A stretch of DNA of 64,000 bases from Phoronis australis (lineage: Eukaryota > Animalia > Phoronida): positions 2,214,795-2,278,794 of the forward strand of contig NMRA01000006.1 in NCBI GenBank assembly GCA_002633005.1. The letters are read 5' to 3'. Both the position numbers and the translations under genes were made by a program. Shown here in pieces: positions 1 through 64,000 of this stretch. Numbering within the stretch: the first letter of the stretch is position 1; each line of letters starts with the position of its first letter. Below the pieces are notes generated by a model. That model was not told the origin of the DNA. It was given only the letters and a program-made list of their open reading frames with translations, and searched no databases.

Positions 1-222
1 TTGTAAATTGCATATTAGGAATGCTGCTTGCTGAATATGCCTGAATTTCAGGGATTCTTTCTTACATAAACATAGTAAAGCGTTTGCAATCACGCACTTG
101 CTCTATAGACTTAGCTATGACCAGATGTGCACCCTCAAAATTACAGGAGTCAAAATAGTACCCCTGGTATCACAACAGACAATGTGTCTGTGTCACGTGG
201 GTACTGTCTTGACTCCACTTAC

Positions 223-3200
223 TACCTGAATAGCTTCTCCTCCCTCGCCGTTGGTCTTGGACGCGTTTAACAGCTTGGACAGCATACCCTGCCTCAAATC
301 GACTGTATTCTCCAGCGTGAATTTAAGAGTTTCCAGGTAAGCTTCCTCGATGGTTGTGGCCAGAATGTTCATGTCCACACGCACGTCATTCTCTGGTGCA
401 CTCCACATCGTTGACGGCACTGCTGTTGCCATAGAGTCCGTCACAACAGTGGTTTCAATGGGAACAACCGCTGCCCGGCTAGCCTGAGCATTTAGGTTTC
501 CTGCACTCACAACACCGGGAGGAATAAATGCGGCACTGACATCAGTAGTGGTCATCTTGACCCGTTTGTCGTCAGGTGATTCTATCGTTTCTGGCGCCTT
601 GTACGGACGTTTTTTCAGCGGACTCCGAGTAAGCTGCTCGTCAGATTTCGCTGTTTGTTTGACTGTGGTGAGTGCAGTGTTGGGAACAATGACAGATTTG
701 ATGGGGACAGTGGGTGACTGGTGAAAGTCCATGACAGCAGGTGCGGCCGTGTTGACGACGGGTACCATCTGTGGCATCTGGCCTGGGGCAAACATCAGCC
801 TCTGGGGAGAGTTCAGTGCATTGATGACCAGCACCTACAGATGAAATAGAAAATGTCTTAATGTGCACCATGACAATACCACTGCTCAACATCAAAGGCG
901 GATGACAGCATAACATGGCTGAATATGCCTTGTCCGTGTGATCTACCGTTACGATTGTCACGTGACTAGGCGGATCAGGCAGTGTTGAAGCATCTCCATC
1001 CGACTCGAGTTGTGTTGGTACTGTGTCATGGATTGGACCCTATGAGACCTGTCCATTACAACTATAGGCATCTAACACAAGTGTAAATTACACTACGGTC
1101 AGACAAAATCCTAAAACTGAAAGGAGAAGAAAAACAACATTCAACCTGAAGAAAGGTAGGCGAACACTATATCCTGGTAATTAACTTGAAACCTTTTTGT
1201 CCATAGCAATATCAGGTCTTGGAAGGACCAATGACAAAAAGATGAAAAATTTGCAGGTGACGCATCACTCCACAAATAAGGCTTTTCTGACAGAAATATT
1301 TTTGTGTAATAAAATCTAACTGAAATAAACGTGTTTGCATGAATACAGTCAAATTAATCATAAAAAGAGACAAAAAGAGGAAACTGGAAAAAAAGAGCAA
1401 ATCAAAACCAAAAAAGAGGAAATCCTCTTAAAGTCGTGAAAAACATAAAGCATACATCGAGTCTGCTATTGAGAGAATCTAATTTTCTGTACAAAAACAA
1501 CGCTGAATTAAAACTTAATCGACGTATTTCAATCTGTTTTGGTGACACGTTCATGTACCTGCAAAAGAATGCTCGGGTATTCGGACTCACCGCTTGTGAA
1601 GACGATATGGGCAGCTGCTGCTGGTTTATTGTGTTCTGCGGAGTTGACAACTGTTTCTGGCTGTAGGTACTCTTGTTTTTTGGAGTCGTCTTGACACCGG
1701 CTCGGACTTTTTGTGACGTTTCATTAGGCGTCTGCCTAGCTCTTTCGAGATTTATCTGAAAAGGAGCCGCATCTAACCGTGACAGAGCGTTTTCAACGTG
1801 GCTCGTGTTCTTAACATATGGCTCAGGTATACTGAATGNCTGCTCAACATCAAAGGCGGATGAAATTAACTGTGAGATCAGCATAACATGGCTGAATATG
1901 CCTTGTCCGAGTGATCTACCGTTATGATTGTCACGTGACTAGGCGGATAAGGCAGCCTTGAAGCATCTCCATCCGACACAAGTTTTGTTGGTACTGTGTC
2001 ATGGATCGGACCCTATGAGACCTGTCCATTACAACTATAGGCATCTAACACAAGTATAAATTACAATGCAGTCAGACGAAATCCTAAAACTGAAAGAAGA
2101 GAAACAATGATCAACCTGAAGAAAGGTAATCCAGGTAATTAACTTGAAACCCTTTGTCCGTAGCAATATCAGGTCTTGGAATGACCAATCACAAAAAGAT
2201 GAAAAATTCAGGAGATGCATCACTCCACAAATAAGGCTTTTCTGACAGAAATATTTTTGTGTAGTAAAATTTAACTGAAATAAACACGTATTTGCATGAA
2301 TACAGTTGATCCATTCTTGTTGTTTTATTTACCTATTTATATTCTACATGAATACAGTCAAATTAATCATAAAAAGAGACAAAAAGAGGAAACTGGAAAA
2401 AAAGAGGAAATCAAAACCAAAAAAGAGGAAATCCTCTTAAAAGAGGAAAATTCCAAGTCGTGAAAAACATAAAGCATACATCGAGTCTGCTATTGAGAGA
2501 ATCTAATTTTCTGTACAAAAACAACGCTGAATTAAAACTTAATCCATGTATTTCAATCTGTTTTGGTGACGCGTTCATGTACCTGCAAAAGAATGCTCGG
2601 GTATTCGGACTCACCGCTTGTGAAGACGATATGGGCAGCTGCTGCTGGTTTATTGTGTTCTGCACAGTTGACACCTGTTTCTGGCTGTAGGTACTCTTGT
2701 TTTTTGGAGTCGTCTTGACACCGGCTCGGACTTTTTGTGATGTTTCATTGGGCGTCTGCCTAGCTCTTTCGAGATTTATCTGAAAAGGAGCCACATCTAA
2801 CCATGACAGATCGTTTTCAACGTGGCTCGTGTTCTTAACATATGGCGCAGATATACTGAATGTGATAACAAAGACGATTCAACAACAACGCACATATTGT
2901 GAACAACGGAGTGAAAAATGTAACTGAAGACGAAGTCCTGATGAGTCGAACATAAATTAGCAGCAGTATGCAAATTTTCTCAGTAGACATAATTCTGAAC
3001 ATATTTGATTTTGAGTGGCTTACAAAATTGAATGGAGACAAACGTCAAAGCAGAACTGACCTAAGTTTTGATGGTCAAAACCACTCGAATGCAGCCAATA
3101 AACCAAGAAAATGAAAAAATCCTTGGTGAAGGGCATACAGAGTGGCACAGACCTGTGACCCTACCTGCAGTTGAAGTTCTGAGGAGTCCGGCGCAGCACC

Positions 3201-6200
3201 TGTACTCGGCCCGCCCGTCTCCGCCTGTGTCTTCGCCTGCATCCTCATCAACAACTGCATGATAGAAGAGGCCTCACCCGGCTTGTCTCCGCTCGCGTTC
3301 AACTGAGATTCCAGTTTCTGGGCTAGGTCACCCTGCCCGATTTCACCAGCCACGCCTCGTTCTCCTACAGCCTTTAGCAGAGTGGGAAAGTCGGTGATTC
3401 CCGACGACTCAGCCTTGAGACTGAGGAGACCATGCAGTGCCTGGGCTGTCTGTGTGTCCTCAATGGTGCGACACGCCTCTGTGATCATCTCTCGCATGCG
3501 CCGTGACCTCCGACCCAGCTTGGCGGCTAAAAAGAAGGTAAAACTTAAATGTCTATTCAACAAACCTAAACTGTGAGAAATAGAGCAATCTCTGAGAAAT
3601 AAGATAGATGATGAGTTTTAAGTTTCATTACAGGTGCTGTGGAGTCAACCACAAACTGACGTTAAATTCACAAGAATGGCTGTGTTTAAACAAACAAAAT
3701 GATATAAGCAACCAGCACTTATATGATCATAGAAAGGGGAAATCAAATCAAACTAATACTCGCGTTACATCACCCGATGGTAATCATCTGATATAACCTG
3801 ACCAAATTTTGAGAACCAGTTTTCTCCACTGAATAATGCGCATCAAGCTGGTTCTCAAAATACGGGCATGTTATATCAGACTATTGCCTTAACCAATGGT
3901 TCTGCCTTGCAGTGAGGAGGCGGCACAGCTTAAAACGCAAGTCCAATACTATATCAAATTTCTTCTTTCTGAACTTGGCAAAACAGCAATATATGTCTAA
4001 ATGGCATTTTCACGAGTGTCTTTAAGCACAGGAAGGTGACAAAACTCCAATGTAACGGGATCGCGTGACTCACGCTTGTATGTAAAGTCACACATTTCAC
4101 AAAGCTCAGAGCAATAGTCAGACAGAAAATGCACACCCCGCATACACCTACAGTTAACATTAGTGCACAAGATGAGAACAAGAAAGAATCGTTTACCAGA
4201 GCGAGACATCCCGAGAGCCAAGCATTTTTGAAGACGGCAGAATTGGCAGCGATTCCGTGTAGTAACAGTTATCTCACAGTTTTTATTGGCATTGCATTTC
4301 TTTCTAGCTGGGTCACCAATCTCTTGCAAAGCTCGTCGGAAGAACCCCTAAAACATTTACGGACACAAGCTATAAGCGGAGTAATGGTAGATAAGAAAGG
4401 CGGGGCATTTACCAGATCTAGACATGCCCAGGGCCAGACACTTTTGCAGTCGACAGTACTGGCAACGGTTTCTAGTGATGACGGTCACCTCACAGTTTTT
4501 GTTGAAATAACATTTCTTTCTAGTCGGGTCGCCAATGTCCTGCAGAGCTCGCCGAAAGAATCCCTACAACGCAGAATTAACACAGAAAATTCGACATCCA
4601 GGGAGAGGGGAGGATATCATGCAGACAACGCTCTGGGAAAAGCCATCAACTGACGTCTTGGCACAAGTTGTGCAATAGCAATTAAAGATAATTATACCAA
4701 AATAGCTACGGAATTTGATGTTTAATGAATTTTTCAGAAGACAACGCTGGACTCCTGGCTACAATCATGTCAGACTCATACGAATACAGGCCCACATACA
4801 CGCATGTATGAAAACCAATCAAATCCTTGTGTGTTTATGCTAACTTACTGAATATTCACAAAAAGAAAAAGCAGTCGCGCTATTGGGTGGATAGTATATG
4901 CAAAAATACTTGGGTTCTATGCATAAACACAGAACTTCTGAACACATTTCGTTATGTATACACATATAAATTATAAGATTTTAGGTTTGAAGAATTAAGC
5001 GTTTTAATTGCAGTGAAGAAACATACTTTTGTTCTTTGTCAAATTCATACCAGGGAAGGAACATCATTGTCAATCTGCGAGATAGACTAAAATAGTGTAG
5101 CATTTGGAAACAACTGATCACAGAAAATGGACATTGGACATTTAAGCATGCTCACCTTACAACCTTCACATGCAAGAACTCCATAGTGTACCCCTGAAGA
5201 CTTGTCGCCACACACGAGGCACTTGGCACCAGCTGACAGGTCTTGCGCCTGTGCCTGCTGAGCCTGCTGTGCTTGCAGCCCTATCTGCTGGACGGCGACC
5301 AAGTACTCGGCATCGACAGGTGAAATCGCTGCTGTGCCATCACCTGCCTTCATTTGAGACAGTCCCGCGCTCACTGGCGCTCCTACATTAGCAGTGATGT
5401 TCTGAATCAGTGACACTGGTGTAACCATTGGTATCGTTGTTGCCACTGTTGCTGCAGTGCTGGCGTGTGTCTGTAGGAAGTCTGCTCTGTCATCACTCTG
5501 ACTGCTCAAATCGCCCACTGACTCGGTAGCCAGGTTCAGACCAAAAGAGGTGTTACTGTCGTCCTTTGTCGACAGCTGAATGTCGTGGTGCGACGTGACA
5601 TTAGCTGGAACGGTGATGACTGCCGGGTCACCATCTGGTTCTGGGAGCAAACCATCTCCCGGAACACCACTGCCACCTTCTGAATGGTCTACCAATGCTA
5701 GTGCCTCACGTTCTGTGGGGACGACCAGCTCAATAGATTCACTAGCCTCAGGTATGCTAGATACAGTCTCCTCAATGATACCACTAGTCTCTACCTGGCC
5801 GATTGTGTCAGCCTCCTCGGCAACCTCTTCCGTTTCCACGCATACCGTCTCCTCGATGACTGTACTTGAGGGTTCGGCCTCTGCAACATCCTCCTCGCGT
5901 TTTGCTACAATTATTGTAGGGCTGGGAACACCTAGAGATAGAGAGAACTAAAATTACAACACTACCCTGTCGGCTGTCAGCGTTTTTCTTGTAGGCATCA
6001 CATGACTTCCTTTTCAAACAGATCACTGGTGAGTGTCTCTGCAACAAAGTGGAGTGTGTTGCTCCCAATTACAAATAAACTCAGTTAATTAATGGGAATC
6101 CTGCACAGGTTCAAATAATTATGTGGGTTTCCTGGCAATACCGACAGATGTAAGACAAAACTCATAACAGGCATTCACCTACAGGATGTCCAGGGCGTTG

Positions 6201-9200
6201 AAATGGAAACCCAGTCTCAAATTCAGATACCCTATTAGAGCTGGGATGCACTCCTCAGCATTTCTCAAACTAAAGTAAACAAGAAAGCATGGGTGTCTTA
6301 TTTAACTTGCCAGCACCAGCTTAAATTAAAGCAAGACATGAATTTTAACGATGTTTAAATTGTCATTTCACTATTGAAAAAGATAGCTAGTGGACTCTAT
6401 GCAAGTTTTTTTCCATCACCGCCTAGAGCATACAATAAAAATTTCAAACCCATCCCAATCTATTTCCTACACAACGGCACACAAGTCAACTCGCCACACA
6501 GAACTAAAGGTCAAGGTTGAATTGTACATATGGCAGGCTCCTGCATTGTGTATATGAACTCATCTCATAACAACACACATCCAGGAGAAAAACATCAATT
6601 GACCTATGGTGTACAACATATGTCTAGGGTTAGAACAATTTAAGACAGCTAATAACTAAAATTAACCTTTTCACATTTTCCTAATTTCAAAAAGTTTATT
6701 AGGTGGGTGAAAATACAGCAAATATTTATATAATGCAGCTGTAACCCATAAACAATGCTAACAACGAAAATGTTTTTCTCAAAAATTTATGCTTACTCTG
6801 AATTTACTAGCAAAATTTCACGTGTACACCATATTAGGCATAAACTAAACAATTTTTACCATAATTCGATAATTTTCAACCACTAATCTACCATCTCCTT
6901 GCCAGTGTCTGTCAACGTCAGTGACGAATAAATCAAACAGGAAAGCAGAGAAAATGAATTCATGATATGCTAATACGAGAATACAGCAAAAAACACATTA
7001 ATTGTTGAAAGTCAATGACAGCCACACAGCTGTCGCTGAAACCCCACAACAAAGGAAATTAACCTCAACCTAAGGTCAGGGCCAATGCATCCATAACAAC
7101 TAATCCCTGGGGAGAATGCAGAGTCAAGTAGCAGCAAATTTGTCAACTTAAGCAACTTGCTAACAAAAAACATGACAAGGCAAGTACAAACCTAGCTTGA
7201 ACATAACTGATAAAACAAAACTCAACAACANGACTTCCTTTTCAAACAGATCACTGGTGAGTGTCTCTGCAACAAAGTGGAGTGTGTTGCTCCCAATTAC
7301 AAATAAACTCAGTTAATTAATGGGAATCCTGCACAGGTTCAAATAATTATGTGGGCTTCCTGGCAATATCAACAGATGTAAGACAAAACTCATAACAGGC
7401 ATTCACCTACGGGATGTCCAGAGCGTTGAAATGGACACCCAGTCTCAAATTTAGATATCCTACTAGAGCTGGGACGCACTCCTCAGCATTTCTCCAACTA
7501 AAGTACACAAGAAAGCATGGGTGTCTTATTTAACTTGCCAGCACCAGCTTAAATTAAAGCAAGACATGAATTTTAACAATGTTTTTAATAAATTGTCATT
7601 TCACTATTGAAAAAGATAGCTAGTGGACTCTATTCAATTTTTTTCCATCACTGCCTAGAGCATGCAATAAAAATTTCAAACCCATCCCAATCCATTTCCT
7701 ACACAACGGCACACAAGTCAACTCGCCACAAAGAACTAAAGGTCAAGGTTGAATTGTACATATGGCAGGCTCCTGCATTGTGTATATGAACTCATCTCAT
7801 AACAACAAACAGCCAGGAGAAAAACATCAATTGACCTATGGTGTACAACATATGTCTAGGGTTAGAACAATTTAAGACAGCTAATAACTAAAATTAACAT
7901 TTTCATAATTTCAAAAAGTTTATAAGGTGGGTGAAAATACAGCAAAAATTTATATAATGCAGCTGTAACCCATAAACAATGCTAACAACGAAAATGTTTT
8001 TCTCAAAAATTTATGTTTGCTCTGAATTTACTAGCAAAATTTCACGTGTACACCATATTAGGCATAAACTAAACAATTTTTACCATAATTCGATAATTTT
8101 CAACCACTAATCTACCATCTCCTTGCCAGTGTCTGTCAACGTCAGTGACGAATAAATCAAACAGGAAAGCAGAGAAAATGAATTCATGATATGCTAATAC
8201 GAGAATACAGCAAAAAACACATTAATTGTTGAAAGTCAATGACAGCCACACAGCTGTCGCTGAAACCCCACAACAAAGGAAATTAACCTCAACCTAAGGT
8301 CAGGGCCAATGCATCCATAACAACTAATCCCTGGGGAGAATGCAGAGTCAAGTAGCAGCAAATTTGTCAACTTAAGCAACTTGCTAACAAAAAACATGAC
8401 AAGGCAAGTACAAACCTAGCTTGAACATAACTGATAAAACAAAACTCAACAACATAAGATACACTTCAAAGCTTTCTATAGACTTTCCAAATCAATAAAA
8501 TTGATTTTAGGCAAAAACAAGTATTGAAAAAAAGAGACAATAGGAAATTACTGCCAGTCCTGCACACACAATATTCTGAGCAAAAATCAACTTTCTGGTA
8601 AGAACAACAGAACAGGATTTTATAAATTGCCAGTTAGTGACATGGTTTTACAGTCTTGAATCTCCATTTTGTATAATTTCCGCTTCAAATACTCGGTGTG
8701 TGCAAATTGCAAATAACTTAGAAAAAAATTATTTGGTGGTCAAATTTGACTGCGGCATGCCCAAAGCCCTTGCGAGTAATTATGGTAAACACATCACCAC
8801 TTTTAGACAAATATATTTGCCAAAATTGACCTTTTCGCCTATCTTCAAAGGCTTTAAACGTTGTTGTGAAGGCCCGAACCTTCTCAAAACTGCCTGTAGC
8901 TGAAACTTTAAAATGAGACAACAATTTATTTGGTGCTACATATCTTTTATGAAAAAAAAAAAACGGAGCTACCACCCCGAAAATTGATTTTTCTGCCACA
9001 TTTTGAAATTTATTTGAAACATCACTTGGCAGACTAGAGCACTATCCTACACAGCTTTGGAAAAATCTCACCACTTTAGGACACAACATGGCTGACAGGT
9101 GAAATTTTAATTTTCTCATTTTCCCATGAAATGTAGGTAAAATTCTTCAATTAGGGACAAAGGTAATTGCTAAAATTGCCTTATTTCTATTTTTAAAAGG

Positions 9201-12200
9201 CTTACCAGTACAACATTGTTGCAAATGCTCAAAATTTTACCAAATGTTGTTTGGCCTTACAAACACCATGAGAAAAGCAAAGCAAATTTTCTGAAAAGTT
9301 ATTTTTGTTGAGAAATTTGACAAAACGAAATTTCGCCTGTCCACCATAGCATCCTAAACCGAAGAATTTGTACCAAAGCACCTAATCAGTGCCTCAGCAT
9401 CACCTGAAACACCCTAAAACATTGAAAGCCCTTGAAAAATGGTTAAGAGGGGAATTTCAGAAATTATCTTCCTCCAAACTTGGTGAGATATTACATAACA
9501 ACTTCTCAATGGGATCATTTAAATATTGAGTTGCTAACACAGAACATTCAGCTAGAACACAACAACAGGGAGCTGAAATCAACATCATGTCACTGACCAC
9601 TTGAAATATTTCAGTTGTTTAGTCTGTGGGCAAGCAATATGTGGAGAATTGGATATCTTCCAGATCTGCCAAACTCCCCAGTGGTTATTGCCCACACACT
9701 GACTAGATCATCTCAAGTTCAGGTCTGAGTGCTACACCATTACTCACTTCAAGCTAGACACTTTTGTGTTCAATCCTGCATGTAATGTACTTAAGACATT
9801 TGTGTCATGTAGGCAATCCAATGGGTTGTGAGTGTGTGAATACTCTGTCCTCAGACCACAGAGAGGAAACAGGACACCGGCATGAAAATGGCAGACACCA
9901 CCTGCAGAGACGGAGACTGACCTATTTCTGACCACCCTCAATAACAAATTCCCAGAAACAGTAGAGGTCATTGAACAAAGTAGGAGACTCTGGCCAGAAA
10001 ACAGGTCAGCTATGAATTAGACTGAGAGTGCAGCACTATCTCCATGTGACTGAACCCTATCCCCAGCGGGTTGCAGAACATGAAAAAGATCGATCAGTCT
10101 CAAGTGACCCTCTCTTCTCCATAACTCGTTTTGACTTATCATTTGGTCAAGTTTGAATTTTGCCACAACCAATTTGGCTTGCATGTGTGTCTAATTTGAA
10201 AACTTATGTCACAAGCTTGAAGTATTGGGAGATAGAGTCATTTCTCAAGCAATAAGGACATTTTGGCACCAGTTCAATGCATTAATTCAAAGACTGACAT
10301 ACAAACTCCCCACACTATGAACATGGGCTTTCCAATGTAAATGAATTTTGTAATTCCAGTCCAGTTTGAATTCCATGTTGTGGACAACACTGACCACCTG
10401 AACATAAACTAAAGTTAAAGTCAGTACAGTAATTTTCCACTTATTTCACACAAAAAATCCCGAAATTGTCTTTTTCTATTTTTCAAAAGCTAATTACTTT
10501 CCTTGCAAATAAATGCAAAATATACCAAAAGCTGTTTTATGACATACACACCATGTTCTGGTGTTAAAACACTGTCTTTCATATCAGGTGTAGGTGCACT
10601 TCTAAAACCTCATTCATTCATCTCCCTTGTTTGAATTAAAATTGGCTACAACTAATGGCCATTAATGCCTAGATTGAAACTTTCCCCGTTATTGACATGT
10701 ATGTAAATTGGCCTGGGCTGAAGGTATTCAAGACTGAACCAAACATGTTTTCTTGTGCTGCTAAAATACTGCTGGGAGTCCAGTACCTTTAAAGAAACAA
10801 AAATATGTTTCAGGAAGGCAGCAGTACCAATGATAATGACAATGACAAGTATTTCATGTAAAAAGTTTTCAAGAACTGAGCAGTATCTGAAATTTAATAT
10901 CGTCCACGCATTCTTAGGAGAGGTGTAACCTGTCTAGACACCAGAGATCCGGGGAACACAAAAAGTTAACCATTAAAATGAATTTTGTAAAAGCATGAAA
11001 AGTTAGACTTTTAATTACGGTCAGTGTGTCTTGACATTGGTGGTAACACATTCCAATGAGAAAATGTGCAACATTTGCAGTGGCAATGGAAAAAAAAAGA
11101 AAAATTTCTCAAAGCAAAATGCACACCTTATATTTCAAAACAAGCAGGCTGAGGTTGCTCCACAGTGAAGTGTTTTCAAGAGGCTAAAAGATCAACGTCT
11201 GAAATTGTCACACTTTTTCTGTACAAACATAATTTCCGTTGGTTTAGCATTCGTTCATGTGGGGCTTTGATGTTCGACAGGGCTATTTAAAGTGACCAGG
11301 GTCACTTTAAAGTCATATGCCATCTATAGTTACCTCACAGCCTATCAAGGCACAAACTATGTTAAATAAATTGTGAACTAATGCCTCATTTAATTTTCAA
11401 GGTCTGCTGTGCAGGGGACATAACTTGCATCTTGCGTTAAAGCATTTTCCCTTAAAAAATCCAACATAGCTCAGGCTTTGTCACCAGAACACTGACCCAG
11501 TGCTTTTGTTCGTGTTCTTGTTTTCAACAGTAAACTGAATTTTAATAAATATTGACTTGTCCTGAATCACTCTAAGAAACTTGTAATAATTATGGTTTTA
11601 AGTGACAACAGTGAATCAATTTTCACTCAGAGTGATGTGGATGTAGAGAAATGAAAAAGAAGGCCACCTCTAATGGAATGCATCCTCTCATCAGTAATGA
11701 ATTCATAAGCCAATCCACTACAAATTAACAAGATGCTTCAAGCTAAGATAACCCACACCGCAAACGCCATGTAAAATCTCTATCAATGAAGAAAGTTTGA
11801 CTGTATACAAGTCTAATGGATTGTTACTAGTAAGTACTTGCATGAACAAAACAAAATTTAATACAGTTCAAGATTTTATTGATTAGTTTCATTTGGCCAA
11901 CGAGATTGACAAACGAAATGCTACTTCAGTCTCTGAACTGGCGAATGCCTGTTTACAAAATGCAACCTCAGAATGCAGGTGCCGATCTCCCCTGGAACTT
12001 CATTTCCCACAAATTTTAGTCCCTGAAGTCACCAAATGTGTCCTCCAAGCTCTTCCAACACCTGCTAGTATGTTTTTCCAACAAACTGGTTGACAATAAC
12101 AACCTTTTACTGAACTTCTAGGCACTGAAACGTAGCTTCTTTGCAAACAAAGTTTCAAAGGGTCTCATTGAGACCGTCTCAATGAGTGATCACGCCTTCA

Positions 12201-15200
12201 AATCTGCCACTAGTGAATGTACGATAGCCATACGCCTTAATGATGGGTTGTAACAAATTAATATTTTAGAATTCATTTACAAGTATAATGCAGATTATTG
12301 TTTTTCTACATTTTAGTTTGTGAAATAACACTTTATGTATAGTCTCCTTTTTAATTGTTTTCAACCCTTTTTACTTAAAGTTCCAGATAAATAAAAAAAA
12401 TAAAATTGAATTATAGTATTCGCCTTAATATCTCCCAGGGCGCTTATTAGGGCGAATACGGTAGGCCTTTTACGCTCCTAAACTTGGTCTCAATATTGCC
12501 TTGCACGACATGATTCTACTTCTGTTAAATTTATATGAACATCGAAAGAATCAAGGATCTGATGTTCTTTGGGGTAATGATTTTGTTATGGTTAAGGCCT
12601 TAATTTGAGTTTTTTTAGCCAGCTAAATAGGGCAAAACGCAGCTTTAAGTTTTTATGTTTGTACTGCACTCTTTATTAAGTCAAAAAAGCATAGTTGGCT
12701 ATGATATTTTTATTTGAAAACCAAGTAGTTGATGGGATATTTTTTCAGTAGCTCACTTTTTCAATGAAAGAATCCCTCCAGATTAGCAAAACCTATCAGG
12801 GCTTGGAATGACCACTGACAAAAAACGCAGAAACTTTTACGGCCCAAATCATGCGCGCTACCCAGCCTTGAAAAGGGATGTGAAGCTTTCCCTGACAAAA
12901 ATCGGGAGGACTAAAAAAACCTTTAGTAGCATTCGTCTGCGTCCTTTTAGCTCGTCCGTCCACTCCCAACCCACACATTTTTGGCTGCAAAGCCGTGGTA
13001 TTTGTCGCCGCGGTTTACAATAACAAGAGACGCCATTGAAAATCTCACCACGCTATCCCAGATGCCCCGGCAATGTTGACAATTTACGTTCCTCCGAAAC
13101 ATAAAGAGCAACTTTCGCTTTTCGAGGTGAACGTCGTCTGCAACGCCGCAGTAAGAAAGGAATTTGCCGCAGAAATTTTATATCAAATCTGATTTTTTTT
13201 TACGCGGAAATATAATAAAATGCACGGACAGAACATTTGAAAAAAAGCGGAAATCCGCGTTTCCGCAGAAAATTCCAAGCCCTGACCTATTGATATTTTT
13301 ATTCAACTCTAACCAATTTTGGTTAGAGAAGGTTGGCAGCAGTTCTGCCAGTGCTCGAAGTCCTTTTTTCAAAACCTCAGTGACGGCAAACAAGGAAATG
13401 GAGTCATAATCCAGAATGTTGCCAAATAGCCATAAAAACTGTCATTTAGAGCAGGAAATATAACTAACAAAGATCCTGCTACCCTCAGAATAGTGGTAGA
13501 ATAGAATTTCGAAACCAACAAGGTGCCGTCCCGCGACAGCTACCCAGGTTGGCCAGAAAGAGTCGATCTGACTTGCAATCCAGACAATCCAATGCATGAC
13601 CATGTAGCACTTCTCTCAAACAAAAGCTGAATTACTCGTGACGAGGCAAATTTGTGAGTGGGTGTACTTGCAAGCCATCACATGTTGAGGTCAAGACACC
13701 CTTCTAACCAAGTGCACTGAATATTTAAAGCACTACTTTTGTGGAAAAGACATGATCGTATCCACATGATCACCTGCCAAAGTTTCTCAGTTCTTGGGTC
13801 ACATAGCACATGACAGTAAAATGTCACCAGTGAAGGACACACTAAGGAGGACGAGTAATATACAATTTTCTCATTATTTCTTTACACGTAAAAGGCACCG
13901 ACCAAGTGGACATTTTTCCATGATCAAACTCTGTATCACAGCTACCACCAGACAATAATTTGAAAATTATGGACAAATGCAACAACGTTAGAAGGCTTTG
14001 AAAAAATAAGAAAAAAGCCCATTTTCGTAATTATTTTTGTCCAAAATTAGTGAGATTTTATTGTAATATACAACAATAAATTTGTGTTGCTCTCTGATAT
14101 CAAGCTATGTACTTAGTACCATAAATAGAAAAAAGCAGCTTATTCCCGAGCAGTGTCACATGAACCTACTATACCTGCCTGCAACTTTGGAACTGAGTAG
14201 ACAAGACCGATTCTTTTCATAAACTTGTCGTGGCACAGAGTGAAAGTCAGTGACTGAACACGGTTGGGCATGCGATATTTCCAACAACATGACTGCAGAG
14301 GTCACCACTTGTAAGGTGCGACAACACCAGTCCATAATCAGTTTATATTTGCTTCCATATTTGGAAGAACACCTTTATCATTTTGAGACGCAAAACACTG
14401 GATGGATGTAGTGGTATAACCTGGGATGGGTACGTCCCAGGCACAACTGAGCGCTGGCAAGGAAGAAGACGGCGAAAACAACTGACGGGTGACAAAAAGG
14501 AAATATGACAACCTGAGCTACACGGAATAAATTCATTATACACAAGAGACAAAAGCACAAATGTAACCAGTTGTTGAAACTAGCGGCAAGTTGTTGCGGT
14601 ATTCTACTACTTTACTGTGGCGATCCCTTTTTAACGCTTCACTTCCATTTGAGTGACTAAACCAAGCTCTGTCTACTTAATAAAACAAGCACAGCCCACT
14701 GTGTCATTTACGTGTACAAGTGCTTGACAAATCATTGCACTTCAAACCTTGCTTATAGTTAATTATGTGCCTTTGTGCAGCTTTTCGAAAAAGAACATGA
14801 GACCTTGCATGACATTACAAAAACCTTCCCATCTGGTTTCACATTCAGACAACAGCCGTTTGCAAAATCTAGATATCAATCTAGACCAATTGTTAATCTT
14901 TATTCATGCATACTGTTGTCCAACATCTTGACTTGCCGGACAATTATCTACCCCTGTTCAAAGGGTTACTAAAACCGGATCTATTTTCATTAACAAGTGT
15001 CAAAGAACTGGAACCTAACATATCTATTTTGACAATTTTTTTTATTACATTTCTGTGTTTTTTATTTTAACCAGTGATTTATTGCTGTCATAGCTAATGT
15101 GGTAATTGCTCTACTTCACACAAAAGGACCTTAAATAAGCGTTCCTGTACTAAAAATCGAAATTGGTATCGACATTTCCCTTTCACTTTTCAGCGGGCTC

Positions 15201-18200
15201 AATAAAGGTGTCTATTATTCTGCGATCAACTACATTATGGTTAATATGGAGGACAGTATTCTAATCTAGTTTGAGCTTCATGGCCCATCATTAAAGCTTA
15301 ACTTCGAACATAAACTCAGAATTTCGAGCTCATACCCAAAATCTCAAGTTTTTACTCAAATCTTAAGTTCCGTAGCTCAACTTTAGGGGTTATCAAATCC
15401 GAACATGGCCATACCATATTCCAGCACCGAATTATAAACCTCTACCAAGAGTTTGTGCAATAATACAACAACAACACAAAAGTAATGAAACAAAATACTT
15501 CCCCATCACAAAGTCAACAAGAGCAACGTAGAGTGCTGAAATGCACCCGCGACAGCAACGCAGTGTGCTTCTACGGGTGTTTATAAGCATAAAAAATGGA
15601 GTCTAGGTGGTGCAGAATATGTCATATAAATCCCAAAATGGATAGATGCTATCACCACTTTTCAATAAAAACTGTCTAAGAATAAGAACTTTAAGATACA
15701 AATGCAAACGTAAAAATAAAGTTGCCAGTAGGGGGTACAATGGTAGTGTGAACTGTCCAAAAGTATTAGGTAGCCATAGTCACATTTATAAATAAAACTA
15801 ATTCTTGCACAATTTCACAAAGATCACTCAAAGGAGTAAGGAGATGCAGCTGAGAAAGCAAAAAAGACAAAAATCGCAACCAGGAGGTGTCACAGATATC
15901 AAATATGTCCACAAATCAATGCATTCTAATCAGGAACACAAAAGGCATTCGAAAAATACAAGTAGCCACTAGGTGATGCAACAATGCATCAAGTTTAACG
16001 ATGCACTCTGAAATTACAGAGGAAAACATAAACAACTAAAAGTGACACTAGGGGGCACAGTGATAGTCGAATGGGTCTGAAATGTGCCATAAAATGTTGT
16101 CACTTCCATAGGAACATGTCTGCCGAATTTCACAAAGATCCTAAAAAGGTCAAGGATACACAGCCATAGAGGGGGAAGGAGAAATGCCACCAGAAACACA
16201 TCTGCCAATTTTCACAATGATCCTCCAAGTAGTTTGGCGGATAGAGACGGATGCCAAAAATGGACTCGAAGCTGTTAAAAACCGCCACTACGAGGTGCAC
16301 AATATGTAACATCAGTCGGAAAATGAAAAATATTGTCATCACTTTAATAGAAACCTGTTTGCCAAGTTTCATGAAAATCCATCTTTGAACTCTGAAGATA
16401 CACAGGAAAGCGTAGAAAAATGAAATTGCCACTAAGGGGCACACCAATTGTCGGATTGGACTGAAACTCGTTATCACCTGATGTCAACCCCATAAAAACA
16501 TATCTGCCAAATTTCACAAAGTTCCTGAAAAAGTTAAGGAGATACAGACATGGAAACAAAATAACACAAAATCTCCACTAGGAGGCACCAGAAAAGTCAA
16601 ACACGCTCGAAAATCAAGGTCAACAGTGGTCTTCTAGTCAGAAACACACTTGCCAATTTTCATAATGATCCTTCAAGCGGTTTGGCAGATAGAAAGGTGG
16701 ACGCCAAAAACCTAACACCAAAATTTAAAAACCGACCACAAGGTAGTGCAGGATCGTCAAAGATGTCTAACAAGAGCAACGCAGAGCGTTGAAATGCGCC
16801 CACAATTGCACCGCATAGGGTATCCTTCTAGGGTTGTTTATTGGTACCACAAAGTGGCCAGTAGAGAGCATATATGTAGTATGTTGTACTTAGCAAAATG
16901 GAAAGGCATNNNNNNNNNNNNNNNNNNNNNNNNNNNNNNNNNNNNNNNNNNNNNNNNNNNNNNNNNNNNNNNNNNNNNNNNNNNNNNNNNNNNNNNNNNN
17001 NNNNNNNNNNNNNNNNNNNNNNNNNNNNNNNNNNNNNNNNNNNNNNNNNNNNNNNNNNNNNNNNNNNNNNNNNNNNNNNNNNNNNNNNNNNNNNNNNNNN
17101 NTATAAGCAGACATCAGTACAAAACTCTACATGGTGCACGTGGCTTTTCATCAGCAAAGACCTTAAGAGTCTAGATTTTTCAGATTCAACTTAAAAACAA
17201 TACAGTGATACTTTAAAAAACACTTTCTGTCAAGAATATTTTTAAACATAGCATTTTTGTGGAATTCGAAGTTCCCAATTTAGTAAGATTACAGACAAGA
17301 GCCCATTGATTGCGTTTAAAGTTGGATTCATCACCGCAAATTCGATTCAACTTCAGATTGAAGCGGATGATCTCGACTTGAAAAATGAAAATCTATTAAA
17401 ATAGTTCTACACTGGGTTCAGGATGAAGTCAATTAATTAATGAATTGGTATCCTGGTTATAACCACAAGCGTCCATTCACAATGATGTGGAGTTCTACGA
17501 TTAACAGGTTTTAAACGTCGATATATCGATCCCTGATAATAGTCAAGCGTGAATATTGGAGACAAACTGAGTGGGCTCGATATGAAATCAGGTCAGAAAA
17601 TATGTGTATAGAGGTGGATGCTGCATTTTTACAAAGCAATTACTCAGAAACTGCGCATGCAGAGAATGAAACAGTCATATTGAAGCTTACACATGGTCAG
17701 ACACAAAAGACGACTTAAATGCATAATTAAAACAGAGCCAACAAGAGATAGCGCCTCGCATGTTCAAAAACTCTAAGTAAGATTCACCTGTACTCACAGC
17801 TTTACCTCACAAAACCAGCTTTAGTTGGTCTTTCTCCGCTATATTTTCAGAAATTGGCATTTTCCCACCCACCTTTCTCATTTATAAAACATTGAACTTA
17901 GTGTACCGAATGAAACCCAGTTTGAGCACATTCGAAACTAGATTTATCTTTACATCGAAGTTTTAAGTATGGACCACACATTATACATTCAAATGGTTCG
18001 CATTTCTCAAACTTTTGCTTCACTCATGGTATGCACTTTTTCTATTTTAGTTCCCACTGCCTCGTTTATCATCCATATTGTGTACACCTGTGTGAAAATT
18101 TTGATCATAAAGCACATGGTATGAATTAATATGTACGTTTATTACTTTTGGAGCTCTCACAGTTAATAACAGAGGGTAGGAAACATTTGGAATTCTAAAA

Positions 18201-21200
18201 TGAACAGGCATGAACACGGATGGTCTATGCCACGCTGGAAATATCGAAATAGTAGCAAATGATATTATAACAAATGGCATGATTGAAGAAGGAACCTGAA
18301 AGATTTCAATCAATGTGAACTTCCTATTTGTTTATCTTCTCCAGGCACTCTAACTACCAGGAACTACCATCAAACTCAACTAATGACCACAAGGGAATGA
18401 CATGTAGTTGATGTAATGCAATTCTTCACTTTTCTAGCACACAATACGACCAGCAAGCGAAATAGTAGTTTGTTGAATTTCTGCACCAAAAAAATATTAC
18501 CGTACGAAAATTTTAGTCTATAAGTAGCATTATATTGTTTAAATGTCATAACACAACACTTGGTAAAAGTGAGATACTCTCCGTATACGCCATATCTTAG
18601 TCATGTTGCAGGATCCATAGTTAAGTCTGAAAACACCTCTGTCCCTACCTGGGACTTTCTGCTAACTGTGCAAAAGTACCCGGTTCGAACCCCAGTTGGT
18701 ATAGAGATCTTTTCAAAGGTTTACTAGGTCACGTGATATGACCAACATATGGCGTGCTTGGATACTAATACTGTTCTTACATGTGAATATCAGAAGGGTG
18801 ATTCATGACAACGTAATTATAAACATTTGGTAAGGTTTCCACAAAATGTAGCATAGTAATCAGCCTTTAAAACGTGGGAAATGACAATTTGTCAATTATT
18901 TTCGTATGGAATTAATGGAGAGTTATGGTACTTAAAGGACAATGCATGCCACAGCAGATAGTGGCAAATGCACTTTACCAAGAATAGATACAAACAGGAA
19001 GGTATTATCGTCTCTTTAGTAGAAACCGTTAACCCATTTGCAATGTTTCACAAAAATCTGTCACAGTACTCCGAAGATACAGGGAAAACCATTAAAAATA
19101 AAGTTGGCACTAGAAGGCACACCTGTAGTCTGATCTGTCAGCAGTCGTTATTTTCATCAAAACACACTTGCCAAATTCAACAAAGCTCTAGCGAATGCAA
19201 ACAAAAAACCGGCACTTGGACTAGTATGAGGTACCACAGGCATCCGAAACGTCTGAAAATCATTATCTGTCCTCTTCCCAGTAAGGAACACGTACACCAA
19301 TTCAATGTCATCCTTAGATTGGTTTGGCCACTAGGTGGCACAGCAGAATACATCGAATCCACCCCAAAACATGAAAACGGTATCTTGTCCTAAACAGATA
19401 CCTATTTGCGAAATTTCATGACAATTCATCCAGGAATTGTGGAGATACAGAGTAAAATGTAATAAACTAGAATTACCACTAGAGGGCACAACGGCACTCG
19501 TTCAAGTCTTCCGATCCACGACTGGGGATGACGCATACAGTACACAAATAAATATGTTGGAGGATAAAAACGGGTTTTAAAAGCTTTCAATCATATTTTA
19601 AAAACAAAATGGTGCCACGTCTGCCATCTTGGAATCAAATCGTGACAAAAACCCCACAGTCTTTGTGAGCCTTTTTTTTTAGAGTTGCATGTTGTGTGCA
19701 AATTTCATGTGAAGCGAATGGCAAATGCAACCTGTTAGCATGCGTACAAGCATAAAGATCTTCATGGCAAAGCAACATAACAAAAGCAAGTTATGTACAG
19801 TAACTGTGACTATGAATGGTGTATTTCCTGGAACACTACAAACTATACACAACTGTCTATATATAAATAATATAATGCGTACATCTTGCATGTGATTTTA
19901 CCGTAGGTATAAAATCAATAGAGCTTTTTCCTGGCACAAAATTGTTGAAATACTGCTGAATGCATAATTCAGTACAACACCATCAAGACGTTTCTACAAG
20001 AAGTAGCTTGAGCACAGAGAATTGATTACTAACCAAGTGAATTCAACAGACTAATCTGAGACAAAAGCTTTCCCACTGACTGAACAATTCTCCTGGTTTG
20101 AAGACTTTCAACAAATGAGACAGTGTAACTCCTAGACTTAGGCTGCCAATGCAACTCCCCGGAAAATAGGCGGATAAAACTATAGAATTGCGAAATTCTT
20201 CTGCTGTGGAAAGGGTTAAACCCACTTTGGAAGAAGTAATCGTTGGAAGTAGCTCATGTAACTTACAGTACAAAAACATATACAATTTAGACTGCAAATC
20301 AAGTGTGCCATCTGGTGTTTAATACAGAAAACTAGAGATATCTGTAACATAGGTGCTACCAAGAAGAGTGTGAAACACAATGGGAGTAGGGACAGAGAGT
20401 CAACATTCTAGTTTCCCTAATGGGACAGAAACATGAATGAAGAATAATCATAAACTGATACCAATCAATATGTTCAACTGAAGAATATTTAAACTTCACT
20501 GGAATTATGAGTTAGACGTTCGCATCGAAAAGTACAGTTCTGATCTGTGAATTAGGAATTCGTGCATTGAACTTGAGTCAAACATCAACAAAATGACTAC
20601 CCTCTCATAACCATAAAGTCGCTGCATTGTTTTTCGAACTTGTCCCAGGTGAGCCAAACTCATCACACATGGGAACATCCCAACAACTTGCCGCGGCAAG
20701 ACAAAAGAGGTCGTGGCAAACAGTGAGTCGACAATATTAACTCCAACAGGAACAAGTCACGTGAGATGGTGCTGATAAAACAGTAGTTACCCGTAGTTCA
20801 TAATCATTACACTAGGGTCACCACCACCAGGAACCCTCACCCCACCAACAATCCCATGCTGGTGAACAACCTTCTATTCTCAATAGACGCATCATCTATA
20901 ATGCAGGGCACATCTAGTAAATATGTAGTGACATTCTCTCATTACTCGGACTAAAATCTTTATAACACAGGGCTACTCCTTCATTTCCCCTACTATTCAA
21001 TTACAAATGACAAAACAAACGAGGCAAGCGGATTCGTTCTTAACCCCGACCTGTGAGGTCAATTCATAAGCCCACCATCTCAGTAGACTCCTGATGTGTA
21101 ACTAAATAACACAAATGACCTCCTATCTAAATAGGTGGAGGCCTGGCCAATAACAAAAAGCTTGTAGCCTGCACAGACGTCACACAAATGCCAAGCATGA

Positions 21201-24200
21201 TTACCTATAACTAGAGGCTATTTTGCAAAAAAGGAGCAACAGGAAGCTATGTTGAAATCATGGCAGGAGTACATCCTGTGCAGGGACAAGGTCAAAAGCA
21301 CATGTTGATAGTAAGCACCTCAACAGAATNTGATAATGCAGGGCACATCTAGTAAATATGTAGTGACAATCACTCATTACTCGGACTAAAATCTTTATAA
21401 CACAGGGCTACTCCTTCATTTCCCCTACTATTCAATTACAAATGACAAAACAAACGAGGCAAGCCAATTCGTTCTTAACCCCGACCTGTGAGGTCAATTC
21501 ATAAGCCCACCATCTCAGTAGACTCCTGATGTGTAACTAAATAACACAAATGACCTCCTATCTAAATAGGTGGAGGCCTGGCCAATAACAAAAAGCTTGT
21601 AGCCTGCACAGACGTCACACAAATGCCAAGCATGATTACCTATAACTAGAGGCTATTTTGCAAAAAAGGAGCAACAGGAAGCTATGTTGAAATCATGGCA
21701 GGAGTACATCCTGTGCAGGGACAAGGTCAAAAGCACATGTTGATAGTAAGCACCTCAACAGAATATAGAACCACGTCATACACTGCCAAGAATAACTTGT
21801 CAAAGCCAGCCTCATTAATTGACATCGATAATTGTTGTTTTAATGAATTACCAAAGCATTCAAAACTTATCTCCAATTTAGCTGAGTTAAAATGTCTTAT
21901 AATGTCCGAGGTTTTAACACTATCTGTATTAAGGACAGGTGACTGGCTTATATCCTGGACTGGAAAAGTGTTCTGGAGAAGAATACTTGTTAAAGTTAAA
22001 GTACAAGAACTCAATGCTTTACAGTCAAGCCTACATGTTCAAAATAACTGTGCCATTCATTTTCAGAAAGCAATAACTAAAAACGTAACCTGTTGTTTTT
22101 AACGTTTAAATGACGACAGTGGGAAGTGAATGAAGGAAATGGACAAAATTTTCAAGAAGTTATTTCATATTTTACAGCACTACAGTAAAAATGCTGCAAA
22201 TGGGGAAGCTCAGGTCCAACAGTATCAAAGGATCTGTTTTGTTATAATGCAAAAAATCAAAATTGTTTATTGGTGAAAAAATAATGAACAGCAGGTGAAG
22301 TCAAAATCTAGTAAACACCCGCGAATATAGCCTCAAAACCAATCAATACACTTCGCTCTGAGATACTGTAGTAAGATTGTGAAAAATTAGCTTGATTATA
22401 AACCTCTACATTGCAGAAATGATTTTAGGAGTGTATCCCGCATCAGTGGCTCATAAGAATATTCATTAATGCAATGAGACTGTTTGACTTGGGCCAACTG
22501 GGACATTAAAACTGTGTCAGCAATCACGGTGTAATTTGTCTCACAGTGGGAAATGCATTGCATTCAGATTAGTAACGCATAGCAAGGCAGATCAGCTGAC
22601 CAAAATCCACCATCAGTCACAAAGAGTCAAACATGTTGTGAAAATACCAACCCTAACTGTGGATTTATGTGTTTTGTTGAAACTGAAATGCTGCTGGCAG
22701 GCAAAATTACACACAATAAAAGATGTTTGCCAAAAATCAAATCAAAAAAGGACAGAAGAACTAACATGATCCATGAGCCCACCAAGTTGATCCACAGATT
22801 TGAGGCAATCGGCCTCATGGCAGGTTGGCCGATAGCCTCAGACTGACCAAGCCTCGTTTTTCTAAAAAGATTCCTACAATGAAACCTAAACTAAATTTTA
22901 AACATGGCGCTGCATGTATATACTTTCTGTGATTTCGCCTGAGTCGCGACAGGAAATCCATGACAAGAAACACAGTGGTCAAAGCCATTCCGTTAAATTA
23001 AACAGTACGGTAGAATTTGAAAAAAATCAAAGCAAACAAGTTTAAGCCTAACTTTAATGCCTGAATACACTAGGCAAGACATCTATAGATGGCAAAGGCC
23101 TATGGGCAATGCTCAGCTTAAGTATTAATAATAAACTTCATGAACCAAAACAATTTCCTGTGAATAAAAGATTAGGGACAAATGCATTGACAAAACCGTG
23201 ACCATCTCTCTTTCAGTGATTTATCATAAATATGCAAATTATGTAGGTCATCTGAAACACGATCTGTGACACAGGTGTAAGAAAACACAACTGACTAAGG
23301 TCGTTTTACAACATGTGGACACGTAAATTGTGCTGGCAAATGTAAAAACATCAACCAGAGATCATTGACAAAAGGTCTGAATTTTTAAGCGTTCTAGTTT
23401 TCACTTAGTGTTTTTACTTAAAGTTATCTCCAGCTCAATAACGGATTGGTTGGCAAAGAACTCAGCAGGATCACCAACATTGCGTTGGTGGGCCAACTGA
23501 TGAAAAGGCATGATCCTGTAGGATACAACATATCAGAAGATTACCAGTTCACCATTGATAACAGTAGCACAACAGTACATTTCAAATCATGTCAGTAGGC
23601 CTACAGTCACACAACCTGCCACCAATATAACGTGTGAAAGAGCAAGAGAATATAAATGAATATTCATGATATGATCAATAATCAATCAAAATGTGTGCAA
23701 TCAAGGTACGAACCAAATGTTGACCCCATAGATGACCTAGTTAGCTGGGCAAACACATTGCTGGGCAACTTGCACTGGGTCTAGTTATCGGAAATACTTA
23801 CCTTCTTGAACACAAAAACACGGATATGCTGAACGTTAACCAATGTTCTACTCTCGCTTTCACAACCGCTTACATACGTATTTCGTTTGTCGACCGTAAC
23901 CACACACTACAGACTTCGATGCACTAGATATTTTAATGAAATAAGGAACTGTAAACTGAACCGAAGTGAATCAAGACTTTATCAACGTGTGACCCAGTTT
24001 CCTACACAAAGCTAGGCCACTGGCACTGCTTTCCATACGTCAAAAATAAACCACAAAGAAAATCATGACTTCACTGTCGCTTTTCAACGATATCACAAAT
24101 CGAACACATCGGGAGACATACAAACCTAGTAATCAAGCAATCGTTTAGTAAATTATGCGACGTAGCTCTACTTACCAGCCGAAATTTCATCGGCTTGTGT

Positions 24201-24221
24201 TGACCGAATTTCGTCTTCCAT
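223..24221 (-). CDS. Orphan nuclear hormone receptor, NR1-like (multi-exon; probably continues beyond the left edge of the window)
   Basis: Phase-consistent GT-AG exons: 24221-24176 ([15 protein letters not shown], phase 1), 5931-5156 (ends [22 protein letters not shown]), either 4563-4413 or 4347-4197 (GFFRR...CLALGMSRS), 3526-3165 ([13 protein letters not shown]...), 2779-2615, and 834 to ~226/223. The C4 zinc-finger DBD has P-box [22 protein letters not shown] resembles helix 1 of an NR1D/F LBD, followed by donor-like CAG|GTAGTAAGT, so the TGA at 195-193 may be intronic. The first exon is linked only by phase and a strong donor. Confidence 0.85.
226..834 (-). CDS. Nuclear receptor exon: hinge and probable start of LBD
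   Basis: Acceptor tttcatctgtag|GTG with a long open frame containing PLKKRP and an H1-like helix. The 3' boundary is uncertain (donor at 226 or 223, or stop at 193). Confidence 0.8.
882..2862. repeat. Near-identical tandem duplication (882-1838 / 1840-2862) around a single N; probable uncollapsed haplotypes
   Basis: Both copies start ctgctcaacatcaaaggcgg and end tactgaatg; they differ by SNPs and short indels. Confidence 0.85.
2615..2779 (-). CDS. Nuclear receptor hinge exon (second haplotype-like copy at 1591-1755)
   Basis: ctccttttcag|INLERARQ...SSSQA|gtgagt; 165 nt, phase 0-0. Confidence 0.8.
3165..3526 (-). CDS. Nuclear receptor exon: DBD C-terminal extension and hinge
   Basis: The phase-1 acceptor tttttag|CC gives [15 protein letters not shown], which resembles the NR1 CTE/GRIP box. 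Donor CAG|GTAGGG. Confidence 0.88.
3779..3888. repeat. Intronic inverted repeat (hairpin or MITE relic)
   Basis: The arms tctgatataac/gttatatcaga and attttgagaaccag/ctggttctcaaaat are perfect reverse complements. Confidence 0.8.
4197..4347 (-). CDS. Nuclear receptor DBD second-finger exon B (alternative; D-box NANKN)
   Basis: gttttag|[50 protein letters not shown]|gtaaac; 151 nt, phase 0 to 1. Confidence 0.92.
4413..4563 (-). CDS. Nuclear receptor DBD second-finger exon A (alternative; D-box YFNKN)
   Basis: gttgtag|[50 protein letters not shown]|gtaaat; 151 nt, phase 0 to 1. Confidence 0.92.
5156..5931 (-). CDS. Nuclear receptor exon: acidic A/B region plus first zinc finger (P-box)
   Basis: Acceptor ttctctctatctctag, open frame for 776 nt ending CEGCK, donor AAG|GTGAGC. 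Confidence 0.93.
6004..8454. repeat. Near-identical tandem duplication (6004-7230 / 7232-8454) around a single N; probable uncollapsed haplotypes
   Basis: Both copies start gacttccttttcaaacag and end ctcaacaaca; N at 7231. Confidence 0.88.
12797..13284. mobile_element. MITE with 13-bp TIRs and 6-bp TSD (hAT-like termini)
   Basis: TIR CAGGGCTTGGAAT...ATTCCAAGCCCTG, flanked by ACCTAT on both sides. Confidence 0.85.
15516..16909 (+). repeat. Degenerate ~145-160 bp tandem-unit array, Helitron/Helentron-like non-autonomous element
   Basis: Starts AACAAGAGCAACG (seen again at ~16769). tgccaaatttcacaaagatcc-like and ccactaggggg-like motifs recur. A related fragment lies at ~19280-19500. Confidence 0.6.
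20898..21764. repeat. Near-identical tandem duplication (20898-21329 / 21333-21764) around a single N; probable uncollapsed haplotypes
   Basis: Both copies run ataatgcagggcac...caacagaat; N at 21330. Confidence 0.88.
24176..24221 (-). CDS. Nuclear receptor, putative first coding exon
   Basis: ATG GAA GAC...GCT G|GTAAGT. The phase-1 donor matches the phase-1 acceptor at 5931 across an ~18.2 kb intron. Confidence 0.6.
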
Positions 24222-24504
24222 TCTTCGTCTGACCTACAAAATGTCTATCGGCAAAGCCAAGCCTCTCTTTGAAAATCTTTAGCGTCACGAGTAGACGATG
24301 ATCATTTGTTGCATCAAACAAAAATCCGCTAGGTGCCTCTGCGACAAAGGAAGTGGGGATAAAAAAGTTTTACTGCCACTGGCCTGGGAGTGGGAGGCTG
24401 GCACTACTGTATCGGTTTGTTACTGTTAGGTGGTAGGCCTAAGTTCAGCTTCAAGAAAACTGTTAAGCCTACTACTTCCTGCGATTGTTGTGTCTTGTCT
24501 TGAG
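24222..24504. promoter_or_regulatory. Candidate bidirectional promoter between nuclear receptor and FERRY3
   Basis: The FERRY3 ATG lies 3 nt after an acceptor (ttttccag at 26464), so it needs an upstream non-coding exon. A candidate donor GAG|GTAATC is at 24504. ETS-like GGAAGT motifs occur on both strands (~24349, ~24474). Confidence 0.45.
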
Positions 24505-24658
24505 GTAATCCTATTTTAGAGGTCTAAATTATATTTGACTTCAAACCTTCCGTCCCCCCTTACAAATTTGTCCCGAGTCTGAGTGAGAAGGTGACAGCAC
24601 ACCATGACCTGCTAAGTAGACGGTGGCGTCGTCTCTAGTGTGGTGAATCTGCAATGAG

Positions 24659-25104
24659 TGTAGTGATATAAAGGCATCTCTTACTCGCTTACGAGCACTT
24701 GCTCTTTGGTTGACTGGTTAGGACGCCTGGCATTGATCGGCACAAGAGGTTCCCAGCGGGTTTGAAACTTGGACTAGGTGATTTCTCACTACATTCATTG
24801 ACATTGGCGCCCTACAATGGTCCGTAATCACAATGGCAGAAAGGGACCACACAGTCTCCTGAGTTTGATAGTGGCTGAGGAGCAGGTGGATGTATAGTGG
24901 GCGATCTGATGTTGAGTTCCAGGTGGCGTTACCCCTAATCATTGGATGGGTTGAGTGTTGGGAATCTAGTGTAGTAATAAAGGCCTCTCTTAATCACTCG
25001 ACTACAGAAAATTGTTCTTTTGTTGACTGGTTAGGATGCCTTGCATTACACTTACAGCAAGAGATGCCGAGTTTGAAACTTGAACTAGGTAATTTTTCAC
25101 TACG
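24659..25104 (+). mobile_element. TRIM-like element: two 135-bp LTR-like repeats with tRNA-like A/B boxes
   Basis: 24659-24793 runs TGTAGTGA...TCACTACA and 24970-25104 runs TGTAGTAA...TCACTACG. Both share GTTGACTGGTTAGGA and GTTTGAAACTTG. PBS-like TGGCGCCC is at 24805. No clean TSD or PPT. Confidence 0.5.
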
Positions 25105-26467
25105 CTACGTAGCAGTAGAGAATGTAACTTCCCTTAGGGCCTTCATATGCCAGGAGCTTTTTGGCGAATTATGCCTCACACTGATTAAACCATCAAAGTC
25201 ACGTTGCTATATAATGTGCATAGAGGGACATCTTAGGAAGCAGTCGATGTCTTTTAATTCCTTCCATATTGAACAAATACTCCGGAAATCAAACTTTTTT
25301 TGAGCAATCCTTCGTTCTGTTGCCCAAATCGACCATTTTTACAATGCTCGCACAAGGGGATATGTGAGTGCCACCATATCTACTGCTGAGTAAAGATGGT
25401 GGCACTGTCCATGAGACAAATCCTTTACTAATATTTGGGGATTTGTTATCCCAGTGCCAAAGCGAGCCTCAGCCAGACTGTGTCTAACCTGTCATAGTTG
25501 ATTCACAAATTAATGCTCATTGCTTAGCTCAGTGCTGAAGAAAATCTGTTTGGTATTTTCACTAATAATGTCTTGATTTTAAAAATTCAAAGATGGCTAA
25601 TATTTACTATTCAATTTTAGAAACAGTCATGTTGATCTTTTATCTTACTTATTGATCGATTTTTGACTTAAAAACTCGTACCCAAAACGGGCGTGTTGAC
25701 TTATGACCGCAATTATCTCATCCAGCATGTTCAGCCTAGACCACGAATAGCGACTAGCTCACTTCAGTCTGTGATGACACCATCAAGCTTTTGATATGCC
25801 GAGGACTTCGCTGGATACTCTGCAGTATATGGTGCACGCTTTCTCATCCACTTGTTTGCAAATCTTGTAAGCAAAAGATTTGCCTAATGTGTTCCCCAAG
25901 TTACATCACTGTGGCACTAACATCCAATATTTTTCTTGAACTGGTTTGAAGCATTAAGGGTGAAGTCCAGTTTTTTTAAATATTAAATTTGTATTGAAAT
26001 GTAATCAGAAATACCTGAAATTACTTCATAGCCACAGCTAGCATTGAACACGGTGCAAAGGTGAGCCATCAAAGTCACCATGCTAAGTAACTTTCCTGTT
26101 TATAGGGAAACTTCTGGAAGCCATCAATATTTTTAAATGATCAGGTAAATACTTTGGCTATGGTTAAGTCTCTATTTTAGGACACAGTATAGCGGACTAG
26201 TAAAATTGTACTTTCGCAATTTTTCATAAAAGATAGGTAACCCTGAAATAATGCTGAATGTCACATTTAAGCTACCATAAGATTAGACAATATGTTTGCT
26301 GCAAAACTGTCAGCATTCAGTACAAAATAAAAAACCTTAAAAATGAAAAAGGTCAATCTTGGCAATAATTTTTGTCTGAGATACGGTGTGATTTCACCTG
26401 ATTGCGGTTTGTTTTCAACATGTTCATGTCCTGACTAGCAACAGCATGTGCTTACCTTTTCCAGAGA

Positions 26468-29400
26468 ATGATGACAGAGGAACTGTGTCAACAATTCCGA
26501 TACAAATTTGGCTGTAAAGGTACACAGTCAACCTTGACGGTTCCCGTTCCGATACCCCTGAAGCAGACGGCGAGTGACCTGACTGGACGTCTGGTAGCTG
26601 CACATAACTTACCTTGTTATGCGCAGGATGGTAAGCCAGTTTATTCAGGTTTAATTTTTGTGTCGTCAAATCATTTTGATAGTGTTCTTTTACAAAGAAT
26701 ATAGTGCACATTAACTGGAGTTAAGCCCAGAAAGTGGTAGAAAGAATTATATCTGGGTGTCAAAAATATTAGTAATACATAGATATCAATATAATAAGTG
26801 AATGCAAATTTACATATACTGTCAAGTGGACCCAGCTGTTTATAACGTTTGCTTGCATATAATTTTCCATTCTGGTAGTCCCAGTTTCCTTTTAAGCAAG
26901 ATACCTTTTCTCTTTTTTGTTTTTAATGAAGAGGGACACGACGTCCATACGGTCACAATGTACCAATTTCGATGTCGTTGTGGGTAACTTCATCAACTTT
27001 ACAGCAAAGCAGCGCATGTGAATCTAAAAATTGATCACGTGCGGGCTCTTCCGTATCAAATTTGTGTACAACATGTGACACACTGGCACGTGATCTGTTG
27101 CACAAGGCAGAGCATGCTGTTAGACAACCTTACATATATGACAAAATGGCAAGTAAGCGGGTCTATGGATCTTATTTTCTCTAAAAGGTGATTCAGTTGC
27201 AGAGAACCTCGGTTGCAACGTACGTCTTTGATTAGTGTCAGGGTCCATTGTTCCTAGGTTTGAGAGTACATATACAAATGCACCAGAAATTTCTGTGATA
27301 TAATGAAAGTTACCATACCATTATGAATATGGATGTATGGATGTAAATATTAATAAGAATGTAAGGCACTAGTGTGCAGTGTTTTGCCAGAAAAGATTAT
27401 GAAGTCATACATTGCCAAATCTAACGAGATAGGCTTATTGGCTCACTTTCTTCTATGTCTCTGCGAGAATTCTAAAACAATTCAAACATCTCTGGAAAAC
27501 ACTCGTTGCTGTTCTTTTCAATATACTCTAGAACCCATGACAGTTGCATACGTTTCTCTAATGCTGTTACTGCCGAATGCTCAAAACTATTGCTATCATT
27601 CATTCCTTGTTTATTACGCGCAGTGATGCAGTGTTTCGCAAAAAGGCTACATCACGTATCACTTGACGTGCCTGTGTTTGTGTGGCTAAATTGTGATTTC
27701 ATGTGTTGCTAAAGCTTACCATTACTAAGTGGATAGTCCAATATTTCTAGAATAACAAAAATCCTTTTGAGGAAGACTTCAAAGCTATGTTCCTAGGACT
27801 TGTACAACCTGATATTTTTTAATTAAGCGGACAGGCAGCTATTGGGCACACCTGGTGTGCACTCCGTAAAGGTGAGAGTTTTGTGGAAACGCAAGAACAT
27901 GCAAGACTTCACAAGGTATCGCTGCTATGTGTTACAAGCAAAGCACATGATCACACTAGCTTCGTTAGAGAGTATCTTGCAACTTCAAAACTGTACACTG
28001 GCTTGCTTTCGCAGTTGAAGTTCATTGTGTCGTAAACTGTTAAATCACTGTTTACATTCATTTTAACTTTACTTGCAGGTTTACTGTCTTCTCTAAGCGC
28101 ATTTATCAAAAACGAAACTGCCCTCTGGCATGATTCAAATGCCCAACAGGCCCTAGATAGACTGAGCAATGGTTTGGTTGACATTAAACAAGTTGGTTCT
28201 CAGTGGAATAAAGCATTTTCTGAGGTGAGACTTAGGACTAATCAGAGAAGTGTCTGAAACTGTGTTCAAATTAACTAAAATTACTCTAGTCAGTGTAATT
28301 CAGCATCGTTGTATCAGTAGCTGGGTGATGTGTTGCTCATGCGGGATCCAAGTCAAGTTGAAATTCACCAATGGTGACGCATTTGACAAGATGGTTGACC
28401 TCATTCATCCAGGTTAATTACTAGATGCAGGGAAGAATGTATTACAGTACGTTACATAATTCGTGATTTTTGATTTTTTGTATCGCTATCCATCAGTTTG
28501 ATGAGTGAAAAAATGCTTCCTAATACAAATACAGTCTGTCTCATTGAAGTCAGTGGTACACATGAGCTGTCTGATTGGTACCCCATATGTTGCAAATTAT
28601 GTGCCTGTCGGCTGCCTGTAAATAGATTGGCATGTAAGGAGCATTAATTTCAAAATTTTCTCTTTGTAACCAGATTGCTTTGATATTTTTCTTAGGTTTT
28701 TTAAAAATGCATTTTTACGTGGTCAGAACGTAGTTTGTTAAATACAATATCATTGTGATAGACCATCCTGAGTATATCTAACACACCTAATCAGGACTGT
28801 GGAATTTTCGTAGCAGATCACAAGTCTTTGCTCGGTAGACGACATACAGTTTCACACAAACACACACTAAGCTGGTGGCGTTAAAAGATTCGCCTGAGGA
28901 ATCGAGACATCTGTCTTCATGTTTTTGCTTTTTTGATGGGCTAGCTTCTCCAGTTCAGTCCCTGAAGTGCATGAAATTTCATCGCATTCCATTTGCCTTC
29001 TCAAGTGGAGCAAACAGCGAACTTCTAACATGCAGTTTTTTTAAGATTATGAAAGCACAACTTTCCCTGACCAATTTCAAATTCTCATGTGCAAGATGGG
29101 TCGCGCTGACATTGACAAAATGCAAGTTCATTGAATCAATTAATTTCTGCATTAAAGGCCATAAGCTCAGTGTATACAAAAGAACAGCATGTAACATCCG
29201 TAAGAGTGCAGTAAGCTATCATGGAGACGAAAAGCATAAAATAAATATTTATATAGGTTAGCTAATTTAGCATCATCACTTGTTGACATTGAACTAAATG
29301 AACTTGAAAAAAGACGGAAAATTCCAGTAGTACACTTCAATATAATTTTCTCTCTGTTCAGAATATTTACCACAGCTTTGAAGGAAACAGTACTCGTCTT

Positions 29401-32400
29401 CTACAACATTGGGGCAGAAGGGACACATGATGTCCTTGTTTGCTTATGTGCTTCTGAACCATAGTTGACAACATAAAATTTGGTTGACAGTGCTATATCC
29501 CTTTTGGAACCCTGCTTGGCATTCATACAATTTTATTTNAAAACACCTTTGAAAATACGTTAAAATGCGCTAAAACAGTTGTCCCTTCCTGGTTATCTCT
29601 TCCTGCTCTCCATAGCCCAATCAGTAAGACGAACATTTAAACTTTTCCGATCACTGGCAGAGGGGAAGTTCATTCATTCCTAGACATTTTGCCACGTTAG
29701 ACTTGTTTTTCATATCTCACCACGCAACAATGGTAATTTGAAGACGTAATGATCTCAGTGAATTTATACTTTTAAGTCACAGTTGAATGTTGTTACTTCA
29801 ATACAACGAAGCACTAAAGTTTACTTTGTTACATTGGTGCCCCATTGGAAATCATTGGAAATCAGCTTAATCATTTACATGATGTCAACTTGTGTTCCTG
29901 GAAATACAACAGGACTTACTTATCTTTGTAGGAGGTTGCAGCCTATGCTAAGCCAGATGTTGATAGTGACGAGTCTGTCTTTTCCAAGGTCTATCACTCG
30001 CTGATTCACTCGGCCGCCATGGAACAGATGCTCAAGTTAGAGCACGCCTACGCCCTGGATATGGCCAGTTTACTTCAACAGAAAGAACATGACTTGGCTC
30101 ATCTGGAGAAAAGGTAACTGTGACTCAACCTCACAGTGTGCATTGAAACCCGGCTCGTTTCACAACACCTTGTACTTGTACAGTAGATTTGTTCAAGAAC
30201 TGCAAGCGTGATCAAATCTTGATGTCTGAAACTGATCTAAGTTCCTTTTCTATTGAGCAGGGCAACTATCGCTTTAAATTAGTGATGACAGCAATAAAGC
30301 TCTGGCTGAATTTATCAATTCCAATTTCATGGACTGAATTTTTTAATTGTTTGACTTCTGAAATTGAAGTTGAATTTGAGCTGCTAGCAGTTCTATTTTC
30401 AACCGAATGCAGAAATTTGAAATTTCAAACTGTGTTTTCCATCTATGGTCTTCTCAACTGATGTGAGTTCAAACTCATTTCTTCAGACTGTTTTGGCTAA
30501 TTGTTACAGACAGGCAGCGGAAGTAGATGATGCTTTGAAGAATATTGGCCTTATTTATACCGATGAACAAGTGAATCAGCTGACACAACGGCACATCGAA
30601 AACACGCAGGTACTGACTATAAATGTTATGTTTGCGTTAATTCAATGTAATTCTTGTTACGGTGACCCACAGGGGTCCGTGTTATGATAGTGACTCAATA
30701 CTTAAGAAATTTGGTTTAATTTACTCTCGCACTTCACAATTTGTGAATAAAAGTTAAGCCACGTAATTATTGTGAGTGTGTCACAATCTAGAAATAATTT
30801 GTAGAAATTATATCAGTGACCAGTAGTGCTTATTCTCAGAGACTTAGCACTTTTACTCAAGTGAGAATTAATTATTTTTCAGAAATCACAGTTTTGTGTA
30901 GCACTTTTCTTGAAACAGGTTCCTGTGCCCAGTTGCACGAAACAGTCCCAAATAGGGGCTCGACTAAGTTCCCTAAATCTACTGCGTATTTGTGTCTTTC
31001 TTTGCTCACAGGTGTAATTTTTTTCTATCGTTTCAGTTTTATTATGAGCTCCTTTGACTTATGAAAGTTTCTTGTGATATAACTCAAAACTGAGTCTCGA
31101 GTTCAGTAATATTAAACAGGGACTTAGTCCTTAAATTAGGGACATTGCATGAAAAGATACCTGTCTATTTCTGATAATATTGAAAATTCAATGCGGAGTT
31201 CACTCTCGATTTGTATCAAAGGCAAAACGTGATTTAGTAATGAAACTAAAATAGTATATAAGAAAGGACAATCGGCGTTTTCACAAGTCCACAAATACTG
31301 AATAGATTTATGGAACTTAGTTGAGTCCCTCTTTGCTACTGTTTCATACAACCAGGTACTAAGCTAAATTTTGTCAAAATTGGGCTGTCTCTGTCATACA
31401 AAATAAATATTATATTGTGCCATTCTCAGTTAAAAAGTTTGGTGCCCTTATCCTTGATGTGAATTTAAATTTCAAGACTTTTGAGCATTATGTACTAAAA
31501 CCAAATGTTCCCAGAGTTTTTGTTCGACATCTGTTCTTAGACATTGGTTAATTTACTGATACTTTCTCATATTGCATGTTTTATGTGATTTTGACGTTTT
31601 TTGAGATACATAATTACTGTATTAGTTCGACTTAATGCTTTGATCATGTTTAAAATGAGAAACTTAGAAAGAATTGAGAATGGTTGGGCAATTTCACAAC
31701 CGAACACAAACATTTTAAACGGAATTATTTGAAGATTTTAGCTGAGTGTGAGCTTTTAACCCAAATGGACACGGTACATTTCTGAATTTAAACTTCTTGT
31801 AGATGATCGAGAGCCAGTGGGATAGTCAAGTAACTAGTCTCCAAGAAACCCAGAAGAGGGAGTACAAGAACTGGCTAATGAATGTCAGTGACGATATCAA
31901 CTCATCCCAACAAGTCCCGACATACATGTACGTAAATTGAAGAGCTGTATGCTAAAAACCAAATAATGGTAAAATTTCTCCAATTTTGGATCAAAATAAT
32001 TGCCAAAATTACACGCTTTTTCATTTTTCAAATGCTTCTAACTTTTTTGTGAATGCATTAAAATCTTTCAAAATTTTGTCTGTTGGTAACTATGGCACAT
32101 AACTTGGGTATGGCAGGACATCATTCTGGTACTGTATAGCATGTATGAAGAAATGAGAAAATAAAATTTCGTTTGTCTGCCATATTGTGTCGTAAATTGG
32201 TGAGATGTTACCACGGTTTCATATTAGGTAGATAGGATGTTATGTCAGATTGCTCTACTCTCAGTATTTCCAAGATTTGATCGAGTGCATTAATAACTGT
32301 ATGTATACCTGCTTGTAACTGATCACGACTTATTTTTGTATCTAGTCACTGAGATAGAATTGTTCATTTTGTAAGATAAAGAGGCTGACAAGGTATCTTG

Positions 32401-35400
32401 ATACACTTAACTCCAACCGTCATGCTTCTCTTAGTTTATAGAATAGGAAACTATCCCAGTGTTGTGTTTGGGTACTTCAACGATTATGCTAAAAATTTTC
32501 AGTTTAGGCCACAAAATGCCTGAAAAGGATTATTTCATATTGTCAAATTTCTCGACAAAAATTAAGAAAATTGTATCTCATTGTCCTCATGTTTTACATC
32601 ATTACAGCTATCTCCAAGAAACATTCAGTTTTACATTTTGAGCATTTGCAGTAACGCAGTGATTAAGAATTTGAAAGTATGTAAAACAGCCAACTACGTT
32701 TATCCCAAATTGAAGATTTGTTACTGTCAACCATGGGAGATAACTGCTGTTCACTTGGATGGCTTTGTTTCCTCTTATTATATGGTCTATGTCCACTTGT
32801 CATTGCTCACAAAGTTCTGTTGGAATATTGAAATGGAATCATAGATCGTAGACAATAGATTCGAATCTCTGATATTTACATTTGGAATTTCCAGAGGAGG
32901 CGTTACTTTTTGGCTAGTGGTCAGACGACTAACTTGCCGAAAGTAAAACAGTGATTCACACCAGGTGCTGCTGGTGAATATTGACTTCTTGGCCAATAGT
33001 GATAGTCACGACTTGTGCATACGATCACAGATTTTGACCATTGAGAATATACAGAGTTGGGGCCCATGTACCATAGTTAATGACGGAGTGTAGTAATTTC
33101 AATCGTGGATTATTGTTGTATCCGTTATTCACTCTCTGCAGGACAGCAATGCCATCTTCCCCTATGATTGACTGCACCCCTGCCCTGCTCTCAAGAATGG
33201 AAGAAAGTTTTACTATTCATTTAGGTAATGACACTGTCTGTGGTTTAATGTAGTTCTTATAAGACTATTACTGCATTTTACCTACAACTTATGCCCGCAT
33301 TTAAACCCATGATTAGGGAGCATGTGTCTGAGCTTCATAGGTGGGTGTTCGTTATCCAGGCACTGGATATATTTGCATTTTTAGTATCCGTCATATACAA
33401 ATATGGACTAATCTCGAGGGTGATATCAGATTACATGGACCAAGGGACAGTAATATTGCTCATATAGCTCTCCCGACGTCCACATGACCTGATACATCCA
33501 AGGGATTGGTCTACATTAATTTGGTTTTATTACTTATGACCGCTGATTTTTCATTTCATGACGCAGTCCCTCATTCACATTATCGTGGAGTGCATCCTTT
33601 GGGGGTGTTAAGTTCACTTTGATAAGTGATGGTGTTCACAAGTCAAGCTGTACCATTGTGTCGCTGGGGAAAGTTGCAGAATAGAGGTTGGGACACAATA
33701 AAGGAACAGCAGTTGCAGTTTGCGTTATTTCTCTTTTCCTCTATTGTAGTCAACCAATTTTTGCGTTCAAGCAATGAAAAAAATGTTTTCAATGACGGAT
33801 TTAGTTTTTGTTATTAGCAGTGCCTAAAATGGGCTTTAAGGAATGTTGTCGTGAATGAGCATTGGTTATCACAAGCATCTATCTCTGTGCCCTAATCTCT
33901 AAACAAATGAATCCTGTCACAAAAGTCCAGATCCTTTGGTAAATGCCTATTGTAATCCCAACAAGTCGCTGGTTGGGAAATGCAATGCAGTCAGTGCCCA
34001 ATGTCTTATTAAATTAGCTCGATTTTAGTATACTTACTTTGTCGTACTGACATGGTCTGTTCCCTTCATGGTCAGGGTTTATGGTTTGCATATCATCTGA
34101 TTGGTCAGATCGCAAATAGGGACTTCTGACATGCTGGTGGCATGAATGAAAAGTGATATTCCAAACTAAGTTGGTAAATACTGCGCTATGTCAGAAGTTG
34201 TTGTACCCTGCTTCAGCCAGTAAAGATGACAGAGGTATCAGTGGTCATGTAATAATACATAATCTTACATGGAAGAATATCAACATCAATTGTTATTACA
34301 CTATACTCAAGTGTCATTTTCGTGCTGTTAAACTCACTCTTAAGTGTTTTACTCTCCATGTGCTTATTTATGGAGCTTCACATGCAGGTTCTTGGATCTG
34401 CACAGTAGTTTTGTATCATGTTGTAGTTTAGAAATAGTTTTTCTGTTTGTTCAGAAATAATTATGTCCATGTCAAGGTGAATGGCCAGAGCATTTAAACT
34501 GTTCAAGAGGGAAATTATTGAAAATTCTAGGAAAGGTGTGTTGCCACAGGTGAGCGTTAACCTGGTATTCTGTTATCAGCTGTGTATCGTTGTTTCTGCA
34601 GGTGCTCAGTTGAAAACCACACACAATTTAAGGTTGCTGTCTTGTGACATTCTAGACCTATGTCGTCACCAACCAGTTGGGTAAGGTTTTACTTTGTTCC
34701 ATATTTCTAGTGAGACATTTTTGCTACAAATTCTGTGTCTATTATAAGCTTGCTGGGTACTGTGCAGATGTAATAACAACATTTGATAGAAGTTTCCGTT
34801 ATTTCCAGTAAGGTAACTGGCCATTGAAAGATCAAAAAATGACAATTTTTGCAATTATTTTCATGTGAAATAAGTGAAGAACTGCCATATATACAAGAGA
34901 CTTAATTTGAACATGCTTCAAAATATTTTAGTTGAAAGGGACATTATCGTTTTGGCTGCCAAATGGTTTCACAGTTTTGGTATTATTGTTGAATAGGGTT
35001 GACTTTTGGAAGGGAACAATGGCCAGAGCTTTAAAACAAAAAAATTGTTGTTTTTGTGCATTTATTGCACATTGCCAATCCTCTCCTTTGGCTGCCAGAC
35101 ATTCACGAATTGTAAATGCCTTTGACTTATCCATTAAATATGATTAAAATAATCTGCTATTTAACGCACAGGATTCGGCTCAGGTGTACCACTGTTGGCT
35201 GTTACTGCTGAATTAGAAGGCTAGGTTTCACACTTCTGAATCTGTAAAATTACTTTCTATTAAAAATGTGTTTCTGGTGTGAAAACTAATTAGTAAATTT
35301 TCTGAAGTTTCTTCACAATTTGGAACATTTGATTTCCACTTATGTAATGTTTTGAACCATGTTGCATTTTTTCTAGCGGCAAGCCATCTCCACAACGCAT

Positions 35401-38400
35401 TCAAACTGCTATGTCGCTGTACTCCAACAGTCTCTGTGGAATGATTCTGTTAGTTGATAAACGGTTGAATGCCTACACTGGAATTAAAAGAGGTATTAAC
35501 AGAGAAAGGATTGACTAGACTTCTAGATTATTTGTTTCCACAGGAATGTAAATTAATGTACGTGTGAAGTTTTTGGATCCTCTTGTCAATGTCTATTCTC
35601 AAACTACTGTTGCATTGGGTTTGAATGTGTTGCGTTACGGCAAGGGTCTTAATGTACAATTGTAAGAAGTTTTCAGATGGAATTGTCAGGAGTTATTATT
35701 CATACACCGATTGCCTTCTTTCCTGATGTAAGCAAACTCCCTGATCTATCTTGTGAATCTGTTGGAATCTCTTTTCAAGGTGGAAATGTTCTTTCAGTGT
35801 ATATCATAATTATTTTGCATGGCATGATCAGTAATTTCAGATTTGTGAATAATGTTCTTTTCATGTCTGGACTCTTCTCACAGTTGTATGTTGAGGCCTT
35901 ATTAGCCAATCACATTCACTGACCCTCATCGTTATGCCACACACCCCAAGCCTATGCGTAGAGTAGAGGATCTGAAAATTTTCCAACACGTATGTTAATT
36001 TTTGTCTGTGCGGGAAAGAAACTTGTGTCTTGTTTTGTCTTAACTATCACATTTTTGCTTGACTTTGTTTTTTCTTTGCCATTGTTAGTTTTACGTAATT
36101 ATTACCTTGGCGTGAGAGTCAGTGGTGGAAATATTGAGTTCTGAAATTAGTGCTTTAGAACCGTTACTCAAATATACACTGTACACATCACACTATTTGT
36201 GTGCAACTGACTTTTCTTATGGTACAGTGTATGTGCATGCGAAGTACAAATGGTTATTGGTCAATTTGTCTCCAAAATTGCAAAAATTCCCGTACTTTAC
36301 TTGGCATAAATAGCGCTGTATTCAGATCTTTAAGGGCCCCGTCACAGCAAGGGTGTCTTTACTACGATTTCAAATACGGGATAAAAAAACCTGAGTGTGA
36401 ATTAACTAAGTGTTGTAGAATCTGTGTATGAACTTGAAGACGGTGTCGCATTTGGGCACGAAGTTTTTTCCTGAAGTTGCCCGTTTCTGCTCTTCCTTAT
36501 AGGCCAGTAGCCAGAATTGTGTACCTAAAAATGTTTGGTAGTATAAGGTTTTTTGTTTGTTTCATGTCTAGGTATCACCCCTGAAGCATTTTAGCTGGGT
36601 TGTAACCATAGCAATCTTGAGCATTTTTGATTATGTACTAAATTAAGGCTGCCATTATGCAAAATTCTACTTTTCCTTACCAGGAAGGTAGATGATTTCG
36701 ATGTTTTACCTGTTTCAACGGTCAATGAATTTAACAGAGCTACTTTGAAGGTGGATGCAATGAGAATTTGCATAGATTATGGAAATTATAGCACTCATAA
36801 TTGAAAATTCTACTTGTGGTTACTGCTGCTGGTATCAGGTATCACAGGCTAATTATATTGATATTTACACCCATGTTTCTTGTGTATAAAGGAAAGCAGT
36901 TTGCAGGTTGTTGCGTGATAAATTTGCATGATTTATGCAATTAATGGCCACCATAATTTAAAATTCTGAAATTTAAAATTCTGTTTCTGCTCACAATAAC
37001 CGCCTTACAACTACACCATCAAGCTTAATAAACTGTAAAGATTTGTTAGAAAATTTCCAAAGCCAACAACTGAAGCATAACCTGACATTCAAATAACATC
37101 TCTTTTTTAAGTTTAGCAAATTACTGCATTACGATGACTCAGGGCAGTAACATACTGGCTGAAATAAATTAAATTATTGTTGACTTTTCGATCTGCTTAA
37201 CTTCTGACACTAAATTCCTTGTGAAAAATTATGTTGGAGTTGTTTTTGATTGAAGAAATACAAGAAATATTAGCCAAAACGATGTCGTCATTTCTGTTTT
37301 ACTGACAAATGCACATGGTAATTGTTTTATGACTTGTGAGGGCTAACAAAAGAACATATAAACTGAGTTGTTGTCTGATCTTGGAAACCACTTTCGTCTT
37401 AAATTGAAACTGTACTGTGGATATTTAATGTAATGATTTGAATGTGCTTGAAACAGAACTGAGAGAAATTTTGACTTTCCTTTCCTAGAATTTGCCCAAG
37501 CCTGCCAGCAGTCAACAGATTTTCACTTTCCAAGCCTTGATCGTCAGTTTGCAAATGTTGAACAGCAGTTACCCAAAGCCAACGAGTTTCGCCACCTGCA
37601 GAGGCTCTCTGAAGAAGGAGATAAGATTAGTGTGCAAAGTGGAGGAAGTGGGTCCAGTGATAATCAGGTACCATGCCATTTTTTCTTGTTCATTTGTTCA
37701 CATGGTTACTATGACGTCTTCCAACTGCATCAAGCAATTAAACTATGCCAACTTAAATTAATGTACATTGAGCAATTCACTTATTTTGCAAAAACAATTG
37801 CCAAAACTGTCATTTTTTCAATTTTTCTATTTTTCAAAGACCAATTATTTTTGCTACGAATGGCGGAAACTTTGCCATAATTTTTTATGGCTAAAATTAT
37901 CTTCATCTGTATTTCTGTCGAGAAATTTTAAAATATAGAATTTCGGTTGTTGGCCATATTGTGTGCTAAATTGAGTGAAGAATTACTGTATGTGACCGTG
38001 AACAAGAGGACAAGTTGTTGAAATAGTGACTGTTATTTCTTGAATTTGTTCAATAAATTGTGGTTGAACACGGTACATAACTTGTCATCAATAACCTAAC
38101 AACAAAGCGGATTGCAGGGTGAATTGTGTACAGCTGATTGATAGTTGACACCAATATTTTGTTAGACTACCTGAGTTTTGTTAGACAGTTGCCTCAAACA
38201 TCCACTATAAGTAGTGTGGTTGAAAGTTGTTAAAATTGGTTTTAGATAAATGACCATTCAGTACCATGTCATCGCTTTGGTGTTTTGGAGATTTGGTATT
38301 GGTCAGTGGAATGCTTAAATTCTCTCTTAGAACGAAGTTATTTCTTTCTTAATGGGCACCCAACTCCTGATATTTGAATAATTTAACATGCAAAAACTTC

Positions 38401-41112
38401 CAAGTTTAAAATTGCAGTGCTACCTTGCGATAACTTCACTTGGCAATACTAAAGGTGACGAGATGCTCAAAATAGCTTAGCTTTTATGTTGGCAAACTTC
38501 TCGTGGTTTGTGGATTTAACTCAGTAGGAAATGGTCTTTAGAAGCCTAAATAATTGTTTAGGGACCTATTTTTGATTTTCATCACCGATGTTAGGTGGAG
38601 TTTTGGCTGTTTTCAAGCACAGCAGATATGCCCAAATCATGACTTACACTTTCGTGCCATATATGTGTATTATGATTAATAATTATTACTATTAATACAA
38701 CTGATCATTGCGGAAAAAATAATTATACGCAGGTTACCATGTCTTCAATTGCTATGTTGGGAGTCTTTTCACTTTTTTGATTAATAAGTCTTATTAACAT
38801 TATGTCATTGGTATGGTATAACCAGAAAGAAGACAAGATGACAAAACTTCACTCGGGAGACTTCTACGTCACCAGACACTCCAACTTGTCTGAGGTACAC
38901 GTGGTGTTCCACCTAGTTACGGACGACGGCATAAACAGGACGGATATATCGTCACGGCACCCGGTCATCATGGCGCTAAGGAACATCCTGAAGGTCTGCT
39001 TCCGTCATGATGTAACCACCATTAGTGTTCCACTGTTGCTGACTCACGAGATGACTGAGGTAAGTAAATGATGGAAGAATATTATTGCGCTTTAGATTAT
39101 CATTACGTGATCATCGAAACTTCAGTTCTCCGATTGGCTAAAATGCAGCAAGAGAACCTCCACTGTGAGGTTATGTTGACCGGCTAGCTGGGAAATATCA
39201 CATTTCGTTAATGCTGCCTGGGCATCCGATATTGATACTCAGGATGTGAACCAATCATAGGCTGCAGAAACTATAAACTCCTGACCGAGGGTGGAAACAA
39301 AATGAACGCTATGACTACACCAAAAAGGAGATAAGAGCACTACAATCCAAAATGAGACAAAAACGTAGATAAAAGAAGCATCAGTGGTCATATGATAAAA
39401 CGTGATCTTTTGGCATATCAGGTGATATGGACCATGTAATATCACCCTTAGATTGATCTATATCTGTATAATTAACTGACAGTCTGTAGTTGAAACACTC
39501 ATCCTATTATGATTAGATGCATATTCTCAAGTATAGTAAGATGTGGTGCATCTACTAAATGTAAACAACTCGTCATTACAAGAGTGTTTGGCTAATGAAT
39601 GTTGCTTTCTGTATCAGGAAATGACCATCCCTTGGTGTATGAAGAGGGCTGAACTGGTGTTCAAATGTGTCAAAGGATTTATGATGGAAATGTCAGCCCT
39701 GTGTAACTCCGAGTCCAAGACAATACAATTCCATGTGCCAAAAGTAAGTGGCCATCAGGTGGTTTTGTTTAACGTACCTGTTTCCGTAAATTTTGATTTT
39801 AAACATATCTGTCTTTTTACCTTTTTTGTATTCTTGAAAAGTGTACGTGGGAGAGTTGTTGAAAATTGTCTCAAACTGACACCAACATCTCTGGGTTCCA
39901 CTACATCAGCCTTGGTTACTTGCTTCTTCACTATATAGCTAACTAGAAGTACTGATACTCTAATCTTCAGTGGTCAGCCCTAACTGATACGCTAATCTTC
40001 ATTAGTCTTTTATTACGTGAGGGACATATTACAGTAATTCTTCTCTTATCTGGCACACTCACCTCATTTTGTGCACTCAAAATTATTTGTAAAAATATTT
40101 TGAGTGTCGGTTATTTCCCATGAGGCTAGTTGGTGAGAATTTCTTATCTCACCTAACCTGCACACAGTTTTTTACTTTTTAAAGTAAAAATTGCAAAATA
40201 CCATTGGAAGACCCTGTTGTTACACCTCTTTACTCGTGTTATTTAGTGCTGAACATTGCATATTAGTGACTACATCCATCCATGTGGGGACCTCGTGCTG
40301 TTTTATACACGAGGTGAAAGGGTGACATGGATCAGGGTCGTGTGACTAAGAATCGTATTCTTCGTGCTTCAAACCAATGATGGGGAGGTGAAGTTCTCTA
40401 AAATTGGAACAGCACTAAGAAACTTAATTACTGTTAATTGGAACATGTTGGGACATGGCAACCCATAGGCAGCATTTTGTTAAATTCTCACTCTGGCACT
40501 TGGCGATGCTTTGTTACTCAATTAATTTAATTTGCACACGCGTTAACTAAAATGTCTGTATATTCAGGATATTTGGCACCCGCCGACTGTCAAGAAACTA
40601 TGTTTAATTTCTTTTGTGCAAAATACCGTAAGTGGAGAATTAGGGTGCTAGTATTTTTGTCAAGATAACAACTTGCAACAGCTCATTACACTGAACACTT
40701 CACGCACTATCAATATGCACTATCAATGTGCACTATCAATATGCCTTATCAATATGCATTATCAATATGCACTATCAATAAAACGCCAGTGCATGGGTCT
40801 GATTGTTTGAAATAGTACATCGATCAGATTGGGTGATGCCGGATAAAAGACTTCCAGAAATTCGTGATATTAGATTTGAAAATTACCATCGTCTTGAATA
40901 CTCACTAAACAGTGACAGTGACCTCACTGTCAGTTACTGTGTAGTAAGAGAACGCTGCATTGTCAATCACTTGCTCATAACTGCCTGGATATGAAATGAT
41001 GAATGCGCACTTCATTCTCTATTTTCAGGATTTGTCAGACAGTACGTTTGCACAGTTTTCTAGTATGCTTCCGAGTATATTCCGACTTTCTAATCCCATA
41101 ATGGGGAAATGA
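26468..41112 (+). CDS. FERRY3: FERRY endosomal RAB5 effector complex subunit 3 (C12orf4 orthologue), 12 coding exons, ~538 aa
   Basis: Exons 26468-26630, 28079-28224, 29932-30113, 30510-30609, 31803-31927, 33142-33224, 34602-34680, 35377-35492, 37489-37667, 38826-39059, 39618-39743, 41029-41112. All are GT-AG and phase-consistent (1617 nt). The motifs [41 protein letters not shown] and [24 protein letters not shown] match C12orf4 as I recall it. Confidence 0.93.
30925..31359. mobile_element. MITE with ~55-bp imperfect TIRs in a FERRY3 intron
   Basis: gttgcacgaaacagtcccaaataggggctcgactaagttccctaaatcta matches the reverse complement of 31301-31352. Confidence 0.7.
40704..40780 (+). repeat. 13-bp minisatellite (GCACTATCAATAT) x ~6
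   Basis: Directly visible tandem copies with few substitutions. Confidence 0.9.
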
Positions 41113-44100
41113 CCAAGTTAAACAAACTGTGGACAGTGTACTGGTCAAAGAAACCCAAAAAGACGGTGATCTATGCTGAATTGAGCTCTCGTTCATGGCG
41201 TCGTGTAGCGTGTAGTAACTGGCGGTGCATACTGCTGTAGCCCGCTGCGTTGCTTTATCGCCATCTTTACGAGACATTCAATCGCTATGGTGATGCAGGC
41301 GATGGTGAAGCTGCGTGTTCCTCGACCTACAGGGAGTTCGTTGTGCTTGGAGAGCACAAGTGAATGACACCCATTCCTCTTAAACTGATATGTAATAACA
41401 AACTGATCTTATGTAAAACTGTTATGAATCAGGTACCGAAATATATCAGTTCTTATGAAAACTATAGTGGTGTTTAACTGTGATACATATGGCGCCCAAC
41501 GTGTTATATAGCGGCATCCCATTGAACTGTTGCCAGATGACACTACTGTTTGTGTTAGACAAACATGTAGTGTCCTCTGCAAATCAGCTCATTTAAGTAT
41601 GGATGGGGGTTTAAAGCCTATCAGGAATGGATTTTTGTTATTTTACATGTATTTTGCTAACCAGTTAGTCCAAGCAAAGCCTTAGCACAATAAGAAAATG
41701 AGTTCAATCACTAAAATGTAGGCCCGTCAAATGAAACTTGAAATTGCCCTTTTGTGCCACATTGCATCACCACGAAAACCCAGCACAAACGACAAAAGGC
41801 CGATAACAGTTCATTGAATAGGAGTCTGAATAGAATACCACTGTGTGCAGGTGTTGTTCGCAGCTGTTTGAATTAAGGGTGATTCTCACGCTGACAAGAC
41901 AAAAGCTAGCCAATAAGCCTAACAGTTCATTACATTTGGCAGTTGATGGCACTGGTGGGCTTAACGCGATGCTCTTATACTGTAGGAACCAAATTTACAA
42001 GTGTTAGCATTCAAGATAGGCTTTAAAGTAACAGAACTTTTCAGTATAAATGTGCCTTTCATAAAAATAACTTTTATTTTGCTTACTGTTATGGTCGACT
42101 TTGTCCTTGCTCAAACTACAAGTGATTTACATCTTTTGGTACTTTATTATTACTGAAGACCAGACTAATATGTTGGTTTGTCACAGCGGACCAATTTTCA
42201 CACTGAATCTGGTCATTCCGACAGTTCTCTGAATCGGAAATCCAAAGAAGCAAATTGAGGAACAGTTTCATGATGGCAAGAGATTCGAGTTGCACTTCTT
42301 GACAAAAGGCAGTCTTACAACAACTTTAAAATTATAATGGTCATTTTGCTGGCAAACTACATCTGTTAAGCAGTAAGACGTGGTGCTTAAGTCCAACACT
42401 GCATAAGTCCAACACTCAAAATACCTTTGAATAAAAGAAGTTACATTTAGTCGACAGTTCAGCAGTCTTTGAACAAAAATTGAAATGGTATCAAGCAGGT
42501 CACTTTTGTGCTCTCAACACACAAGAAAATTCTTTGTGGATATTTGGTTTTCTGAATGTGCAATGACACAGAAACTACACGCAATCACAGGTCCTTATTA
42601 TTGATTATCATGTTAATGATGTTCTTTCCAAGAAAGGAGTGCTGTTTGTCCCTATCACTTAAGTGTCTGTGAACTAGAGTACCAGCCAAAATATTTCGAC
42701 AAAATGACATGGCATTCCCAGTCATGACGACACGCAGAAGACAAATTCATAGTCTGTGTAGACTTCCCTCATGTCCGAGAACAAACAAGAATGTCAGTAA
42801 GGTGGGTAAACCTTTCAGCAACTAGAATTTCGCTGCCCTTATAGTTATTACTGGCCAATTTTGCAATTAACTGGTTGTCATGACGATGCCTAATTACTTT
42901 TGTCTTGCACTGTAAGTTATGCAACCACAGCCCACGTGTCAATTATCCTCAGAGGAGTCAATTTGTTGTTGGAATGCGACATGCAAAGGAGAGCAGACAA
43001 TGGCACCTGCAGTAAACCAGACTCAAGACTGGTACAAATGCACTTACACATTACAAACCTCATTACAAAGTACCTGACTGTTAAGAATGTAAAGTCCCAA
43101 TTTAAATTAACTTAATATGTGTTCGTCTACCCTCTTTACAACAAACTATTGTTATAATCCACATATTTCTAAGGGCCCTTGATATACGCTACAATGAGGT
43201 TAGACTGCAATGAAAATTGTCTACTTTCGAAATTGAATTCACGATATTGTGACATATCATGCTATCCAGGATGGAGTCATCAGAATATGATAAATAATGT
43301 TCTTAGACATACCACTGGCGCCATCTCATTAAGAAATGTGATAAATTACTACAAGCAGGGTTGCTCCTTGGGTGCATTCAATGTTTTCTGCAGACAGACA
43401 TGTCGGGTAGGATTTGGCAACATGGTAAACGGACTACTGTTTGTATTCACATTTTATTCATTGACCATTTTGGGGCATTTACATGGCAGCAGTGAGAATA
43501 CTGCCATCACACAATGACATCACAAGCCATGTAGACCAATAATAACAACAATGCCTATGTACATCACTATCATTATCATCTCGTGGCAAGTCAATATAAT
43601 TTAATTTTTTTTGCGTCATAAAAGACCAAGAGATAGATGTTTATCGCTACTACAATAAAATCTAAATATTTAACATTTGTTCTGATCCCTTGATCCCAAA
43701 TCAGTTTTCGAACCTAAGTAACGCAGCGCACAGTTAGGCAGTTAACAAAATCTTACACGACTTAAGTATTGCATCAAATAAACTAGTCAGCAGAAGGTGT
43801 TCGCCGATAGCGTACGGCTTCAAGCTATCGTCAGGCTACCCCAGTAGACTCCGCCGAAGGCACATTACTATTTACACAAACTAGCAGCTCCGAACGCTCA
43901 AATATGTACCCACAGTGGAATGATAAACTTAAAAAAACACACTCGCTTCTACCTGTAAACCATGAACGAGAACTTCGATAACGAAATGAGAACTTGGGCA
44001 GTTTCATAAATAGAAATTCATACCAGTACAAATAGGTTTGACAAACGAGGGCTGTACTCAAGAACAGAATGACCATAACCATAAAAAACAATTGGTTAGA

Positions 44101-44136
44101 CGCTAAGTATAAAAGTCTAAGTGACGGTGGGGGGGT

Positions 44137-47100
44137 CTACAGCTCTTCTTTCGGTGGCATTTCAGGTGCCTCATCTCCCTCTTCACCTTCTGGTCCGTCC
44201 TCGACTCCCATCTCTTCTTCACCTTCTGCTCCCTCCATCTCCTAAGAATGGGAAGACGGCAAAATGTATGGATGACGACTTTTATTGAGATGTGCAAAGA
44301 AATTAGAATGCGTGAACAAACAACCTGCTCACTTACATTAATACGCGAACACAAAACAAACAGGTGTCACCTCGCTTAAATCAATTTCAAACCGTGCATT
44401 ATTTCTGTCGACGAATGCCAAATTGAAACTAACTGTCTTTGAAACAAGTATGAGCCAAAAAACACAAGACGATATCATGACCATTAAAAAGCATTACTCT
44501 TACAGAAAACAAAAACTGACCATTGTCCCAAACACACTTCAGCACTAATAGGGACAGAAATTGCTTACATCACACTACAACCTGGAGACAAACAATATGG
44601 CATGCGTATTCACTTACACTAGCACAATAGTTCAAACCAGCAAAATTCAACAAAAATAACCTTTTAAAATCTGATCCTCATGCTATAAATGCTAACCATA
44701 AAGATTAGCATTTTAACAGCGTTTCCAAAACCAGAGTTTAACGGATGACTTTCTGTCTACAAATATGACCCAATGTAATTTCCCACAGGGAACAGGCCAG
44801 AGTTAGAGACCCAAAAAGGTGGAATCCCCATGACTACCTCCATACGTCAACGTCACACATTCTGACCCTATTACAGGTCCAGATGAAAACAGGACAGTGC
44901 AATGTTCTTGTCCTGTCACCTCGTCAGCCTGCGTTATTTAATATGTTAGTGAAACATGCTCAAGTCAAGGCAGCACTTACTTCCTCCGAGGGTCCAGCAC
45001 CATCTTTACCACCACTCTCTAAGAACTTCACGAAACCGTCGAGCGTTCGCTCACCGTTGTAATCTATAACTTCCTGCAAGACAAACAGTACAATGGTTAT
45101 TAACGTGACCCGTAGCTTGGCTCCTGTAGCCAGAGGTGGCAGACTTGGTTAGCTCTCCAGGTAAAAGCACTGAATGCATGTGCACAGGCAGTAACAACCA
45201 ACTCTAAACAAGTGTGCATGAGGGTGTGTGTGTCTGTTTGTCAATGCAGAATAACACACTGAGCACTGTGGAGTGCAAATCATAAAACTTCAACTAAAAA
45301 TGGTAAAAAAGGACAAAGAGTGAAATGTACAGAGGGTTAACAAAAGTTTCATTTCTGTGCAAAATGAATACTTCGAAAATTCTGATAATAAATGCTTCCC
45401 TAGAGATTGTCAGAATATTTCTACTGTCACATGCCTATGTACTCTACACAACCATTCTGCCATATAAACCTACTACCAACTATGTGAAAGTACCGTCAGT
45501 ACGTACTTCAGATCCTGCAGGGAAGTATTTGAGTGTTGGGAAACTCTGCACTTTTACATCCTCCACCTCGTTGGCTGTTGAATCCATCTTGGCGATGACT
45601 ATATTCTCATGGCCAGCGTACTTCTCAGCCAATTGGTCCCAGATGGGAGCCAACTGTTTGCAGTGGCCGCACCAGGGGGCGTCTGAAAGACAATGGAAGA
45701 TGGGGCTCAAGGACCGTGCGACACCACACAGGGAGGCTGAATAACACAATCCCCTCTCCCCATAGTATCTCAAACCTATGGGAAATCTTACCCTGGTTAT
45801 GAAATCTTTCTTCAACAAGGAATAAAATGAAAGGGGAGAGTACTTTTCAGTAGATGACCACACCCTGCTTTGTTCGTAAAGATCTTCACGAAGGCAAGCA
45901 AGGGAAACTGTCAACATTCCAACATTACTAGATGTTCAAATGAAATGTGATGCAATACCACCATACTAAAACAACCAGAAATCTGTTCTTCAAATACCAA
46001 ACTTTGCAGTTAGTAGTTAGCATGAAACAATGCACACCTTCATCTAGAAGCTACTAAAAGGACGCTTTTGGGGCCTGTTAGTCAAAGCGTCTATTGGCTT
46101 TTGTCTATTGACTTTCGGGTAAAAATCAGTCTACGGATGGCTTAGCCTGGAGGGGTCAGGCTAAAGAAGGACGAGACATACTTACAGAACTCCACAAACA
46201 CGTTTTTGTCCTTGTTTTTGGCCACCTCAACGAAGTTCTTGCCGACGAGCACTTTGACTGGTTTGGCGTCCCAGTCTTCAGGCACCTCCTCAGACATCAG
46301 ATGAGCCTGTAGGCAAACAAATACAGTATGTTATGCAAAACAAGCACAACAAAATCCGTTTAACTTCGAGTGTATCATGTTCCAATTCTGCCTTGGGAGA
46401 AATACTTTGGCAGTCAACTCTGAAAAAATGCTTCTTTTCCTACTGAAGCAGCACGCATTTCTTTCCATTAATGATTTAAACTTTGCCACAGAATAAAATG
46501 TTTGCCACAACTTTAAAACTTCCAACAATGAACAATCACGATCAACTTCAGAGAGCCTGATGGGTGTTTAAGCATTTCTCAAATCAACACTTGTTCATAA
46601 TGAAGAGATCTAGAAAAGATGCTAATATTGAGCAAGGCCAGTTACAATTTTCCGTACGCATAAATGGAGATCTCGTCCAACAAGCTTGCATGACACCACA
46701 TACCTTAAGTTTGCCATCAAGATAGTCCTGCACGAATGACCTGACAGTGGCGGCGTCCAGGTCGCCGGACTCCGGCTTGAATTTGGTCATATCTTCTCCC
46801 AGATTGATGAGGCGCACAACGGGCACATTCTCCTTGGTCAGACCGAAGAACTCGAGGATACGCGAGTTGTCCTCTACGTCTGTGTCGATGTAGATGAAGA
46901 GAACTTTGCCCTTAAAATCCTTGGCCACGGACGTGAAGTCATCGAGCTTCGTCTTGAAGTCATCTGCCGCTTTGCTGACAAACAACAGGATGTGGTTCTT
47001 CACTTCGCCACCAAAGATCTTGGGTGCTGTCTGGATGTGGATAGAAGACAACCAATTACACCCATCCACATGACTATGGTGTACTGGGAGACTATTGAAC

Positions 47101-50100
47101 CCATAATGAAGCCGCGATAAAGAACAACAGTGGCTGAGATGACCTAGTTATCAGTCAAAATTTCGTCTATAAAGAACACGAGAAAAAAGAGGAACTATTT
47201 TTTCAACAAAAATGGCCTTTAATGTGCTCTATCACACACAAAATGCATGGAAATTTCATCCAATTTCATTCAACAACTTTGAAACCACCTGTGAACAGAC
47301 CAATCATGAAATGAAGATGGCCACATCTGCAATCTGTTTGCGTTCGTATCTACTGAATTGATCACGTGAAAAAAAAAATAACTCTGACAAATTCTCGAAA
47401 ATTTTTAAGCTTGGGTTCCTCAGAACACCATTAGGGGCTGTTCCAGTAAAATCTGTATGGGAGGGGGGGAAGGCACCTTTTTTTCGCACCCACCACCCAT
47501 ATTTTTCATTTATTTCTTCAGCCTACCACCCCTAATTTTTTATAAGTTTGAAATGCAACCACCCGTAATTTTTTTTGTCCTTGTGGTTGACTGCACAGGC
47601 GCTTGAGTTCCTCCATCACCACTAACGTCATTCATTACTAAGAAAACATGTTTCTTATATATGGTTATTAGCCATCGAGAAATTCGAGCACCTGTGGTAA
47701 AATGGTGTTATTTCCATGCCGATGAGGAGATGGAGGGAGTGAAAAAGTTGGAGCTTTTTGCAAGTTGCATTTTTGTTTCAGTTTTTGATTCTGTGCAGAT
47801 TGTNTGGATAGAAGACAACCAATTACAACCATCCACATGACTATGGTGTACTGGGAGACTATTGAACCCATAATGAAGCCGCGATAAAGAACAACAGTGG
47901 CTGAGATGACCTAGTTATCAGTCAAAATTTCGTCTATAAAGAACACGAAGAGAAAAAAGAGGAACTAATTTCTCAACAAAAATAACCTTTAATGTGCTCT
48001 ATCACACACATAATGCATGGAAATTTCATCCAATTTCATTCAACAACTTTGAAACCACCTGTGAACGGACCAATCATGAAATGAAGATGGCCACATCTGC
48101 AATCTGTTTGCGTTCATATCTACTGAATTGATCGCGTGGAAAAAAAAACAACTCTGACAAATTCTCGGAAATTTTTAAGCTTGGGTTCCTAAGAACACCA
48201 TTAAAGCTTTCAAATAAATAAATCTGGTCCGACATTAAATGCTCCACAATCTTTTTTTAATGTTTCTGTAAGGTAATACACAAGATGTCACACAAGATAC
48301 ACAACTGAGCACATGTTCCAAAGCACCCCTTGCGAATGCTCACCAGCATAGAGTCAGGCACTATAAGGAATGCAACCGTTACTTATGTCACACTTAGTAA
48401 GAACACAGATCCCTAGTTACCTTGGAGATGCATTTTTCCATGCTATTTGCTGTTCCTCCTGGTGTATAGTTACTAACCAAGGAACAATAGAAAAAGACAT
48501 GAACAGTCCAGCAAGGAGACTGCCTCTTGGCTCAGCATTCACTTCCATTGAACATACACACCCGTCCTAGTCACTACTGAACACAGGCTGTGTTGCTCAT
48601 TGGTGTTTGCTCACAGCCAAAGCAGAGCCAAGATTTGGGGCCTTCATGTCACATTCTTTTTGTTTCATGGACAGTCATCCTAACTAGAACAGTAACTAAA
48701 GCAAAAAATGTCTGTCCAAGAATCTTAATTTCTACTAAAGGTAACATCATCAACCGGTTGCTTTCCCCTTTAAGGTAAACAGATGCAACACACAGCACAG
48801 AGAGCAACTCACCTGACGATAACCTATCACCTCCTCCACGGATCTGCCCCACGAAAATCAACACGACATACTGCACAGGGAAACCAGTGCCTAATTTAGA
48901 CTCAATTTGACCTTTTGACAGTACACAACACGTAGTCGGCTGAGGATTGTAACCGAACAAATCAAAAAATGCTTTGGACCAAGTTCGCAATTTTTACTCT
49001 TTTCCTTCACGAATTAGCTACTTTAAGCTTAATGAAAATGATGTCGAATGATATCCAAAGGGTGTGAAAATGTGCAGTTGATGGTGAACAGGTTTTCGGC
49101 TCATTGCGTTCGAGTCTAAATTCAACTCTGGTTGGGAAATAGAATTACTTACTCCAGACAATCAGACAGACAAGACCACATGCTGTCACTGATAAATTTA
49201 CGGCAATAAAAATCATCCTCTGTAAAAACCTCAACTATTGATCTAGAAACTGTTTCATGCAACACTGGAATCATCTTGATCTTATCTCAGACTAGAAATG
49301 GTTTCTGAGATTCAAAAAATCTGATAATTTATTAATACTTGCCACCAAACTATGCAAGTTGACTTGACCTGGCAGGTCATTATATCAAACAAAAGCCCAG
49401 AAAATCGAACAAGTTCATATCATTTTAATAAGTGAAATTCAAAGGTTGCTTTTTGGCATGTTTGTAGCACTCCATGATAAGCAAAGGTCGCTAGAGTTGC
49501 AAGTATTGAGTTAGGAAACAGGACTTCGGACCCCGAGTGTCGGACCCCGAGTGTACTTCGCGGCTAACTTATAGGTGCTGCCCACTCAAACAAACAACTG
49601 AAACCTGACCAAAAAGCAGAGACCACAAGCACCGGGTGGCTCGGTCCCACATCCAACGGTCACAACTTGAGTTCCCTTAACAGTGACCACAGGCTATAGC
49701 CACCACAGACATGGGATTTCCGCATGCAAGTCTGATACCTTCCAATCTGGAGTAGACGAGCAGGGCCACGTGTGCACCCCCACCACCTCTCCCCACTCTT
49801 ACCTCCTGGGTGAACTCCATAACCACGGGCAGCTGGTTAGCCCGGATGAACTTGAGGATCTCATCGCTCTTCATTTCGCCATCAAAGTCGTTGCGGCCCT
49901 CGTCAAACTACGTTATAGCGGAAAACGAAGAACGTTAGTTAGAACAGAAAGACAAAGATTTGAACGACAGAGGCACGGCTGACTTACTTCGTCAGTGAAC
50001 TCTGAGACGAGGGGCAACATGTTGGCGTTGATAAACGTTTTGATATCGTCGCTCTTTAATTCTCCATCATAGTCGTTGCGGCCTTCGTCAAACTGAAACA

Positions 50101-53100
50101 ACGATCAATCGTGGTTATTAAAACGTTGGACATAAAGCAGCCTAACGGTATTATCAGGCAAAATCTTGAAGTACCACCCGCTACACTCCCTTCCAGGCAC
50201 CGGCGCCACCTTGCCTGCATTATTCAGCAACTAAAGATTGTTTCAAACAGAGAATAATTAACTTAGATCCCCATAAATACTTTAAGACTGAAAAAAAAGA
50301 TAACGGTGTTAAAGACAATGCAATGGTCAAGTGTACAGTAGAGGCAACAGGCAATCTGAGTGAACAGTGTGTAAAGAAGCGTCAATTGTTTGCTGGAGTC
50401 ACTGAACTGAAAATCCAGAAAATGCCAACACAAACAGAACGAAGCATCGAGACAGAGAAATTAAGAGTGAGCATGATTAATGGAAAAGCGACCACAATAA
50501 AAACTAAACGGTTACCATGACGGTCACAGAGCATTCGACAAGCTGCGCCGTTAAGTACAATACCGCCAATAATTTAGCAGCCCGGCCACCATTTCGTTAG
50601 TGCTGGTAACTGGAAGTGATAACAACACAATATCAACGGAAGCGAAAGCAATGGGCACTAACAACAGGCACATGGTCGTTATGGATACCAAATAAGCGAA
50701 ACTAAATACCAGCTTACAGTAACGCATCAATCCAATTCAAAACAACTTTCAATTACAGGAGAAAACCAGTCTCCCTACTAGAGGAAAAAGAACTTTAATT
50801 TATCCCCTAACTGACCATTTCAAATCGTATTTCTGAAAAATCTAAATATTCATTAGACAGCACAAAGAAGGCAAAAATTCAAAAGGACGTAATAAACAGC
50901 CAAAATTGACCGAATACCCACATCAAAAGGTTAGCCGATTAACTTCCGACCCTATAAACATTCATAATTTACGGAGAAGACTGGGCCAAATTCCTCGTGT
51001 GAACACCCAAACAAGCCCAACATCCCACCCTGTGACCACAAGACAGCTCACCTTCTTGAACAGAACAACACCGTCTTTCTCCACCTTGTACTCGGCCAGT
51101 ATGTCAGCTTCCTTAGTGATACCAAACGGAACACCGTCAAAGTCACCAGCTACTTCTACAAAAGTTTTGGCTCCATCGGATTCCAGATCCTGCACAGGAA
51201 AAACATCAGATAAGGTACAGCACGCGTTCATGAGAAAAAATGATTCCAGAGGGACCTCTCAGGCCCGAAGGTAATTTAATGAAAACATTCTAATTTGTCG
51301 GTAACAGTCTCCTGACACAAATGCAATACATAGATGCAGCACATGTGTAATTCTACTGTACAACCTTGTAACTGAGCTTATGGGCTTAACTGTGGAGTTG
51401 CACCTAACTGAGGAACTGACTGCCGTGCTCCATCAGTGAGTTGGATTAAGAATTAAAACAGCCAATACTAATTAGCATAGGGCCTAAATGCAGGTCGAAC
51501 AGTTAACATGAAAGAGTTGTAACAGTAATAGTTGAGTAACTTTTTGGATGGAGATGTAGTTAACTACTGAGAGGAAACCAAGCGTTATTCTAATGCCAAC
51601 TGTATATTTTAGTATTTAGCCATTACTGTAACCTTTTTATTTCAGTCAGAGTGTCACTGATGCCAAACCCTATGTGAAATAAAAGTTCAGTAGTGTACAT
51701 TTAAAAAAGGTGCCCTATGATTGGAGCATCGCATGCGCCTATATGTGGGACATTTGAGTGGAAAAGTCTTGCGGAAAAAACACATTGTTGAGCATGCTCT
51801 ATATGCAGGGATATATGGTTACAACAATACATTAAACAAAAATAATGCTTGAATTCTTGTTATCAAACCAAAAACAGCTGACCGAAGCTGCTCAATTAAA
51901 AAATAGCTCGATTATAAACAGAAAAATGCTTAATTCATGGCACTTCTAATGGGCTGCATTGTGAGACTGAGGAAACAGCCAGTATTTGCTAACTACTGAC
52001 ATGTCACATAAATAATGATTAAAATTATGGAGGTATCAACCTGGCAGGCCACGCTCAGCCAACCATGTTCAAAAGCTGTTTATGGGAGGAATGCAAGCAA
52101 CACGTGGCAGTAATAAAAAATGGCCACTGAATAACCTACACTTTGATGTCGCAAAATCAGAGCCTAGTCTATTGACGATTACTGAGGCATGACCACACAA
52201 CAATACAGACATGTATCTTCAACTGTTCCTAAAGATCAGATCCTGGGTTGATTTCAAAGGAGACCAAACCAGAAATAGTACCCTCTCACAATAATTAAGA
52301 CAATAAAAGGTAAAGCCGAATGTTTAAAAAATACAAAGTCGTACGTCCCTAACACGTGAAAAGAGACACAATTGGATTTTTAAGGCCAAAAAATGCATTT
52401 TTGTGATTATTGTTGGATGGGACAGACATCTTCAAGTTATTAGCTACGACCAGAGCCAAAACAAAATCCGGAAATCAAGACTGTTGACTTTACCCTTTTG
52501 TGACTTTTACCAATTAGGTATGCTTTAAGTTCTCTATTTACGAAATGGGGTTTAGCTCCAGCAGCAGAACATCGACTGGAATCGCGAGAGTTGCAAGTTT
52601 GATGGTTTTAAACAGAAAAAAGGAATTTGCCAATTTATAAAATGGAGAGAAGACAGGATTTCACGGTATTCATTAAGGAAAACCAGGGACTTAATTAATG
52701 TATGATGTTATTTGAACTACACAGTTGCAAACACAAATGCAGCTACGTCTCTGTAGACTAAAACAGTGCATGAATTTAAACTCTGGTAAAGATATGTCCG
52801 AACCAAAACTCCCTAACCTTGAAGAAACCAATGACAGCCACATCACTGGCGTCCACAAACTCCTTGGCTTGGTCAACTTTCTCGAGGGACACGGCTGGGG
52901 GTCCGGTCTTTTTCTTCAGCCACGTGACAATTTCAGCGTCAGTTCGGCCACCTACAAGATTAAAAAAACACACGACCAGTCAAAGCAGTCTCAACTTAAT
53001 ATTGGTGAAAGTAGATGGCTCATAATTCTCTCTTTCTCCCTCCCTTCCTCTCTCTATATATCTGTGATAGTAGTTTATTTTATATATTTTAGAAATTACG

Positions 53101-55765
53101 AATTTTTGCAAACATTAATAATTTCGAAAACATATAAAATAAACTACTATCATGTACACGTGAAGGTGCGCATGTGTTGGCGTGCATACACGAGTGTGTA
53201 CATAACTTCTGGGTAATGACTATTGTGTGTGTCATGGCCATGTAGGAGTACTGTTATCAGGGTGAGTTATCGGTATCATTACAAATACTATCTACCATAA
53301 TTAGAATGTAAAACTGTACTTCATCATATTACAGATGTGAAGCATTACACACACCTTTAATACATTGTCATCTCATTACATCTCCAATTGAAAAAATAAA
53401 CAACTTTAATGATCCGTTTCTTTAACTTCATTAATATTAATGAGATTGTCTTTGACATTTGCAGCAATTTATAGAGAAGCTCTTTCTCTAGTTACAAACT
53501 AGGATTACCAGTAGGAAATTAGAAATGATTAAAGAAACAACAATGACCACCGATGTTGTGGCTGAAATTATACCCCCATACAGCGATAAGCTGTATACTT
53601 CTCAAATAGCACTGGCCTCCAACGTGGCTATAAAAAGTGTAGAACAACCCACATGTACCACTATACAAAAGAATCATTGCTAACAAAACACACTCAATTA
53701 ATCCTATTACGAAAACTGCCAACAAGGCAGGGAAAAAACATCTGACACCATCATAAAATTTATGACCACTAATCACAGGTACTACGTATTGTGCCACGTT
53801 GTCACTGCCATGGGCAGTCAATCACCACTTTTACCACTTAATTTCACCAGCCCTCTAGAATGTCCCTGAGACAAGCATCACCAACTCTGGTTTAAATCCA
53901 CAGTATGTTTTCTAATTGCAACAAGCCATATCGCATTGCTTACTATCTAATGTATTCATGAGACATTACGACAACTTTCAACAAATGCAATTCCCAACAC
54001 AAACATCTGGATTCGAACCGCTTTAAATGAATAAATTAACATTCAACTTTAGTCAATGGAACAGTAAAGTTTCTAGCCAAATGGTTATCTCAGCAGCTGC
54101 CTCCCTGACATGAAATGCCAATTAACGAAAATGTTCAAGCGACTTTGTGCAATACACTTACCACCGTATTCAACAGGTTTTTGGTTGCGGAAGAACTTGA
54201 GCGTTGGGTAGCCCTGTACTCCATACTTCTCACCCAGTTTGGTCTCCTCTGTGGCATCGACTTTAGCTAACTTTATCAGGGATCCCTCTTGCTTCAGTTG
54301 GCCAGCAGCCTTGGCATACTCGGGTTCAAGAGCTTTGCAGTGACCACACCATGGAGCATCTGAAAAGGTAAAACACAAACTATTGAACAGTGCAAATTGA
54401 TGTTCAATATCTTGTGCCTAGATTGGTAAATAAAATGAAACCAACGACTTAGAAAACTAGCAAAGTTTCTTCATAACATATACATGGGTGAGTTTTATAA
54501 GGTGTTAAGCAAACAAATGATTAAATAATAACTAGACAGTAATTTGCTCATTTTTATGTGGAAACGTGTACACAGTAGCAGAAAACAGGTTATCTAAAAC
54601 CTATAGTGAATTAAAATATCTGCATGGCTATCATTATCATCGCTGTCAATCACCATTATGTCTGGGTCATTCTAATGACAGAGTACACTTACACACAGGT
54701 GGTACATATCAGAAAGGCACTTGCATTCCAGGATACATCACATACAATTAAAACTTGTGAAACAGCAAAACCAAATGCAAAACTAGCAAAGCCAAATACT
54801 TAAACACTTTCAAAAAGGGCAATCAGTGTATCTATCTCACAACTTCCAATCCATATGGTCACTGGTTCTGATTGACAGAGGTTTCGACAATGCAAACCAG
54901 ATGAAAGCAACAAGAGAATTAGAATTGGATGCCCTAGACAAAAATCTCCATAGAAATTTAGTTCATTTAAACGAAAAGGCACAATTACAGCAATCTACTA
55001 CACCTATGGGTGGTTTAAATAGAATTAGAGCATGTGATTAGCTAGTCTGCTGATCCAAATGTCACAATCTGTTTAAATCTAACTGAAAACATTGAATAAA
55101 AGAACTTTTATTGGACTTGGCACAAAATTCCGCAAAGTGAGGAGAAAACATTGTACGGTAGTTGTAGCCGGTTGGCAATTACCGTTATGTAACAAGACCA
55201 ATTTAATTGGCATCTAGTATCATAGGCCACTATAAATATGCCATATGGCAATGCAAGTAAAGTGGGAAATTCAGATCAATGGAAAAGTGACAAATTTAAG
55301 GTAGAGGAATGTAATTTCTGAAGTAATGCGTGGTTCTTTGGTACTTGTTTCGATAAATCTTTAATTCTACAGAGGAAGCAAGAACAACCCAAAGTGAGTG
55401 TACAAACGTCGAACGTGACCCGGCGACAGTGACCTACACGGAATCAATAGGTCATCACCGAAATGACACTTTGAAACACCTTAATAATTGAACACAACTT
55501 AAAACAAACCAACATGATTTCAGACGTCAGTGCCACTTCAGTTGCAGTTAACAGTTTGCAATGGTAGTCACAACCAAAACCAAGGCAAGGGTCAAAGGAA
55601 AACACTTCGCTACTTACAGAATTCCACCAACACGTATTGATTTGCTGAGATGACTTCCTCAAAGTTTTTCTCTGTTAAGACAAGAACATCTTTCTCTTCT
55701 TTAACCTCAGCATGGATGATCACAGCACCAACCAGCAGACACAAGGAAAAAGTTGCAAGCTTCAT
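44137..55765 (-). CDS. P4HB: Protein disulfide-isomerase (PDIA1/P4HB), ~514 aa
   Basis: Exons 55765-55618, 54359-54162, 52951-52818, 51189-51052, either 50092-49988 or 49907-49803, 47030-46704, 46306-46186, 45682-45507, 45073-44981, 44241-44137. The protein has a signal peptide, two APWCGHCK active sites, an acidic tail and a C-terminal KEEL. Confidence 0.96.
47038..48203. repeat. Haplotype-like duplication (47038-47433 / 47805-48203) with an insertion in the first copy
   Basis: Both copies run tggatagaagacaacc...gaacaccatta; N at 47804. Confidence 0.85.
47434..47803. mobile_element. PIF/Harbinger-like element end, present in only one haplotype copy
   Basis: Begins GGGGCTGTTCCA immediately after TTA, where the other copy continues aagctttc. 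It is truncated by the gap. Confidence 0.5.
49803..49907 (-). CDS. P4HB: PDI alternative exon 5b
   Basis: aacgtag|[35 protein letters not shown]|gtaaga; 105 nt, phase 0-0. Confidence 0.9.
49988..50092 (-). CDS. P4HB: PDI alternative exon 5a
   Basis: tgtttcag|[35 protein letters not shown]|gtaagt; 105 nt, phase 0-0. Confidence 0.9.
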
Positions 55766-55825
55766 TTTCGGAAAAAGACTGTGCTGTTCTGAAGGGATCT
55801 GATATGACAACTGTACACTACCACA

Positions 55826-55912
55826 TTCAACGTGGCAAGAGGTCGTTTTTTTGTACGCATGCGCTTATATCCGGTCTGACCGGACTGGAATGTCGTGTGG
55901 GTTTCTGATTGG
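55826..55912 (-). promoter_or_regulatory. PDI proximal promoter with ERSE-like element
   Basis: On the minus strand: CCAAT-N9-ACACG at 55912-55894 (ERSE consensus CCAAT-N9-CCACG, 1 mismatch), TATAAG at ~55869-55864, GCGCATGCG (NRF1-like) at ~55863-55855 and TGCCACGT (bZIP/UPRE-like) at ~55837-55830. Confidence 0.55.
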
Positions 55913-56410
55913 ATGAATTTTAGTCATAATCTCTGTAGTTAAAAAGCGTCACGTTTCAAAACATTTCTGTCCGTAGTAGCTTCAAACTTGGGAGTAATAT
56001 AGCACAGTGGTCTCACTTTCACGGAATAGAAATAAATGCGGGTTAGTGTATGCATTGAAAATACTTTCTTTTTATTTTCAATCGAGACTTAAGCATGTTT
56101 GAAGAAGCTGATGTTTTGAAAAGTATGAAGAATAAAATCTCCAGCACCCAATGAACTTCCACCCGAATTCTTTTGTAAAAAAAACATCGAAGCATTTATT
56201 AACAAAGCACTAATTGTGCTCCCGAATCCTTGTTTTTGATTTTGAATAGTTTCGAATTGAAACTGGACGAATTTTTCATGAAGATTCGAATTCTTTGAAC
56301 AATCAGCTAGCTATTTCAATCGACAAATTAACTTTCAAAACAGAAAGACTTTGTTCTAATCCCAGAGTAAAAACATTTGACTGATATCGTGATCTTTTGA
56401 AAGAAAATAT

Positions 56411-56661
56411 CAGGGACCTGTTCCAAGAAACTGAATCAAGTTCATTTTTGACTTAAGTTTAAGATTTGTCTTAACTTCCAAACTTTGAAACTTCCATATT
56501 CGGTATAGTAAAAATTACGACAAAACTTGTGTCAAACACTTAAGTCAAACTTAAGATCTCTTTCTTGAATTGGTTTTGAGACAAATTTAACTTTTATTTT
56601 GAAATTTACTAAACTCTAAGATTTGTCTTAACTAAGTCAGTTTTGTTGGAACGGGACCCTG
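56411..56661. mobile_element. Harbinger-like MITE upstream of PDI
   Basis: cagggacctgttccaagaaactga at the left end matches the reverse complement of the right end (cagggtcccgttccaacaaaactga). Internal taagatttgtcttaac is repeated. Confidence 0.7.
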
Positions 56662-57450
56662 GCAGCTAAAAATAAAGCGGGAAGAAAACGTATGCAAAAC
56701 AAATCCAAATGGACAAAACGCTTTGAAGCCGAAACAAGATTAAAAAAATTCATTGTGGATGGAGGGACGAACATTTTAGATCACTTGGTGTTGTAAACAC
56801 AAAATTTTTTGGAGTGAATATCTTACTTTATTTTCAGAATTTCAGTAATATAGAATAGGAAAAAACAAGGAAAAAATCATACATATGGCTTATCGAAAAG
56901 AACCGGATAATAACAATATTTTGGAATATTGGACATTTTAAAGTAGCTGCAGTGAAGAAAAGTAATTGTCAGATATCCATCCAATATTATTTAACCTCCA
57001 TTGACCTAATCGGGCTTGTGGGTCTATTTTGTGCAAGTAAATTCTGTGCAGTAAACGTCCAAGGTGTAAGGATATTTTTCAAAAGTGTGTTAAACAAAAT
57101 ACCTCTCCAACTGCACAAGCAAACTTTGCAGAAAAGGGTTTTCAAATAGACATAAACAAATGAACATGTCTCTACTATCTAGCTTTCAAATGTACCGCAG
57201 AAATGTTGCCTACAGATTTGTATTTTGAGTAGAATTTTGGAAAAAAGCTTGTGAAAAGTTGAACAGCAGCAGCGGATTTGACTTAGGGCAGAAATAACTC
57301 TCTTGGCCACCGGAGATTCCTTCGCAGACTTGTCGCCATCTTCAACACCGTACAGCTCGATACTTTCCACCTCATCAACAAGAGTTTCCAATGTTGACTC
57401 AACCGCCTCAGATGGTGCCGGTGACGCTGAGGTCAACTGTCACCCTAACA

Positions 57451-57687
57451 CAGTGCGCGCACCAAGCCTAAAAATGGGGAAGGGGCTCGAATTTTTGTAA
57501 ATGCGTACCTTTTACTAAGATTCACCGAATTTTGGTAGTTCCTACCTTTTCAGTGGACTTTTGTCTAATTTTCTATTTTTTTCGGAGTTTTTGTTTCTCT
57601 GAGGCAGACTTTTTGCCCAAATGAGGGGGGGGGGGGGGNNGGGGGTCGTCCAAGCCCCTCCCCCCCCGCGGCCTGGGTGCGCGCATG
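57451..57687. mobile_element. MITE with CA(G)TGCGCGCACC TIRs and 5-bp TSD TAACA
   Basis: TIRs are flanked by taaca at 57446-57450 and 57688-57692. Related internal sequence recurs at ~59997-60070. Confidence 0.75.
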
Positions 57688-60600
57688 TAACAGCTGCCGT
57701 CTTGACCACCGGTAAGATCACAGTGAGGTTTGAAGTCCAATGTTGTTAACGCTAACAAGCCTTGTTCTTCTAAAGCCATCATATAATTAAAGGCCAGACC
57801 TACATGACAGGATACTGTCATAAATAAGTATTTACAGAAATGCGGCTACAGGAAGAAACTTAGGGAAATACAGTTTGGCTTAAATTTTGCAATGCCCACT
57901 AACAAAAAGAAACTATAATAGGCGTTCGCAATATTTACCGACAATGCTGTATTTTCGACAATCACTTTTTTAATTCAAGAGACTTCCGCAAATCTTGGCA
58001 GCATTTAGACACGACATTTTGATTCGGGTACCCGCTGAGAGTCTCTATTGACTGAGACACTTGAATGGCACTAATTTGCATACGGCATTGGGCCACGCAT
58101 AAGGACATTTTTAAAGAAGATTGTCCACCCCCGCCTCCCGTTCAGTAACGCTAGGACCTCGCTAAAAAGCAAGACTTCACGAGATTATGTCAGATATTGC
58201 CGTGTATTTTAAATACGAACACGTGACTTTGACTAGATTTTAGCTAGGTTCTAGCGTAGGTACCTAACGACTACTGAACGCACGCCTGGCCAACCCGCGA
58301 TCAAGAACGCCTGGAAAGCAAGAACGAGGCTTTGCACCAAAAATGGAAGACGACAATGACGTACCCGGTGAGTTTAAGTGACATTTTCTTCTTAAATAGC
58401 GGCCACTTTGTTGCGAATGCGATTCACAGAAAAGCTTCACAACTTAGCCTCTGTTGCAGATCTGAAATGACGCTTGGCTTTTGCTTATTTTATAAAATAA
58501 AGGGCGCAGAAAGTAATGGCTTTCGGTAAAGTGCATTGCGCCTCGTATAAATTATACTATAATCGACAATTTCTACTTGTCATTCGCAGTTCCAGGGTTC
58601 TAAAATAGAGACGTGTGACGTTTATAGCAAGTTAATCGTAAGCCTACCTGGGGACATCTTTCTTATGTTTTGTGAAACAGTTCGAAACATTTACCAATAC
58701 AAGCAGGTCCTTGTGTGAGACATCGATTGGGAACGATCGTGAATGCAAAAAAGCGATCGTGAACGCACATTAATTTTTTTCTTTGCAATTGGCCTGAATA
58801 ATCGTTCAAGTTACGGTGTTATGTCAATAATTTCAACTCTGTTCCTGAATTAGTTGACGGGTTGGTTGTTGAATCAGGGCCGTAGGAAGCGAGGGGGGGG
58901 NAAAAATTTTCGGGCATCATGGTTAAGTCGTGGCAACCGACGCGGAGGGCATGGACAGTCGAGAAAAGAACGACTGCTAAATGCGGATAAAATAGAAAAC
59001 TCAAGAGAACATTTTACAACTCAGTGCATGGTTTACCTTTTGAGGATCATGGCCAGGACATTGTTGTTGGGGTCTCCGCTTTCGCAGCACAGGTCGTCTA
59101 AATACACTTGGAAACGTGCACGTAATGATTCATGCGCATATTTCGAAAAATCGACAAAATTTGTAAAGTGAAGCTTTCGTATTAATTTATTGGATTTTTA
59201 AATTCAGTAAGTCAATTTTGCGACTGCAAACCCATATCTTTCCAAAGGCCCCTCTCTGGCAAGGGATAACGGAGACAACTGTCGCTTTTTTCTCGAATTG
59301 TATATCACTTGAGAAAAATTGATGACCTAACAGATATCATCAATTGGTGCACATTTCTTGATTTTTGAAAATGTAGATATTTTCACATAGAGGGGCCCCA
59401 CTTCTGAAGGAGGCCATTGATGACATTCAAGTGACCACAGTTTTTATATTTCTATTGACAAATTCTTAAGGGTAAGTTAACGGAGAGAGGACCCAATGTT
59501 GGACTCGATTACGTCTATTTTCCTGATTTTTTTGTGAAATCGTGCAGCCAACTTTGATGTTGAAGAAGGTCACTTCCTGCATCGTCGTCTGACCACACGA
59601 TGGTGGAATGAACTGTCACTCTTTTCCAAGCTTAATGATGTTTAACTTTTCATTCTTCAGGTGTCCCATTTCAGACGGCACCCTCTCTCGGTGGAGCAGT
59701 TCGGAGAAATGTCCCTTTGTCCCTCTTTACATGTAAATCCGACACTGCCAAGGGTTCAAGAGGGAAGCTGTTATTCGAAATTCACAAAAAACTCAAAACA
59801 TTCGGGTGCACAGCACATTATTAACAAGACATTCGACCCAAACAACCAAAAATGTGAAAAAATGCAATAGGATTGACCGCTATTGTAAGGGAGTCAGGAA
59901 TTTTAAAGAACGTGAAGACTGCTGTTTTTTAATTACAAAAAACGAATACGGGGTTCGTTTAGGGCTATGACTTGTGCATACGCCGTATCCTGCCCTTTTA
60001 GTGGACTTTTGTCTCGTTTTTCTCGGACTTTTTGTTTCTCTGAGGCGGACCTTTTTGTCCACTTTTCCATCGAGCTTCCCAAGCCCCCCAGTTGAAATGT
60101 GTACATTTTTGGGACCACTCTGTATCTTTTTCCCCAGCAATCTGAAACTGGACTACCGGCTGTGTTTCATCAAGTGATTCTGAAACGGCCACAGAGGCAC
60201 TCATACCAGGCACCTGGGGACCTCAAATTCCAAAAATTATTTCAAAGAGTCCCCATAATATAAAAATAATTGCAGGTGGTCTGATACACGTTGTACCAGA
60301 CGTGCGCAGGCTTTGCATGTGGGCCCATTGCACTAATCACCTGGAAATATTTTTATGCTTTAGTAATATATGGTTAAAACCGAGCTGAGGAGCTAGAAAC
60401 CTGGCTCAAGGGTTTAGCATTGTGATCTTGTGGTAAAGAAAGCGGGCACTTATCAACAAGGCCACACTGCCTCCTCTAAAGAGACCCCATAATAAAATGA
60501 AGTTTTCTCGAAAATGGATCATAATAAAAGGAACCTTGACCTTTGACCCAGCTATAGCTACTTCAGGCAGCTCTCAGCTACTCGTCAGTGCGCTCGGGAC

Positions 60601-60957
60601 CTAGACGCATTCTTACGCCGTGAATCTTTGTTGGTTCACGGTTACTAAAATCTTGATGGCTGCATCCCCGGTATTATCTTCACCTATGGCGGACGTGGGG
60701 GGGGGGGGGGGGNNNNNNNNNNTTGTTTCGGTACAAATATGGTGACATCCAACGGGGTCGTGACGATAGCAAGGGAGTAGGTTGGCGAAGTCAAATTGGT
60801 TTAGGGCCCCTCAATAATTTTTTCCTTCCTACGGGCTTGTAAATATATTTCACTGTTTTCCATGATTTCGTTGTGAGATTGAGCCTAAAAATATAACTAA
60901 ATGCGTTTGATATTTTTCTGTTGAACTGCTGGCACAAGACAAAAAGTCTTTTAAGGT

Positions 60958-61307
60958 CAGTGTTAACGTCTACGCCTGCAAAAAAGATCAAGAGTAGTAT
61001 AACCGATGCATGTGACGAAGGACTGTGTGTACATGTTGCGGAGCTTCATTCAGGAATAAATCGAGTCGATTTGACCACATGGCGATAAAACACAGCGACC
61101 CTACTGCAAGCAAGATCTTTGCCTGCCGTGTTCTCAGGAACCAAGTCAACTCAGTGCCCCACCTGTGATCAATGTTTCACGAAGACTGAGCCTGAAGCGA
61201 CACACTACGTCACAGCACGAGGACAGTACTTTTTGTTGTGAATGGGGCAAGTCAGCACTACTAATGTCTCCCTCTTCAGGCAAAAGAAGCAGAAACGTCA
61301 TGAATAA
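60958..61307 (+). pseudogene. Frameshifted three-finger C2H2 zinc-finger coding relic
   Basis: CTCCGASFRNKSSRFDHMAIKH (61028-61093); CPTCDQCFTK/LSLKRHTTSQH (61155-61218, frameshift); FCCEWGKS/TTNVSLFRQKKQKRHE* (C>W, H>Q, frameshift). Confidence 0.7.
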
Positions 61308-63066
61308 GTCGCATAGAGAAGGTTGTCAAGTCACTATAGTTCGTTCAAATTTACAAAGTTTATGGTTTGAAGTTGCCTGATGTAATAGTATTTGCACATT
61401 TCGATCATAAGTAACAAGTTCACTAGTGGTCGACACACCACAATGGGTTCCCGATGGCATAAATAAACACAAATTTGCGTTCCCGATCGGCTGTCATTGC
61501 GTTCTCGATCGCTTCTTTCATCAGAAAAGTGTCGAAAATTCAGAGGTCCTGAAAACCACGAAAAACAAGAGGTTGTGTGCACTCTTTCACGGTGCTACGA
61601 AAGGTATAAAGCACTGTAGATTTTTATACCATGGCTTCTCATTGGTTAAACGACGTCATACATTCAGTCATTCCCATTGGTTGAAATCTGGGAAACCCTT
61701 TCAGTTTACTCTTACGTGGTATGGCGACCACCTTTGACTTGAATAGTTGTAATTTATTAAGACGGGCATTAATCGAAGTAAACAAAATCAAGAGAATACC
61801 GATCCCGCAGCTAAGCCCCAAAGAAGTACAGCGCATAGAAGACGTGTGCAAGTGGTTGCGATGTGATCGATAAATTTCCGTCCAAGCATGCGCATTGATG
61901 CTCACACACACGGAGTACCGTGTGTCGTTCATCATGTTTCCACAGGGCCACTTTTCAGTACAGGTGGCTTTATGTCAGAGGGTAGAGGCTGTGTTATATT
62001 TCCATGCGTCATTCCTTCATAACTTCATGATTAACTTATTGGTATATTGACATAAATAACCACAATTTGCCAAAATGACTTACAAATGCTACGGATAACG
62101 TACTCTTCTCCAATAACTGGAAGAGACAATGGCCTAAACCTCTGCCTGTCCTTCCTCATAGTGTTCCGCCTTCCAGAACGAAGCCTTCATAAATCAAGGC
62201 TACAGCCTCTTTTGCTCAAAATGCTCTAAAAAGTTTATAATAAAAAACTAAGACCTATTTTAAAAATATGAGACACGGTTCCCTAAAAATGCCTTTATCA
62301 ACACGTTGACAAAAGATCGATGTGATTGGAGAAACAATATTAATAAAATCTCTGTTCAGTTCAAAGTGAAAAAATACGAAAAAACACATATCTCGTGAAA
62401 AAATAAAGACAAGTAAATAAGAATATTAAATAGGAAATTTATTCACCTTTTAGAAAATATATATTTAGTAAGGGTTAGAGCTAACGGAATTTAAGATACT
62501 TACATGTAAATATAACCTGGTAAACAAGGTTCACAGTTACTTTAAACTCATTGACAGTAAAAACAACGAAAATTCATCAAAATTCTGCGGAAATTCCCAG
62601 TATAGAAAACGGCAGTGGTGCTTATTGCAGGTAGAAAGACGGTAGGTGTTGAGGTCGGTACTAGGGCTCCTTAGGAGACCTATTGAACATCGCACGAGTT
62701 CCTCAAGACTTTGTTGTCAAAATACAGCCTCCCCGCAATTTCTGGTACTATACACTGTTCGCGAATGCGGTCACTTTGTCAATGTGAGTGCCCCCTTGGT
62801 CATTCCTTGTATAGATATAACGTGTTAGAGTGCATCTTCAAACAGACTCGCGACCAGACCACAGCGCCCGCCAAAATATCAATTCTTCGGAAAACGAGTT
62901 TTTTTTTCAAAAGTATTACATGTACTTGTACACTGTATGATATTGCGCAAGACAACTTTACTATACACCAGTCAAATTCGAGTGTGTGGGGTGTAACAGG
63001 ATGACACGGCATGACATAAGTAAAGAAACTAGTTACCTAAAGATATCAGCTATAGAGCTGCTCTTT

Positions 63067-63422
63067 CAGCGGTGGATCCATCTAAAATGCTTGACTACTT
63101 CAGAAGTGTCGACATAAGAGCGCGCTCAATTGATCTCCGGGGCTTTGCCGATGAGCCACGAAGACTCGAAATGCGTTGATTTTCATAACAGCAATTCACA
63201 ATGCAAAAAAAAATATATTTTCAGAATGACCCCCACCCCCCCAACATTTTTTTCCAAGTTGGTTTACTTGGGGTTTACACACGCTGGCGCAGCCGTTTTT
63301 TGTTTTGCTGGAGACGTTTTTTTTTTTTTTTTAATTTTTGGGTCCTGGCCCGAGGGGGGGGGTTTAANTGGCCCGAGGGGGGGGTTTAAACCCCCCGAAC
63401 CCCCCCCGTAGATCCGCCACTG
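63067..63422. mobile_element. Degenerate CAGTGGCGGATC-type MITE
   Basis: Ends cagcggtggatcc / gatccgccactg with poly-G/C tracts; no TSD seen. Confidence 0.4.
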
Positions 63423-64000
63423 GGGGACAATCAGAAGCTGAGGACGCATGTGGGAAGGACACTGTACTTTAGTCTTCGTAGCTACCTATGATTAGTAATG
63501 CAAATTAAGAGTTTGTTTACTTTTAACACCAATTCAATGTGTTTACCCCATAATATGGATAAGAACTTTCAAACACGGATTTTGGAATTCCCAGGTTCGA
63601 ATTTCCTGTTGCAAATAGCACTGACAACTCGTCTCTACCATCTGCACGATTTGTCCGCGCTTTTAAATTATGCGCGATTTTTAGCAACTTCGTGGTATAA
63701 TGCATAATACATTCAAATTGCAATTTTTTTGGTTATCTTCGCTACCCAACCACGGCATATCCTTCACGCTGACAGCTACAGCAGTGGATGGTTGCAGTTC
63801 AATAAAAAGTCCAAAAATGAATATAGTATAGAAACGAAAAGAAAAAAGGTCATGCTTACGGACTGAACAGACAGACACAACACTGCTTTCAGCGACATCT
63901 GTGACTTCATAAGCTACCTCGCTGGTTCCCTCCTGTTCACTAGCGGAAACGCAGGGAACCACCGAGAAAAGCCGCTGTGAGCATTGACATCACCGTGACA

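Follow-up and report, generated by a model that had tools for sequence, protein, structure and literature searches.

One nuclear receptor gene in the window (the whole stretch of DNA that was analyzed, 64,000 nucleotides long) contains a single exon for the first zinc finger followed by two tandem, diverged exons for the second, here called A and B, and both of these exons are included in transcripts. It is very probable that the pair is real and that its members are mutually exclusive. The explanation that we favor, with a probability of about 0.55, is that the pair also alters function. Under this explanation, either copy of finger 2 would be spliced into the product of one NR1CDEF-beta gene, giving two receptors that share their half-site specificity and whose finger-2 surfaces for pairing with a second DNA-binding domain (DBD) or with a partner protein are predicted to differ. 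The features of the gene are as follows.

5156..5931, minus strand: exon for the N-terminal (A/B) region and zinc finger 1 (P-box CEGCK), with phase 0 at its end
4413..4563, minus strand: alternative exon A, for the end of the recognition helix, the linker and zinc finger 2; family-like D-box Y-F-N-K-N at 4495-4509
4348..4412, minus strand: spacer intron of 65 nt, GT...AG, separating A and B
4197..4347, minus strand: alternative exon B, for the same region as A; derived D-box N-A-N-K-N at 4279-4293
3165..3526, minus strand: constant exon for the DBD C-terminal extension (AAKLGRRS...) and the hinge; acceptor present in 12 joint reads
226..834, minus strand: predicted later exon for a long hinge toward the ligand-binding domain, from tblastn/blastp similarity to orthologues

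Gene layout and identity

Direct reading of the window gives two exons of 151 nt each on the minus strand, flanked by AG and GT and running from phase 0 to phase 1. The two homologous exons thus lie next to each other, agree in length and phase and have valid splice sites, the arrangement by which mutually exclusive exons are recognized. A preliminary description of this DNA had reported two tandem 151-nt exons with AG/GT sites and intact cysteines, and the same coordinates, cysteines and splice sites were found here. A recount of its figures gave identical values: 43 of the 50 residues are alike, and 26 of these 43 have codons that differ synonymously. At the nucleotide level, 113 of 151 positions are identical. 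Similarity between the copies extends only ~5 to 7 nt into the introns, in agreement with the earlier statement that the flanking introns are unrelated. The seven residue differences from A to B are D9E, T14A, Y19N, F20A, V26I, I29T and Y36F; the sharpest of these had been placed in the D-box (YFNKN versus NANKN), where Y19N and F20A indeed lie. The duplicated exon had been described as the second finger, which holds as far as finger 2 is encoded there, but A and B code in addition for the interfinger linker and for the latter half of the recognition helix (identical in the two).

Both exons pass the cut-off of the Pfam zf-C4 profile over positions 25 to 70 (52.3 bits for A and 53.5 bits for B), and the first-finger exon corresponds to profile positions 2 to 24. 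The presence of both C4 finger patterns (C-X2-C-X13-C-X2-C and C-X5-C-X9-C-X2-C) places the product in the nuclear receptor superfamily. When nine orthologous proteins were aligned to the window, all nine matched a single exon for finger 1 (5156-5224/5236) and two for finger 2. The first-finger exon is covered by RNA reads, and 4 joint reads link its donor at 5156 to exon B; its 5' boundary was set by an AG in the sequence, not by an RNA joint. The constant exon is 71% identical to Lingula over 69 aa, and the exon at 226..834 aligns to orthologues just ahead of their Pfam Hormone_recep domain. Orthologues carry a ligand-binding domain, and that of this gene would be expected past the start of the window.

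Searches with exon A recovered ~55 proteins at 74 to 94% identity, after which identity fell to ~60% for HR3/RAR. These ~55 proteins come from molluscs, an annelid, a brachiopod, nemerteans and a bryozoan, with the best matches in Lingula (92 to 94%) and Capitella (92%). The two primers published for CgNR1CDEFb, when translated, give peptides within the oyster member of this set, a protein that the exons match at 82 to 84%, whereas the CgNR1CDEFa primers had no match in the collected group members. This points to the NR1CDEF-beta/NR1DEF orphan group, and on these sequence grounds the gene is an orthologue of the lophotrochozoan orphan receptor named NR1CDEF-beta in oyster. The group has been placed near NR1C-F in an unstable position, according to the available part of PMC4070562. 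The C-terminal extension of the DBD is nearly invariant, with one 12-residue segment found in 101 of 107 orthologous rows and its counterpart present in the window. As far as the accessible text of PMC4070562 and PMC5041327 goes, CgNR1CDEF-beta and MgNR1DEF have the P-box, a linker with three extra residues and the C-terminal extension in common with the window gene; orthologues of this type have one finger-2 version each, whereas the window gene has two. Oyster CgNR1CDEFb is among five receptors reported in the same part of PMC5041327 to be different between adult males and females.

Two other features of the window were recorded. An open stretch at 54088-54417 on the minus strand contains a WCGHC thioredoxin-type motif and probably belongs, as an exon, to a gene for a protein disulfide isomerase. 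The intron that follows exon B contains a short palindromic repeat (3779-3888) that looks like a miniature transposon; multi-locus RNA reads cover it to very high depth on both strands.

Transcripts and the basis of exclusivity

RNA reads came from three raw runs that carry the same species label, and a contig set was used alongside them; ~18 to 19% of each run was read, and joints were listed only when at least 3 reads within a run supported them. Exon A is joined to the hinge exon (4413>3526) by 12 reads (5, 4 and 3 over the three runs), and finger 1 is joined to exon B (5156>4347) by 4 reads (3, 1 and 0). Both joints have canonical ends and the strand expected for a minus-strand transcript. 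Finer read mapping placed 20 reads on the pair (11, 6 and 3), all 99% or more alike, with mates possibly counted twice. Bin arithmetic assigns 13 of the 20 to A and 7 to B (5, 2 and 0), giving B a share with a 95% interval of 15 to 59%; four reads end at the donor of B and three reach the acceptor of A. Depth over B stops at both exon edges, loose ends at the A donor correspond to the hinge exon in 5/5 and 4/4 reads, and the spacer bins (4361-4405) and the flanking introns had zero RNA depth in all runs. The contig set had nothing on A or B and says nothing either way.

The junction counts proposed in the preliminary description are thus filled in for 4413>3526 and 5156>4347. In the three runs, none of the joints from finger 1 to A (5156>4563), from B to the hinge (4197>3526), from A to B (4413>4347) or from finger 1 directly to the hinge was listed at the threshold. 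Junctions 5156>4563 and 4197>3526, including the onward partner of B, we infer from read edges alone. It had also been proposed that splicing of only one exon, ever, with decay of the other in relatives, would count against a switch; reads were found on both A and B. The corresponding claim that only one exon is used per transcript agrees with the reading frame, which forbids A plus B, and with the lack of a listed A>B joint, although the absence of A>B among 12 A-donor reads bounds such splicing only below ~26%, and nonsense-mediated decay (NMD) would hide such transcripts. There was no sign of sample-specific exon choice among the three runs (B in 5/11, 2/6 and 0/3 reads; Fisher P = 0.37 and 0.52), where the counts are small.

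In-silico splicing leaves the frame open for finger 1 plus A plus hinge and for finger 1 plus B plus hinge. When A and B are joined, a stop follows 11 codons past A; when the spacer is retained, it follows 18 codons past A, both much as described earlier; skipping both exons also leads to a stop. Exclusivity may therefore be set mainly by frame: at 151 nt each, inclusion of both exons or of neither would give a premature stop and NMD, and because double inclusion shifts the frame, NMD probably enforces exclusivity. Both NMD and a short distance from donor to branch point are recognized routes to mutually exclusive exons, and the steric limit of ~50 nt is stated for vertebrates in the available portion of PMC7969005. 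A motif scan found a branch point-like CTTAT in the spacer, and the A of this predicted branch point is 40 nt from the donor of exon A, so that it may add steric help to exclusion. This contribution is only possible, since an intron of ~75 nt is spliced in the orthologous gene at one relative locus (L001). Competing intronic RNA pairing, as in docker/selector clusters, was sought between four pairs of regions, and no duplex exceeded shuffled sequence (11 to 26 of 40 shuffles were as strong).

The frame also bears on the idea that A and B are used together in a three-finger or two-DBD receptor. Such architectures have precedents, in the 2DBD receptors of lophotrochozoans (bioRxiv 10.1101/2023.05.09.540016) and in androgen receptor variants with a duplicated exon 3 (PMC7602609), both as given in the parts of these sources at hand. 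The combined product would run out of frame into the stops given above, and there is one finger-1 exon, no listed A>B joint and no depth in the spacer, so we regard joint use as exceedingly improbable. The preliminary description had itself named a second first-finger exon as the mark of an ordinary 2DBD gene; the window has none.

Age, selection and distribution

The two exons differ at 28.5 of 36.2 synonymous sites (pS = 0.79) and at 9.5 of 113.8 nonsynonymous sites (pN = 0.083; Fisher P of ~4e-15). Thirteen of 17 fourfold sites differ, and the differences by codon position number 8, 3 and 27. Neutral simulations never kept the amino acid changes to seven or fewer (0 of 20,000 at each of 38, 60 and 100 mutations). 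The silent divergence of A from B (26/43) is as large as that of A from orthologues of other lineages (18 to 29 of 40 to 45, at 11 loci), which makes the duplication old in silent-site terms, undatable from such data. Together, these comparisons support an old tandem duplication with both copies under purifying selection, as had been suggested earlier. A short nucleotide tree joins A and B as sisters (support of 0.81), with a branch of 0.29 for B versus 0.06 for A; this is a weak tree, built on 150 nt that are too short and saturated for dating.

The longer branch of B is in keeping with a different account, in which B is a minor, partly relaxed copy heading to loss or a weak or dampening isoform that has no selected role. 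Its lower GC3 (0.44, versus 0.56 for A), its family-breaking changes and the absence of a B read in run X3 fit this account as well. However, the cysteines, helix residues and splice sites of B are intact despite saturated synonymous sites, and about a third of the reads on the pair fall on B, and so we judge the account improbable.

Assembly error is another possible source of such a pair, as A and B could be alleles or haplotypes set in tandem by the assembly. The window has four other tandem duplications at N joints, 86 to 99% identical, which indicates that this assembly does join haplotypes. One of them is a 1-kb duplication within the same gene (882-1838 and 1840-2862, 86% identical, with one N between) that holds two copies of a candidate coding exon (~2583-2780 and 1558-1760), both open in frame and with few differences; it probably represents two haplotypes joined by the assembly, though unusually divergent ones. 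The others (6000-8454, 20898-21764 and 47038-48203) are 96 to 99% identical at single-N joints, as is typical of uncollapsed haplotypes. Junction reads cannot separate alleles from tandem exons, and run X3 has only A. Against an allelic origin, A and B are 25% divergent in nucleotides with saturated silent sites, whereas reads compared with the neighboring exons show scattered single-letter differences; furthermore, reads match both A and B at 99% or more, no N lies between the copies, the sequences on either side of them are unrelated, and the spacer is bounded by a donor and an acceptor of its own. We therefore consider an allelic origin of the pair very unlikely.

Comparison with orthologues indicates which copy changed. 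Positions 1 and 2 of the D-box are FY (65) or YY (53) in all 118 orthologous protein rows (40 of them distinct); rows that lack a GFFRRALQ start were left out of this count, among them the fragment P0059, in which the two positions are YF as in exon A. Among 31 distinct exons from 43 orthologous genomic loci, all 31 have YY or FY. Exon A keeps the aromatic pair as YF, and exon B has Asn-Ala through three nonsynonymous changes in two adjacent codons. Because every row has two aromatics there and A keeps them, B is the derived copy, and the constancy of the two positions over several phyla indicates that they are constrained in NR1CDEF-beta. D-boxes vary freely between receptor families. Outside the D-box pair, B lies mostly within the range of family residues. 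Residues unseen in 54 tabulated rows are E9 of B and F20 and I29 of A.

No second finger-2 exon was found at any of the 43 orthologous loci, of which 13 extend from finger 1 to the hinge; finger 1 is present in 29 of them and the hinge in 20. These loci are synonymously as distant from A as B is, and close relatives of the source animal are outside the set. The check on related genomes proposed in the preliminary description was thus made at these 43 loci and leaves the duplication undated. In 12 protein clusters, with up to 15 members considered in each, 73 of the 101 listed members hold the segment, with one version per cluster and no second finger-2 version. A B-like D-box was likewise absent from longer proteins (60 matches), from near-length proteins (6 matches), from the best 150 of 2122 cluster representatives and from the best 80 of 138 metagenome contigs. 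Taken with the 43 loci, the exon pair looks restricted to the lineage of the source animal.

Some of the matched proteins, such as P0033, P0056, P0138 and P0194, repeat finger 2, but the D-box is unchanged in the repeat and the proteins have the appearance of faulty gene models; P0001 and P0002 are tandem-repeat read-throughs. Three loci (L005, L021 and L039) have no intron between the zinc fingers, which closes this kind of exon swap to their lineages; otherwise, the 151-nt exon is conserved. Two HR3/ROR-like genes (L063, 2019-2063, and L057, 975-1004) have, just downstream of the finger-2 exon, a sequence that partly repeats the 3' end of this exon and is followed by GT; these repeats are possibly alternative donors or decayed partial duplications.

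Possible functions and comparison with known systems

The P-box sets the half-site, according to the available part of bioRxiv 10.1101/2023.05.09.540016. The second zinc module together with the D-box forms the DBD dimer interface, as described for RXR on DR1, Rev-erb on DR2, TR/RXR on DR4, RAR/RXR on DR5 and GR on IR3 in the portions of PMC4314640 and PMC10242635 that could be consulted; the same portions give RXR Arg182 as an interface residue. Under the favored explanation, isoform A would do the ancestral job and keep the ancestral hydrophobic contact. Isoform B would have lost or changed that conserved contact, so that it might occupy paired half-sites less cooperatively or prefer another partner or spacing, and it would still be able to occupy single half-sites. 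A further change, I29T, falls at the presumed position of Arg182. There are heterodimers that form without the D-box (PMC5398557, available part), and should this receptor bind DNA as a monomer by way of its conserved C-terminal extension, the D-box may be of no consequence for binding.

That possibility leads to a reading in which the exons are mutually exclusive and their products equivalent, both copies being kept since each takes a share of the transcripts, with the D-box of B having drifted in a monomer binder. The lack of sample-specific use, the fact that five of the seven differences are conservative or found in orthologues, the score of B on the general zf-C4 profile, which is as good as that of A, and the absence of a B-like exon from every relative examined all fit equivalence. 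The aromatic pair is conserved in all 118 rows from molluscs, annelids, brachiopods, nemerteans and a bryozoan, however, and the radical changes of B are adjacent and confined to that pair, so that we regard equivalence as plausible yet somewhat doubtful. The favored explanation of two functionally different receptors can also be extended to a regulated choice between an ancestral aromatic and a derived polar D-box, which would let one receptor alternate between two modes of binding (as a cooperative dimer or as a monomer, or with two spacings or partners) and between two sets of target genes, leaving half-site specificity and the ligand pocket untouched. This extension we put forward tentatively, as rather unlikely.

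Nuclear receptors usually diversify their DNA-binding mode through gene duplication. If choice between A and B is regulated as outlined, this would be the first natural nuclear receptor with a dimerization finger switched by mutually exclusive splicing. Since the two versions have a common promoter, P-box, hinge and ligand domain, they would amount to a natural controlled experiment on the D-box and the finger-2 surface, and the pair suggests that two aromatic residues kept across several phyla in a lophotrochozoan orphan receptor serve a function. Annotation normally shows one exon alone, and similar cases may therefore have gone unnoticed in the genomes of other invertebrates. What limits the impact is the apparently narrow distribution of the pair and the little-characterized role of the gene.

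The preliminary description knew of no mutually exclusive finger-2 exons in nuclear receptors. The literature searched, including the accessible portions of PMC12111275, PMC7570057 and PMC4327956 and with most subscription papers outside its reach, likewise held no nuclear receptor case in which homologous finger-2 exons are swapped. A human catalogue (PMC8373072, in the part available) that covers 236 substitutions between tandem-duplicated exons includes TCF3 and FOXP1 but has no row for NR0-NR6, ROR, RXR, RAR, ESR, THRA, THRB, PPAR, HNF4, VDR or PGR; AR was outside the names checked.

Related systems differ from the pair in the following respects, as far as the available parts of each source describe them. 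The 2DBD receptors also have duplicated DBD sequence in a lophotrochozoan receptor, but they carry two complete DBDs per chain, with distinct P-boxes (bioRxiv 10.1101/2023.05.09.540016), whereas each chain made from the window gene would have a single P-box and a single finger 2. The window gene does not encode a second complete DBD, with a finger 1 and a P-box of its own, in the same frame; with one finger-1 exon and A plus B out of frame, the distinction from 2DBD receptors drawn in the preliminary description stands. In the AR variants with a duplicated exon 3, sequence is repeated (PMC7602609), whereas A and B swap a diverged, intact finger 2. Skipping of exon 5 in FXR-alpha alters the finger 2 region by deletion instead of a homologous swap (PMC11758954), and the T-box isoforms of molluscan RXR alter a dimerization element through splicing by insertion, again not by a swap (PMC5398557).

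Closer counterparts are found outside the nuclear receptors, again as given in the parts of these sources available. Exons 18 and 18b of FOXP1 (PMC11701043; listed in the supplement of PMC8373072) are, like A and B, a duplicated alternative exon inside a DNA-binding domain; FOXP1-ES alters the motif that is read, whereas the base-reading helix of A and B is identical and the pairing surface alone differs. Exons 18a and 18b of TCF3, which give E12 and E47, are tandem, of the same size, ~74% identical and mutually exclusive within the DNA-binding domain, as are A and B, and the choice between them changes dimerization preference and so DNA binding (PMC6120717). TCF3 is a bHLH protein whose exon pair is vertebrate-wide and has had its function and regulation shown, whereas A and B encode a C4 zinc finger, are apparently lineage restricted and are known from sequence and RNA reads. 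Duplicated, mutually exclusive exons for DNA-binding domains are already known in other transcription factor families, and the nuclear receptor family would be new to this design.
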